The position numbers and the translations under genes are program-made. Shown here in pieces: positions 1-64,000 of a stretch of 64,000 nt of DNA. The DNA comes from an uncultured Planctomycetaceae bacterium (lineage in GTDB: Bacteria; Planctomycetota; Planctomycetia; Planctomycetales; Planctomycetaceae). The notes under the pieces were generated by a model, which ran no database searches, was not told the DNA's origin, and saw nothing but the letters and a program-made list of their open reading frames with translations. Location of the stretch: positions 1,056,001 through 1,120,000 of the forward strand of contig CAWFAK010000017.1 of NCBI GenBank assembly GCA_963813715.1. The letters run 5' to 3'. Every line of letters begins with the position of its first letter. The first letter of the stretch is position 1.

Positions 1-224
1 CTTTGCTGCACTTCAAAGGAGCCTTTTCCAAGCTTCAGAGCACGTTCCGCACCTGGCGGCTGATCGTGGACGAAAATGCCTACCGCGCGTTGGTCGCCGA
101 AAACCGAGCCCAAGCGGCAGTAATTGAAGAAGAGGCTTCTGGCAGCTTTTTTCCGGAGTATCGAATCGACTATCCTCGATCGGTTTCCCGCGAGGGACAA
201 GAAGCTTCCGCGCTGCAAAAATAA
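1..224 (+). CDS. 3' end of a probable GNAT/FemAB-like acyltransferase (partial, starts before the window)
   Basis: C-terminal LHFKGAFS...RTWRLIVDENAY...FFPEYR resembles GNAT proteins of polysaccharide-modification clusters; co-oriented with the ATP-grasp gene. Confidence 0.55.
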   Translation, partial: LLHFKGAFSKLQSTFRTWRLIVDENAYRALVAENRAQAAVIEEEASGSFFPEYRIDYPRSVSREGQEASALQK

Positions 225-302
225 GGCGTGGCGATCGCGGACCGATCGCTGATTCCACGGGAAGGATCGACGTTGTGATTGTGCGATGAGTGCCCAATCA
301 TT

Positions 303-1346
303 ATGAACGTTCTCCTCACTTGTGCCGGCCGGCGTAACTTTCTGGTCAAATTCTTCCAGAGCGCACTGGCAGGCCGCGGGCGCGTCGTCGCCTGTGACAC
401 CAGCATGGCCGCCCCGGCCCTTTCTGCCGCGGACGAGGGGCTGCTCGTTCCGTCCATGCACGATCCGGGCTACTTCGACGCGCTCTTGTCGCTCTGCCAG
501 GAACAGCACATTCGCCTCTTGATCTCCGTGAACGACCTCGAGCTGGGTGGGCTGGCTCGCCGGGCCGAGGAATTTCGCGAGGTCGGCACGACTGTTGTGG
601 TGTCTGACTCCAGAGTCATCGCTCAGTGTCAGGACAAGTGGAAGACGTTCCAACTCTTGCGCGAGTCCGACATCGCGACTCCCGACACCTACCTGACTCC
701 GGCCGACGTGCGGCAAGCCCTGGCTCGCGGAGCGCTCAAGTTCCCGATCATCGTCAAGCCCCGCTGGGGATCAAGCTCGATCGGCTTCGAGCGCATCGAA
801 AACGACCGCGAGCTGTCGCTGGCCTACGAATGGGGCATGATCCAGGTCCGCCGCTCAATCTTCTGGAACCTGAGCGAGGGAGATTGCGACGAGTGCCTCG
901 TCTTCCAGCAGCAACTCTGCGGCGACGAATACGGCATGGACGTGGTGAATGACCTCGAAGGTCGCCACATCGCCACGCTGGTGCGGCGGAAGATGGTGAT
1001 GCGCTGCGGCAATACCGACCGCGCGATGACCGTCTCCGATCAGCCGCTCGAGCGGCTGGGGCAGGTGATTGGGCGTCGCCTGGGGCACATCGGCAGCCTC
1101 GATTGTGACGTGATGATGACCGAGGCGGGGCCTCAGGTGCTCGATCTCAACCCGCGAATCGGTGGGGGCTACCCGTTCTCGCACGTTGCCGGCGCGAACC
1201 TGCCGGCCGCTCTGATCGCTTGGGCCAACGGTGAAGAGCCTGATCCCGCCTGGTTCAAACCAAGGGCGGGAGTGGTCGCTTCAAGATGTGACGAAATGAT
1301 GATTGTCAATTCGGTTGAAAGCAACGCGAGGAGAGTCCTGTGTTGA
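303..1346 (+). CDS. ATP-grasp domain protein (carbamoyl-phosphate-synthase-like / PylC-like N-terminus)
   Basis: MNVLLTCAGRR start, DKW, IIVKPRWGSSSIG, EYGMDV and DLNPRIGGGY ATP-grasp motifs. Confidence 0.85.
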   Translation: MNVLLTCAGRRNFLVKFFQSALAGRGRVVACDTSMAAPALSAADEGLLVPSMHDPGYFDALLSLCQEQHIRLLISVNDLELGGLARRAEEFREVGTTVVVSDSRVIAQCQDKWKTFQLLRESDIATPDTYLTPADVRQALARGALKFPIIVKPRWGSSSIGFERIENDRELSLAYEWGMIQVRRSIFWNLSEGDCDECLVFQQQLCGDEYGMDVVNDLEGRHIATLVRRKMVMRCGNTDRAMTVSDQPLERLGQVIGRRLGHIGSLDCDVMMTEAGPQVLDLNPRIGGGYPFSHVAGANLPAALIAWANGEEPDPAWFKPRAGVVASRCDEMMIVNSVESNARRVLC

Positions 1347-2578
1347 ATTCTCATTCACAATGTCAGTTTGCGGTCGTGGGCGCAGGTCCGTACGGTTTGG
1401 CCGTCGGTGCTCACTTGCGTGCCCGTGGACTCGACGTGCGGATCTTCGGCAAGCCGATGGACTTCTGGGCCAGCCAGATGCCCAAAGGGATGCTGCTGCG
1501 TTCGCCGCGCACGGGATCGCACATCTCCGATCCGACCAGCGCCTTCTCGCTCGAGAATTACGAGACTGCCCGCAGCTGCCGCATCCCCAAGTCGATGCCG
1601 CTGGAAATGTTTGTCGATTACGGCCGCTGGTTCCAATCGCAGGCCCTGCCCGACCTCGACCAGCGGCATGTCGAAGAGATCGACCAGGCCGCCGACGGGT
1701 TCACGCTGACTTTGGACGACGGCGAGCAGCTCGAGGCCCGCAACGTCGTCGTGGCGACGGGAATCGGCTCCTTCCCGAATTATCCGGTCGCCTTCGCGTC
1801 GCTGCCCAAGGAACTGGCCTCCCACACGAGCGACCGAGCAAACGCCGACCTGGGCCGCTTCGCCGGCAAACGCGTCGCCGTGATTGGCGGCGGCCAAAGC
1901 GCGCTCGAATCGACGGCCCTCTTGTTGGAAAACGGGGCCGAGGTGGACGTGCTGGTCCGGCAGCCGATCGTGCGCTGGCTGAAGAACAGCGCCTGGCTGG
2001 AACAGTTGATGGACCTGCCGATCAATCCGTTCCAAGTGCCCGGCAAGATCGGGCCGCTCGGAATCAACTGGCTGGTCGAGAACCCGCGGCTCTTCACCGC
2101 GTTTCCCCGATCGGTCCAGGACCGGATGGCAGCTCGAGCGATTCGCTCGGCCGGCAGCAGCTGGCTGCGGCCCCGCACGACCCGCGCCGCATTCAAGCCG
2201 GGAACGCACGTCGTTTCGGCCTCGGCCCGCGGCGACAAAGTGCACCTGCAACTGAACGACGGGAAAGAAAGCACCGTCGATCACGTGCTCTTGGGCACCG
2301 GCTACCGCGTCTCCGTGGCGCGGATGAACTTCCTGGCGGCCGACTTGTCGCAGGCGATTCACACGGTGAAAGGCTACCCGGTCCTCAACCGGGGCTTCGA
2401 GTCGTCCATTCGCGGGCTGTACTTCGTCGGTGCCAGCGGCGCCTACTCGTTCGGCCCGCTCTGCCGCTTCGTCGCCGGAACGCCCTACACGGCTCCGACG
2501 ATTGCCAACTTCGCGGCGAAACAGGCGAAGAAGCAATCACGCCGCAGCCTGACCGTCGTCGAGCCCCAGCGAGCCTGA
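1340..2578 (+). CDS. FAD/NAD(P)-dependent oxidoreductase
   Basis: Two Rossmann motifs (VVGAGPYG, VIGGGQSA), VVATG, LLGTGY and GLYFVG. Confidence 0.85.
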   Translation: MLNSHSQCQFAVVGAGPYGLAVGAHLRARGLDVRIFGKPMDFWASQMPKGMLLRSPRTGSHISDPTSAFSLENYETARSCRIPKSMPLEMFVDYGRWFQSQALPDLDQRHVEEIDQAADGFTLTLDDGEQLEARNVVVATGIGSFPNYPVAFASLPKELASHTSDRANADLGRFAGKRVAVIGGGQSALESTALLLENGAEVDVLVRQPIVRWLKNSAWLEQLMDLPINPFQVPGKIGPLGINWLVENPRLFTAFPRSVQDRMAARAIRSAGSSWLRPRTTRAAFKPGTHVVSASARGDKVHLQLNDGKESTVDHVLLGTGYRVSVARMNFLAADLSQAIHTVKGYPVLNRGFESSIRGLYFVGASGAYSFGPLCRFVAGTPYTAPTIANFAAKQAKKQSRRSLTVVEPQRA

Positions 2579-2614
2579 TTGCTCGAGTCGAGCCGCAGCG
2601 AGCCTAATCGCTCG
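2558..2614. repeat. Imperfect 29-bp tandem duplication spanning the oxidoreductase stop codon
   Basis: GTCGAGCCCCAGCGAGCCTGATTGCTCGA followed by GTCGAGCCGCAGCGAGCCTAATCGCTCG; each copy encodes VEPQRA-stop. Confidence 0.85.
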
Positions 2615-2653
2615 GGGCGACCGACGGTTGCCAAACCGTGAGACGGTCAAACG

Positions 2654-2701
2654 AAAAAGTCCCCAGCCGGCGAATCCGCCGTCGGCTGGGGATTTTTGTT
2701 T
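2654..2701. terminator. Bidirectional intrinsic terminator between convergent genes
   Basis: AAAAA-GTCCCCAGCCGGCG / CGTCGGCTGGGGAT-TTTTGTTT hairpin. Confidence 0.8.
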
Positions 2702-2772
2702 AGTACGACGACTGGAGCGACTCGGTTCGCTCCGAGCGCCCACGGGACCGACCGCGAGTTATGACCCGTCCG

Positions 2773-4718
2773 CTACTTCATCGGCAGTGCGTCGAACGGC
2801 GGTTGAGCGCCGGCGCCGGGCGCCGCCTTCTTCGCCGCGTCCGTCCCTTTCGGTTGAATGAGGCTGGCGCGGGCCTGACGCAGATTTTCGAAGCTCTCGG
2901 CGGAAATCACGTAGTACCAAGGGCCAAAGCGCTCGTTGAGCTGTTTGGCCTTCTCCTGCCCCTTTTTGATCTTCTTCTCGAATTCAGACTTGTCGTTCTG
3001 GTACTTTTCGATGTCCTTCTTGTACTGAACCAAGGCCTTATCGTACTCGGCCTTCGGATCGCGCTTGGCGGGCGCCGCCGGTTTGATCACTGGACCCGAC
3101 TTGCCTGCCGGCGTTCCCTTCTGGGGCGCGGCCGGTGCTTTGGGCGGAGTGGCCGCCTTTCCATCGCCCGCCTTCGGATCGGACGACTTCGGCGGATCGG
3201 GCAGGGCCAGCGCCAGCATTCGCGAATCGTCGAGCCGCGTGGCGGAGGAGTGCTTCTGATCCGTCTTGCCGTTGTTCGCCGGCGGCGAATTGGGCTCGCT
3301 CTTGGTTCCGCTGGCGCCGACTGGACTCGAAGCGGCGGGGCTGGAGGCAGGCGGAGCTGCCGGAGCGCTCTTGGTCGCGGGCTGATCGAGGACCAAACCC
3401 TGCGGCTTCTTCGGCTCGAGCGGACGGATCGGCGGGAAGCCAACGAGCGCGGGGTCAAACTTAACATAGACCATTAAATAGCGGCGCTTGAGCTGCTCTT
3501 TGTCCTTGTCCTTCGCGTCTTTGCCGTCCTTCTTGGCGCCGTTCTTTTCCGCGGTCTTGGCATCTGCGGTCTTGGCGTCGGTCGCCTTCGACTTGTCGGC
3601 GTCCTTCGCCCCCTTCTCTTTTGAGTCCTTGGAGAGGCCCGTCTCGATTTCAAATTCGGTGCCTGTGAAGATCTGACCGAAGTTGAGTGCGTACAGCAGG
3701 CCGTCGCTCGTTCCCGCTTCCAGCTCGCCTTCCTTGGAAAAGACCCGCGGCTTGCCCCCCTTGCGATCGGAGCCGACGAAGTAGCCCTTCTCTTGCATGT
3801 CGGCTCGCAGGATGTCAACCAAATTGCGGCTCTGGGCGTAGCGCGGGTCGATCGAAAGATCGGGCAGAACTCCCGGCGGTTTAGGCGCACCCCGACCAGC
3901 CGCAGGTTGTCGAGATTGTTGACCAGCGTGTTCACCGCATCGAGCTTCAGCTCTTCGTTCGGCTTGATGCCCTTGAGTATCCACGGATCGGAGGGGTTTT
4001 TCCGCGTCAGCTCGGTGGCGTCGCCCGGGATGATTGCTCCCTGCTGCTCGTCGATCGAGTAATTGTCGATGCGGATCTCGCTGAGCAGCTCACGGTCCAC
4101 CTTCAGCAGGTCGGGCTCGATCCAGTCGCTGAACTTCGTCGACAGATCGATCTTGAGCTTGGCCAGATAGATCGTGTTCGAATCGTCGGCTTTGGTGGCC
4201 CGCACGTAGTAGGTGTCGGTCTGGCCGGGCAGCTCGCTCGGCTTCCCGATGATGTATTCGGCCAGCACCGTGCCGTCGTTTTTGGAAATCGTGATCTTCC
4301 TGCCACGGCCGGTCAGCACGGTGTCGTCCGGATCTTCCGGATCGAGGACGTCGTAGCGGGCCTGGTCGCTCTTCAATCGCGAAACGAAGGCCGTGCGGCT
4401 GGTGCCGATGACCGACGCAGCCGTCTTGGCAAGGCGGTCCTTGCCGTCGACCGGGTAGTTGTGATGCGAGGGGATCTTCCACTTGCCGTCCTTGTACTCC
4501 ACCGTAAACGGCTTGATCGCAGCCGTGTCTTTGTCGTACACGACGACCCGCAAGACCTGCGCGTCGGTCGGGAATTTGAAGTCGGGATAGAACTCGGTGC
4601 CAATCCGCCCCGAGTCCGCGTCCTTGTGCGGCACGGACCCGTAATAAGTCGCGGCCGCCGCCCCCACGGACACCAGGGCCACGGCCAGAAAAATCAACGT
4701 GCGTTTCGTCTCGTTCAT
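2773..4718 (-). CDS. DUF4340-like membrane-anchored protein with a Lys/Pro/Ala-rich C-terminal half; frameshift near 3885
   Basis: ORFs 3474..4718 and 2773..3984 join (NLRLVGVR/PKPPGVLP); N-terminal TM; third gene of a GldA/GldF-GldG-like operon; ends with ERFGPWYYVISAESFENLR. Confidence 0.75.
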
Positions 4719-4842
4719 CGTCCTTCGTCCCTGCCGGATGCGTGCGATCCGGATGAATTCGTTTAACTCAATTTGTTACGTTCAAAAAACGCACGGGGCG
4801 TTTGGCCGGGCGAACACGCCCTGGATCGACCTCGTCAATGTC

Positions 4843-7494
4843 TCAATGGGCGGCCCGGCGGTCCGGCGAGATGGCCCGGCGCTCGCGGCCGAGCCGCAGC
4901 AAAAAGACCACCACGCCCAGCACGATGGCCGGAATCGGCGGGATCAGCACCGCCTGAATCATGATTTTGCGTTCGGTCTCGCGAATGCGTCGTTCGGCCG
5001 CGCTCTTCGCACTGTCGATCTCTTGCTGCTTATCCCGATCGATATTGGCTTTCGCCACTTCCAGCCGACGCTCCTCGCCCTCCTTCAAGCGGCGGATCAA
5101 CTCCTCCTTCTGCGGCGGCGAGAGATTTTTATCGTTTTCGATTTCCGCCCGCTTCTCGTCGAAACGGCCCTGCGCGTCCTTCAGTTTCTGCTTGGCATCG
5201 TCGTCGGCCACCTTGGTCATGGCGACACGCTCTTCGACGAACTTCGCCGTCTGCGCCTCGACGGTCGTCAGCGTCCGCAAGGCGGTTCGGCGTTTCCGCA
5301 AATCGAGGAACTTCTGGTCCCCGGCCAGCACGTCGACCGCGTTGAGCACGAAGGGGACGTTATCGAAATTGAGGTTGAGTTCGCCCAAGTTCCGCGTCAC
5401 GAAGAACCAGTCCGAAATCAGGTCGACGTCCGCGACGTAGACCACGTTGAGCTTGTACGGGTTGTCGGCTTCCGACGTCAGGTGCGCGGCCAGCACGTGG
5501 CCCCCCTGATCGCGAAAATGCGGGCGGCCGTCCTTGATGCGGGCGGTCGGCGTGAAGCCGTGCTGAAAATCGAATCCCTGCTCGGTGAATTCGTCCCATT
5601 CCATCACGCCGGACGTCGCGCTCGTCCGCAAGAGCGGCTCGAACTTCACGCCCTTCTCCTTGAGCGGCATGATTTCGCCCGCGAACGCAGCCAGCATTTC
5701 CTGCAGGCCGTTGGTGATTTCGCTCGTCGTGCTGAACGCGCCCTTCATCCGGCTCTTGGGCGAGATGAAGATGAATTCTTCGGGCAGCGTGACGAATTCC
5801 GGATGGGGATTGAACGAATCCCAAACGACCCGGCCGTTGTCCCAGGCGATGTGCAGCGTGTTGAGCAAGCTGGTGGCCTTGCCATCGTCGGCCTTGGGCG
5901 GAGCCGGCTGGCGGCCCATGCCCCCCATCATGCCGCCGAACTGTCCGCCGGGGGCCGGCTTGGGCAGTTTCGGGGCCTGCGAAACGCCGAACGCCGAGTT
6001 GAAGACCCACGGATACGGGTCGTCGAAGATCAGCGTCGGACGCCCCTTCTTGATGTAGTTGAGGAAGTTGGCCATCTGCGGCTCCGTCAGCGACGACGGC
6101 ATGACGGCCAGCAGCACGTCGTATTTGCTTTCGTCGATCGGGCTGTCCGGCGACACCTCTTTTACGTTGTATTGCTGCTTGAGCTCGGTGACGATCTGCC
6201 AATCGCGCGAGCCGATCACGTCGGCATCGGTGCGGAGCACGCCCACGGTCGACCGCTTTTCGTTGGCCACCGTTCGGATCGAGCGGGTGAGCTCGTATTC
6301 CAGCGGCATACCCGCTCCAAAGAACGGGATGACGACCTGGTCAAAGCTGCTGCTGATCACGGCTCCTAAATAGATCGTGTCTTCGTAGTGCCGGCCTTCG
6401 CGTTCGGACCGGACGCGCTCCGGGGTGATGCCGAGCGTCTTGGCTTCCTCGGCCTCTTTGCTGAAGGGCTCGACCTCGACGTATTGGACGTCCACTTTGG
6501 CGCCGGCCAGCCGCGCGTATTGCCGCAAGAGGCCCGTGAGCCGCGTGCGGACGGGGGCATAATCGCGGGGTACGTCGGTCGAGACGAACGCCTGAATCCG
6601 CACCGGATGCTCCGACTTGATCTCGGACAACACGTCGCGCGTCGTCGGCGACAGGCTATACACCTGCTCGTGCGTCAAATCGGCCCGGGCATTGGTGTGC
6701 GACGCGATGTACGCGATGCTCACGAGCGCCAGCGCCAGGCAAACCGCGCGGGCGAAATACTGCGCCCCCATCGAAGTCTGCTGGCCGCTGCTCCAGTGCC
6801 GTTTGCGAATCATCACCAGGTTGAGATAGAGCATCACCACCGTCAGCGAGACGAAATACAAAATCCCCGAGAGCGGAATGATCCCCAGCTCGAAGTCATG
6901 CATCTGCTCGCGAACGCTCAGTCCGCGGAGTAGATCGCTCGACTGCGCGATCGATCCGATGAAAACCGGCACTGCGCAGATCACAACTCCCAGCACGAAG
7001 GCCACCGTCGTGCTGTTGGTCAGCACCGAGCCGAGCATTCCCGCGCTCAGCAGGGCGGCGCCGGCGAACCAGTAGCCCAAATACGTGCAAAAGGCGACGC
7101 CCAAATCGGGATTGCCGATCGATCGCAGCACCAACAGGTGCGTCAGCGAAAAGGCCAGTGCGATGCTATAGACGGCCAGCACGGCGAAGTATTTGCCGAG
7201 AAGAATCTCCAGATCGGTGGCGGGCAGCGTGAAGAGCAGCTCGTCGGTGCCGAGCTTCTTCTCGTCGGCCCACGCGCTCATCGTGATCGCCGGGACCAGG
7301 AACAACAGCAGCATCGGAAAGCCTTCGCTCAGCTGGTCCAGGCTGGCGATGTTGTTCGTGAAGAACTGCGGCCGAAACGCCAACAGCCCGCCCGCCACGA
7401 CGAAGGCGATGATGAACAGGTAGCCCAACACGCCCGAAAAATAGCTGGCGACATTGCGGCGAAAGACGGCGGAAACAACATGCCATCGCAACAC
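4843..7494 (-). CDS. ABC-2 permease fused to a GldG-family (GIFT) domain
   Basis: N-terminal multi-TM permease (PAITMSAWADEKKLGTDELLFTLP), then DLTHEQVYSLSPTT and LEYELTRSI GldG-type motifs, a coiled coil and a C-terminal TM. Confidence 0.85.
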   Translation of the reverse strand: MLRWHVVSAVFRRNVASYFSGVLGYLFIIAFVVAGGLLAFRPQFFTNNIASLDQLSEGFPMLLLFLVPAITMSAWADEKKLGTDELLFTLPATDLEILLGKYFAVLAVYSIALAFSLTHLLVLRSIGNPDLGVAFCTYLGYWFAGAALLSAGMLGSVLTNSTTVAFVLGVVICAVPVFIGSIAQSSDLLRGLSVREQMHDFELGIIPLSGILYFVSLTVVMLYLNLVMIRKRHWSSGQQTSMGAQYFARAVCLALALVSIAYIASHTNARADLTHEQVYSLSPTTRDVLSEIKSEHPVRIQAFVSTDVPRDYAPVRTRLTGLLRQYARLAGAKVDVQYVEVEPFSKEAEEAKTLGITPERVRSEREGRHYEDTIYLGAVISSSFDQVVIPFFGAGMPLEYELTRSIRTVANEKRSTVGVLRTDADVIGSRDWQIVTELKQQYNVKEVSPDSPIDESKYDVLLAVMPSSLTEPQMANFLNYIKKGRPTLIFDDPYPWVFNSAFGVSQAPKLPKPAPGGQFGGMMGGMGRQPAPPKADDGKATSLLNTLHIAWDNGRVVWDSFNPHPEFVTLPEEFIFISPKSRMKGAFSTTSEITNGLQEMLAAFAGEIMPLKEKGVKFEPLLRTSATSGVMEWDEFTEQGFDFQHGFTPTARIKDGRPHFRDQGGHVLAAHLTSEADNPYKLNVVYVADVDLISDWFFVTRNLGELNLNFDNVPFVLNAVDVLAGDQKFLDLRKRRTALRTLTTVEAQTAKFVEERVAMTKVADDDAKQKLKDAQGRFDEKRAEIENDKNLSPPQKEELIRRLKEGEERRLEVAKANIDRDKQQEIDSAKSAAERRIRETERKIMIQAVLIPPIPAIVLGVVVFLLRLGRERRAISPDRRAAH

Positions 7495-7685
7495 GATCGT
7501 GCTCCTGGATCAGTCGAGATCTGTAAACCTGATTCCCGACGGAAAAATACTCGGCGAAAGTCTGTTCAATCTGTCCGCACCGCGCGAGTCGCGACCAGCT
7601 CTGGGTTGCCACGCAGCCCCGCGCTGTTCCGTCGATGTTCGGCGGACGCAGAGCCGCGCGGACTGCTGGCTGGTTGCTGTTACGG

Positions 7686-8462
7686 TCAATGACGCGATTT
7701 GCCCGCTCCTGCCGCCCCGGTCAGCTCCCGGAACCGCTTGTCCATTTCGGGCGGAGAGTCGGCCATCTCCTGAACCGTGCCGTCAAACACGATCCGGCCT
7801 TCGTTGATCAAAATCACTCGGGTGCAAACGGCGGCCACTTCTTGCAGGATGTGCGTCGACAGCAGGATCGTTTTGGTGGCTCCCAACGAACGAATCAGCC
7901 CCCGCACTTCGTGAACCTGGTTCGGATCGAGACCGCTGGTCGGCTCGTCGAGGATCAGGACGTCCGGATCGTGCAGCAGGGCCTGCGCCATGCCGACGCG
8001 CTGGCGAAACCCGCGCGACAGCTTGCCGATCGGCTTGTGCCACACCTCGTCGAGCGCACACTTCTCGCAGACAAAGTCGAGCCGCTTCTTGAGCAGATCG
8101 GATTTCAGGCCGCGGGCCTGGCCGATATAAGTCAGCAGCCCTACCGGCGTCATTTCGTTGTAGAGCGGACCGTTTTCCGGCAAGTAACCCATCACCTTGC
8201 TGGCTTCGATCCGATCGGTCGCCATATTGAAGCCGGCGATCCGAGCGACGCCCGTGGTCGGCGCCAAATACCCGGTCAAAAGCTTCATGGTCGTCGACTT
8301 GCCGGCCCCGTTGGGCCCCAAAAAGGCGACGACCGCCCCCCGCGGCACCGTGAAGCTCACATCCTTAGTGGCCGCAAACTGACCGAAATTCTTGCTCAGG
8401 CCCTGCGCCTCGATCATCGGGCGCCGGCCATCGCCGGTCGCCGTCCCGTTCCCGTTGTTCAT
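7686..8462 (-). CDS. ABC transporter ATP-binding protein (GldA-like)
   Basis: Walker A GPNGAGKS, LSRGFRQR signature, [14 protein letters not shown]. Confidence 0.95.
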   Translation of the reverse strand: MNNGNGTATGDGRRPMIEAQGLSKNFGQFAATKDVSFTVPRGAVVAFLGPNGAGKSTTMKLLTGYLAPTTGVARIAGFNMATDRIEASKVMGYLPENGPLYNEMTPVGLLTYIGQARGLKSDLLKKRLDFVCEKCALDEVWHKPIGKLSRGFRQRVGMAQALLHDPDVLILDEPTSGLDPNQVHEVRGLIRSLGATKTILLSTHILQEVAAVCTRVILINEGRIVFDGTVQEMADSPPEMDKRFRELTGAAGAGKSRH

Positions 8463-8665
8463 GCGCCCGTTATCCCCAAAAAACGCCCGTCGCTTACTAC
8501 TTTTACGTCATTCTTTACAATCCGTGCTGGACGATGTCCAGTAATCGCCCAGCGCCGCCAGAACGGGCGATGTCGCCAGCTCCAAAGCCCAAAGTCGAGT
8601 CCTTGCCGGACTTTGGGGTGCCGGCAGAGTCCACAAAGAGACCTTAGACCGCGGGATCTCGAACT

Positions 8666-9860
8666 TTGAACGTGCCGAACGAACTTGAATTGATCGCGAC
8701 GACCACCTTCGGTCTGGAGGCGGTCGTCGCGCGCGAGCTCAAAGCCCTTGGTTACGAGAACCAGACCATTGCCGACGGAAAAATCACCTTTCGCGGCGGC
8801 CCGGAGGCGATTTGCCGCGCCAATCTCTGGCTCCGCAGCGCCGACCGAGTCGTCATCAAGATCGGCGAGTTCGAGGCGGCCGACTTCGGCACGTTGTTCG
8901 ATCGATGTGCCGACCTCGACTGGGCTCGCTGGATTCCCGTGAACGGCCAGTTCCCCGTCAGCGGGAAGTCCGTCCGCTCGCAACTTCACAGTGTTCCCGA
9001 TTGCCAGGCGCTGATCAAGAAAGCGATCGTTGAAAAACTGAAACAGACGCATCGCGTGTCGTGGTTCGCCGAGAACGGGCCGCTGTTTACCGTTCAGGTG
9101 TCGCTGCTCAAAGACGTCGCCACGCTCACGCTCGATACGACAGGCCCCGGGCTGCACAAACGCGGCTATCGCACATTGAGCGGACTGGCGCCGCTCAAGG
9201 AAACTCTGGCGGCCGCGCTCGTACAGCTCAGCTTTTGGACTGAGTCGCGGCCACTGCTCGATCCCTTTTGCGGCACGGGCACCATCCCCATCGAGGCCGC
9301 ACTCTGGGCTCGCAACCGAGCACCCGGGCTGTCGCGCCGCTTTGCCGCCGACGATTGGCCCGCGCTCGATCGCCGGCTCTGGCACGAAGCCCGCGAGGAA
9401 GCCAAGGACCGAGCCGTGCGGAGCGGAACGTTGGCGATCGTCGGCAGCGACATCGACGACACCAGCCTCTCCATGGCGAAAAAGCACGCGCGGAACGCCG
9501 GCGTCGAGGCCGACATTCGCTTCGAGCGGCGCGATTTCGCCGAGGCCCGGCCGCAGGGCAATTACGGTTGCCTGATTGCCAATCCGCCGTACGGCGAACG
9601 TTCGGGAGACGTGGAGTCGGCCGAAGAACTCGCCCGCGCGGCCCGCGGACGTCTTCGGGCGGTTCGACACCTGGTCGTTTTATATTTTGAGCGCGCTGGC
9701 GAATTTCGAGCAGCAATGCGGTCGACATGCGGACCGTCGCCGCAAGCTTTACAATGGGCGAATTGCCTGCACTTATTACCAGTTTCACGGTCCACGCCCG
9801 CCCAAGCCGACGGTCGCGACGGAAAGCGCCCCGGCATCCCACACAGATCCGGCCGAGTGA
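8666..9860 (+). CDS. THUMP-domain class I SAM-dependent RNA methyltransferase (RlmL/YpsC-like); frameshift near 9645
   Basis: FGLEAVVARE, GLHKRGYR, APLKETLAA, DPFCGTGTIPIEAA, NPPYGER; C-terminus RRRKLYNGRIAC lies in ORF 9576..9860. Confidence 0.85.
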
Positions 9861-9892
9861 ATCGGTCTCCCAGTCGGAGTTTTAGCGAATCC

Positions 9893-10783
9893 ATGCCCGT
9901 TGCTCACGAAGAGGATTATCGTCGCCGCGTCGGCGAGGTTGGCCCGACGCGATTTTTGCCCGGGACCTCGATCGAAATCGTGCGAGAGGTCAAGCTCGAC
10001 GCACCGCCACGCTTCGCGCTGTTTGATTTCGACGGCACGCTGAGCCTCGTCCGCGAGGGCTGGCCCGACGTCATGATTCCCCTGATGGTCGAGGAACTGG
10101 CGGCAACCGGAACGTCCGAAACGCCCGAGCAGCTCGCCACGCTAGCCCGCAACTTCGTGATGGAACTCAACGGCAAGCAGACGATCTACCAGATGATTCG
10201 CCTGACGGAGGAGATCCAAGCCCGCGGAGGAACGCCGCGCGAACCCCGGGCGTATAAACAGAAATATCACGACCGGCTGATGGAGCGGATCGCTCGGCGG
10301 CGCGAATCGCTGGAAAACAAGACGATCGCGCCGGAAGAGCTGCTCGTGCCTGGCGTCTATTCCGCCTTGAAGCTTCTCCAAGAGCGTGGCCTGGAACTTT
10401 ATCTGGCCAGCGGCACCGATGAGAACTACGTGCGGGAAGAGGCCGAGCTGCTGGGTCTCGCGCCATTTTTCGGCCGCCACATCTACGGAGCGATCGACGA
10501 TCACCGGGCCTTCTCCAAGCAGATGGTGATCGAACGGATTCTTCGCGAAAACCAGGTCGAAGGCGCGCGGCTCATCGGCCTGGGCGACGGCTACGTCGAG
10601 ATCGACAATATTAAAGGCGCCGGCGGCACCGCGATCGCCGTCGCCAGCGACGAATCCGGTCGCAGCGGCAAACCCGATCCCTGGAAGCGCGACCGACTGA
10701 TCGGCGTCGGGGCCGACGTCGTCATTCCCGACTTCCGCGAGTTTGCGGCCGTGTGCGATTATCTGTGGCGTGATTTCCGCTGA
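9893..10783 (+). CDS. HAD-superfamily hydrolase
   Basis: FDFDGT motif I, LASGT motif II, K, GDGYVEI motif IV. Confidence 0.85.
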   Translation: MPVAHEEDYRRRVGEVGPTRFLPGTSIEIVREVKLDAPPRFALFDFDGTLSLVREGWPDVMIPLMVEELAATGTSETPEQLATLARNFVMELNGKQTIYQMIRLTEEIQARGGTPREPRAYKQKYHDRLMERIARRRESLENKTIAPEELLVPGVYSALKLLQERGLELYLASGTDENYVREEAELLGLAPFFGRHIYGAIDDHRAFSKQMVIERILRENQVEGARLIGLGDGYVEIDNIKGAGGTAIAVASDESGRSGKPDPWKRDRLIGVGADVVIPDFREFAAVCDYLWRDFR

Positions 10784-10796
10784 CGGAGTTTTTTTG

Positions 10797-10907
10797 CCCC
10801 CTCTCCCGGTCCGCCGGGAGAGGGCCGGGGTGAGGGCGGGATTTAGAAACCGAACCAGCCAAGAAGAGCCCTCACCCTACCCTCTCCCATCGGAATGAGA
10901 GAGGGGA
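10797..10907. repeat. REP-like extragenic palindromic doublet (CCCTCTCCC...GGGAGAGGG / CCCTCACCC type)
   Basis: CCCCTCTCCCGG-TCCG-CCGGGAGAGGG-CCGGGGTGAGGGC, then an inverted partner GCCCTCACCCTACCCTCTCCCAT...ATGAGAGAGGGG. Confidence 0.75.
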
Positions 10908-10938
10908 TAAGCAAACAGATCAGAAAGAGAAAGTCTGG

Positions 10939-11910
10939 ATGCCTTTCCCGCAGTTTGATCGCAGCCGGCTCAAGATCCAGCCGCTGGCGGAACGGACGCA
11001 CGATCTCGATCTCGATAAGATCATCAACGTGCCGCACGGACCGCGCGTGCCCTTCGCGCACAAGGCGATTCCCATCCTGGCCGAGCGGATCGTCCAGGCC
11101 GCGGCAGCCAAACGCGCGATCCTCTTTGCCTGCGGCGCGCACGTGCTGCGGCAAGGGAACGGACCGCTGTTGATCGACTTGATGCAGCGGGGGCTCTTAT
11201 CGCATTTGGCACTCAACGGAGCCGGGGCAATCCACGACTTCGAGCTGGCGATGATCGGCCACACCTGTGAAAGCGTCGCCCGCTACGTCCGCGAAGGTCA
11301 ATTTGGCCTGTGGGACGAGTCGTCGCGGCTCAACGACGCCGTCAATGCCGGCCACCGCGCCGGCCTCGGCTTTGGGGAGGCCGTCGGCAAATACATCGAG
11401 GACCAACAGTTTCCGCACCGGGCGACGAGCGTGCTGGCGGCCGGCTATCGGCTGCGCGTTCCCGTCACCGTGCACGTGTCGATCGGGCAGGACATCGTCC
11501 ACGAACATCCGAATTTCGACGGCGCGGCCACGGGCGCGGCATCGCTTGCCGATTTCTTGATCTATACCGACACGGTCACGCGGCTCGAAGGCGGCGTGTT
11601 TTTGAATCTCGGCACGGCCGTCATGGGGCCGGAGGTTTATCTCAAGGCGCTTGCGATGGCCCGCAACGTGGCCCATCAGGGCAACGAGCGAATCGCCCGC
11701 TTCACGACGGCCGTCTTCGATCTTCCCGAGCTTGGCGAAGACCTGACTCACGAAGCGCCCAAAAACGATCCGCGCTACTACTTCCGGCCGTACAAGACGA
11801 TCCTCGTCCGCACGGTGGCCGACGGCGGCGAAAGTTACTACGTCCAGGGGGATCACAAGGCGACTGTCCCCGCCCTCTACGACGCTATCCTGGAGCGCGT
11901 CAAACCGTGA
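10939..11910 (+). CDS. Deoxyhypusine-synthase-like fold protein of unknown function (GSU2086-type)
   Basis: GAHVLR, ALNGAGAIHDFELA, PVTVHVSIGQDIVH, LNLGTAVMGPEVYLKALAMARN, YVQGDH. Confidence 0.65.
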   Translation: MPFPQFDRSRLKIQPLAERTHDLDLDKIINVPHGPRVPFAHKAIPILAERIVQAAAAKRAILFACGAHVLRQGNGPLLIDLMQRGLLSHLALNGAGAIHDFELAMIGHTCESVARYVREGQFGLWDESSRLNDAVNAGHRAGLGFGEAVGKYIEDQQFPHRATSVLAAGYRLRVPVTVHVSIGQDIVHEHPNFDGAATGAASLADFLIYTDTVTRLEGGVFLNLGTAVMGPEVYLKALAMARNVAHQGNERIARFTTAVFDLPELGEDLTHEAPKNDPRYYFRPYKTILVRTVADGGESYYVQGDHKATVPALYDAILERVKP

Positions 11911-12939
11911 AACGCGACCGCCTGGAAGAGCTGCTCGCCAAATTCCCCTCGCGCCGCGTGGCCGTGCTGGGTGACTTTTTCCTCGACAAGTACCTCGAAG
12001 TCGACCCGCGGCTGGCCGAGACGAGCGTCGAAACGGGCAAACGTGCCAACCAGGTCGTCGAGATTCGCACGAGCCCCGGGGCGGCTGGCACGGTCGTCAA
12101 CAATCTGGCGGCGCTGGGGGCCGGCGAGCTGCATGCTATCGGTGCGACAGGCGACGATGGCGAGGCCTACGATCTCCGCCGCGGCTTGGAGGCGCGGAAC
12201 TGCTCCATCGCCGGCCTGGTTCCCTTTTCGTTCCTGCATACGCCGACCTATCTCAAGCCGCGGGACGTCAACGATCCCAGCCTTGAGGGTGAGCACGAGC
12301 GGTACGACACGAAGAACCGCGCACATGCCGACGGAAGTTTGGCGACGCGTGATCTCCGAATTAGAACAGCTCGTACCGAAAGTGGACGCCGTAATTGTGG
12401 CCGACCAAGTCGAGAATCCGAATAATGGTGTCATCGGTTCCGTCGTCCGCAATGACATCTCACGGCTCGCCCAGCGGTATCCAAACGTCTGTTTCTGGGC
12501 AGACAGTCGGACGCAAATCTGGCAATTTCGCGACGTAATCGTCAAGCCGAACCAGTTCGAAGCGTTCAATCGAGCCAATCCGCGTCCGGGTGATACCGTG
12601 CCGATGGAAAAGTTGCGCGGTGCGGTTGGGCGTTTGCGATTTGAAACCGGTGCCCCCGTATGCTGCACGCTCGGGGCTAATGGGATGCTGGTTAGCGATC
12701 CTGAGTTAACAGTCATCCCGGGCGTGAAACTCACGGGACCCACTGATACGACTGGTGCGGGCGACAGCGCGACAGCCGGCGCCGTGCTCGCATTGGCCGC
12801 CGGAGCTACACTTCCAGAAGCCGCGCTCGTGGGCTGCTTGGTTGCTTCAATAACCGTACAACAACTGGCCACGACCGGCACTGCCACGCCGGCACAGGTC
12901 TTGGATCGACTCGCACTGTGGCAGGAACAACAAGGCTAA
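11907..12939 (+). CDS. PfkB-family sugar kinase resembling the HldE/RfaE kinase domain; frameshift near 12322
   Basis: VAVLGDFFLDKY, PGAAGTVVNNL, VKPNQFE, TLGANG, DTTGAGD; GTG start overlaps the upstream TGA. Confidence 0.85.
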
Positions 12940-12980
12940 AAGATACGAACGACACTTTCCGCGAAGGAACAGGACCGCTC

Positions 12981-13544
12981 ATGTCAGACGAACGCTTTGC
13001 CGTCAACTATCTGACTGACCTCGCCGGGCTGTTGCCCAAGCTCGATACGAAGCGGATCGGCGAGGCGATTACCGCCGTCCGCAAGGTCCGCGACGACAAT
13101 AAGACGATCTACATCTGCGGCAACGGCGGCAGCGCGTCGATCGCCTCGCAGATGGTGGTCGACATGGTCAAGGGGGCCTCGTTCAAGAAGAAGGCCCGCT
13201 TCAAGATGATCGGCCTGACCGACAGCATGGCCACGGTGAGCGCCTACGCCAACGACGAAGGTTACGAGGTCGTGTTCGCCGAGCCCCTCAAGAATTTTGC
13301 CGTGGCCGGCGATCTCTTGATCGCCATCAGTGGCAGCGGCAACAGCCCCAACGTGCTGCGGGCCGTCGAATACGCCAACTCGATCGGCTGCACGACGATG
13401 GGACTGACGACCGGCGAAGGGGGCAAACTTCGCGACCTGGTCAAGCTGCCGTTGTTGGTGCCGTCGCGGCACATGGGGCGGCTGGAAGACTCTTTCTTCA
13501 TCCTCACGCATATCATTTGCTATGCGTTCATGGAAGCGGATTGA
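12981..13544 (+). CDS. SIS-domain sugar-phosphate isomerase, GmhA-like
   Basis: CGNGGSAS, SAYANDEGYE, ISGSGNSPNV, EDxxxILTH. Confidence 0.85.
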   Translation: MSDERFAVNYLTDLAGLLPKLDTKRIGEAITAVRKVRDDNKTIYICGNGGSASIASQMVVDMVKGASFKKKARFKMIGLTDSMATVSAYANDEGYEVVFAEPLKNFAVAGDLLIAISGSGNSPNVLRAVEYANSIGCTTMGLTTGEGGKLRDLVKLPLLVPSRHMGRLEDSFFILTHIICYAFMEAD

Positions 13545-13548
13545 CAGC

Positions 13549-14958
13549 GTGAGTGCGGCCCGAGTGCCAGCCAATCGGTCCTTGTCACTGTTGCTAGCGG
13601 CCGTGGCTGTTTGTCTCGGCGCGACGCACCTCTCCGCGCAAACGTCCGGAGCGAAAGCAGCTCTGCCGGCCCTTGCCGGAGAGCCCGATTATCGAAGCCC
13701 CGACCAGCGGCCGCAGCACGACGACGCCCACTTGAGCACGCTGGGCATCGCATCGATCCAGTCGAAGCGGCTCAAGCTCTACTCCGACGGCCCGCTCGAT
13801 CGCCTTAAATCGATCGGCCCGGCTGTCGATGCGCTCTACGACGCGCTTGTCGAATACTTCGGTCCGCTGCCGCCGGCCCGGGACAAATCCGAATTCGCCG
13901 TCACGGGCTACCTGATGACCGATAAGTCTCGCTTTCGCAACGCGGGACTCTTGCCCGAGGAGTTGCCGCCGTTTTTGAACGGCCGCCACCGCGGCCTGGA
14001 ATTCTGGGTGAACGAGCAGGAGACCGACTACTATCGCCGCCATCTGATCCTGCACGAATTCACGCACTGTTTCATGTACGCGCCGGAAGGCGTGGAGATG
14101 CCCGTCTGGTACTCGGAAGGGATGGCCGAGCTCTTCGGGACGCACACCGTCGACGCGGCCGGCCATTACCAGTTCCGCGTGATGCCGGATCGGAACGAGA
14201 ACTTTCGCGGCCACGGCCGCATCCCGCTCATCCGCAGCGAAATCGCCGCCAATCATTGGAAGTCGCTCCGCGACGTCACTCGCATCACCGCCCAGGATTT
14301 TCTGCAGACGCCGGCCTATGCTTGGTCGTGGGCCTTGTGTGCGCTGCTCGACGGGAATCCGCGATACTCGTCCAAATTCCGCCAACTGAGCCATCACCGG
14401 GGCTACGGCCAGTTTGCCGCCGCGTTTCGCGAACTCTTCGGCGACTCGCTAGACGAACTGCGAACCGAGCGGTCCCTGTTCTCGCACGAGCTGCAATACG
14501 GTTTCGACCTCAAGCGGGCGGCGATCGACTTCAAGCCGGGCAAGCCCCTGGTGCCGAATGATCCGAGCTGGCCGATCGACGTGGCGGCCGACCGCGGCTG
14601 GCAATCGAGCGGCGTCCTCGTCCGCGCGGGGGCCGAATACGAAATCACGGCCACCGGCGAAGTCACGCTGGGCACGAGCCCCAAACCGTGGATCAGTCAG
14701 CCGCCCGGCGTGAGCATCGTCTATTCGGAAGGCCATCCGATCGGCCTGCTGTTGGCCGCCGTTCATCGCGAATCCCCGGCGACTGATCCCGCGACCGAAG
14801 AATCGATGCTCCGCCAGATCGCGGTTGGCCGAGGCGTGCGATTCACGCCGTCGGTCGGCGGCACGCTCTACTTCCGCATCAACGACCACTGGAATTCGCT
14901 CGCCGATAACGACGGCCACTACCGCGTGACCGTTCGCGAGCTGTCCGCTCCCAAGTGA
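13549..14958 (+). CDS. Secreted DUF1570-like zinc-peptidase-type protein with a C-terminal LecA/PA-IL-like beta-sandwich
   Basis: Signal peptide, LHEFTH (HExxH) followed by PVWYSEGMAE, YAWSWAL; C-terminal VAADRGWQSSGV...GTLYFRIND. Confidence 0.6.
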   Translation: MSAARVPANRSLSLLLAAVAVCLGATHLSAQTSGAKAALPALAGEPDYRSPDQRPQHDDAHLSTLGIASIQSKRLKLYSDGPLDRLKSIGPAVDALYDALVEYFGPLPPARDKSEFAVTGYLMTDKSRFRNAGLLPEELPPFLNGRHRGLEFWVNEQETDYYRRHLILHEFTHCFMYAPEGVEMPVWYSEGMAELFGTHTVDAAGHYQFRVMPDRNENFRGHGRIPLIRSEIAANHWKSLRDVTRITAQDFLQTPAYAWSWALCALLDGNPRYSSKFRQLSHHRGYGQFAAAFRELFGDSLDELRTERSLFSHELQYGFDLKRAAIDFKPGKPLVPNDPSWPIDVAADRGWQSSGVLVRAGAEYEITATGEVTLGTSPKPWISQPPGVSIVYSEGHPIGLLLAAVHRESPATDPATEESMLRQIAVGRGVRFTPSVGGTLYFRINDHWNSLADNDGHYRVTVRELSAPK

Positions 14959-15020
14959 TCGCGCCGGCAAGCCGTCAGACAGTGTGTGTCACGGTTTCAG
15001 CAAGAGGGGCAAAAAGTCGC

Positions 15021-17470
15021 CTATTTGATCTTGCCCGCGTAGGACAGATCCTGCAGCAGGGCATAACGGATCACGTTGAAGGCGATGCGGACGGCGTCGC
15101 CGTGTTCGTAGCCCGCGCAGGACACCGAGGCCTGCCGCTCGAGCGCGCAGCTCAGGTCGTACTTGCTATAGATGACACAGTACCGGCCATTGAGTTCGAT
15201 GCCTTCCAGAAACGGCTCGCCTTCCTTGAAAGTCGAATCGAGCGGGCCGTTCGGGTTGCCGTTCTGTGGAATGCGGCGTTTCACCCGCTGGATGGGAAAG
15301 CCGATGCCCGCCGTAAAGAGTTCGTGCGTCACCGGAATTCGTTCGAGTTTCTTGTCCGGATAGAGCTGATGGACCATCTCGCGAAAGCTTTTGTCGAACT
15401 GGGGCGAACCGCAGCACGAGTCGGCAAACAGCACCGCCCCGTTCTGCAGGTACTTGCGCATGTTCTGGATTTCTTGCGGCCCGAACTCGAACGTGGCCCG
15501 GCCGTGCATGTAGGCGAGCGGATAACGGCGGAGCTGCGGATCGCTGGGGACGAGATTTTTCTGCCGCGTCGAGGCCAGGACGCCCGACTTCTGGTTGAGG
15601 GCCATCAGGACGTTGTGGAGGGCCCGCGGCGCCGCGTCCCAGTCCCCCATGTGCCGCAGCTTGGCGACTTGGAGCAAACCCCGCTCGATGTGGTCCTGCG
15701 GCCCCGCCACCTGCTCCTGCGGGGCATCGAGCTTGTCGTAGGGCTCGCGGCCCGTCGCGTACGCCACGACGTTCGCCCCCACCTTCATCGAATGCAGCAC
15801 GAGCAGGTTGAAGACCGCCGTCCGCTTGGGGACCGGCTGGAGCGACCACTTGTCCCACAGGCACGAGTGATCGCGAGGGGAATAGACAAACGAAGTGCGG
15901 CACCCAAAATCGACGCCCAACAGCTCCGTCCCCTCCGGATCGAGCGGAAACTCGGAGCGATAAATCGGATGCTCGGGCGGCAGCCGCTTGAGCTGAGCTT
16001 CCCCCGGGTAAATCCGCGACACCAGATTCTTGATCCCCTCGTCGAAGCCCGCGCCGTTGCAGTTGTTGACGGCGAAAATGAAGCCCCCCTGCTCGACGTA
16101 GGCCCGCAGCAATTGCACCTGGGCCTCGGTAAATTTCGGCTCTTCCAAGCCGCCAATGTAGAGGATCGGCGCCTGCAGCAAATCGCGGACGCTGCCGTTG
16201 GCCACCACCTTGTCGAGGTCCAGCTCCTGATAGGTCAGCAGCTTGGGCCACTTCGGCAGGCCGCTGACATACTCGGTCAGATTGCGGGCGTCGTTGGGAT
16301 GCAGATTCCAGTTGGGCAGCGCGTCGTCGTCCCGCCGGCACCCGGCTGCGAGTCATAGTTCAGCTTGTTGATCAAAACCGGCGCGAGGCCCTTCGACAGG
16401 AACAACAAAGCAAAGCTCGACGCGACGACGCGATCCGACTCGACGGACGTAAACGTCGCGTTCCAGCTCCCCTGCACGCGCGACTGCCCCTCGATCAGGT
16501 AGCTGGCCCCTTCGCGGTACCAGTCGTGATTGCCGAAGAAGCGCTGGCCCGAGAGCCGGCCGGCCCGCTCGACGCCGTATAGGTAATACAGGACCCAGCT
16601 GGCACCGTGCCCGGGATTCACGCCGACGGCGAAATAATGCTCGAACCATTCGACCGCGCGCCGTAGCGCCGCAGTCGACCGCGGGGCCTTGTTGCAGCAT
16701 TTGGGCGTGCCGTCGGCGTTCGTGTCCTCCTCGGATGAGCCGAGCATTTGCTCGCAGATCACCAGGCACCCCATGCCCGAGCAGGTCATACTGCCTGTGC
16801 TGGGATCCAAGTTGTGATAACCCCAACCGCCGTCCCCGTTCTGATACTCGATGAAATGCTTGAGAGTCAGCTCCCAGGTCTTGCGGCGGATCTTGACGCC
16901 GGCAATCGCCGCCTCGCGAAGTCCCAGGATGGCGAATTGCGTGTTACTGTTGTCTTCGCTGCCGCCGCCGAATTGGCCGTGCCCGTAGTTCCACATGCCA
17001 GCGAGCGGTGCTCGGGTCGTCTGAATGCTCTCCAGTCGCTCGGCCAGCATGGCGATCCGCAACTTATCGCGGTCCCAGTCCTTGGCAGCGACGAGGGCCA
17101 TCAACACCAGCGAGGTTTCGTACGTTCCGCCCGGATCGTGAAAGCTCCGGAGATAACCCAGCGCCGGGTGATCACCGGATCGTTGGGGGCGACTCCCGAG
17201 TTGAGCAGGGCCAGCGTGGCGAGCGCCGTCGGTCCGACGGGATACGCGCCTCGGGCGAGGCCTCCGTTGCCGAACGAGCCGTTCTCGTTCTGGGTGGTCG
17301 CCATATAGGCCGTGCCGCGGGCGATCGACGTCTTGACCATCTCCGCGGTCAGCTCGGGCCAGCGCCCCTGCGCCTGACCCCAGGCGGCGCCCGACTCCAC
17401 CGCAGGCGACACCCGCGACGGCCAGTGCGACGGCCATCGCTCGAGCGACCGGCCGGACGCCGTGTGACAT
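15021..17470 (-). CDS. Prenyltransferase/squalene-cyclase-like repeat protein with DUF4159 domains; about three frameshifts (near 17400, 17165, 16340)
   Basis: QNENGSF, DNSNTQFAILGLREA, QNGDGGWGY, YYLYGVERAGRL, DWYREGA; two DUF4159-type units (LQAPILYIGG; YPLAYMHG...LFADSCCGS...YSKYDLSC). Confidence 0.8.
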
Positions 17471-17681
17471 CTCTTTCGTTCCTGAGTGCTGGCGGTCGAA
17501 CGTGCTGGCGTGCAAAGGACGCCTCAATTCTACCCGACCTCTGAAGCCGGGCAAACGGCCTATGTTCTGCGTCCATCTCATCGACGCGTGGCCGACGGAG
17601 AGGATTGATGCTGACCGATGTCCCCCCTAGAATCGGCAAGCCGAAGAATTCCGCCTCAAACTTCGAGGAAATTCGCCCACC

Positions 17682-18704
17682 GTGGCTCCCGAAAAACGCG
17701 ACTTCGACGACTTTCTTGATCGGTTCAAGCGGCACCACGACCTGATGGTCGAAGAGCTGCACAAGGTGATCATCGGGCAGGACGCCGTCATCGATCAAAT
17801 CCTGGCGGCGATCTTTACGGGCGGCCATTGCCTGCTGGTGGGCGTGCCGGGGCTGGCCAAAACGCTCGTGGTCAGCACGATCGCCCAAATTCTCGACGCC
17901 CAGTTCAAGCGGATTCAGTTCACCCCCGACCTGATGCCCTCGGACATCACCGGAACAAACGTGCTGGAAGAAGGAGACGGCGGCAAGCGCGAGTTTCGTT
18001 TCGTGCAGGGGCCGGTCTTCACCAACATTCTGCTCGCCGACGAGATCAACCGCACGCCGCCCAAAACGCAGGCGGCCCTCCTGCAGTCGATGCAGGAGCA
18101 CGAAGTGACGGCCGGCAAGCAAACCTACGCCCTGCCCGAGCCGTTCTTCGTCATCGCCACGCAGAACCCGATCGAGCAGGAAGGGACTTATCCGCTGCCC
18201 GAAGCCCAGCTCGACCGGTTCATGTTCAACATCAAGGTCGACTACCCGACTCTCGAGCACGAAGAAGAGATCCTCTCGCGCACAACCGGCATGGAGAAAC
18301 CCGAGGTCCGCAAGGTCCTCTCGTCGAAGTCGATCCTGTTCCTGCAAAAGCAGATCGGCCAGATCGAAGCGACGCCGCTGACCATCAATTACGTGGCGCG
18401 CCTGGTCCGAGCGACGCGACCTTCCGATCCGTCTTCGCCGAAATTCGTGCGAGAGATGATCGACTGGGGCGGCGGGCCGCGGGCCGGGCAATACCTGATC
18501 GCCGGGGCCAAGGCGGTTGCCGCCATGGACGGCCGTCCCAGCGTCTCGCTCGACGACGTCCGCAAGGTGGCCGTCCCGGTGCTGCGGCACCGGATCTCGA
18601 CCAACTTCCAGTCGCAGGCGGAAGGCATGACGCCCGAAGACATCATCAATCGCCTGATCAAAGAAGTCCCCGAGCCGACGATCGACAAGTACGACAAACG
18701 ATGA
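17682..18704 (+). CDS. MoxR-family AAA+ ATPase
   Basis: GVPGLAKT, RIQFTPDLMPSDI, LLADEINRTPPKTQAALL, ATQNPIEQEGTYPLPEAQLDRF. Confidence 0.95.
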   Translation: MAPEKRDFDDFLDRFKRHHDLMVEELHKVIIGQDAVIDQILAAIFTGGHCLLVGVPGLAKTLVVSTIAQILDAQFKRIQFTPDLMPSDITGTNVLEEGDGGKREFRFVQGPVFTNILLADEINRTPPKTQAALLQSMQEHEVTAGKQTYALPEPFFVIATQNPIEQEGTYPLPEAQLDRFMFNIKVDYPTLEHEEEILSRTTGMEKPEVRKVLSSKSILFLQKQIGQIEATPLTINYVARLVRATRPSDPSSPKFVREMIDWGGGPRAGQYLIAGAKAVAAMDGRPSVSLDDVRKVAVPVLRHRISTNFQSQAEGMTPEDIINRLIKEVPEPTIDKYDKR

Positions 18705-18970
18705 GCGGGTTCGCCGAACCCGTGCTGGCCGCCAGCCGGCCTGTCCCCGACTCCCTCCTCGCCCCCGCCGCTTCGCCCCAGCCATCACCCCCCGCCCGTT
18801 CCTGATGGGGATGCACCGCCACGACGAGATGTGCGCAACCACAGAAGCGGAGCACGTTGTCAAAACGCTTGCCAACCCCAAACGCCAAACTCTCGTTCTA
18901 CGACGGCACCCACAAAATCGGCCCGGCGTTTGTGCCGGAGGCGGTGGCGTGGTTGAAGAAGAATTTGTAA
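18701..18970 (+). pseudogene. Relic of an alpha/beta-hydrolase gene (start and C-terminal end retained, middle missing)
   Basis: ATG overlaps the moxR stop (MSGFAEPVLAA...); downstream frames give ...HRHDEMCATTEAEHVVKTL and PNAKLSFYDGTHKIGPAFVPEAVAWLKKNL-stop, resembling the Asp/His end of an esterase. Confidence 0.45.
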
Positions 18971-19183
18971 GGCGCGGCTCCATCGGCTCCCCGGAACGGG
19001 ATTGCTCCCCGCAGGCCGCGTTCTTTCCCAGCGGCTTTTCCAAGTTCTATCGACAAGCGGCCGCGTTATATTGGGGAGACTGAACGGCCGTCGATTGCCG
19101 TGAATCGCGGCGCGCGATCTTGGCAAACGGCAACCAACACTATCGGACGAAAGTGTTGATCTCGATCAAGTCCGGAGGCTGCG

Positions 19184-22100
19184 ATGGGGATCGAGTTTAC
19201 TTGCAGCGCGGGCCACAAAATCCGCGTTGCCGACGAACTGGCTGGGAAGACGGTGCGTTGCCCCAAGTGCTCGGAGCGGATCGCGGTCCCGCGAATTGGA
19301 CGCAACCCGATCGAAGCTTCCACGTCCGACGTGCAACTGATCGAGCCTCCCGCGCGAAGCCCCGCGAAGAGCTCGCGGAAAGTCCCGCCTGCCGAATCGC
19401 GGGCGTCGACCGGTCCGGCACCGTCCACGCATCCGAGTCGCTCCCGTGACTCAGGCCGCCACGAACCGCCCCCTATCCCGTCCAAAGCGTCCGCGTCGAA
19501 ACGGATCTGGTTCCTCGTCGCCGGATTCGGGGCTGCGGCTCTCCTGCTGGTCACGGTCGGGATGTTTGTTGCCTTAAAGTTCTTGGCGCCGAAAGGTGCC
19601 GCCCAACAGTCGGTCGCGCAAAACGCCAACGCGCCGGGCGAGTCGCCACAAAAGGCCGGAGCCGGCTCAAAGCAGGTCGCGGCGGACAAAGGCGACGCGG
19701 CAGCGCCCGCCAAGGCAGCGCCCGCAATCGCCAACGCGAATGGCGAAAAGCCGGACGCGGAAGACCCCACGCCCGCGGCAGCTCCTCAGGGCGCACGGAG
19801 TCGCGAGACTCTCCCGCTGCCCGCTCCCATCCAGCAGCTCGTCGTGGGCGGATCGGGGAACTATCTCGTCGCGGCACTCCCCGGCATCAAGCAAGTGGCC
19901 ATCGTCGACGTCGCGGCCAAAAAAATCTCGAAGCTCGTCCCGGTCGAGGATAGCGATCCGTTGCTTGCCGCCGGCGAGACCAAGTTCGTCGTCCTCGAGC
20001 GCGGGCAGGGAATCCTCAGCCGTTACGACTTGAAGACCGGCGCGCGCGAGGCAACCGAACCGTGCGAGTCTCACGCCGCCATCGCCATGGGATCGTCCTC
20101 CGAAGGGCCCATCATGGCGGCCGGAATGACGACCGAACTGATCGACCTCAAAACGCTCAAAACGACCATCACGCGGCCCAACGACAACCTGCGGAGTGCA
20201 TCGGTCAGCCTGCTTGCCTCGCCCGACAGCAAGGTCTTCGGCGCGTGCCGGTTGAACACGTCGCCTACGGGCATCTTTGTTTTCGAGATCAACGGAGACG
20301 ACCTCCAATCGACGTACTTGCATACCACTCAACGGGCCGTCATTCCGAGTGCCGATGGGAAAACGATCTTTTCCGGACCGATGCGCTACGACTTGAAGTG
20401 CCACCCTCTGCCCGGCCAGCCGCGCCCCAATTCGTCGATCCTGCTCCTGCCGGCGGCCACGGGACAGCTTTATATGTCGTGGACCGTGCCCGGGTACGCC
20501 GCCCGGAGAACGACCAGTCGCTCGCGCAGAGGCTCCGCTCCCGCCAACGGCTCCCCGCCGACTCGCGATCCTGGCCTGCTCACAATTCAATCTGCCAGCG
20601 ACAACACGCCTCTCGTGGACGTGAAGGACGTGGTTCTGCCCGATTTCGATCAGTTCGTCGACCACGTCCATCCTAAGTTGCCCAACGAGCGACGCCTGTT
20701 CTGGCTGCCGATTGTCGACGCTCTGGTTACGGTCCCCTCCGGCTACGAACAGCTTGTGATCCAGCATTTCAATGTTAAGGAAGAACTCGACAACAGCGGC
20801 GTCGACTATTTCCGCGTCGCCTCGTCTCCGCCGCACCTCTTAGAACGCGGGAAGAAGCTGACCTACGCAATCGATGTCCTCTCGAAGAGCGGCAAGGTGC
20901 AATACGCCCTCGAGAACGGCCCGCCGGGAGCGAAAGTTTCACCGGAAGGCGAATTGACCTGGGACGTCCCCAACGACTTCGGGCCCCACGATGCAGTGCT
21001 GCTCGTCAAATTGACCGATGGCTCCGGCCGAGAGCTGATCCATGCCGTCAAGTTGTCCGACGCCGAACCAACTCCCCTACCGACACCCGTACAGGCGCCG
21101 CCGGTCGTCGTGGAACGCAGAGCGTTCCAGGACCCTGTAAGACGCCTCCCGATAGCCCCTCCGCCCAACGGCCCCATCGGGTCGACAGTCCCCAATCGCT
21201 TCGTCGGCCCCGTCACTGCGTTTCCCAAGAACGCGGGCACGAACTGCTGGCATTGGACCGGAGGACTGGCCTTTCCCGTTCGCACGGAGAAAGGCGGTTT
21301 CGGCGGCATCGTGCTGAGCGAAAAACTCTACCTGCTCAAAGAGAACGGCGCGATGTCGACCGAGCCGGTCACGCTGCCGTCCGATTATTTGCACACGGGC
21401 CTGCGCCAAACAGCATCATCGGCGTGGCCATCAATCCCACCCGCGTCGAGATTTGCGACCGTCACGGCAAGCTGTTGCGAAAGATTTCGCTGGAGAATGT
21501 CAGCCCCGCTGGACCTGGCACTGCATCCCACGAAACCGATTTGCTACGTCGGCCTCGATCGCAGCATCCCGCCGATGCGCGGCGCGTTTGTCGTCGTCGA
21601 CGAACAGGCCGGCAACGTGACCTCCGGAGACGAAGACCTCGGGCAGAACGTAGTCGTCGATCCGTCCGGCCGTTTTCTCGTGAGCACGTACGTGCATCGC
21701 GTGCACGTCGGTGACCAGATCGTCGTCACGCAATCGCCCGGCGGTGCGGGCCGCTTCCGCGGGCGACGGCCCGGCGGCGCGGTTCCGCCTCCGCGTGTCG
21801 GCGTGCTGCACACCTTTTCTCATATCGCGGTGATGGTGGTGTACGACTTGGACTCCCCCCTGCAGCCGGAGTTCCACGCCTTCACACCGTTCACATCAGT
21901 TCCCGGACCGCTACGGATCTCGTCCGACGGCCGCCGCGCAACGGCGCAGCGCGCTCACGGACCGAATCGGGGTTTTCTCCGCTTCGCAATCCCCTCGATT
22001 TCAAGGCCGCCGCGACCAACTATGAATTGACGTCCTCGACGGGCACCAGTCGCGGCTCGGACGTCGCCTTCCATCCCACGCTGCCCTTAAGCGCCGTCGT

Positions 22101-23190
22101 CGGCGCCGGCACGGTCGCTCTCTTCGACGCCGACTCCGGCAACCTGATTCCGTTGAAGGCAAAGCCCGATCTGGGCGAGCTGGACAATTCGACCATCCGG
22201 CGCGTCCTGTTCTCCGGCGACGGCAAATCCCTCGTGATCCTGGCCGACGGCAACGCCGGCAGGCAGACCTTGCTGCGAGTCCCCGCGTCTCTCCCCTCCG
22301 ACCAGCTCGCAGCCCTGAAAAAACGGGCCACGTCGCAGCACAAAAACCTCAAGTCGAACGCTCCGCCGTTGGCCGAGCTCACCGCCTGGCGCGGAGGACT
22401 ATCCAAACCGGCAACGCCCGCCGAGATCGCCGCCGACTTCTCCGATTCGGTCGCAATCGTCCGCTCGGGAGATTCGACGGGAACCGGCTTCTTCGTCGGC
22501 ACATCGGGCCTCGTGCTCACGGCCGCCCATTGCGTCTCTCCCATGGACAGCGTCCAAGTCATCTACCATTCCCAGGGAAAGGCCGATGAGAAGAACACCG
22601 CGGACGCCAGCGTCGTCTATCGCGACCGCAAGGCGGACCTGGCTCTGCTCAAGATCAAGGTGTCGAAGAAACTCCATCCGGTCGTGCTCGCCGACCCGAT
22701 CGACGTCAAGAGCGGCGAAGAAGTGACGATCATCGCCAATCCCGGCCTGGGCACCGAGGTCCTCGACAACACCGTGACGACGGGCATCATCAGCAACGTC
22801 AAGCGAATGATCGCCGGCCTTCCCTACATCCAGTCATCCGCGGCCGTCAATCCGGGCTCGAGCGGGGGGCCGATGTTCGATCGCAGCGGCCACGTGATCG
22901 GCGTCGTCGTCCTCAAGGCGGGAATCGAAGGCGTCGGCTTCGCCGTCCCGCCGCAAGCGATCGCCCGATTCCTCCTCAAAGCGACCCGCCACGACACCAA
23001 GCAAGGCCTCCTCGAACGCGCCTGGGTCGACGCGCAACTCAAAAGCGAAATCCCCGGCGGCTTCCTGACGAATCGAAAAAGGCTCGGTCACTCTCCAGAA
23101 ACAAAAGCGGCGAGTCGAAGTCGCGCCCCCTCTCCGACTTCAGCCCCGGCGACCAGAAGCTGTTGGCTCTGCTGGCGACTGACGATTAAG
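19184..23190 (+). CDS. Large membrane-anchored trypsin-like serine protease (zinc ribbon, TM, propeller-like and Ig/cadherin-like regions, S1 domain, SHD1-like C-terminus); several frameshifts
   Basis: CSAGH...CPKC; TM RIWFLVAGFG...; YALENGPPGAKVSPEGELTW; triad LTAAHCV / DLALL / NPGSSGGP; ERAWVD...FSPGDQKLL ending at TAA 23190. Confidence 0.75.
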
Positions 23191-23267
23191 CCGCAGGCAA
23201 GCGATCTTCAGCGTCGTAGGGTGTGACAAGAACCGCCAAACGCGGGCGCAGGCAACACCAGCTTTCT

Positions 23268-23408
23268 CTCGTGCTCAAGCTCTGCTTGGGCACGCACGTT
23301 CCGGGAAGCTCCGCTTCCCCGGGACCGTACCGCGGGCCAGCATCTCGCTTGGCTCGAGCAAAGCGGTGCTTCGCGGACGTGCGTTCCCAAGGGAACCTTG
23401 CGAACGAG
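23268..23408. repeat. REP/MITE-like palindromic element
   Basis: CTCGTGCTCAAGCTCTGCTTGGGCACGCAC...GGGAAGCTCCGCTTCCC...AAGCGGTGCTTC...GTGCGTTCCCAAGGGAACCTTGCGAACGAG; imperfect inverted ends with nested hairpins. Confidence 0.7.
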
Positions 23409-23413
23409 CGGGA

Positions 23414-23546
23414 AACTTCAAGTCGCAGGCCGAAGGCAAAACGCCCGAGGACATCATCAACGACCTGATCAATGCCGTCCCCGAGCCGACGATCGAGAAG
23501 TACGAGAAACGCTGAGCGGGTTTGCCAAACCCGTGCTGGCCGCAGC
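23414..23546 (+). repeat. Diverged direct repeat of 18603-18736 (moxR 3' end plus downstream bases)
   Basis: Translates NFKSQAEGKTPEDIINDLINAVPEPTIEKYEKR-stop versus NFQSQAEGMTPEDIINRLIKEVPEPTIDKYDKR-stop in moxR. Confidence 0.95.
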
Positions 23547-23557
23547 TAAGAGTGCAC

Positions 23558-25544
23558 TTAGACATCCTCGACGTCTCGGCGCAAGACAACGCCGTCGCGC
23601 TGCGACTTACGCCGACCCGATTCGATGAGCGCCTTAATCGCGGAATGGGCCTCCTTTGCTGTACATCCGAGCGAATCCGCGACATCTAGATGAACTCCGA
23701 GTTTCCAGGGCTGCTCCGGAAGGACTTTGTCCACGCGGTCGATGAACGCGGCACTGAAAGGGGCAGCGTCGAGGCAACGTACCGTCATTGCATCCGTCTG
23801 AGTTGCGGCACGGATCGCTTGAGTAGGGAGCCCACCCTTATGAACGGCCTCAACATTCGCAATGCCAAAGTCCTTGGCTGCCCTTAGACAACACGCTTTT
23901 ATGAAACCTGGGCTTCTGCCGAATGACCGCTTGTGCGGTTCTCGCATCTCGCCATGAACAACTTGCAAGATCTCAGTCACCATGCCTGTATCGATTCGGG
24001 TAGCGTCGAGGCGCATGAGATCAGGCACACTAAACGAGTAGCGCCCCGAAAGACGAGCAACGGCGATCAAGGCGATCGGATAGCGCCAATATGGCCTAAC
24101 ACGCCTATTCTGTCGGTCAGCCTGAATTTCCTGAAGCAAGGAATCAATTCGTTTTAGCGTCTCAGTGACTGCGAGCCATGTTTCAATAGGCGTCTCGTCC
24201 GAAAAGACGAGTCTGTAGCTGGCGTCCTGCCGCATAAACTTCATCCGCAACCTTGTCGCAGCCGCGGGTCTCTTCAATACAAGCGACACATACCCGGCGG
24301 CAAGATAGGCGGGCGTCACAAATCGCTCGGCTGGCTTCCCAAAATTCTTAAAGTAGTTTTTCCGCCTCTCGTATACCATCCGTGGCGGTCAAGGAACTCC
24401 TCGATGTCTCGTTGAACTTTATCAGTCGCACGCAACCGAGAAACTTCGACAATGTTCTGATTATTGGTCGCTTGGATGATGCGGTCTCGATGGATGTTGT
24501 CGGTTGAGACGATGATCTTTACCAGTAGAGAGCGATCAACTGGGTAACGCCTCCCGATTTGAAGAATTGAAAGATGGTCTCTGTCGTTTGAAGGCCGTTG
24601 ACAATCTGAATGTTCTCAAGATGGATAGTCCTGCCGACGACTGTAGCGGCCGTCACGAGAATGGTTACGCCGTTGTTTAGCCACCAGAAATCGAGCGAGC
24701 CGGCTTCACGAAAGCGAGATGAGAATGTCATCGTTGATTTGCGTGCTTCCGAGGTAATCTCGCACATTTGAGTCAAAGAGGTATCGCCGAAGATTGCCAA
24801 CGTCGTCCGTCACAAAACGAGCAATTTCCTCGACGCGGGCAAGCACCACGTACGCCGATTCCCCGTGAGAAAGACATTCACAAACGGGCAGCTCAAGCGA
24901 GAATTTCTTTGCACGCCGATACATTGCGATAAGTTCAGCGGCACCGATGAAGTCGAATTGGCACTCGCACGAACTGAAAAGCGAACGGATCGTCTCAACG
25001 ATCTGATTTGCGCGAGCCTGGACGTTCGGCTCCACTGCAGCGATGTCGCCTCGGGAAACATATGCCAGGCGAACCCGAACCGACGGACGGGTAACTGCCA
25101 AGCGTCGATAGGCGGCATGGAACGACGCTCGGGCCTCGAGAACTGGCCGAGAGCGCTTCCCTTAAGTTCCTTACGGTCGATCGACAGGTCGAAGAGTTCC
25201 GCCACACTTGCCACAAGCGAGTTCAGTGGCGATTGCTGGAATGTGTCGTGATGTTTGCAAGTCAAAATCCAGACCGTAATCTCGCAGTTTGTCTTCGGCC
25301 AGGAAAAGTCCTCGGGATCGCGAAATAGGTGGCCGTTAATGAGCGTGAAAAAACCGTCGATTCCGCCGTCGTCTCGACCGTCGACCCAGCCGGACTCGAT
25401 CTCCTCCGGAGAGAGATCGTAGTTTTTGAGGACCTGTTCGAAACAGAAATACTCAAAGACCTCGGAGCGAACCGATGACGGAAAGGCCTCGTCAACGCGT
25501 TGGTCGATGATGCCGTCAACCAGAATTGCGTCGTTTTTCGCCAT
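23558..25544 (-). CDS. AIPR-family (abortive infection phage resistance) protein; multiple frameshifts, possibly a pseudogene
   Basis: VDGRDDGGIDG, LFDSNVRDYLG, FWWLNNGVTI, IQIVNGLQTT, ATNNQN, YERRKNY spread over several frames; visibly lower GC than the flanks. Confidence 0.8.
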
Positions 25545-26037
25545 GTCACTCCCTAGGGCGACTGAGGAAGGTGCGCCGGCTTCCGATCGCTTGCCGGCCT
25601 TCTGCAATTCCAGCGACTCGCTGAGCGGCACGGAGGACCAACAGATCGACGACCGCCCAAAGCACGGCGCGACCGTTTTGGCAAAATGGCGCCACTTGGA
25701 CTCGACAACTTACTCCTTACGAGTTCGTTGCTCCAAGCCTGTGCTTCATCCAAAGTCGAGACCCGGATTTTACTTATGGCACGAAACGCCTTCAACTCGA
25801 ACGGATCGAACTGGAAATCTGACCTGCGAAGGGCAAGGGGATCGTCAGGCAAGATCGAGCCCCGGGCTGTGCTGACTTCCGAAAAAACTGATCTTGGCCG
25901 ATTTGGACTTTTGTGGCTGAATGTAGGGAGGGGCTTTGGCGCGAGCGGGTTGGTGGCGCGGTTGGCCGAAACCGGGCGCGGTGCAGTAACGAAACGTCAC
26001 CGAAAGGGCGTGTGGTGTGGTCACCTTCTTCCCCAGG

Positions 26038-26745
26038 TAGTTGACCACGAGAATAGTTGACCACAGGGTCACCGGCGAGACCGCATCCGTTCCGGACAGG
26101 TTTGTCGACGGGACGGGAATTGGGACGGGACTCGACGTTCTATCGAGCGAATCCCGAGGAATGCGGATGACTCCGATAGTCGGCCGCCCGTCTGGCCTCC
26201 GTTAACCGCGGCGGGGGGATGGGGACGAGACACGGACGCGACCCGGGAAATTTGGCCGGAACCACGGGACGGGACACGTTGTTTTACCGGGCGAATCCCG
26301 ACAGATTCTTCCGGAACTGCGCTGGTCGACGCCGGTCCGGAGTCCGTTCGGCTGGGACGGAACTCGCGGGACGGGACTCGGTCCTCTGAGCGAGCCGGTG
26401 CAGATCACGAATATCCGGCCGGTCAGATCTGTCACGCGGCGCCGACGATTAGGCCGCCGGCCGGACCCCGAAAATGCTCTCTCTGCTGGTGGTGGGGATC
26501 CGTTTTCATATAGGGGAGGGAAAGATCCCCAGCAGCCTTCGTTGCCGGCGTCCGCCATGGGCCGGGCGGCACGGTGGGACAAGTGGACCCGCCGGGACAC
26601 TCGAAAAGTGGACCCGCCGTGACGGGACTCTCTGATTTGATATAAGGGGCCCCGCCAAAAGTGGTCCCACCGCGGGCCCTGAGTGGCAGGCCACGGCTCG
26701 CAGGCGGATCAGAGCGGCGCGGCGGGAAGATCGCCGGGGACGAAA
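26038..26745. repeat. Non-coding repeat field, probable mobile-element relic
   Basis: TAGTTGACCAC twice; 13 plus-strand GGGAC; AAGTGGACCCGCCG twice plus a variant; ATATAGGGG and ATATAAGGGG; no credible ORF. Confidence 0.6.
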
Positions 26746-26788
26746 AAAGGATCCCCGCCGGGCCGCCGGGGTGGGGATTCTCTTTTTC
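26743..26788. terminator. Possible bidirectional terminator upstream of the DinB-family gene
   Basis: AAAAAAGG-ATCCCCGCC...GGTGGGGAT-TCTCTTTTT. Confidence 0.5.
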
Positions 26789-26857
26789 ACTCAGGGGAGG
26801 GAACATCTCCGGCGCGCTGATCTACAATGCCGCGGTCCGAGCCCCGGAGGGATCCTC

Positions 26858-27358
26858 ATGCAAGACGATGTCGTGGCGTTGTTCGCGTACGATCGCTGGG
26901 CCAATGCCAAGGTCCTCGACGCTTGCCGCAAGCTGACCGCCGAACAGTACGTCGCGGAGCCGGTCCCGGGGTGGTCGTCGGTGCGCTCGACCATCTACCA
27001 CATCGCCTGGGTGACCGATTTCCACCTGCGCACGCTGGCCGGCGATCCGGATGACAGCATCCCGACCGAAGCCGACCTGGCCACGGTGGACGACGCGGCC
27101 CGGTTGCTGGAGCGTGCCTACCGCCGCTTCGAGGAGCTGCGTCCCACGCTCACGCCGGAGCGGCTCAACACCATGCTGACGCTGCGCGGGCGCGGCTCCA
27201 CGTTGACTCTGCCGCGGTGGGCGATGCTGCGCCACATTGTCAATCACTCCACCTACCACCGCGGTCAGGTCGCCTCCAAGCTGAAACGGTTCGGGATCGA
27301 ACAACCGATCTCCGACTTCTTCTTTTGGGTGATCGAGCAGATTCCCCAGGAGGCATAA
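26858..27358 (+). CDS. DinB/YfiT-family metal-binding protein
   Basis: YDRWAN, SVRSTIYHI, HIVNHSTYHRGQ; GGAGG RBS. Confidence 0.9.
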   Translation: MQDDVVALFAYDRWANAKVLDACRKLTAEQYVAEPVPGWSSVRSTIYHIAWVTDFHLRTLAGDPDDSIPTEADLATVDDAARLLERAYRRFEELRPTLTPERLNTMLTLRGRGSTLTLPRWAMLRHIVNHSTYHRGQVASKLKRFGIEQPISDFFFWVIEQIPQEA

Positions 27359-27417
27359 GCCGCAACCGTGTACACTCAAGATCGCATCCGTCGAATTCAG
27401 TCGAAGATGAGGCCGGC

Positions 27418-27642
27418 ATGACACCTCAAGCCCGAGCATTCTGGAACAAGTGGAGCTTGACGCTTGCGGGTTGCGCCGTGCTGCTCCCACTCACCATCTA
27501 CCAGTTGTTTCATAACTGGGGCGAATGGTTGTTCCTGACCGCCTTGGGGCTCGGCTGGTTTGCCGTGGGGTACCGTTTCGTCCGAGACGTCAAGGACCTG
27601 AGACGAATTCACGATCGGAAGCCCGACCCCGGTTCCGCTTGA
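27418..27642 (+). CDS. Small two-TM membrane protein (74 aa)
   Basis: GAGG RBS; two hydrophobic segments followed by a basic tail. Confidence 0.55.
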   Translation: MTPQARAFWNKWSLTLAGCAVLLPLTIYQLFHNWGEWLFLTALGLGWFAVGYRFVRDVKDLRRIHDRKPDPGSA

Positions 27643-27661
27643 CCGTCATCGCGAGATGCGC

Positions 27662-27700
27662 AAAAACAAAGCGGCACGGTCGGCTGACCGTGCCGCTTTG
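27662..27700 (-). terminator. Intrinsic terminator of the urtA-like gene
   Basis: Perfect 15-bp stem CAAAGCGGCACGGTC / GACCGTGCCGCTTTG, followed by a T-run on the minus strand. Confidence 0.85.
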
Positions 27701-27731
27701 CGCTCCTTGACGAGAGCAAGCGAGGCCCGCG

Positions 27732-29207
27732 TTATTTGAGGCCTTTGGCCGTGCAGAAGGCTTTGAAGTCCTGCACGAACTTCTGGTTTTCGGGCGAGTC
27801 GATGCTCTGGAAGTAGTTCCAGGCGGCCAGGTGGCCGACCAGCGGCGGAACGTCCATCGCCCGCAGCTCGTCCTCGGCAACCGAGAACGCCATGATCGGG
27901 CAGTCGACGGCCGAGAGGCCCTGGTTGGCGAATTCCTTGTAGAACGGCACGTTGCTGTCGCCGTTGATCGTCGAGAGGACGCACGCACCGCCGCCCGAGG
28001 CGAAGGCCTTAATCTTCTGGACGATCGTCTGATAGTCCTGGTGGTGGAACGGCGTGTACTCTTCCACGATGTTCTTGTCCGGAATGCCGCGGAACTTGAG
28101 GTACGCCTTCAGCACTTTGTTGGCCGTGCGGGGGAAGACGTAGTCGGTCCCCAGGAGGTAGAACTTGCGGAAGCCTTCGTCGAGCATGTAGGCGGCGGCC
28201 GGGTTGAGCTGCTGGTTTGGCGGGGCGGCCGTGTAAAAGACGTTCTTCGACTGCTCTTCGCCTTCGTACTGCACGGGGTAGAAGAGGAGCGCGTTGAGTT
28301 CCTCGAACACCGGCAGCACCGACTTGCGGCTCACCGAGGTCCAGCAGCCTTCGACCATCGCCACCTTGTCCTGGCTGATGAGCTTGCGGGCCTTTTCGGC
28401 AAACAGGGGCCAGTCGCTCGCCGGATCTTCGATCACCGGCTTGATCTTGTAGCTCTTGCCGCCGACCTTGATGCCGCCGGCGTTGTTGATTTCCTCGATG
28501 GCGAACAGGTCCGCGTCCTTGAGCGACGTTTCGGAGATGGCCATCGTGCCGCTGAGCGAGTGGAGGATGCCGACGCGGACGGTGTCGTCCGACAGATCGG
28601 GGCTGGGATAGGTCTTGCCCGGCTGCGGGCCGCCCGTGGGCGCGGGGTAAATGCCGTCGGTGCCGGTCAGCTTCGGATCGTGGAGGTACTTTGAATAACT
28701 ATCCGGCTTGACCAGGCCCTTCATCGCCTTGACGATTTTGAACTGGCCGTTGCGCTTGATCTCGCCGATGTAGACCGGCTTGTAGACGTGCTGGTTGACC
28801 GGGTCCATCTTCTTCTTGCCGCCCGGCGCGTTGAACTCGAGGCCATAAACGGCCTGGCGGACTTTGTCGACGTCGAAGGAATCGGCCTTTTCGCAGGCGG
28901 CCGCCCAGACCTTGATCCCGTAGTAAGCGGCTTCGATCGGGTCGTCGGCAACGCGACCGGAGATATCGGGCAGGTCTGCGCTCTTGGCGGTTTCGACGAA
29001 CTCGATATCCGGATCTTCTTTGATTTCGATGGCGCCCTTCTTGGGACCCAGCGACAGGGCCGGCGCCAGCGTGCGCTGCACGTCGGCCGCCGAAGCCAGA
29101 ACGGTGACCTTGCCCGCGGCGGAGGGCTGTTGTGCGTCGCTACGCACGCCGAAGCCCGCCAGCAGCACGCCGGTCCCCACACTCGCCCAAAAACAGAACT
29201 TCTTCAT
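27732..29207 (-). CDS. urtA: Urea/amide ABC substrate-binding protein (UrtA/FmdD family), circularly permuted
   Basis: Signal peptide; [73 protein letters not shown]; the usual C-terminal block DDPIEAAY...GQFKIV lies N-terminal to these. Confidence 0.9.
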
Positions 29208-29585
29208 TACGCCTGTTTCCTTCTTAGAAAGAGAGCCCGAAGCAGAATCCGACCGTCCCTTCGCCAACACGGTTGCGCGTCCTTGCATCGGCCACGCGGA
29301 CTGCGAATCATCTCGCCCATCCGAGCGGCGAGTCGAACCCGTGAAGCTGCAGCGCGTGCGACATTGGCTCGAACGTCCTGGTCCGGCGACTCGCCCGGAG
29401 CGCTCCTCGACGGCGGGACGGACTTCGAGACAGATGTTGAAACACGATACGGAGCGGGCGGCAGCGATTTTGGAGAAGCGGGCGAACGGCCCTTGTCAGC
29501 CCAGCAGCGCGCTTCAAAACCGGTCGCTTAAACGCGCCGGTTCGCTGGCCGCTCACCTCAATGGATTCAAATCGTCCAGGCAAAA

Positions 29586-29601
29586 AGCAATTTCAATGCC
29601 G
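29586..29601 (-). promoter_or_regulatory. sigma54 (-24/-12) promoter directed at urtA
   Basis: Minus strand reads CGGCATTGAAATTGCT: GG-N10-GC with TTGC at -12. Confidence 0.75.
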
Positions 29602-29725
29602 CGAAATCTAGCGCAATCACCGACGCGCGCAGCGGATAGGCGTTTTGCGGCCGAATTCGAGCAGTTTGGTCTCGCGGGAAGCACTGATCATGAACTCACC
29701 CTTGAGCTCACTCCTTCCACCGTGG

Positions 29726-29763
29726 TGCACCGAATGGGCGCACTGCTGCATTTTGTTCGGGCA
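29726..29763. promoter_or_regulatory. Two tandem NtrC-like enhancer boxes
   Basis: TGCACCGAATGGGCGCA (29726-29742) and TGCATTTTGTTCGGGCA (29747-29763) resemble TGCACC-N5-GGTGCA; 21 bp apart, about 125-160 bp upstream of the sigma54 box. Confidence 0.7.
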
Positions 29764-29957
29764 TCGCGAGTCGGCCATTTGGTCAAAGATTACCGGTTCT
29801 CCGACTTGTGTCGGATTGACAGCACGCAGATAACTTAACACTGATTAGCCTATGCCCCGAGTTTGTGCGGGGACGCGCAACTTTGGATACTGTTTGAGAC
29901 GAAAGGCCGTCGTAACACGTCCGCTCTGCAAGTGCCCTACGGAATGGTTCCACTCGC

Positions 29958-30854
29958 ATGCACTCCGCCGAGGAATATCTCAAACCCGAAGTGATCCGCA
30001 CGGTGGCCCGGCTCGATTTGCGAGCGCGGTTCATCGTCGAGGGATTCTTGAGCGGCCTGCACGCCAGTCCGTATCACGGCTTCAGCGTCGAATTCAGCGA
30101 GCACCGGCGGTACACACAGGGGGACGACCCCAAAGACATCGACTGGCTCGTCTACGCGAAGACCGACCGCTATTACGTGAAGAAGTACCAGGCCGAAACC
30201 AACATCACCGGCTATCTGACGGTCGATCTCTCCGAGAGCATGGGCTACACGTATCGGCAGAAACTGACCAAACTCGACTATGCGATTTGCCTGTCGGCGG
30301 CCCTGGGTTACCTGATGGTCCATCAGCAGGACCCAGTCGGCTTGCTGACGTTCGACGATCGCATTCGTCAGAGCCTGCCCGCCCGCAGCCGCCGCACGCA
30401 ATTGGCCAACATCCTGGCGGTGCTCGCGCGGGCCAAGCCGGGCGGACCGACCGAAATCGCGCACAATCTCCGGCGGATCGCGGCCATGATCCGCCACCGC
30501 AGTCTGGTGATGCTCTTTTCCGACCTGCTCACCGACGCCGGGCCGGTCATCGAAAGCCTGCGGCTGTTGCGGCACGCCGGGCACGACGTGATCGTGTTCC
30601 ACATCCTCGACGAAGCCGAAGTCACCTTCCCCTTCAGCGGGATGGTCGACCTGAAGGACCCGGAAACGGGCGAATCGCTGGTCGTCGACGCGGACGGCAT
30701 TCGGGCCGACTACCAGGAAACGCTGACCGAGCTGCGGCAAAGATATCGCACTGAGTGCCAAAAGAGCCGCATCGACTATGTGGCGCTCGACACAAGCATG
30801 CCCTTCGACCGGGCCCTGGTCGAGTATTTGTTGCAGCGCAAAGCGAGGTTCTAG
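29958..30854 (+). CDS. DUF58 protein (MoxR-associated, vWA-like)
   Basis: GLHASPYHGFSVEFSEHRRY, GDDPKDIDWLVYAKTDRYYVKKY, VDLSESM, LFSDLL. Confidence 0.95.
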   Translation: MHSAEEYLKPEVIRTVARLDLRARFIVEGFLSGLHASPYHGFSVEFSEHRRYTQGDDPKDIDWLVYAKTDRYYVKKYQAETNITGYLTVDLSESMGYTYRQKLTKLDYAICLSAALGYLMVHQQDPVGLLTFDDRIRQSLPARSRRTQLANILAVLARAKPGGPTEIAHNLRRIAAMIRHRSLVMLFSDLLTDAGPVIESLRLLRHAGHDVIVFHILDEAEVTFPFSGMVDLKDPETGESLVVDADGIRADYQETLTELRQRYRTECQKSRIDYVALDTSMPFDRALVEYLLQRKARF

Positions 30855-31439
30855 CCCAGCTGGCAAATTGCCCGGGCCATTCTAACGATCGCGGAAGGGC
30901 GGCCGAATGTGTTGACGCCGAAGGCGGCAGCCTTTGTCTTCGAGTGCGTGCCGCGGGCGCAAGCTCCAGCCCGCTCACTTTGCTTGACCGGCGCGTTTGT
31001 TACGGGAAGCAAATAAGCCCAAGTGCAGGCCGTTGCGTCTCTTGCAATGGGGTAATATCGCTTTTAAAGTGGATCCGAGAGCAGCCGGAAGGGATTGCGC
31101 CCAGTGACCGCTCTCACACGTTTTTTGATCACGTCGCCTCGGGAAAAATTTCCAAACGGCCCGCCGCAGCAAGGCGTAGTGTCGTGGGACGGGCACAGTT
31201 CCGTTTCGCGCGGCCTTGTGAGGAGTCGTTAAGTCGCGGCCGAGCCCGTCGGGGGGGTTCCTTTCCGAGAGGCGTTGATATCAAGCGGGGACGTCGGCGC
31301 GTTTCGGGCGAAGATCCGGGCCGATCTCTCGACAACATCTCTCTCCGCAGGCGGTGCAGTCCACTAGCAGAAGGGCTGCCACGCCTTCGTTTTATCGGCA
31401 ATTCCGTATCCATTATCCGAACGCGTTGGGGAAGTCTCG

Positions 31440-32403
31440 ATGGCTAGCGAGTCGGTCATTGAAATCAGCAATCTGACGAAAATCTATCGCGACTTCTGGG
31501 GCCGCCCCAAGGTGCGGGCCCTCAACTCGCTGAGCCTGGACGTCCATCGCGGCGAAGTCTTCGGACTGCTCGGCCCCAACGGGTCCGGCAAGACGACGAC
31601 GATGAAGCTGCTCCTGGGGCTCTTGTTCCCCACCGAGGGCGAAATCAAGATCCTCGGCCGGCCCGCCGCCGACGTCGAAAAGAACGAGAAAATCGGCTAC
31701 CTGCCGGAAGAGTCGTACCTCTACCGCTTCTTGAACGCCGAAGAAACGCTCGACTTCTACGGGCGGCTGTTCAAGATGCCCGCCTCGCAGCGACGTGAAC
31801 GGGCCGACTCGCTGATCAAAATGGTCGGCCTGGACGGGGCCCGTCGGCGGCAATTGAAGGAATATTCCAAGGGCATGACCCGCCGTATCGGTCTCGCCCA
31901 GGCGTTGATCAACAATCCCGAACTCGTGCTGCTCGACGAGCCGACCAGCGGCCTGGACCCGATCGGCACGCGTGAAATGAAGGACCTGATCTTGCGGCTG
32001 AAGCAGGAGGGAAAAACGGTCGTCATGTGCAGCCACCAGCTGGCTGACGTGCAGGACGTTTGCGACCGGATCGCCATCCTCTACGCGGGTGAACTGAAGG
32101 TCTCGGGAAAAGTCGACGAGCTGCTGCAGGAGCAAGAACGAGACGCAAGTGCTCACGACGCGGCTCAGCGACAATGTGATCAAAGAGATCGAACAAGTCG
32201 TCGCCCGCAACGGCGGCCAGGTGCACAAAGTCGATCACCCGGCCGTTACCCTCGAAGATCTCTTCTTGCGGATCGTCAAGCAGAGCCAGGAGCGTCCCGG
32301 TCAGCGGTTCACCACGGACGCAGCGGCCCCCACGCGGCCGACCGACGGTGCCAAAACCGGGGCTCCGGCCCGTGAACCGGCTGCTGCCGGCGAGCAACAC
32401 TGA
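31440..32403 (+). CDS. ABC transporter ATP-binding protein; frameshift near 32145
   Basis: [31 protein letters not shown]-terminal TLEDLFL in ORF 32149..32403. Confidence 0.9.
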
Positions 32404-32520
32404 TCCCCCCCACGATTGGGGCATCCCGAACCCGATTGAACAAACGGCCGGAGCGCCGGCACCCTCTCAAACTCTTGGATTCTTCGAGCGCTCACCACGC
32501 TCGGTCCTTATCGGTGGTGT

Positions 32521-34161
32521 ATGTCATTTGACCCTCTTCCGTTCGATGTTCTTCAGGGCGTCAGCACCTGGCTCAAGGTGATGATTGCCATCGTGGGGCT
32601 CGTGCTTGTCGTGTCGATCGCGGGCTCACTCGGTCTTGGACTGAGCGGTCCGGTTCGCGTGTTCAAGCAGCTCTTTAGCGCCATTCGCGACATTTCCGAA
32701 ATCTCCCTGCGGCGCGTCTGGGCGCTCGCCGCGCTGACCGCCCGCGAAGCCATCCGCCGCAAAGCGCTGTTGGTGTTCGGGCTCTTTGCCCTGCTCTTCA
32801 TGTTCGGCTCCTGGTTCCTCTCCGGGGGCGGCGAAAAGGCCGACATCCAGATTCAGCGGCACGTCGTCTTCGTCTTTACGGTAATCACCTGGCTCGTGCT
32901 TCCCGTTGTGCTGATGCTGGCCTGCTGGGGCATTCCCGAAGACATCAAGGCCCGCTCGATGCATACCGTCGTGACCAAGCCGGTGCGTCGCGTCGAAATT
33001 GTGCTCGGGCGAATGCTGGGCTTCGGCATGATCACGACCCTCGTGGTCGCCGTGATGGCGATTGCCGGCTTCATCTGGATCGATCGCCAGGTTTCGGATG
33101 AGGCCCACGGCCAGCTCGTTTGCAAAGTGCCGATCTACGGCAAGCTGTCCTTCCTCGACCGGCAGGGCAATCCAGCGTCGAGCGGCATCAACGTCGGCGA
33201 CGTCTGGACGTTCCGCTCTTATATCGAGGGGTCGACGAAGGCGGCGGCCATTTGGGACTTCGACCGCTTAAGCGAAGCCTCGGCCATGCCCCTTCCGCCG
33301 GCCAAAGACGGTTCCGAACAGCGCGGATTGCGAGTCCAAACCGGCTTTGAATCCTTCCGGACCCACAAGGGCCTAATCGGCAGCGGCCTGTTGTGCCAGC
33401 TCACGCTGGTCAACCCGACCACGAACCTCCGCGTTCCCCTGCCCGCCTTCGAGGTGGCCGAATATCGGGGAGACGCAAACGTCACCCCGCTGCCCGCCAT
33501 GCTGACCTATTACGACAGCGAAGCCCGCAAGAACAAGACGGCCGACCTGTTCAAGGACATCGTCTCCGACGGCCGACTGAAGATCGAAGCCCGCTGCCTC
33601 AACGGTGAGCAATTTCTCGGCATGGCCCGGCCGGACCTGTTCATTCGCACGGCCGACCGGCCGTTCGCCGTCGGCTACTTCAAGGCAGTCGTCGGCGTGT
33701 GGCTCGAAGCGCTCATCGTGGTGATGATCGGCGTGGCGGCCAGCTGCTTCCTCAAGGGGCCCGTTGCCACCTTGATGACGTTCGCGATGCTGATCGTCGG
33801 CGTGTCGTTCCGCGGCATGGTCGATAAGATCGTCTCGGGCGACCAGCTTGGTGGCGGGCCGACCGAGTCCATTTACCGCATGGTCACGCACTTGAACCAG
33901 ACGGTCGACATGGACCTCAGCAAGACCGTGACCGGCACGATCAAGTGGACCGACTGGCTCGCCCAGCAAGGGATCTGGCTGGTGCAGCAAACGTTTCCGA
34001 ACTTTAGCTACTTCAGCATGTCGGCGTACGTAGCCAAGGGCTTCGATGTCGACTTCCGGGCGGCGATTCTGCCCAGCATCGCCGTAGCGCTCGCTTATCT
34101 CATCCCATGCGTGCTGTTGGGCTACTTTGCCCTGAAGCTGCGGGAGCTGGAATCCAAATGA
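32521..34161 (+). CDS. ABC transporter permease with a large extracytoplasmic loop
   Basis: Multiple TMs; IPEDIKARSMHTVVTKPVRRVEIVLGR. Confidence 0.8.
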   Translation: MSFDPLPFDVLQGVSTWLKVMIAIVGLVLVVSIAGSLGLGLSGPVRVFKQLFSAIRDISEISLRRVWALAALTAREAIRRKALLVFGLFALLFMFGSWFLSGGGEKADIQIQRHVVFVFTVITWLVLPVVLMLACWGIPEDIKARSMHTVVTKPVRRVEIVLGRMLGFGMITTLVVAVMAIAGFIWIDRQVSDEAHGQLVCKVPIYGKLSFLDRQGNPASSGINVGDVWTFRSYIEGSTKAAAIWDFDRLSEASAMPLPPAKDGSEQRGLRVQTGFESFRTHKGLIGSGLLCQLTLVNPTTNLRVPLPAFEVAEYRGDANVTPLPAMLTYYDSEARKNKTADLFKDIVSDGRLKIEARCLNGEQFLGMARPDLFIRTADRPFAVGYFKAVVGVWLEALIVVMIGVAASCFLKGPVATLMTFAMLIVGVSFRGMVDKIVSGDQLGGGPTESIYRMVTHLNQTVDMDLSKTVTGTIKWTDWLAQQGIWLVQQTFPNFSYFSMSAYVAKGFDVDFRAAILPSIAVALAYLIPCVLLGYFALKLRELESK

Positions 34162-35495
34162 ACCGACTGACTTCTCGGCAGCGGAAGCTGGTTTACCTCG
34201 GCGTCATCGTCGTGCTCTTGGTCCCCATCATCATCCTGGGGCGCCCCGCCTCGGGCACGGGTTCGTCGCGCGATCAGGGCGTTTTGGCCCAGCTTCGCAC
34301 CAAGTACGACCTCGGCGAAAACCAGCTCGGCCAGGTCGACCCGACCAGCTCGGCGATGAATCTGGTTCTGCTCGGCTTTCGCGGCATCGCGGCCGACCTG
34401 CTCTGGTCGCAGGCTGACGAAAACGAACAGACGAAAAACTGGGCCGAACTGAAGGCCAACGTCGACGCCATCATCATGTTGCAACCGCACTTTGTGCGGG
34501 TGTGGCAGTTCCAGGGTTGGAACCTCGCCTACAACGTTTCGGCCGCGTGGGACCTGGTGGCCGACCGCTTTTTCTGGGTCAAAGAGGGGGCGAAGTTCCT
34601 CAAGAAGGGACGCGCAATCAACGAAAAGGTCGCCCAGATCCCGTACGAAGAGGGACGCGTGCTGGGAACGAAGATCGGCCGCGCCGATGAATGGAAATAC
34701 TACCGGAAATTCTTCCGCAACGATCCGAATACGGAACTGTATAAGGGCGGCCCGGACAAAGATGTGAATCCGAAGGGGACCGACAACTACCTGGCCGCCA
34801 AGGACGTCTACCTGATCGCCAACGACCTGCAGGCGAAGTATCCGCAGTCGATCTCGATGCTCGACGTGCTCTTCCGCAGCTATCCGTACCGATCGCAATT
34901 GAACGAAGCCGACGCGCTGCAGCGCGAGGGGCATTTCGACGACGCCTCCAAGAACGCATGGGACGAAGGCTATCGCGAGTGGGTCGAAAAGTTCGGCCAG
35001 GAGAAATTCTTCGGGCCGGGGCAGATCGAGTACCACCTCGAAATGCAGCCGCGCGACGTTCAGGAAGCGTCCGCCGCCCAGAACACCGATCCCGACGAAT
35101 TCGAGCACTGGGTGATGCGGATGCAGAATGAGACCCGCTACCCGTATTGGAAGTTCCGGTCGCAGGCGGAGTCGGCCCAGTTGATGGTCGACGCTCACAA
35201 GCTGATTTACGACGGCGAAAAGCTGTTCGTGCAGGGCAAACTGCCGCAGGCCAAAGACATGCTCTTCCGCGGCATGACTCTCTACGAGCAGTTGTTCAAC
35301 AAGTACCCGGTGCTGGCCACGGACGACGAAGCCCTCGAAGAAGCGATCACGGCCGTCTATTATTGGCAGCGAATCCTCAAGCTGGAGTTCAAGCCGGTGC
35401 AAGCCCAGTATCCCCTGGCGGTCACCTACGAGAACCATAAGGGGATGCTTCCCCAGATCGAATCCCGCTTCAAGCGGGAAACGGGCCAGGACTGA
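34158..35495 (+). CDS. Membrane-anchored helical hypothetical protein coupled to the ABC permease
   Basis: ATGA overlap with the permease stop; N-terminal TM; LLGFRGIAADLLW and QPHFVRVWQFQGWNLAYNVS. Confidence 0.7.
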   Translation: MNRLTSRQRKLVYLGVIVVLLVPIIILGRPASGTGSSRDQGVLAQLRTKYDLGENQLGQVDPTSSAMNLVLLGFRGIAADLLWSQADENEQTKNWAELKANVDAIIMLQPHFVRVWQFQGWNLAYNVSAAWDLVADRFFWVKEGAKFLKKGRAINEKVAQIPYEEGRVLGTKIGRADEWKYYRKFFRNDPNTELYKGGPDKDVNPKGTDNYLAAKDVYLIANDLQAKYPQSISMLDVLFRSYPYRSQLNEADALQREGHFDDASKNAWDEGYREWVEKFGQEKFFGPGQIEYHLEMQPRDVQEASAAQNTDPDEFEHWVMRMQNETRYPYWKFRSQAESAQLMVDAHKLIYDGEKLFVQGKLPQAKDMLFRGMTLYEQLFNKYPVLATDDEALEEAITAVYYWQRILKLEFKPVQAQYPLAVTYENHKGMLPQIESRFKRETGQD

Positions 35496-35497
35496 CT

Positions 35498-35953
35498 TTG
35501 CGAACGGCAATTGCGGAGCGGCAGCCGCCTGGAGGCGGAATTATCACCAGTCAGCCTGAACTCGACCTGTCCGCCGCACGACGCAATGCGGCGATTCGCC
35601 AGGCTTGCCTGTGTGCCAAGATCGCGGACGAATATCGCGGCCGCGATACGGTCGTGCTCGACCTGACCGCCGTCACGCCGATCTTCGACTTCTTCGTGCT
35701 GAGCACGGCCGGCAGCCCGCGACAGATGCGGGCCATTGCCGACGAGGTCCACCGCGTCCTCTCCGCGGAAGGCTCTAAGAGTTTGGGGACCGAGGGAACC
35801 GAGTCGGCCACCTGGTTGCTCCAGGACTACGGCGACATTGTCCTGCACGTCTTCACGCCGGCAGCAAGATCGCTGTATGATCTGGAGCACTTGTGGGCCG
35901 ACGCGGTCCGAGTCGACTGGCAGGGCTATCTCGACAGCTCGAAAACGGCATGA
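35498..35953 (+). CDS. rsfS: Ribosome silencing factor
   Basis: VVLDL, DFFVLST, RQMRAIADEV, WLLQDYGDIVLHVF, RSLYDLEHLWAD. Confidence 0.95.
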   Translation: MRTAIAERQPPGGGIITSQPELDLSAARRNAAIRQACLCAKIADEYRGRDTVVLDLTAVTPIFDFFVLSTAGSPRQMRAIADEVHRVLSAEGSKSLGTEGTESATWLLQDYGDIVLHVFTPAARSLYDLEHLWADAVRVDWQGYLDSSKTA

Positions 35954-37684
35954 ATTTGCTCGCTCTCTTCCGGCGCCGCTTCGCCGCCGCCTTGTCGCCG
36001 CTTTCTGACGAGGCCCCCGAGCTGGCCAACCTCGTCAAAGCCGTCCAGGACCCGAAATTCGGCGATTACCAGGCCAACTGCGCGATGCCGTTGGCCAAGA
36101 AGCTGGGCGAGCCTCCACGCAAAGTGGCCGAACGCATCCTGGCAAACCTGGACGTGGCCGACTGCTGCGAGCCGCCGCAAATCGCCGGCCCGGGCTTCAT
36201 CAATCTCACGCTGACGACGGCCTGGCTCGAGCGGGCGCTCGGAGAATTGGTAACCGACGAGCGCCTGGGCATGCCGCTCACCGACATGCCCAGGCACGTG
36301 ATCATCGATTTCTCCTCCCCCAACGTCGCCAAGCCCATGCACGTGGGACATCTCCGTAGCACGGTGCTCGGAGCGGCCCTTTATCGCCTGTTCCGCTTCG
36401 CCGGCCACGACGTGCAGAGCGACAACCACATCGGCGACTGGGGCACGCAGTTCGGCATGATCCTCTACGGCTACAAGCATCTCCTCGACCGCGAATCGTT
36501 TGCCCGCGACCCGGTCGGCGAGCTGGCGCGGTTGTATCGCGAGGTCAATCGAATCGGCGAGGAAGACCCGAACGTCGCCCGCGGAGCCCGAGACGAGACG
36601 GCGCGGCTGCATGCTTTCGACAGCGAGAATGTCGCGCTCTGGCGGGAGTTCGTGCAGCTCTGTCAAAAAGCGCTCGATGCGATGTACGAGCGACTGGCAA
36701 TTACGTTCGACATGACGCTGGGAGAAAGCGCCTACCACGACATGCTCCCCGGCGTCGTAGGTTCACTCGAAGAGCGAGGCATTGCCCAGGTGAGCGAAGG
36801 CGCGCTCTGCGTCTTCGTCGAAGAGAATGCAGCCCCGTTCATTGTCCGCAAGAGCGACGGCGCCTTTACCTACGCGACGACCGACCTGGCCACCATTCGC
36901 TACCGGGCTGAAACGCTCAAGGGACAGGAGTTCCTCTACGTTGTCGACGCCCGGCAGGCCGAGCATTTTCGCATGCTCTTCGCCACCGCGCGGCTCTGGG
37001 GCTACGATCAGCTCGATTTGCGTCACGTCAGTTTCGGCACGATTCTGGGCGAAGACAAACGCCCCTTCCGGACCCGCTCGGGAGACACCGTCGGCCTCGA
37101 GAGCCTGCTTAATGAGTCCGTCACGCGGGCGCGCAAGATCGTCGATGACAACGACGACTCCAAAGACACGCCCGAGCTCGACCAGCAGACTCGCGCGGTT
37201 GTCGCCGAGACCGTGGGCATCGGCGGAATCAAGTACGCGGACCTCCGCCACAACCGCGACAGCGATTACGTCTTCTCGTGGGACAAGATGCTGGCCGTCA
37301 CCGGGGACACCGCAACCTACATTCAGTATTCCTACGCGCGGATCTGCGGCATCTTCCGCAAGGGAGGCATCGATCGCCAGGCACTCCGCCGCCACGACGC
37401 CGGCCATCCACCTGCGCTCTCCGGCCGAACGCCGGCTAGCCGTGCTTCTCTTGCGGTTCCCCGAAAGCATCGAGGCGGCGATCGAGGACTGCCGGCCGCA
37501 CTTCGTGACACAATACGTGTTTACGCTGGCCGACGCCTTCACGAAGTTCTACGAAGAGTGCCAGGTGCTGAAGGAGACGGACGAGTCGCTGCGTCAAAGC
37601 CGCCTCGTCCTTTGCGATCTGGTCGCGCGGATGCTCAAAAAGGGGCTCTGGCTTTTGGGCATCGACACGTGCGAGCAGATGTAA
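35950..37684 (+). CDS. argS: Arginine--tRNA ligase; frameshift near 37400
   Basis: FGDYQAN, AGPGFIN, DFSSPNVAKPMHVGHLRST, NHIGDWGTQFG, YIQYSYAR; C-terminal LLGIDTCEQM in the second frame. Confidence 0.95.
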
Positions 37685-37738
37685 GCTGAATCGGCGGCCC
37701 GCGCCGTTTGCAGAGGTGCGGCGAAATTGCTCGCGAGC

Positions 37739-38800
37739 TTATTTGCTCGTGTGGTGGACCTGGCGGCCGAAGATCATGCGGCCGGCGCTACTTTGCAGCA
37801 TACTCGTCACGATGATGTCAATGTCCTGATTGAGCAGGTGGCTTGCCTGCTCGCACACAACCATCGTCCCATCGTCGAGGTAGCCGATACCCTGTCCGGC
37901 CGCTTCGCCTTCCTTCAGGATGCGGATACGGAGCCGTTCGCCCGGCAGGTAGCGGGGCTTGAGGGCGTTGGCGACGTCGTTGAGGTTGATGACCTCGACC
38001 CCCTGCACGCCGGCCACCTTGCTGAGGTTGAAATCGTTGGTGACGACGCGGCCGCCGATCCGCTTGGCGACTTCGACCAGCCGCTGATCGACGGACAGGC
38101 CCTGCGGGTCGTCCCCGCTGTTTTCGCGAACGCGCACGTCGGCGTGAGGACTGCTTTGCAGTTTGCTCAGCACCTCGAGTCCCCGCCGTCCGCGAGTCCG
38201 CCGCATGCGATCGGCACTGTCGGCGACTTCCTGGACTTCGCGGAGCACGAACTGCGGCACGACCAACTGCGAGTCGATGATCCGCGTTTCGACGAGGTCG
38301 GCGATCCGGCCGTCGATCAGCGCGCTCGAGTCGATCACCAGCGGGCGGTTGCCCTTCAGATCACGAGAAAACTCGACGTACGGAATCAGGAAGCGAAAAT
38401 CGTCCTTGGTCTGCAGCAGGAATGACGTGCAGGCGTATGGAACCGACAAAAACAGGATCATCTCGATGATCCGAATGTAATACGGATCGACCATCAGACC
38501 GGTCAAAACGGGATCGAGCACGCGCACCAGCAGATAAACCAGGAGCACGCCCACCACCAGGCCGAAGTAGATCGACGAGATGATTTCGATCCGCTTTTTG
38601 ACGACCAAGACGTCAATCAGTGGCACGATCTGACTGACCAGAAACAGCACGCAGAAGGCGACGATCGGGTGCTGATCGACGAACCAGGGAGCCCCGACAC
38701 TGGGCCGCAAGAGAGCGACGATCACCCACACGCAAATCAGGGCGTAGACGAAGCGCACGGCGAAGAGAAGTGGGCTGGGGCGGCGCAAAGTCGGCGTCAT
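37739..38800 (-). CDS. Membrane PIN/TRAM-domain protein (YacL family)
   Basis: Four TMs, IDSSALIDGRI, RGRRGLEVL, TNDFNL, QGIGYLDDGTMVV, QSSAGRMIF. Confidence 0.9.
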   Translation of the reverse strand: MTPTLRRPSPLLFAVRFVYALICVWVIVALLRPSVGAPWFVDQHPIVAFCVLFLVSQIVPLIDVLVVKKRIEIISSIYFGLVVGVLLVYLLVRVLDPVLTGLMVDPYYIRIIEMILFLSVPYACTSFLLQTKDDFRFLIPYVEFSRDLKGNRPLVIDSSALIDGRIADLVETRIIDSQLVVPQFVLREVQEVADSADRMRRTRGRRGLEVLSKLQSSPHADVRVRENSGDDPQGLSVDQRLVEVAKRIGGRVVTNDFNLSKVAGVQGVEVINLNDVANALKPRYLPGERLRIRILKEGEAAGQGIGYLDDGTMVVCEQASHLLNQDIDIIVTSMLQSSAGRMIFGRQVHHTSK

Positions 38801-38988
38801 GAAGAGTTCGGATTCCGGCGGGGTTGAGGAGCGTGTGTGGGCTCGAGAGGTCGAGTGCTCGCCATCATAGGAGAGGCGCGGGGGGATTGCTATACGGTAA
38901 TCTACGCACTCTGGGGCGATTTCTCGCCAGCGTGAATCGCCGATAAAGTCGTAACGATCCTGCCGAATTTACCGGCGACGGATGGGGG

Positions 38989-39495
38989 TCATTCGCCTGT
39001 GGCCGAGTCCGATTTCAGCATCGCGTAGAGCGCCTCGAGCGATTGAGAAATCACGCGCACGTCGTCGATCACGGACATGAAGTTTGTGTCGCCGTTCCAG
39101 CGCGGCACCAAGTGCCAATGCAGGTGGCCCGGGAGACCAGCGCCCGCCGCCCGTCCGAGATTGAGACCAATATTGAAGCCGTGGGGCTGCAAGAGGCGGG
39201 CGTAAACGCCGGTGAGCCGCCGCAACTCGTGCTGACATTCCAAGAGTTCGCCGTCGTCGAGTTCATCGAGCGTGCCCTTGTGGGCCAGTGGCGCCACCAG
39301 CACGTGGCCGTTGTTGTAGGGAAAGCGGTTGAGCACGGTGATCGTGTGCTCGCCGCGGCTCACGACAAAGTTCTCCGCGTCGCGGGCTTCCTCGCGATAG
39401 CGGCAGAGAAAGCATCCCTCGGCCGTCGGCTCGCTGTCTTTCGCGCCGGCCACATAGGCCAGGCGCCAGGGTGCCCAGAGACGTTCGTGCGACAC
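38989..39495 (-). CDS. HIT-family (Ap4A phosphorylase-like) protein
   Basis: LWAPWR, CFLC, LNRFPYNNGH, HLHWHLVPRW.GDTNF. Confidence 0.9.
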   Translation of the reverse strand: MSHERLWAPWRLAYVAGAKDSEPTAEGCFLCRYREEARDAENFVVSRGEHTITVLNRFPYNNGHVLVAPLAHKGTLDELDDGELLECQHELRRLTGVYARLLQPHGFNIGLNLGRAAGAGLPGHLHWHLVPRWNGDTNFMSVIDDVRVISQSLEALYAMLKSDSATGE

Positions 39496-39500
39496 GCGAG

Positions 39501-40503
39501 TTAGCCTTGCTGCTTCGTTCGACGGAACTGCCCAACGGCCGCCCAAGCGTTGCGGAACAGTTCCCCGCTGACGAGTTGCGACGTCCACGTGGGCCGAGCG
39601 GTCGCAAAGTTGGTCCAGACTGCCTGGCGATAGGGGGCCGAGGTCTCCCGCACGAGGGAATAGAATCCCTGCTCGCGAACCGCCCGCAGCCCCGCCGCAT
39701 AATGACCGAGGACCTTGCGATTGAACAGACCGCCGGCCACCTGCACGCCGGTGAGTGTCCCGTTTGCCACTGCACCGACCTTCTGCAGCATGTTCATGGT
39801 CAGCGCGCCGGAGACGCCCAACAGGCTGACGTTCTCGCGCGCGGCGATCGCCCGCATCTCGTTCCACTGCTCGGCCAGTTCCTGCTGCGGCAAGAGCGCG
39901 GTTAGGTCGGCCGTCTTGATTTTCTCGACGCTCGACTTGAGCTCGGCAAGCGACAACGGAGGGGTAGCGATCATTGTGGCCGTCTCGCCTGTGGCCGAAC
40001 GAATCGCGTCGAACGAGATCCTCCACTCGATTAATGGTCGAGTCCGGGCGGATCAGCCCTCGTTGACGCAACTCGGCCGCCAGCTCGTTGAGATAGACCT
40101 TCGAGCCATAGGCCACGTCGCTGACGACGGCAAATACCCAAATGGGAGACAGATGCAGCGTCGCCAGGCCAGCCAGATCGACGAAGTTGCCGACGGCCTT
40201 GCGGGCCAGAAAATTATCGACGTTCGGGGCCTCGCCGGGTCGAGCTTGCTGCTCGACCCCGCCGATGTCCTCGGTCAAAAAGTTGAGCGAGCTGGCGATG
40301 ACCAGCTCATAAACTTTCGAGCTTTGGAAGGCTTGGGGAACCAGCGCATGGGCCGCCTCGCGGGCCGCGCCGGCTGTGACGCCCACCGTGCTGCGGACGA
40401 CGCGCTCGGGCAGGCTGAGTGTGTACAGCAGAAACCGCGACAACCCGGCCTCCGGTTCGCCGGACGGGTTTTCGGCAACGTTTGGCGCGGTGGGAGCCGA
40501 CAT
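39501..40503 (-). CDS. Conserved hypothetical protein; frameshift near 40010
   Basis: N-terminal part LLYTLSLPER...HLSPIWVFAVVSDVAYGSK joins ORF 39501..39974 (TPPLSLAELK...). Confidence 0.65.
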
Positions 40504-40701
40504 CAGAGTCTCTCTGAGGGGAACTTATCCCCGACGCCAACCGAATTCCCGGGGAATTTGGCTCGGGCACGGCTTCGGCGTCAGGCAATGCGCAGTAGAA
40601 TACCAGACCCCCGCATTTTGGCGAGATCGGCCCTTGCGGCCGGCTGCGCGGGGCATTTAGAGTAGAATTTGCGGGTCGATTCGCTCGCGGAGGGTCCGGA
40701 A

Positions 40702-41237
40702 TTGACGACCAAGAACTCGATGGCGCTGGCGATGATTGTGCCGGCCGTTCCTGCGGCGCTGCTCGGCTTTTTTCTCGTCACGAGCTTCTTGAGGCAGCTC
40801 GATCCACTGCAGAAGCAGGGGACGATGTACGTCGCACTGTACGGCACCACTTTGGCCGCCTGTGCTGCCGTGCTCTTTTTGCCGCTGGCCGTGCTGATCT
40901 TCGGGCCCCGTTCGGCCAAGGCGCCAGCAGCTCCCAAGGGCGCGGCTGACAAAGGCGGCTCCCAAGAGCGGCACCGTCCCGGCGACCGGCGAGGAAGAAT
41001 CCGTTGGCTGACGAGTCGGCCGAATCGCTGGGCGATAAAGAGTCGGCGGCGGCCACTGCCGGGCACGGCATGTCGACGGGCGAGTTGGAGGTCGTCGAAC
41101 CGACCCCCTCGATGGACAACATCGCCGCCTACGACGATGAAGTCCTGCCCCCCTCCGGCGAAATGCCCGCGTTCGAAGAGGAAGAGTTCGCGTTCGACGA
41201 AGAAGAGCCGGAACCGCCGAAGAAAAAGAAGAAGTAA
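40702..41237 (+). CDS. Two-TM membrane protein with an acidic tail ending in a Lys run; frameshift near 40970
   Basis: GGAGG RBS with TTG start; two hydrophobic helices; tail FEEEEFAFDEEEPEPPKKKKK. Confidence 0.6.
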
Positions 41238-41324
41238 GCGTCGGAGCGCGGACGGGCCGCCTCACGCAGGCTGAATTCATTCGGTCATTCTCTCGTCCTT
41301 CGGGCTTCGTTATTCGCTCAGCAC

Positions 41325-42182
41325 TCAGCTGCTCGCGCTACGATACGCGCGGAGCGACGAGCGAAAGACGGCCCGCGAAATCACCAGCCCCAGCGCGGCC
41401 GCCGCCAACGCCACCAGCGTGAGCCAGGACGGCGTGAGGACTTTTGCCAAAAGCACGCGGGACGGCACGGTGACGACGAGCAGAATCGGAATCATGAACG
41501 AGAACGTGAACTGCAGCGCGTCGCCCGCCAGCGAGCCGCTATAAATCTCGCGCGGATAGCGGGCAAAGATGATGATGTAGAACCAGAAGTCGTAGAGCCC
41601 GGTGTTGCGGCCGAACCACACGCTCGTTGAGGCCAGCATGAGCATCAGGCTGTAAAAAAACGCGACCCCGACCGCCACAAACAGCACGTACATCGCCACG
41701 CGGACCGGATCGATCGGCCCGCCGATGCGAACCAGGGCGTATCCTAAGAGCCCCAGGGCCAGCAGTGCCTGGTTCAGCATCGCCAGCTCCATCTTCTCGA
41801 ACGAGATCAGGAACTGCGGGTCGATTGGCTTCAACAGCACGAAATCGAGATTCCCGGTCCGAATGAGTTCACTGAAGTTGGCGCAGTTGGGCATGAAGAA
41901 CGTTTCGACTAGCGAGTTGATCAGCATGCCGGTGGCCAGGAACGCGAAATATTCGGGACGCGTCCAATCGTCGATGGCGTTGACCTGGCGATAAATGATC
42001 TCGAACAGCGCCACCTGCGCCACGAAATAGAAGAGCCGCGTGACGATCGTGATCAGCAGGTTGCTGCGAAACGTCATTTCGCGAACGAGCGAATTGCGAA
42101 AGAACGTCGCGAAGACGCGGAAGTAGTTGGCGCCCTTCGCAGGCTGCGGCGCGGCGACGGCCACCGACGGGTCGAGGGCCAT
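41325..42182 (-). CDS. ABC-2 family (DUF990-type) permease
   Basis: [33 protein letters not shown]-terminus. Confidence 0.85.
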
Positions 42183-42186
42183 CCCT

Positions 42187-43250
42187 TCAGTCGACGAACT
42201 CGACACCGCTATCCCCCTGCTCGATCCGGCCAATGATCGCGTGTTCGACACCGCTCGCGGCCAAGCGAGCGGTCACCGTGTTCGCCTGCCGTGCGGCGAC
42301 CACCAGCACGAAGCCGATCCCCATGTTGAAGGTCTTCCACATTTCGGCATCGGCGACCGACCCGAGCGACTCGAACCAGGAGAAAACGGCCGGCGGCGTC
42401 CACTTGCGGCGGTCGATCAGCGCCCGACACCCCTCCGGCAGGATCCGCTCGACGTTGTCGACCAGGCCGCCACCGGTGATATGGGCCATTCCGTGCACGG
42501 CCTGCTTGCGGGGCGACGCCGCCAAAACGTCGAGCACCGACCGTACGTAAATCCGGGTCGGCTCCAGCAGGGCCTCGCCGACTGTGCGGTCCAATTCGTC
42601 GATTCGATGATCGGAACTCAGCCCGGCCCGTTCGACAACTTTGCGGACCAGGCTATAGCCGTTGGAATGAAACCCGCTCGAAGTCAGGCCGATGAGTTTG
42701 TCTCCCGGCTGAATCGCCTTGCCGTCAATGAGCCGACTGCGTTCCGCCACGCCGACGCAGAAGCCGGCCATGTCGAAGTCGCCCGGCCCATAGACGCCGG
42801 GCATGATCGGCCGTCTCGCCCCCTAAAAGAGCCATCCGCGCTTCGATACACCCATCGGAGACGCCCTGCACCAGGTCGGCCAGGCGTTTAGGGTCGTCTC
42901 GATCCATGGCGATGTAATCGAGAAAGAAGAGGGGCTCCGCCCCCAGGCAGAGCACGTCGTTAACGCACATCCCGACGAGGTCGATGCCGATCGTCGAGAA
43001 GCGATTCAGAGACGCGGCCACCTTCACCTTGGTGCCGGCTCCGTCGGTGCCCGAGACGAGCACCGGATCCTTGTAGCGCCGCGGCTCGTTTCCCGCAGGC
43101 ATCGTTCAGGCGAAACAGGCCGGCAAAACCGCCGGCCAGCTCGATCACGCGGCCCGTATTCGTGCGCCGCATGAGGTCCGGCAGTTTGCCCATCGCCTCG
43201 GCATAAAGGCCCAAATCGACGCCCGCATCCTTGTAGGTGAGTTGTGCCAT
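42187..43250 (-). CDS. purM: Phosphoribosylformylglycinamidine cyclo-ligase; frameshifts near 43100 and 42810
   Basis: [60 protein letters not shown]. Confidence 0.95.
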
Positions 43251-43314
43251 GGCCGGATCATATCGAAAGAACGATCGCGAGTCTTGCCGCCGTCTGTGCA
43301 AGACGGCGGGCGGG

Positions 43315-43941
43315 TCACTTGGCCGCGAATCCGGCAGCGCGCAGAGCCGCGAGATACTCGGCGGGCGTATTGACGTTAACCAGCGATTGCAGTTCCGGAT
43401 CAACGGCTTGGAGCTCCGTGCCCTCAACGATTCGGACGTCGCACAGCCGCACAAATTCAGTCAATCCGCGACGGCCGGCGGCCAGAAAGTGGTGCACGCG
43501 TTCCGCGCAGGTGGTTCGGTAAACGGCCGCCAACGGATGATCGCGTTCCTGGTCCCGCACGACCGCCACTTCATGCGTCCCCAGCGCATCGATCAACGCT
43601 CGGATCAACGCGGCATTGAGGAGCGGCACGTCGCACGAGGAAACGTACGCGGCATAGGCTGAGTCGCCGAGCGCCGTCAGTCCAGCCGCCAACCCGGCAA
43701 GCGGACCCTGCGCGTCGATCTCGTCGCGAGCGACAAGCGTCACCAGCGGCAACGCGGGCAGCTCCTGACCGGCCGCCGCGACGACGACCACGGGCGATAC
43801 GACCTCGCCGACGATTCGCACGACGCGGCCAAGCATCGTCTCGTCGCCAAACGGCAGCGACAGCTTGGGACGGCCCATCCGCGCGCTCTGTCCTCCGCAG
43901 AGCACGATTCCACCCACGCGCGTCGTGCCGATGCTTTCCAC
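43315..43941 (-). CDS. mobA: Molybdenum cofactor guanylyltransferase
   Basis: [39 protein letters not shown]. Confidence 0.9.
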
Positions 43942-44144
43942 ATCTTTCTTCTATCTCGGCAAGTGGTCGCTGTCAGCCGACGCTCCGTGCTTTCGACAGA
44001 CTGACGTCCGACGCAGGCCCGCATTGCACTCGGGACGCGAAGCCTGGGCGCACTGCCAGCTGGCAGCCCCGCTGGTGATCGGCTAGATTTCAAAACGTAA
44101 GCCGGCCTGCGATCGGCCGTTCAACTGGCACTCTGGAATTGCGG

Positions 44145-45516
44145 ATGGTTGTCTCGCCTGGAACGTTGGACCGATTCTCGCGCCGACATCTCTTGCAGGT
44201 CGGCGGCCTTGGACTGCTCGGCGTGACCCTGCCGCGACTGCTCGAGTCGCAGGCACGGGCCGCCGCGTCTGGAATCGTCCCCAAGGCCGATGCCTGCATC
44301 CTGCTCTTCCTCAACGGCGGGCCCAGCCATCTCGACATGTGGGACATGAAGCCCGGAGCGCCGGACGGCATCCGCGGGGAATTCAGTCCCATCGCCACCT
44401 CGCTGCCGGATTACCAGGTCAGCGAGCACATGCCGCGGCTGGCGCGGCACATGCATCGGGCCACGATCGTGCGTTCGATGCATCACGGCGTGAACAACTC
44501 CCACGCGGCCGCGGTTTATGCTTCGCTCACCGGGCACGACCGGGGCGAAATTGGCGGCGGAACGCAGCCGACCGACTACCCGTCGACGGGATCGCTCGTC
44601 AGCCTGTTGCGACCACCCGCGGTCCCCGTGCTCTCGCACGTCACGCTGCCGTATATGACGAAGGAAGGCGCCGGCGGCCCCCCGCAGCCGGGATTCTTTG
44701 GCGGATTCTTGGGACACGCCCGCGATCCCCTCTTCGTGCTCCGCGATCCGAACGCCAAGGATTTCGCGGTACCGGAACTGACACTGCAAGCCGACATCAG
44801 CGCACAGCGCCTCGAGGTCCGTCGGGCCTTGTACGAACAGCTACAGAGTAACGTGTCGGCCCAGTTCGGCGGCAACTCGGCGGCTTCGATGAGCGCGTTT
44901 CAGGCGAGAGCCATCGACCTCTTGACCGCGCCGGCCACTCAGCGCGCGTTTCAGAATCTCACGCGAACCGGACAAAGTTCGCGACGATTACGGACGCAAT
45001 ATCTATGGCCAGAGCGTGCTCCTGGCCCGGCGGCTGATCGAAGCGGGTACGCGCGTGGTCACGATCTCCTGGGCGCCGGACGCCAACGCCACCTGGGACA
45101 CGCACGGTAGCAACTTTGTCAGTCTCAAGAACGTCCTCTTGCCGCAGCTCGACGCGGCCTGTTCACGCCTCGTCAGCGATCTTGACCAGCGCGGGCTGCT
45201 GGAGCGGACGATCGTCGCGGTCTTTGGCGATTTCGGGCGTTCCCCCAAGATCAACGGTAGCAATGCGGGCCGCGATCATTGGAACTATTGCTACAGCCTG
45301 ATGATGATTGGCGGCGGCTTCCAGAAGGGGCTCGTGTACGGCACGAGCGACGGCATCGGGGCCTTTCCCGCCAGCAACGCCCTGATGCCAGGCGACGTTG
45401 TGTCGACGATGTACCACCTCTTGGGCATCCCGCACGACGGCCAGGTCCGCGACGCCTTCGGCCGCCCTTATCGCATCGTCCCCAGCGGCGACGTGATCAA
45501 CGACCTCATCGCTTGA
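44145..45516 (+). CDS. DUF1501 protein with Tat-like signal; frameshift near 44955
   Basis: SRRHLL, LFLNGGPSHLDMWDMKP, LLARRLIEAG, WDTH, DFGRSPKIN, GRDHW. Confidence 0.9.
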
Positions 45517-45635
45517 TTTACCCGGTCATAGCCGGCGAAATCCGCCTTCTGGCAAATCTCCGGGGCGCGCGTTACAACCGAGAGCGTTGGCAAGCGGGGT
45601 CCGGTTTCGCGAGCGCGGCGCAGGGAGCGGCGAGC

Positions 45636-46001
45636 ATGGGGCTGTTCAGCGGCACAAAAGATTGGAACGTGGTGGCGGTCCTCTATGAAAAGAAGGGCCA
45701 CCTCCAAGTCAACGGCAACCGTGCCAAGGGGGGCGATGCCGAGAAGGTGCGGGACGTCGTGAAGCGGCACTCGCGCGCGGTCTTTTGGGCCGTCTTCAAT
45801 CAGAAGCGGAGTTTCATTGAAGGCGGGCCGGGAGCGGGCCGCGAGTTTATCTCGCTCGAAACGCTGCAATACATCGAAAAACAAATTGCCAAGGCCAAGC
45901 CTGTCTCGCAGGTGCTGACGTTGCTCGAAACGGGCAAGACCGACAAAGCAGCGACCGGTTGGGAAATCGCGCCGCAGCCCTCCGCGTCCAGTGAGGAATA
46001 G
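45636..46001 (+). CDS. Hypothetical protein
   Basis: 121-aa ORF with host-like codon usage that fills the gap between two genes. Confidence 0.6.
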   Translation: MGLFSGTKDWNVVAVLYEKKGHLQVNGNRAKGGDAEKVRDVVKRHSRAVFWAVFNQKRSFIEGGPGAGREFISLETLQYIEKQIAKAKPVSQVLTLLETGKTDKAATGWEIAPQPSASSEE

Positions 46002-46099
46002 GCCGCCGGTTTCTACGACCGTTCTGATCGGCCGCCGAACGCGTCGCACACGATCAGGCGTTCGACGCGTGTTATCATGTGGGTCGAGGAGAACGGCCC

Positions 46100-47812
46100 A
46101 TGACCGCGATCGAACATCGTCCCGACGTCGCCGCTTTACCCGCGCCGGATGAAGAGCCGCAAAGCCCCTTCGACACGCACCGCGTCGAGAATCAGCCGCC
46201 CGCGCTGGAGAACTACAACGTATTCACGAGCGACGTCGCGCTGCGCGAGGCCGTCTCCCGTGAAGGGGGCGCCTGGGGCTTCGACCGCCTGACTCGCTTC
46301 GGCGACGCGATCGGGAGTGCGCAGGTCATCGCTTGGGGCTTTCAGGCCAATCGGAATCCGCCCGTGCTGCGGACGCACGATCGCTTCGGCCACCGCATCG
46401 ACGAGGTCGAGTTTCATCCGGCCTGGCACGAGTTGATGAAAATTGGGGTCGAGCACGAAACGCATGCGCTCGCCTGGCGTACGCCGAAAAACGGGGCGCA
46501 CGTCGTGCGGTCCGCCCTCGGCTTCCTGCAATATCAGCAGGAAGCAGGCGTTGGCTGTCCGCTCACGATGACCTTCGCCGCTGTCCCCGCGTTGCGGAAA
46601 GAGCCGGAGCTGGCCGCCGAATGGTTGCCACGAATTACGTCGAATGTCTACGACCCCCGGTTCATTCCGGCTGCCGAGAAAAAGGGCGCGCTCATCGGCA
46701 TGGCGATGACGGAAAAACAAGGCGGTTCGGACGTCCGCTCGAATACGACCCAGGCCCGACCGCAGGGGCACGACGGGTCAGGAAGCGAATATCTGCTCAC
46801 CGGACACAAATGGTTCTGTTCGGCGCCGATGAACGACGCCTTCCTCACGCTGGCCCAGACCGACCGTGGCCTGACCTGTTTCTTCGTCCCGCGCTGGCGG
46901 CCGGACGGGCACCGCAACGCGTTTGCCATCCAGCGGCTCAAGGACAAGCTCGGAAACCGCTCCAACGCATCGAGCGAGATCGAATATCGCGACACGTGGG
47001 CGCAACGAGTGGGCGAAGAAGGCCGCGGTGTCCCCACGATCATCGAAATGGTGAATCACACGCGGCTCGATTGCGTGGCCGGCTCGGCCGCCTTGATGCG
47101 GCAAGCACTGGCCCAGGCCATTCATCACGCGACTTACCGGCGGGCCTTCGGCAAACGCCTGATCGAGCAGCCGGCCATGCAAAATGTGCTGGCCGATCTG
47201 GCGCTCGAGTCGGAAGCGGCCACCTCCCTGATGACGCGGCTGGCGCGGGCGTACGACCGCGCAGCGACTGATGAGCAGGAACGGGCCTTCGCGCGGATCG
47301 CCACGGCCGTCGGCAAGTTCTGGGTCTGCAAACGCTGCCCGCCCGTGGTCGGCGAAGCCCTCGAATGTCTCGGCGGCAACGGCTACGTCGAGGAATCGAT
47401 CCTGCCGCGGCTTTATCGCGAGGCGCCGCTGAACTCCATCTGGGAGGGTTCGGGCAACGTCATGTGTCTCGACGTGTTGCGGGCCATCCAGAGAGAGCCG
47501 CAGTCGCTCGCGGCCCTGCAAGGCGAGCTGGAATCCGTCAGGGGGATGGACACGCATTACGATCGGCTTTTGGAGCGACTGAAACGGGAACTCACGTCGC
47601 CCGACGAGATGGAAAATCGGGCGCGTCAAATCGTCGAGCTGCTGGCCGTCGCGCTTGAGGCCGCGGTCCTGCTCCGCGCCTGCGTCCCGGCGGTCACCGA
47701 AGCCTTTCTTGCCACACGCGTCGCTCGCGGCGGCGGGCAAATCTACGGCACGCTGCCCAGCGGCACGAACTGTCTCGCCATCCTCGAGCGGGCGCGGCCG
47801 GTGCTGAATTGA
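46100..47812 (+). CDS. aidB: AidB-family acyl-CoA dehydrogenase
   Basis: THRVENQ, RIDEVEFHPAWH, CPLTMT, GMAMTEKQGGSDV, GHKWFCSAP, RLKDKLGNRSNAS, IWEGSGN. Confidence 0.85.
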   Translation: MTAIEHRPDVAALPAPDEEPQSPFDTHRVENQPPALENYNVFTSDVALREAVSREGGAWGFDRLTRFGDAIGSAQVIAWGFQANRNPPVLRTHDRFGHRIDEVEFHPAWHELMKIGVEHETHALAWRTPKNGAHVVRSALGFLQYQQEAGVGCPLTMTFAAVPALRKEPELAAEWLPRITSNVYDPRFIPAAEKKGALIGMAMTEKQGGSDVRSNTTQARPQGHDGSGSEYLLTGHKWFCSAPMNDAFLTLAQTDRGLTCFFVPRWRPDGHRNAFAIQRLKDKLGNRSNASSEIEYRDTWAQRVGEEGRGVPTIIEMVNHTRLDCVAGSAALMRQALAQAIHHATYRRAFGKRLIEQPAMQNVLADLALESEAATSLMTRLARAYDRAATDEQERAFARIATAVGKFWVCKRCPPVVGEALECLGGNGYVEESILPRLYREAPLNSIWEGSGNVMCLDVLRAIQREPQSLAALQGELESVRGMDTHYDRLLERLKRELTSPDEMENRARQIVELLAVALEAAVLLRACVPAVTEAFLATRVARGGGQIYGTLPSGTNCLAILERARPVLN

Positions 47813-47883
47813 GTCGCTCGTGGCCTCGATCAAGGATCGGCACCGCGACCTCGGTCCCTGCCCCTTAGTCTGCCAACCAAACC

Positions 47884-48327
47884 ATGAATAAAGCGTTCGT
47901 CCGCGATCCGGAACCGACCATCGAACGCTGCCCGCGCTGTGGAGCGGCTGGCCAGCCGGTCGGCAGCGTGATTTTGGACGCCTTCGTGCGTCCCGAGTCG
48001 CGCAATCAGCTCGGGGCGGAGGCCTGCTTTTGTCCTACGGCCACGTGTCCCGTAGCCTATTTCGATGCGTTTGATCGGCTGGTCGAAGTCCTGCAGCTCG
48101 CCCGACCCGTTTATCCGAAGGACCCCGAGGCGCCGATCTGTGGCTGCTTCGGTTTTACCTGTGCCGAGATCGACGAGGACCTGCGCGAAGGAGTCGCAAC
48201 ACGAACGCGGGCCCAGCTCGAGCGAGCGCGATCCTCTGACGCCCGCTGCTCGCAGGCGGCGGCCAGCGGGGCCTCCTGCGTGGCCTCGGTCCAGAGCTAC
48301 TTCATGCAACATCGCAGCCGCGACTAG
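47884..48327 (+). CDS. Cys-rich metal-binding protein (CopZ zinc-binding / BFD-like 2Fe-2S type)
   Basis: CPRC, FCPTATCPVAYF, PICGCFG, later C...C. Confidence 0.7.
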   Translation: MNKAFVRDPEPTIERCPRCGAAGQPVGSVILDAFVRPESRNQLGAEACFCPTATCPVAYFDAFDRLVEVLQLARPVYPKDPEAPICGCFGFTCAEIDEDLREGVATRTRAQLERARSSDARCSQAAASGASCVASVQSYFMQHRSRD

Positions 48328-48370
48328 TCGCCCTCTGTTCGAGAGCCTCGCGCGGAAACGACGTGCGGGT

Positions 48371-49098
48371 TTAAGCCTTCGCCAAGGCACGGTGCGTCCC
48401 GTGCTCTCTCGTCACGCGCATGCTCAGAAAGATCCACGGTCCGGGCCCAAGGATCGAAAGACGAAAATACCGCGTGCTTTGCAGTTTCAGGCCGAGGGCC
48501 GGGAAGTATTCGGAGTAAGTGTAGATTTTGTGCAAAGCGCACAGCCCCAACATCCAATGGGAAACGTTTGCAACGGTGTAATAGAGCCAATGCCGGAACC
48601 GCAGCACGATGTTCCCGCGCGGCGAGGCAAAGTCTGCGATGACGAGATCTCCCCCGGGACGGACCAGCGAAACGAGCCGAGTCAGCATTCGTAACATCGC
48701 GGGTCGCGAGAAGATGTTCAGGAAGAAGTTCGATACCACGACATCAAACGGTTCGTCCGCCTCGAATTCCATGATGTCGGCGCAGACGAATTCCCCCGGC
48801 AAATCGGCCGCCTCGAACCGCTGACGGACGATTTCGATCATGCTGGGTGACAAGTCGACGCAGGTCACCTCGACACCACGACGCACGGCCTCGAGCGCTT
48901 CCTCGCCCGGTCCGACGCCGACGTAGAGGACCCGCTGCCCGGCGGCATATCCTCGATCTGGGACAGCCGGGTGGCCAGATTCTGCCCGCCGGTACACAAG
49001 GCGGTCAGCCGTTCGTAGATCGGGGAAATCGATTCGTAACTGCGGGCAATTTGTTCGCCCGACGAATGTGGCTTCGCCTGGACCTGAGCGGCCATCAC
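48371..49098 (-). CDS. Class I SAM-dependent methyltransferase; frameshift near 48945
   Basis: RVLYVGVGPG, CVDLSPSM, FDVVVSNFFL, VRPGGDLVIADF; N-terminus in ORF 48865..49098. Confidence 0.8.
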
Positions 49099-49160
49099 GC
49101 GTCCCCCCCGGAGTTGTCCTCGGCCTCAACTGAGGCTCACTAGGCCTGATGAAAAGGTAA

Positions 49161-50393
49161 TCAGCACATGCCCACATCGACCGCAGCAAGGTCCGCGACA
49201 GGGGGGAGCGTCGCGGTGGGGTCGTCAGTGTTCGGTTGCACTTCATCGCGAGGATAAAGCAGTGGACGGGGAGGAAAGATCGACGAGAATCCGGCCTTGA
49301 GAACCGCCCGCATCGTCCAGCGGCCACCCTTGACGAAAATCGACAACGGCACCTGGTAGCAGCCGAGCTTGTCGTGCTTGAGCGCGTCGGTTGTCTGACC
49401 GATGCAAATCTCTTGCGCACCGTGCCGAAATGCGGTGTCGATCGATTGATACAAGAGGTTGAAATAGACCTCCGCTTCGGCGTTCACCTCGTAGTCGACT
49501 CCCAGCACCATTCCATGGAACGTCGTCTCGGAGACAAGCGAGAGGGAGAAGCCGACGATTTCCTCGCCGCGATAGATCAACGTGAAGACCGTGTTGTCGG
49601 GCATCCGTCGGGCCAACTCCCGAGGAAACTCGAGAGGCAATTGCTCGAATTGAACGTCGGAACGGTCAGCGACCGCCTTGTACAATTTGTGAACCGCGTC
49701 CGTGTAAACATCCGCAACTCCGTCGCGACCGTACAGCTCGACAACCCGCAACCCGTTTTCCGGGAGCCTTTTTTGCGACCGGCGGATCGGCCGGCGTTTC
49801 TTCGACGGAAATCGGGACAGGTAGTCGGCGAAGTCGCGCGATCCGGGCTCGACGCGGTTCATCGGGAAACTATCGGCACGGCGGTAACCGAGCGACTCCA
49901 GTGGCTCCAGGTCCGAGCAGCCTGCTTCATCGATTTCTTTGAAGAGAATCAGGCGGGCCCACTCGCGCCGCGCGAATTGACACGCCACCCGATCGAGGCA
50001 TCGCAGCACGGCCGCGCGATCGGCCTCGGGCGTGAAGCGAACGTGGCTTTGTCCGGCCGAAACAGGCAGGCCGCACAAGATCAACTTGCTGCGGAACAGC
50101 CACGGCGCCACACGTTCCAGGCCAGCCACGACTTTCTGCACGCGGCCCTTCGCCAAGGAGGCGCCGCCGATGCTGTAGGAACTTAGACAGGCAATTGCCA
50201 TGGGCCGACGTCGGCCATCTCGCACGATGACGTGCCGAAAGCGGCACGCCTTGGCAAACCCGATCTCGACGGCTTCGATGAAGCGCGGATCCATGAACGG
50301 ATCGCTCGCCGCGTCCCGGAGGCTGTTCCATTCGCCCGGGTCCACGCGGCCGATCGAATCGTAGACCTCAAATTGATAGTCAGCGCTGTCCAT
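49161..50393 (-). CDS. FemAB-like tandem GNAT-fold protein
   Basis: DSIGRVDPGEWN, FADYLSRF...RRPIRR, IVGFSL, GVDYE, YFNLLY, GQTTDALK. Confidence 0.75.
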   Translation of the reverse strand: MDSADYQFEVYDSIGRVDPGEWNSLRDAASDPFMDPRFIEAVEIGFAKACRFRHVIVRDGRRRPMAIACLSSYSIGGASLAKGRVQKVVAGLERVAPWLFRSKLILCGLPVSAGQSHVRFTPEADRAAVLRCLDRVACQFARREWARLILFKEIDEAGCSDLEPLESLGYRRADSFPMNRVEPGSRDFADYLSRFPSKKRRPIRRSQKRLPENGLRVVELYGRDGVADVYTDAVHKLYKAVADRSDVQFEQLPLEFPRELARRMPDNTVFTLIYRGEEIVGFSLSLVSETTFHGMVLGVDYEVNAEAEVYFNLLYQSIDTAFRHGAQEICIGQTTDALKHDKLGCYQVPLSIFVKGGRWTMRAVLKAGFSSIFPPRPLLYPRDEVQPNTDDPTATLPPVADLAAVDVGMC

Positions 50394-50471
50394 CGCCTTG
50401 AGCCGTTCTTCGTGGTCAGTTACCGATCAGGCGCGAGCGTTTGCCCGCGCGGCTCGCCGCCCTGCACCGAC

Positions 50472-51896
50472 TCAATGAACTTCTGATCCGGCGACGACGT
50501 GAGACGGATCTCGCCTCTTGCGAACGCCGTCCGTCGGACTCTGCGAGATCTCCGCCGGCTGAGGCCCGGTCAGAGGCGACCGCGGGTGAGCGGCAAGATG
50601 TGCGCGCTCTCGACGCTTGAAATGCTTCTGGATGAGACTCAAACACGTTCGCTTCAAGCTGAAGTCCAGCATGCCGCTCATGCGGACCAACGCCAACCCA
50701 GTGAGCAAGGTCGTGCCGGGAAGGGCACAGATGTAACGCCCCTCATAACGTGGACGGAAACGACTCTTGAAATGGTAAATGCCTGCGAAGTCGAACAGGA
50801 AGTTCAGATACTTCAGACCGATGGTGAACGCGTGACGCGTCATGGCGCTATCGCCCTTGAGCGGTTGTTCACAACCAACCGCGGGAACGAGGCAAAGTGA
50901 AACCGCCTCGATCCCTTCGGACTTCATCCGCGTCATCGCCACATGAAAGAGATGGGGAACGACACCGCGGACGGCATCGCTGCGGTGACGATACATCTCG
51001 AACGACCAGTGCATACCGTTTCGGCTCGGAAGGGCGATCAGAAACCCCTCGATGCGTTTGGGAGAATCGCCGGAGTAGGCAACGAACAGGCGTCGACGAC
51101 CCCAGCCATTCTCATCGAGCTGACCTTCGAGCAGCCGGATTGCGCCGGCGTGAGATTTGGTCGCCAGATGCTCGTCGGAAACCGCGCGTAAGTCTTTGAT
51201 GAGCGACGTCCACGCGGCATCATCCATGTCTTCGCGACGATGTTCGATGACGCTGATGCCCGCCCGACGGCAGTAGTTGGTTTGGCGACGCACCCACTCG
51301 AACTGCTTGCCGGACCAGGTGCAGGTTTGCAGGTCGACGTACGGTTCTTCACCCCATTTCGTCACTTGAAAGCCATGCTCGCGAAACAGAGGGGCGTCTT
51401 CCTCGGTTACGTTGAAACAAGTGACGAGCAGCCGGTGCGAACGGGCGAAGGCGACGAACTCGCGCAACAACTGCGGCTTATCTTCATCGCGTGCGAGAAG
51501 TCCCCCGATGACCTTCACATACCGGCCCAGCCGCCGATACGACACGAGGCCGCGGCGATCTGTCGACCAGAATCGTTTCCATCCGCTTTCGGTCGCGAAG
51601 TACGAATCGTAGACGGCTCCGCAAGTGAAAGCCTGATGCTCGACTCGCAGCCATCGATTCGATTCCAGGCTCTCTTGCGGCCGAGTCAGAATCGTCTGAT
51701 CGCAATCGGATGCGGGCTCGTCTTCCGTCGCGACCCGTTCGCTCCTAATCGTTCCATTCGTTGGCTCGAGCAACGTGTCGAGTTGGGGATCGGAATCCGA
51801 CAGCGCGTTGCCGCTCGTGCGGGAGCGCCAAACCTGGACAGCCCAGGAGCGTTGACCGTTCAGATAGTTGTGGGTTGAAGTCACCGTGTCCGTCAT
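50472..51896 (-). CDS. Stand-alone DUF2156 / MprF C-terminal-like (aminoacyl-tRNA-dependent transferase) domain protein; start uncertain
   Basis: TKWGEEPYVDL, WSGKQFEWVRR, VSDEHL, RRLFVA, FEMYRH, FDFAGIYHFKSRFRP; no N-terminal TM flippase. Confidence 0.8.
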   Translation of the reverse strand: MTDTVTSTHNYLNGQRSWAVQVWRSRTSGNALSDSDPQLDTLLEPTNGTIRSERVATEDEPASDCDQTILTRPQESLESNRWLRVEHQAFTCGAVYDSYFATESGWKRFWSTDRRGLVSYRRLGRYVKVIGGLLARDEDKPQLLREFVAFARSHRLLVTCFNVTEEDAPLFREHGFQVTKWGEEPYVDLQTCTWSGKQFEWVRRQTNYCRRAGISVIEHRREDMDDAAWTSLIKDLRAVSDEHLATKSHAGAIRLLEGQLDENGWGRRRLFVAYSGDSPKRIEGFLIALPSRNGMHWSFEMYRHRSDAVRGVVPHLFHVAMTRMKSEGIEAVSLCLVPAVGCEQPLKGDSAMTRHAFTIGLKYLNFLFDFAGIYHFKSRFRPRYEGRYICALPGTTLLTGLALVRMSGMLDFSLKRTCLSLIQKHFKRRERAHLAAHPRSPLTGPQPAEISQSPTDGVRKRRDPSHVVAGSEVH

Positions 51897-52590
51897 CCCC
51901 TCTCCAACTGACGTCGGATGGCGGCAGGCTGTAATCCGCCTGCCCCCGTCCGCTTCGCGGATTCAATCGGCCCATCAATCCGTGAAAGGGGCGCGACGGT
52001 GAGAACAAAACGAGCTGGAATGAACCTGGCCAGCTTCCATTGAACGGAGCGAAGAGCTCCAAGAAGAGCGATTCGCGAGGAGCCGTTGTCCCCCCGCGCC
52101 CCGCTTTGGAAACGCCTCACGGGGCGATCGCCCCGGAAAGGCAAAAATGCGGCAAACTCGCATCAGACCGAATTGCGATTGGACATTTCTCCAGCGCGTG
52201 TAGGTCCCGAAATAGACCTTCTGCGCCTCGCCGCGTTTACGAGAGGACTCTGGTCCGCTCGAGGGGGCCTGCAGGAGCCCGACGCGGCTTGAGAAACCTT
52301 CGCCGTCGAAGCGATCGTGGCTGGAAGTCACCGTGTCGGTCATCCCCTTCTCGAACCGATGTCGGTGGCTGCAAGATGACTCCCATCTGCTGCCGTCCGA
52401 TTAGCCGCGGATTTGATCGGCCCATCAATCCGTAGAAGGGGCGCGACGGTGCGAACTCAAAGGTTGGAAAGACTTTTGCCAGCGTCGTTTGGGTGCAGTG
52501 CGGATCGCCGGGAAAAGCGACTCGACAGGAGCAGTCCGTGTCGGTGGAGCCTCCGATGCCCAGCGACGGCTCTACGTCCGAAAAGGCAAC
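51877..52590 (-). repeat. Tandem diverged duplication (period about 446 bp) of a structured leader plus first codons
   Basis: 51877-52010 aligns with 52324-52461 (GAAGTCACCGTGTC.GTCATCCCC; ATCGGCCCATCAATCCGT; AAGGGGCGCGACGGTG); weaker similarity extends to CCGGAAAGGCAA / CCGAAAAGGCAA. Confidence 0.9.
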
Positions 52591-52840
52591 TCATTCAACC
52601 GACTTTATTCAGAACCTGTAATCGAAGTCAAGGACGCAGTTTACGTGATCAGAAAATCCTAACATCAGGTCTCGAATCGACCTTGATGCTCCGGCATGTT
52701 GCGAAAAAGCATTTCGCGATGGGGCCGAGTCGCAACGTCTCCGCGCGAACCTTCCTCGATCGGCCACCTCGATTAGCCGAAACTGGCTTTGGTTCCGGCT
52801 GCGTGCTAACGTAGCGTCCCTCGACCGACCGGAGTTTTCG

Positions 52841-53236
52841 ATGTCCGAGACAAGCCAAAATGGTCCCGACTTCTCCAAGGCGGACCTCATTCCCGTCATC
52901 GCGCAGGACGACGCCTCGGGCGACGTTCTGATGCTGGCGTACATGAACGAGACGGCCTGGAAGGAAACGCTCGCCACGGGACGAGTCTGCTATTACAGCC
53001 GCAGCCGGCAAAAGCTCTGGCGCAAGGGCGAAGAAAGCGGCAACGTCCAGGAGGTCAAAAGCATCTTCTACGACTGCGATGCCGACACCATCCTGATCCG
53101 CGTCAATCAGATCGGCGGTGCTGCATGTCACGAAGGTTACAAGAGCTGCTTCTTCCGCAAACTTGACCCGCAGACGGGTCGCGTCGAGGTGATCGGCAGT
53201 CGTCTGTTTGATCCGAAGGCCGTCTACAAGAAGTAA
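52841..53236 (+). CDS. hisI: Phosphoribosyl-AMP cyclohydrolase
   Basis: [41 protein letters not shown]. Confidence 0.95.
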
Positions 53237-53268
53237 GCGCGGACCGAGGGGCCGCGCGAGGATGATGC

Positions 53269-54147
53269 ATGCCGGAACGAAAGCTGAAACTGGGCATCCC
53301 GGCTGGGAGCTTGCAAGAGGCGACGGCCGCGCTGTTCAAAAAGGCCGGTTACAACATCACGTTCTCGTCGCGGTCGTATTACCCGCAGATTGACGACCCG
53401 GAGATCGAGTGCCTGCTGATCCGCGCCCAGGAGATGGCCCGCTATGTGGAGGAAGGGATCCTCGACGCGGGCATCACCGGCCACGATTGGATCGTCGAGA
53501 CGCAGGCCAAGATCGTCGAGATCTGCGAACTTGTCTTCTCCAAGACGAGCCGCCGCCCGGTCCGGTGGGTACTCTGCGTTCCCAACAATTCGCCAGTGAA
53601 ATCGGTCAAGGATCTGGAAGGAAAACGGATCGCCACGGAAGCGGTTGGGCTCACCAAGGCTTTCTTGGCTCGACATGGGGTCAACGCACGGGTCGAGTTC
53701 TCCTGGGGCGCGACCGAAGTCAAGCCGCCGCGATTGGCGGACGCGATCGTCGAAGTCACGGAAACGGGCAGCTCGCTCAAGGCCAACGATCTGCGGATCC
53801 TGGAAGAAGTCCTACAAAGCACCACACGTCTCGTTGCCAACCAAGCGGCTTACAAAGACGCCTGGATCAAGACCAAACTCGACAACATCGCCCTCATGCT
53901 CCGTTCGTGCCTGGCCGCAGAGGGCAAAGTCGGCGTGATGATGAATGTGCAGCGCAAGGATCTGCCGGCGGTGCTCTCGAAGTTACCCGCGCTACAAACA
54001 CCGACTGTTTCGTCCTTGTCGGATCCCGACTGGGTCGCTCTCAACACGATCGTCGATGAATCGCTGGTCCGCACGATGATGCCCGAGCTGCGGGCTGCCG
54101 GCGGTCGGGGCATTGTCGAATATGCGATCAATAAGATCATCGACTGA
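53269..54147 (+). CDS. hisG: ATP phosphoribosyltransferase (long form)
   Basis: [40 protein letters not shown]. Confidence 0.95.
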
Positions 54148-54149
54148 CG

Positions 54150-54905
54150 ATGCCCGTTGACAAGTCCGACCGACGCATTCGGGAGATGTTCGGCGAGATC
54201 TCTCCCCGGTACGACTTCCTCAACCATTTTTTGTCGGGTGGTACCGACTTCTATTGGCGCTGGCAGTGCGTCCGTTCGGCGCCGGTTGAAAACGAGCTGC
54301 CAATCCTCGACGTCTGCACCGGAACGGGCGATCTGGCCATCGCCTTCTGGCGTCGAGCCGGCGGCCGAGTTCGCGTCGTCGGGGCCGACTTCACGCACGA
54401 AATGCTGCGGATCGGTGTTCGCAAAGTCGAAGCACTTGGTCGTCACACGGCACATTCCGGCGGATGCACGCGAGCGGCCATCGACTTCGTCGAGGCGGAC
54501 GCGCAGCGTCTCCCCTTCGCCGACAACCAGTTTCAGATCGTGACCGTCGCCTTCGGACTGCGGAACGTTGCCGATACTCAGCAAGGTCTGCGTGAAATGG
54601 CCCGGGTCTGCGCTCCGAGCGGACGCGTCGTCGTCCTCGAGTTTTCGCTGCCGCAAAACCGGCTGATCGGCGGGCTTTACGGCTGGTACTTTCGCCATAT
54701 CTTGCCGCGGATCGGACAGCTCATTTCGCGGAACCGCCAATCGGCCTACAGCTATTTGCCCGACTCGGTGTCGGAATTTCCCAGCGGACAGCGCCTGGCG
54801 GATATGATGAATTCGTGCGGCCTCGAGCGCGCGACCTGGCAGCCGCTGACGTTTGGCTTGGCGACGGTTTACGTCGGGGTGAAACCGGGCGGGAAAATGA
54901 CTTGA
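54150..54905 (+). CDS. menG: Demethylmenaquinone methyltransferase (MenG/UbiE family)
   Basis: MFGEISPRYDFLNH, LDVCTGTGD, VAFGLRNV, LEFS, AYSYLPDSV. Confidence 0.9.
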   Translation: MPVDKSDRRIREMFGEISPRYDFLNHFLSGGTDFYWRWQCVRSAPVENELPILDVCTGTGDLAIAFWRRAGGRVRVVGADFTHEMLRIGVRKVEALGRHTAHSGGCTRAAIDFVEADAQRLPFADNQFQIVTVAFGLRNVADTQQGLREMARVCAPSGRVVVLEFSLPQNRLIGGLYGWYFRHILPRIGQLISRNRQSAYSYLPDSVSEFPSGQRLADMMNSCGLERATWQPLTFGLATVYVGVKPGGKMT

Positions 54906-54945
54906 GCCGTTCGGCTGCTCGATCGCGCGAGAAGATCGCTGGTCT

Positions 54946-55536
54946 ATGAATGACGTGGTCCTCGGGATTACCGGTGCCAGCGGGGCCGCTTATGCGAAGC
55001 GGCTGCTGGAAGTGTTGCTAGGTGCGAGTGTCCGCGTTCACCTGACCATCAGCCCCGCCGGCGCGCAGGTCCTGTGGACCGAATTAGGCCTGGCCTGCGA
55101 ACTCGACAACTTTGAGTCGCGATCGCTGGCGCTCGCCGTGGGAACCGAACGCCTGACTTACCACCAGTATCAGGACTTTTCGGCGTCGATCGCCAGCGGT
55201 TCGTTCGTGACCGGCGGCATGGTGATCTGCCCCTGCTCGATGGGCACGCTGGCAGGCGTCGCCAACGGTCTCTCGACCAACTTGATCCTCCGGGCGGCCG
55301 ACGTCCATCTGAAAGAGCGGCGGAAACTGATTGTCGTGCCCCGAGAAACGCCGCTGGGCAGCATTCAGTTGGAAAACATGAAGCGTCTGGCCGACGCCGG
55401 GGCGGTGGTGCTCCCCGCGATGCCCGGCTTTTACCATCAACCGAAATCGATCGAGGACCTCGTCGATTTCGTGGTCGCGCGAATTTGCGACCAGCTCGGT
55501 GTGCCAGTCGAATTGATGCGTCGCTGGGGAACGTAG
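54946..55536 (+). CDS. ubiX: Flavin prenyltransferase
   Basis: GITGASGA, IASGS, PCSMGTL, RAADVHLKERRKL, PRETP, PAMPGFYH. Confidence 0.95.
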   Translation: MNDVVLGITGASGAAYAKRLLEVLLGASVRVHLTISPAGAQVLWTELGLACELDNFESRSLALAVGTERLTYHQYQDFSASIASGSFVTGGMVICPCSMGTLAGVANGLSTNLILRAADVHLKERRKLIVVPRETPLGSIQLENMKRLADAGAVVLPAMPGFYHQPKSIEDLVDFVVARICDQLGVPVELMRRWGT

Positions 55537-56065
55537 ATCCTGCCGGGCACTTGACATCGGTCCGTCAATCGATTGTCATTTGTCCAAGCCCATGTGGCAC
55601 GCTGGGTGTCCGTGGGCGGCTCTGTTTGCAGCGCCGTGGGTGCGGACCGCAAGGTCCGCGAGGCGCTGGTTCATATGCCAGGAGCCGATGGGTTCACCTG
55701 CCTGCCAAAATCTCGCCTGCCTTGTTTCGTTGCATGCCAGCCGGTGCGCGCCGCGTCCATACGGCGCCGTCTTCACTCGTCATTCACGGGACGCGTCCTT
55801 GAAATTCACGACGAACAGCCAGACTGTCTGCCGGGTAAACTCAGGGATTGCCCCTACAGGCTGCCAAGTCAGCTCGAGACGACCTGAAAGCATGCCCAGT
55901 AAGACAATTCGTTAATGGTTTGTGGGTACGAGAGTTGCACTTACGGTCGGGCTCATTGGCTGAGGCAGGACAATCTGCCGTCAGCGGCCCGCCAAGCAAC
56001 TTCCAGCCTTTTTGCCTCGTCTGTGACCGGGAATTCTCGGTCGAACGGTTAAGGGAGACCATGGA

Positions 56066-57361
56066 ATGATCACTCGCCCGAATCGACGCGATTTCCTGCA
56101 CGTGGGTTTTGCCGGAGGCATCGGACTCACGCTGGCAGACCTCTTCCGCCTGCAAGCCATAGGCGGGGACGAGCAATACAACACGTCCGAAGGCAAAGCC
56201 AAGTCCGTCATCTTCATCTACTTGCCCGGCGGTGCGCCGCATCAGGAGACCTTCGATCCCAAGCCGTTCGCACCGGTCGAATACCGCGGCCCGATGAGCT
56301 CGATCGCGACGAATGTCGACGGCATTGTGCTCAATGAGTGTTTGGCGCAGACGGCCAAGGTCTGCGACAAGCTCGCGCTCTGTCGCTCGATGACGCACGG
56401 CGAAGCAGCCCACGAGCGGGGCACGCACAACATGTTCACCGGCTACAAGCCGAGCCCGGCCCTGGCGTTTCCGAGCATGGGCAGCGTCGTGACGCACGAA
56501 TTCCCGCCGCGCAACAATCTGCCGCAGTACGTCTGCATACCGAGCATGCCGAACGAGTTTGCGGGGACAGGCTACCTGAGCTCTTCATTCGCGCCGTTCA
56601 GCCTCGGCGGCGATCCGGCCGACAATGGTTTCACGGTGCAGGATCTCAAGCTGCCCGGCAGCGTGAGCGATGGCCGCTTCAGCCGTCGCCGCCGCATCCT
56701 CGATGCGGTGAACGATTACTTCGAACACAAGGAAAAGGCCGACTCGCTCAAGGCGGTCGACACGTTCTATCAGCGAGCCTACTCGATGGTCAGTTCGCAG
56801 AAGGCCCGCGAGGCATTCAACATCAAGGCTGAGCCGGCCAAGCTTCGCGATGAGTACGGCCGCAACACGGCTGGCGCCCGCATGCTATTGGCTCGGCGGT
56901 TGGTCGAGGCGGGCGTTCGCTTCGTGACGATGACGTATGGCAGCTGGGACCTGCACGACAACGTGCAACCCAACATCAAGAATCAATTGCCGGCCTTCGA
57001 CCAGGGGTTTGCCGCCCTGATTCGTGATCTCGAGCGTCGCGGGCTGCTCGCCAGCACGCTGGTGTGCATCGCCTCGGAATTCGGCCGCACGCCCAAGATC
57101 AACGGCACGGCCGGCCGCGACCATTGGCCGAAGGTCTTCACCGTGGTGATGGCCGGCGGCGGCATCAAGGGCGGCTTGTCGTACGGGTCCTCTAACGCCA
57201 CTGCCAGCGAGCCCGAGGATAAGCCGCTGTCCGTGGAGGATTGGGCAGCTACGATTTACCAGTGCCTAGGAATCAATCCCGAGAAGAAACTGTTGGCCCC
57301 GGGCGCCCGGCCAATCGCGATTGTGAAAGACGGAGAGGTCCGCAAGGAATTGCTGGCGTGA
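56066..57361 (+). CDS. DUF1501 protein with Tat-like signal
   Basis: NRRDFL, YLPGGAPHQETFDPKP, LLARRLVEAGV, WDLH, EFGRTPKIN, GRDHW. Confidence 0.95.
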   Translation: MITRPNRRDFLHVGFAGGIGLTLADLFRLQAIGGDEQYNTSEGKAKSVIFIYLPGGAPHQETFDPKPFAPVEYRGPMSSIATNVDGIVLNECLAQTAKVCDKLALCRSMTHGEAAHERGTHNMFTGYKPSPALAFPSMGSVVTHEFPPRNNLPQYVCIPSMPNEFAGTGYLSSSFAPFSLGGDPADNGFTVQDLKLPGSVSDGRFSRRRRILDAVNDYFEHKEKADSLKAVDTFYQRAYSMVSSQKAREAFNIKAEPAKLRDEYGRNTAGARMLLARRLVEAGVRFVTMTYGSWDLHDNVQPNIKNQLPAFDQGFAALIRDLERRGLLASTLVCIASEFGRTPKINGTAGRDHWPKVFTVVMAGGGIKGGLSYGSSNATASEPEDKPLSVEDWAATIYQCLGINPEKKLLAPGARPIAIVKDGEVRKELLA

Positions 57362-57584
57362 TGATCCGCGCAGGCGCGGCCCGCAAAACTACAGCAGATG
57401 ACGCTTTCCAGCCTGGACCTTCGTCGAGGACTATTCATTCGAGCGGGATACTTTGCGAGTCGCGAACGCAGGCGCCGGCAATCTTCGGCGAGCCACCCCG
57501 ACCGGGATGCTCGTTGACGCCCGCGCGATTCGTGTGTTCTTTTTCTCCCGCCAGTTGGCTCCGCCGGTAACCGGAGAGGAATCA

Positions 57585-60035
57585 ATGCGACAGTTTCTCC
57601 GTTTGATGGGCTTGTTCTCCTTCGGGTTGGCCATCGCCCTAGCCGATGGCGCGGCGGCTTGGTCCGCTTCTCCATCGCTGGGCGTGATTTTGCCGCGCGG
57701 CCTGCAACGTGGCGCGACGAGCGTGCTCACGTTTCACGGCGGGAATCTGGCCGACGCGAAAGAGATCTTGTTCTTCTCGCCCGGTTTCGAAGTGACAAAG
57801 CTCGAGCCGAGCCCTGGGGCCGTCAAAGCGACGATCAAAGTCGCCAAGGACTGCCGGCTGGGCGAACATGTGGCCCACGTCCGCACGGCGACGGGACTGA
57901 CCGAGTATCGCACGTTTTGGGTCGGTCCGTTTCCGGACGTGAAGGAGAAAGAGCCCAACAGCGACTTCAAATCGCCGCAACCCATTCCGATGAACGTGAC
58001 CGTCGCCGGCGTGATCGACAACGAAGACGTCGATTACTACGTGATTGACGCCAAAAAAGGACAGCGGATCAGTGCCGAGATCGAAGGCATGCGGCTCGGG
58101 GTGACGATGTTCGACCCGTACATCGCGATTCTCGACTCCAAGCGATTCGAGCTGATTACGGCCGACGACTCGCCCCTGTTGAAGCAGGACGCGCTCGCTT
58201 CGATCATTGCCCCGGCTGACGGCAAGTACGTCATTCAGGTCCGCGAGAGTTCCTACGGCGGCGACGGCAATTGCCACTACCGGCTGCACGTCGGCAACTT
58301 CCCGCGACCGATCGCCGTTTACCCGGCCGGCGGGAAACTCGGAGAGGAAGTTCAGGTCCGCTTCCTCGGCGATCCGACCGGCGACATCGTGAGGAAAGTG
58401 AAGCTGCCCTCGCAGGCCGTGCCGGATTTTGGCCTCGTTCCAGAAGACGCGACCGGGACGGCGCCCTCGGAGATTCCGTTCCGCTTGTCGACGGCCGGAA
58501 ACGTCCTCGAGAAGGAACCTAACGACACGCTCAAGGAGGCCACGCCGGCCGAACTCCCGAACGCGCTGAACGGCATTCTGGAGAAGCCGGGCGACGTCGA
58601 CTTCTTCAAGTTCAACGCCAAGAAGGGTCAGACCTACGAAGTGGAGTGCTATGGACGGCGGATTCGCTCGGCCATTGATCCGGTGATGTACCTCTATAAC
58701 GCACAGGGGGGCGCGCTACTGGCCAACGACGACTCGCGCGGTCCCGATCCGTACTTCCGCTTCACGGTTCCGGCGGACGGCGAGTACTACCTCTCGATCA
58801 CCGACCACTTGAAGCGCGGCGGGCCGGGTTTTGTCTATCGCGTCGAATTCCTCCCCGTCGAGCCGAAAGTGACGACCGGATTGCCGCAGGTCGCCCGCTA
58901 TTCCCAGTTCCGTCAGCAGATGTACGTCGCGCGGGGCAACAGGTTCGGCGCGGTCATTTCCGCCAGTCGTGAGAACTTCGGTGGCGACCTCTTGCTCGAC
59001 CCTCGGAACATGCCGCCGGGCATCAAGGTGATCGCCGACCCGATGCCGGCCAACGCCAGCACGATGCCCGTGGTGTTCGAGGCGGCCAAAGACGCGCCGC
59101 TGTCGGGACGGCTCGTTGACCTGCAGGCCAAGAGCATCGATCCCAAGCTCAAAGTCAGCGGCGGATTCTTCAATCATGCTGAGTTCGTGATCGCGGCTCC
59201 GGGGCAGTCGCTCTTCAGCTGGTGCGACGTGGACCGCATGGCCGTGGCCGTGCTCGATGAGCTGCCCTACACGCTCGAAATCGTCGAACCGAAAGTGCCC
59301 CTCGTGCAGAGCGGGCTGATGCAGCTCAAGATTCGTGCCCACCGCAAGCCCGGCTTCGTCGAGCCGATCAACGTGCAAGTTCCGTTCTTGCCGCCGGGCG
59401 TTGGCGGAGTTCCCGCAGTCGACATCCCCAAGGGTCAGAACGAAGTGCTGTTTCCGCTCAACGCCAACGGCGGGGCCGAGGTCAAGAAATGGAAAATCTT
59501 CGCCCTAGGTTCGGCCAACGTGAACGGCGGGGCCGCCTGGGCCTCCTCGCAAATGGCCAACCTGGAGATCACGCCTCCGTACATCCAATTCAACATTCAG
59601 CGGGCCGCCGTTGAGCAGGGACAGAAGACCGACCTGGTTTGCGGCGTCACGGTGAACCATCCGTTTGACGGCGCGGCCAAGGTGCAGGTGTTGGGATTCC
59701 CGCCCAAGGTCACGTCGCCCGAAATGGAATTGAAAAAGGACATGAAGGAGCTGGTCTTCAAAGTCTCCACTGAGAAAGCCAGCCCCGCGGGGACCCACCG
59801 CAACATCTTCTGCCAGGCGATCATTATGGAGCACGGCGAACCGATCGTGCACTACGTCGGCGGAACGGAGCTGCGGATCGATCAGCCTCTGCCGGCGCCG
59901 ACCAAACCGGCCGCCGCCCCTGCGGCGGTCGCGAAAAAAGAAGCGCCGAAAGCAGCGGCCGCCCCCAAACGGCTCACGCGGCTGGAGGCACTCCGTCTCG
60001 AGGCCAAAGAAAAAGCGCAAACCGTCGCCAAGTGA
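57585..60035 (+). CDS. Secreted PPC (pre-peptidase C-terminal) repeat protein
   Basis: Signal peptide; two EKEPN...G.I...DVD units; DDSPLLKQD and NDDSRGPDP. Confidence 0.85.
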   Translation: MRQFLRLMGLFSFGLAIALADGAAAWSASPSLGVILPRGLQRGATSVLTFHGGNLADAKEILFFSPGFEVTKLEPSPGAVKATIKVAKDCRLGEHVAHVRTATGLTEYRTFWVGPFPDVKEKEPNSDFKSPQPIPMNVTVAGVIDNEDVDYYVIDAKKGQRISAEIEGMRLGVTMFDPYIAILDSKRFELITADDSPLLKQDALASIIAPADGKYVIQVRESSYGGDGNCHYRLHVGNFPRPIAVYPAGGKLGEEVQVRFLGDPTGDIVRKVKLPSQAVPDFGLVPEDATGTAPSEIPFRLSTAGNVLEKEPNDTLKEATPAELPNALNGILEKPGDVDFFKFNAKKGQTYEVECYGRRIRSAIDPVMYLYNAQGGALLANDDSRGPDPYFRFTVPADGEYYLSITDHLKRGGPGFVYRVEFLPVEPKVTTGLPQVARYSQFRQQMYVARGNRFGAVISASRENFGGDLLLDPRNMPPGIKVIADPMPANASTMPVVFEAAKDAPLSGRLVDLQAKSIDPKLKVSGGFFNHAEFVIAAPGQSLFSWCDVDRMAVAVLDELPYTLEIVEPKVPLVQSGLMQLKIRAHRKPGFVEPINVQVPFLPPGVGGVPAVDIPKGQNEVLFPLNANGGAEVKKWKIFALGSANVNGGAAWASSQMANLEITPPYIQFNIQRAAVEQGQKTDLVCGVTVNHPFDGAAKVQVLGFPPKVTSPEMELKKDMKELVFKVSTEKASPAGTHRNIFCQAIIMEHGEPIVHYVGGTELRIDQPLPAPTKPAAAPAAVAKKEAPKAAAAPKRLTRLEALRLEAKEKAQTVAK

Positions 60036-60112
60036 TTTGGCGAGCTGACACTCGCCGTTCGCCAGCCAAATACCGGACCAAAGCAGAGAACGGAATCGGG
60101 AGAGCAAGAGTT

Positions 60113-62569
60113 ATGCGACAACGAGTTCGCCCCCAATTGCTGGTCATTGCTGTCGCGTTCGCCGCGGCCCTGGCACCGGCCTCGACCTTTGCGGCCGAAT
60201 CCGCTCCGCTGCCCAAGCCGGCCGAGATTCTTGTCTTTCCCCCCGACGTCGAGCTGACGACGGCCCGGGACCGGCAGTCGCTGATCGTCCAGGCTCGCTA
60301 TCCCGACGGCATCACCCGCGACGTCACCGCCGACGCGAAGTTCGTTTTGGCGGACAGCAAGTTGGCCCGCTTTGACAATCACACGCTCTATCCCGTTGGC
60401 GATGGCAAGACGCAGCTCGACGTGACCTACGCCGGGCTCAACGTCAAGCTGCCGGTAACCATCAAGAATGCCAAGCTCGATCCGCCGATCAGCTTCAAAC
60501 TCGACGTGATGCCCGTCTTCATGAAGGCCGGCTGCAACATGGGCAGCTGCCATGGCGCGGCCCGCGGCAAGGACGGCTTTCGCCTGTCACTGTTCGGCTT
60601 CGACCCTGATGGGGACTACCAGCGCCTGACACGCGAACTTTCCGGCCGCCGCATCAACCTCGCCCTGCCCGAAGAGAGCCTGATCATCCAGAAGGCGCTG
60701 GGCAAGGTGCCGCACACCGGCGGCAAGCGCTTCGAGGCCGGCTGCGAGATGTACCAGACGCTGATGCGCTGGCTCAACGCCAGTGCTCCGGCCGACCCGG
60801 GAGAAGTCCCCAAGGTCGTGTCTGTCGAGCTGTATCCGAAAAACGGCGTGCTCGATGGCAAGGGAGCCACCCAGAAGCTCACCGTCCGCGCCAAGTACTC
60901 CGACGGCACCGACCGCGACGTCACCACGCTCGCCTATTACATGACCAATAACGACGTCTCGGCCGCCGTCTCGCAGGACGGTGTGATCACCGCCGGCGCG
61001 CGGGGCGAGGCCTTCATCATGGCCCGCTTCTCGACGCACACCGTCGGCTGCCAGTTCATCGTGCTGCCCAAGGGTCTCAAGTTCGAGTTCCCCAAGGTGG
61101 CCGAGAACAACTACATCGACACGCACGTTCACGCCAAGTTGAAGAAGCTTCGCATTCAGCCCTCGCCGGTCTGCGGCGACGAAGAGTTTCTGCGGCGGGT
61201 GACGATCGACGTCACCGGCACGCTGCCCACGGTCGACGAATATCGCCACTTCATGGCCGACAAGTCGGCCGACAAGCGGGCAAAGGTCGTCGACGATCTG
61301 TTGACCCGCAAAGAGTTCGTCGAAATCTGGCTGATGAAGTGGGCGGAGCTGTTGCAGATCCGCACCAACCAGAACATCAGCACAAAGTCGATGCTCTCGT
61401 ACTACACCTGGCTACAGAACAAGATCGCCAACAACGTGCCGATGGACGTGATGGTGCAGGAGCTGTTGGGGTCGGCGGGCGGAACGTTCGCGAACCCGGC
61501 TACCAACTACTACCAGAACGAGACCGACACGCTGAAGACGGCCGAAAACGTGGCGCAGGTCTTCATGGGCATGCGGATCCAGTGCTCCCAGTGCCACAAC
61601 CATCCGTTCGACCGTTGGACGATGGATGACTATTACGGCTTTGCCGCCTTCTTCTCGCAGATCGGCCGCAAAGGTTCCGAGGATCCCCGCGAGCTGATCG
61701 TCTTCAATAGCAGCAGCGGCGAAGTCGCCCACCCCGTCGGCGGCCGAGTGATGAAGCCCAAGTTCCTGGGCGGCGCGACGCCCGACGTCGCCGGTAAGGA
61801 CCGGCGGCAAGTTTTGGCCAAGTGGCTGGCCTCTCCTGAGAACCCCTACTTCGCCAAGAACCTGGCCAACATTGTCTGGGCCCACTTTCTCGGCCGGGGC
61901 ATCATCCACGAGGTGGACGACGTCCGCGTGAGCAACCCGGCCGTCAATCCCGAGCTGCTCGACGAGCTGGGGAAAAAGTTCACCGAGTATCACTACGATT
62001 TCAAGCGGCTAGTCAAAGACATCTGCGCTTCGCGCACCTATCAGCTCTCAACCGAGGTCAACCCGACCAACCTCGACGACCATCGCAACTTCGCCCATGC
62101 CGAGCTGCGCCGCATGCGGGCCGAGGTGATGCTCGACTGCATTAGCCAGGCGACCGACACCAAGAATAAGTTTCCTGGGCTGCCGTTGGGAGCCCGTGCC
62201 GTGCAAGTGGCCGACGGCAACACTTCGACCTACTTCCTCACAACCTTCGGCCGCGCCACCCGTGGCACGGCCTGCTCTTGCGAAGTGCGAGTGGAGCCGA
62301 ACTTGTCGCAGGCCTTGCACCTGCTCAACGGCGACAGCTCGAACTCGAAAATTCACGAAGGCCAGCTCGTCCGCCGGCGGCTCGACGCAAAGAAGCAGCC
62401 GCTCGAAATCCTCGACGAGTTATACATCCGCTGCCTCTGCCGGCAGCCGACCGAAAAAGAGAAAGCGGCCGTGACCGCGATGATGACCGAAAACTCCTAC
62501 ACGCGGCAGGTGTTGGAAGACACGTTCTGGGCCCTGCTCAATTCGCGGGAGTTTTTGTTCAACCACTAA
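60113..62569 (+). CDS. DUF1549/DUF1553 protein with Ig-like domains
   Basis: GCNMGSCHG, FLRRVTID, QCSQCHNHPFDRW, NPYFAKN, NPAVNPELL, QALHLLNG, WALLNSREFLFNH. Confidence 0.95.
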   Translation: MRQRVRPQLLVIAVAFAAALAPASTFAAESAPLPKPAEILVFPPDVELTTARDRQSLIVQARYPDGITRDVTADAKFVLADSKLARFDNHTLYPVGDGKTQLDVTYAGLNVKLPVTIKNAKLDPPISFKLDVMPVFMKAGCNMGSCHGAARGKDGFRLSLFGFDPDGDYQRLTRELSGRRINLALPEESLIIQKALGKVPHTGGKRFEAGCEMYQTLMRWLNASAPADPGEVPKVVSVELYPKNGVLDGKGATQKLTVRAKYSDGTDRDVTTLAYYMTNNDVSAAVSQDGVITAGARGEAFIMARFSTHTVGCQFIVLPKGLKFEFPKVAENNYIDTHVHAKLKKLRIQPSPVCGDEEFLRRVTIDVTGTLPTVDEYRHFMADKSADKRAKVVDDLLTRKEFVEIWLMKWAELLQIRTNQNISTKSMLSYYTWLQNKIANNVPMDVMVQELLGSAGGTFANPATNYYQNETDTLKTAENVAQVFMGMRIQCSQCHNHPFDRWTMDDYYGFAAFFSQIGRKGSEDPRELIVFNSSSGEVAHPVGGRVMKPKFLGGATPDVAGKDRRQVLAKWLASPENPYFAKNLANIVWAHFLGRGIIHEVDDVRVSNPAVNPELLDELGKKFTEYHYDFKRLVKDICASRTYQLSTEVNPTNLDDHRNFAHAELRRMRAEVMLDCISQATDTKNKFPGLPLGARAVQVADGNTSTYFLTTFGRATRGTACSCEVRVEPNLSQALHLLNGDSSNSKIHEGQLVRRRLDAKKQPLEILDELYIRCLCRQPTEKEKAAVTAMMTENSYTRQVLEDTFWALLNSREFLFNH

Positions 62570-62680
62570 GGCAGCGCCGGCGCTAAGCTGGAGTATGTGG
62601 CGGGATCTTGCCGAGCAAGGGATAGCCGCCCCTGCGGAACCGCCCTAAGGAAACAACAACAGATTTTGCACGGACGCGGG

Positions 62681-64000
62681 ATGGGTGATTCGATGTCGGT
62701 TCGTTCTGGTTTACGAGTGTTGAGCCTCGCGGGGCTTCTGGCCAGTTTCGCCTTTGCGCCAAGCGGCGCGCGGTCCGACGACAACAAATCGACCGCGGCC
62801 AAGGGCCCGAAGATCACGTTTGAGGATCACATCAAGCCGATCTTCCGCGAAAAGTGCGCCGCCTGTCACAACACCGACAAGAAGACCGCCGGTCTCGACC
62901 TGACAAATTACGCCGGCACGATGGCGGGCGGCGGCTCGGCGCGGTGGTCAATCCCGGCAGCTCCGGCGACAGCTACCTATACTCGCTCGTCACGCATCAG
63001 TCGCAGCCCTACATGCCGCTCAAGGCCGATAAGCTGCCCGACGAAATGATCGCCACAATCGCCAAGTGGATCGACGGCGGGGCGCTCGAGACGAGCGGCA
63101 GCAAGGCCCTCGCTCCCAAAAAGCCAAAGCTCGATCTCGCGCTCAAAGGCGCGCCGACCGGGCGGCCGGCCGGACCGCCGCCGATGCCCGAGCACTTGAC
63201 GCTCGAGCCCGTGGTGCGGACGCAGCGGGCCACCGCCTCGCGGACGCTCGCCGTCAACCCGTGGTCGCCGCTGGCGGCGCTCGCCGGGCAGAAGCAGGTC
63301 CTGCTCTACAACACGAAGACGCTCGAACTCGTCGGCGTCCTCCCCTTCCCCGAAGGCGTGCCGCAAGTTTTGAAGTTCAGCCAGAACGGGCTGTTGCTGC
63401 TCGCGGGCGGTGGACGCGGGGCGGCCAGCGGTCGTGTCGTCGTCTGGAACATCAAAACGGGCGATCGCATTTTCGAGGTCGGCGAGGAGCTGGATAGCGT
63501 GCTGGGGGCCGACATCAGTGCGGACCAGTCGCTGATCGCGCTCGGCGGCCCGGGCAAAATCGTCCGTGTCTACTCGACCGCGGACGGCTCGCTCAAAGCC
63601 CAAATGAAAAAGCACACCGATTGGGTCACCTCCGTCGCCTTCAGTCCCGATGGAGTGCTCTTGGCATCGGCCGATCGCAACGGCGGCGTCGTGATTTGGG
63701 AGGCTCAGACGGGCCGCGAATACGCGGTTCTCGCCGGCCACCCGAGCGCGGTCAACGCGTTGTCGTGGCGCATCGATTCCAACTTGTTGGCAACCGGCAG
63801 CGAAGACACCACCATCAAGCTCTGGGAGCCGGAAAACGGCAATCAAGTGAAGACTTGGGGGGCTCACGGCGGCGGCGTGACGTCGCTCGCATTCACGCGG
63901 GACGGACGGCTCGTTTCCTGCGGGCGCGACGGCGTCGCCAAGCTCTGGGACCAAAATGGATCGGCCAAGCGCGCGTTTTCCGGCTTTGCCGACCTGCCGC
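62681..64000 (+). CDS. Planctomycete cytochrome c domain plus WD40 repeat protein; frameshift near 62940; runs off the window
   Basis: IKPIFREKCAACH (CxxCH), WIDGGA, WD repeats HTDWVTSVAFSPDG and SEDTTIKLW. Confidence 0.85.

Follow-up and report, generated by a model that had tools for sequence, protein, structure and literature searches.

The locus lies in a window of 64,000 nt from an uncultured Planctomycetaceae bacterium (contig CAWFAK010000017.1 of assembly GCA_963813715.1, positions 1,056,001 to 1,120,000), and window coordinates are used throughout. On the minus strand, a predicted promoter is followed by a short upstream reading frame (uORF1), two copies of a structured RNA element, a truncated reading frame between the copies, and three genes in a likely operon. 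The features are the following.

52841..53236, plus strand: hisI (PF01502), then hisG; divergently oriented gene whose synteny identifies the locus in relatives
52602..52631, minus strand: predicted sigma-70-type promoter, TTGACT-N18-TAAAGT, the only promoter-like site in 51700-52900
52457..52594, minus strand: uORF1, predicted near-leaderless, 45 codons (MSCLF...), with its stop 8 nt before the 5' strand of the distal element
52325..52455, minus strand: distal element, heading gene A, delineated by fold, z-score, conservation and motif coordinates
5' parts of the distal element, minus strand: P0 5' strand 52446-52451, anti-SD strand 52436-52444, P2 5' strand 52423-52431
3' parts of the distal element, minus strand: P2 3' strand 52354-52361, purine tract 52344-52348, AUG 52341-52343, GUG 52329-52331
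51975..52343, minus strand: gene A relic, 122 aa, an in-frame deletion of a second DUF2156 gene, from its match to the homologue P0125
51878..52005, minus strand: proximal element, heading gene B, delineated by fold and z-score; covariance model score 130 bits
5' parts of the proximal element, minus strand: P0 5' strand 51996-52001, anti-SD strand 51986-51994, P2 5' strand 51973-51981
3' parts of the proximal element, minus strand: P2 3' strand 51906-51913, purine tract 51897-51901, AUG 51894-51896, GUG 51882-51884
50472..51896, minus strand: gene B, stand-alone DUF2156 / LPG_synthase_C protein (PF09924, E 1e-40, residues 98-391) with an N-terminal MTDTVT...DSDPQ module
49161..50393, minus strand: FemAB-like / GNAT protein (PF04339, E 8e-18; PF13480, E 6e-15), next in the likely operon; same order in relatives
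48371..49120, minus strand: SAM-dependent methyltransferase (PF13649, E 9e-19), start codon uncertain, third in the likely operon; same order in relatives

The element belongs to the 5' leader that follows the predicted promoter, and it spans the Shine-Dalgarno (SD) tract and the start codon. Across six species, identity is 82-96% in the promoter region and 53-83% in the adjacent spacer. Contigs from RNA libraries give thin, even coverage of the region, the intergenic stretch among it, and are therefore uninformative on transcription or its ends. The N-terminal module of gene B occurs in 22 of the 120 homologue clusters listed; our gene B tree is a quick tree with one row left out.

The duplication described in the initial annotation is real: a 130-nt element occurs in two copies on the minus strand, each containing every motif listed earlier. 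The cores (approximately 51878-52005 and 52325-52455, offset by 447-450 nt) align locally with a score of 171, compared with 40.5 ± 5.2 for shuffled sequences, none of which scored as high (0/500). Homology extends into the upstream flanks (101 vs 47 ± 6 in shuffles, 0/500 as high) and is absent from the downstream flanks (46 vs 44, 180/500 as high). A search of the whole genome gave no copies beyond the two in the window. In 12 distant species pairs the identity of the core is 0.83-0.90, while in the same pairs the hisI-side spacer reaches 0.53-0.69 and four-fold sites of gene B 0.39-0.57.

That the leader belongs to no known riboswitch class is borne out by Rfam 15, which gave no match in the window at the gathering score. 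Two weak matches at E values up to 10 (16.8 and 13.5 bits) lie outside the cores, and four relative loci gave none at E values up to 5. A hammerhead-like core was rejected, as key positions of that fold are missing and Rfam has no match at the core. A covariance model of the element found true matches in three of 150 genomes of the family (129-166 bits) and weak ones, of at most 23.6 bits, in 16 genomes; among the weak places checked (16 of 17, plus one in the own genome) none carried the core motif or lay close to a gene of the operon. Over 89 other loci the model found one true match. Of the places picked out by pattern scans, 6 of 18 in metagenomes and 6 of 44 in genomes proved to be true loci. 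Each of these 12 lies at a DUF2156 gene and the genome studied here holds two copies, which argues against a dispersed repeat or miniature mobile element. Exact patterns would overlook diverged relatives, and for other orders and phyla the coverage consisted of these patterns and 24 genomes of the same class; within these searches the element is confined to one locus in one Planctomycetaceae clade. The literature, mostly at the level of titles and abstract openings, yielded no description of the element or of a DUF2156 leader RNA. The element is thus a real, uncatalogued structured leader from a phylum in which little was found on translational control, although its reach is limited to that clade and locus and it is known here from sequence and models.

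The present spacing of the copies has a simple origin. Residues ~1-36 of the 122-aa reading frame between them match the N-terminus of an intact 491-aa homologue (P0125), and residues 35-122 match residues 404-491 of the same protein with 82% identity; the deletion junction lies near 52240 and the stop codon of the relic inside the proximal element. Because intact forms of gene A are known elsewhere and the 122-aa frame is a deletion relic, each copy heads its own gene. At the level of gene sequence, our comparison shows that each copy once stood before a gene of its own, and that the two are close together here only by deletion of most of the intervening gene. The proposal of one tandem switch, present twice, does not survive this comparison, and three of seven genomes carry a single copy. 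Gene deletion can evidently mimic a tandem riboswitch.

Among 75 type-A DUF2156 proteins, 70 end 0-9 residues past the C-terminal Cys (65 of them at exactly 3), and the remaining five carry 38-58 extra residues. Four of these five tailed proteins start with the MTDTV module, the fifth having no intact N-terminus, and three end in ...HRRAP..D, which corresponds to the TGA inside the proximal element. In 3/3 lineages the reading frame of the deleted relic continues as far as the element or enters it, with 5/6 alternative frames closed in a count that ignores the stop overlapping the GUG itself; open frames carry little weight in this GC-rich DNA, where their joint chance is 0.07 for the relics and 0.16 for uORF1. 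Selenocysteine readthrough of the TGA inside the element was rejected, since more in-frame stops follow in the window. The distal copy has remained conserved in three lineages where only a relic follows, with the exception of the decayed copy in one genome (G010).

The consensus fold predicted from 11 distinct copies is a three-way junction with arms P2, P3 and P4/P5. It rests on two helices, P1 with the anti-SD strand and P0 at the start codon, which together would bury the purine tract and an invariant GUG. P0, P1 and P2 form a near-continuous helix of ~23 bp with internal-loop interruptions, and 98% of P2 cells are paired across homologues. The two copies in the window have fold z-scores of -3.7 and -4.4 relative to shuffles; folding favours the mRNA strand over its complement in 4/4 copies when judged by energy and in 3/4 when judged by z-score. 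The decayed distal copy of G010 has lost this stability (z -0.3). Such structure is not rare in a genome in which GC-rich leaders are often structured, and 2.5-4.5% of control leaders fold equally well. The modelled cost of opening the SD-to-start region is 20.7 and 24.7 kcal/mol, which places the copies in the top 10% and 3.5% among 200 control genes.

Only part of the originally proposed pairing is retained in this fold. The CCCCUU/purine-tract helix is present in the minimum-energy fold of both copies and has a probability of 0.90-1.0 in 10/10 folded copies. The CGGAUU/AAUCCG hairpin is absent from the minimum-energy fold of both; 84.8% of its cells are paired across homologues, and the three single-copy species keep just 3-4 of its 6 pairs. 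The alternative CCGUC/internal GACGG helix has 78.2% of its cells paired, retains 2-3 of 5 pairs in five copies and shows no two-sided change, so the mutually exclusive folds built on it are not conserved among homologues. Compensating changes had been reported for the anti-SD helix; the two two-sided changes of the consensus fold both lie elsewhere. A covariation test of that fold, which has little power with 11 distinct but close sequences, found the observed values matched by 79-323 of 500 shuffles. The AUG also fails as a conserved start, being replaced by ACG in 4 of the 11 distinct copies, while the GGUGA 12 nt downstream of the AUG position is invariant in all 11.

Three tests, two of which use a structure derived from the sequences being tested, bear on selection. 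Unpaired columns vary more often than paired ones (33/44 vs 27/78, Fisher p 2.6e-5), and for 8/9 copies at least 97% of random mutants carrying equally many changes fold less well; both results are to be read with that circularity in mind. Alleles at paired columns keep pairing in 15/30 cases, where 10.3 are expected (p 0.03). These observations suggest that selection acts on the structure of the element, and we count this in favour of a translation-coupling lock, the best explanation of the data, to which we assign a probability of roughly 0.45.

According to this explanation, the element would fold over the start codon of a DUF2156 gene and the SD tract before it, and a ribosome translating the frame just upstream would open it, so that the translation of each gene would hang on that of the preceding one. 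We infer a relay that would lead from the promoter through the near-leaderless uORF1, the distal lock, gene A (here the 122-aa relic) and the proximal lock to gene B, the GNAT protein and the methyltransferase. FemAB-like proteins are aminoacyl-tRNA transferases. DUF2156 proteins are of this type too (PMC9437257). For two such families, a link to active translation would be a plausible purpose of the relay. If the coupling is true, the lock would be a module that has passed from one paralogue to another, and the reading frame of a dead gene would have been preserved as a delivery track for ribosomes.

The coupling step is better supported at the proximal than at the distal copy. The upstream frame overlaps the inhibitory strand at the proximal copy of the window, in three of the five tailed gene A proteins and in 4/10 modelled copies. 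In these four, with predicted naked opening costs of 14.3, 19.2, 14.1 and 13.6 kcal/mol, a modelled ribosome footprint at its best position lowers the cost to 9-11 kcal/mol, close, in a rough comparison, to the median of 10.4 for ordinary genes. For the proximal copy of the window the model gives 14.3 kcal/mol naked, 13.4 with a ribosome at the stop and 9.9 with a ribosome in transit. In the other 6/10 copies, which include the window's distal copy and three single-copy species, the upstream frame ends 8-20 nt short of the 5' strand. With the stop at -28 or -40, a footprint there leaves the site closed (21.1 to 21.5, 16.2 to 15.1, 16.8 to 15.3, 20.4 to 23.0, 16.0 to 14.1 and 22.5 to 22.2 kcal/mol, naked to footprint). 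Upstream stops vary in position (-40, -28, +4, +50, and about -52 in the homologue P0123, estimated from length). The gene A tail may be mere read-through into duplicated leader DNA, and a simple lock requires neither 85% sequence conservation nor a three-way junction, which counts against coupling.

The frame that would open the distal copy is uORF1. Its ATG lies 7 nt past the -10 box in 6/6 species, and the leaderless peak of the genome is at 6 nt (26 genes vs 5); the offset suggests a 1-nt leader. The frame ends at the same TGA in 6/7 genomes and inside the element in the seventh. We infer that uORF1 is translated. Its peptide is not conserved across species, and there is no conserved run of sensing codons, with a single Cys at codon 3. 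Several special readings of this region were rejected. Readthrough of the UGA to the AUGA/GUGA overlaps has an open frame in only 3/6 species. A prfB-like +1 frameshift at CUU UGA is absent in one genome (G007), out of frame in another (G010) and lacks an upstream SD. In place of a RAPP/RAGP-type arrest motif the peptides have RAP-F/S/C, or RAL in one species, and a sigma-54 site at TGGC...TTGC has a spacing one off the usual consensus and is not conserved.

Among known systems, E. coli rpmI-rplT, for which the source outlines an RNA-unfolding model of coupling with +52 nt spacing, phage MS2 coat-lysis and phage f1 VII-IX resemble this arrangement (PMC12548453): as summarised there, structure silences the ribosome site of the downstream gene, and the upstream reading frame extends into the inhibitory strand at a distance that would let a second ribosome load. 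Here, by contrast, a discrete 130-nt three-way-junction module was copied together with ~45 N-terminal codons before two paralogues, and in 6/10 modelled copies the upstream frame ends before it reaches the anti-SD helix. The stop-to-start distance of 78-125 nt exceeds the cited precedents, and coupling falls off with distance, as the same source outlines (PMC12548453). The leaderless attenuator of mycobacterial Ms5788A, in its summary description cited alongside the ermCL and cat leaders (10.1101/834739), shares a short ORF at or near the predicted transcription start followed by an SD-burying duplex. In contrast to what that description conveys, uORF1 has no sensing-codon run and an unconserved peptide, and in 5/6 distal copies no modelled ribosome position along it frees the site.

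Alternatively, an opener acting in trans could replace the ribosome: RNase III-type cleavage of the P0-P1-P2 stem could remove the anti-SD strand, or a protein or small RNA could bind at the junction or the 5' strand. The ~23-bp stem recalls the adhE and lambda cIII leaders, where, as the source outlines, a long stem occludes the ribosome site and RNase III activates it (PMC5371410); here the stem is branched and interrupted by internal loops, and any cleavage is hypothetical. Such an opener would explain conservation beyond pairing and serve both copies wherever the upstream frame stops. However, it leaves the gene A tails that end in the element unexplained; we consider it improbable, though not far-fetched.

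A lineage-restricted metabolite or ion riboswitch, whose ligand at the three-way junction would stabilize or release the SD helix, is rather unlikely. The place of the element in a 5' leader, behind the predicted promoter, is suitable, and conservation is high around the junction directly above the anti-SD helix, with 10 of 44 unpaired columns invariant, including junction positions G42 and A65. As the uORF1 footprint leaves the distal copy closed, another trigger may be needed. The SMK box (SAM-III) likewise has an anti-SD:SD helix directly under a three-way junction, and a SAM-dependent enzyme is encoded in the operon. Against this, 33 of the 44 unpaired columns vary, and several of the invariant ones fall in the start region, the SD tract or registers of alternative pairing. 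Homologues do not preserve the alternative helix, folds forced open (at a cost of 10-20 kcal/mol) are dissimilar among five copies, and, unlike the SMK box, the element is known from one locus of a single clade and has no Rfam match. An opening cost of 10-25 kcal/mol is also large for one small ligand.

A bolder version, which we hold to be quite doubtful, combines these inputs: a portable cassette of near-leaderless uORF, three-way-junction RNA and ~45 N-terminal codons would have been grafted onto two unrelated DUF2156 paralogues. At the junction it would itself respond to a small ligand, pH or the supply of aminoacyl-tRNA, and the passing ribosome would provide a second input. If true, it would represent a new class of riboswitch-like RNA, connected in series through translational coupling, that controls the tRNA-dependent aminoacylation of lipids or metabolites.

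The element might also be an unswitched dampener or stabilizer whose stem keeps translation low or protects the mRNA, the second copy being a by-product of duplication partly homogenized by gene conversion. Deletion explains the tandem layout, structured leaders are common in this genome (2.5-4.5% of controls equal), and ribosome standby can override structure, as outlined in PMC5934652. Within a species, two columns are shared privately by both copies, against none in six cross-species control pairs, a weak hint of gene conversion. Yet conversion cannot produce orthologous conservation, opening the site costs more than in all but 3.5-10% of genes, and the distal copy persists where it heads only a relic, so that this explanation appears distinctly unlikely.

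An RNA thermometer, first suggested as a thermosensor and favoured by a paired SD with several G-U pairs in a 5' leader, is very improbable: under a nearest-neighbour model the purine tract has an unpaired probability of 0.00 in either window copy between 10 and 55 °C, and this value stays at or below 0.11 in 4/5 copies at 75 °C, the fifth, decayed copy being non-monotonic.

Within P2, an invariant AUG opens an out-of-frame ORF of 14-76 aa.

The element, a conserved 130-nt leader RNA segment, occurs twice on the minus strand of the window, and both copies contain all of the motifs reported in the initial annotation. Sequence comparison places the copies as follows, among the neighboring reading frames.

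~52325-52455, minus strand: distal copy of the element, 130 nt
~51878-52005, minus strand: proximal copy of the element, 130 nt
52457..52594, minus strand: uORF1, a near-leaderless upstream ORF of 45 codons
51975..52343, minus strand: 122-aa relic of gene A, a type-A DUF2156 gene
50472..51896, minus strand: gene B, a stand-alone DUF2156 gene

Similarity between the copies is far above chance (local score 171 vs 40.5 ± 5.2) and reaches weakly ~170 nt further upstream (101 vs 47 ± 6); their downstream flanks show none beyond chance (46 vs 44). Neither blastn nor a covariance model found a third copy in the genome. The element belongs to no Rfam family: the window gave no match at the gathering score, the cores gave none even at an E-value of 10 and four relative loci gave none. 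Our literature search, whose coverage excluded most subscription papers, found no description of it. Gene B is followed by genes for a FemAB-like/GNAT protein and a methyltransferase, and hisI-hisG adjoin the operon in the opposite direction. Blocks such as CAAAGCCAGTTT at 52750-52825, kept in six species upstream of hisI, are probably a hisI promoter or leader. Genes for a zf_CopZ-domain protein (47884-48327, plus strand) and an AidB-type acyl-CoA dehydrogenase (46079-47812, plus strand) converge on the operon end.

At the metagenome locus L081, the proximal copy lies directly 3' of the end of gene A, which is ~25% identical to gene B, both being DUF2156 genes. The 122-aa ORF between the window copies matches the 3' end of this gene A. 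A search for full-length gene A returned proteins with an MTDTV start and a ...HRRAPFTD or ...HRRAPSMD end, and the window ORF corresponds to the first ~36 and last 88 residues of protein P0125 fused in frame, the latter 82% identical. It follows that the ancestral order was promoter, leader, element, gene A, element and gene B. The tandem, initially read as a switch duplicated within one leader, is a deletion relic, with the intervening ORF as the remnant of gene A. Gene A is hollowed out in the window genome and in genomes G007 and G010, and the remaining pieces differ. In columns 21 and 32 of the element-copy alignment, the G010 copies share one private base and the G007 copies another, which hints weakly at gene conversion within a species. 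Compared with P0129 and P0133, protein P0026 joins a gene B-type catalytic domain to an N-terminus resembling type-A paralogs; the two DUF2156 types therefore seem to have exchanged N-terminal modules on more than one occasion. The window genome (G000) holds another type-A gene without the element (L143:5787-6900; G000:C17 about 410800-411900, minus strand), which appears broken across several reading frames. At L032 (G020:C448), a more distant gene B homolog lies 3' of apparent acyl-carrier-protein and ligase genes, as read from the upstream DNA, hinting that stand-alone DUF2156 proteins work in carrier-based biosynthesis.

The element is a genuine cis-regulatory RNA, uncatalogued and of narrow distribution, and its history is instructive. 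Within the genus, 7/12 genomes carry it, four with two copies and three with one; gene B homologs also occur in the remaining five (65-96% complete), with no element in the flanks examined. An exact-pattern scan gave true loci in 6/18 cases from metagenomes and 6/44 from species genomes, each adjoining the same DUF2156 gene, and those from genomes are labeled Planctomycetaceae. Across 150 genomes of the family, the covariance model matched truly in three, each within the genus, and the weak matches inspected lacked both core motif and operon. An N-terminal module (MTDTVT...DSDPQ), encoded from the 3' end of the element, is found in 22 of the 120 gene B clusters listed. These 22 lie in a single clade of a quick gene B tree, and the two-copy lineages nest in a 14-row subclade.

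A nested consensus fold, derived from 11 distinct copies, is predicted to be common to them all.

P0: CACCGU with ACGGUG, predicted to bury GUG
P1: GCCCCUU with the purine tract (Shine-Dalgarno site), predicted
P2: GGAUUGAUG with CAUCRGUUC, predicted
Three-way junction: short P3 and a P4/P5 arm beyond P2, predicted

In this fold 94.8% of cells are paired (98% in P2). Core identity is 0.83-0.90 over 12 distant species pairs, compared with 0.39-0.57 at four-fold sites of gene B and 0.53-0.69 in the neighboring spacer. Variation affects 27/78 paired vs 33/44 unpaired columns (p = 2.6e-5), pairing is kept by 15 of 30 changes vs 10.3 expected (p = 0.03) and stability exceeds that of random mutants in 8/9 copies, all three tests resting on a structure built from the same sequences. 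Formal covariation across the 11 closely related copies was not above shuffles. The first hairpin (84.8% paired) and alternative helix (78.2%) of the initial annotation, each with zero two-sided changes, are not conserved. Folding z-scores are -3.2 to -4.4 in eight of ten copies; the two G010 copies score -0.3 and -1.4. The former, the distal copy (L146:3636-3785), has lost its stability and its AUG, is entered by uORF1 and may represent a natural unlocked state.

Computed costs of opening the region from Shine-Dalgarno site to start are 20.7 and 24.7 kcal/mol, among the highest 10% and 3.5% in a set of 200 control genes; for a narrower span around GUG alone, they are ordinary (11.0 and 8.2). 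AUG and GUG, both candidate starts, fall inside this predicted locked region. AUG is replaced by ACG in 4/11 copies, and GGUGA is invariant. For the window copies, the most stable pairing of the genome's 16S tail runs across the purine tract to include the UGA of AUG (-14.4 and -11.1 kcal/mol), which would set the ribosome for GUG, ~10 nt downstream, a long spacing for this genome (peak 6-9 nt). A GGAG lying 5 nt upstream of AUG in the proximal copy also fits, and the AUG-encoded Met is the called start in most module-bearing proteins.

Gene anatomy points to ribosomes as the likely opener. Among 75 type-A proteins, 70 stop 0-9 residues past the last Cys; five have 38-58 extra residues, three of these stopping at a TGA inside the proximal element. 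In three lineages the gene A relic retains an open frame that reaches or enters the element. Before the distal copy, a conserved predicted promoter is followed 7 nt on by an invariant ATG opening uORF1 (45-56 codons), which stops 8 nt before the element in six of seven genomes and within it in the seventh. A TAnnnT box lies exactly 6 nt before ATG in 26 of 1086 crudely called genes of the window genome, vs 1-13 at other spacings, suggesting that leaderless translation probably occurs there. When a ribosome footprint is modeled, the opening cost drops to 9-11 kcal/mol at best in four copies with an upstream ORF entering the element; it is not lowered in six copies with a stop at -28 or -40, which speaks against ribosomes as the opener. 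Two further points do so as well: a frame readily stays open by chance in this DNA (joint probability 0.16 for uORF1, 0.07 for the relics), and the distances from upstream stop to start exceed the precedents in a coupling review (PMC12548453). Coverage of the region by RNA-library contigs is thin and even and extends over the intergenic stretch, giving no usable signal of expression.

We tentatively favor, with a probability of about 0.45, a translation-coupling lock, in which a ribosome from the upstream frame (uORF1, or gene A or its relic) would open the element and couple downstream translation to its own; we infer that uORF1 and the relic would be translated. The proposed working principle is that of RNA-unfolding translational coupling (rpmI-rplT, MS2 coat-lysis). 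The layout of element and uORF1 resembles leaderless short-ORF attenuators (10.1101/834739), but a run of sensing codons is absent here. Opening of the lock by a trans factor, for example RNase III, a protein or a small RNA, is the least improbable of the rivals, though unlikely; a ligand riboswitch is slightly more doubtful still, and a constitutive dampener somewhat less probable again. The thermosensor proposed initially is very improbable because the computed accessibility of the purine tract stays at 0.00 in each window copy over the range 10-55 °C.

In each copy, the TGA within the element overlaps an invariant ATG as TGATG (window 52237-52425 and 51969-51975 onward, minus strand). From this ATG runs an out-of-frame ORF, 14-76 aa long, which crosses the Shine-Dalgarno site and start codon in 10/11 copies and may allow re-initiation through the element.
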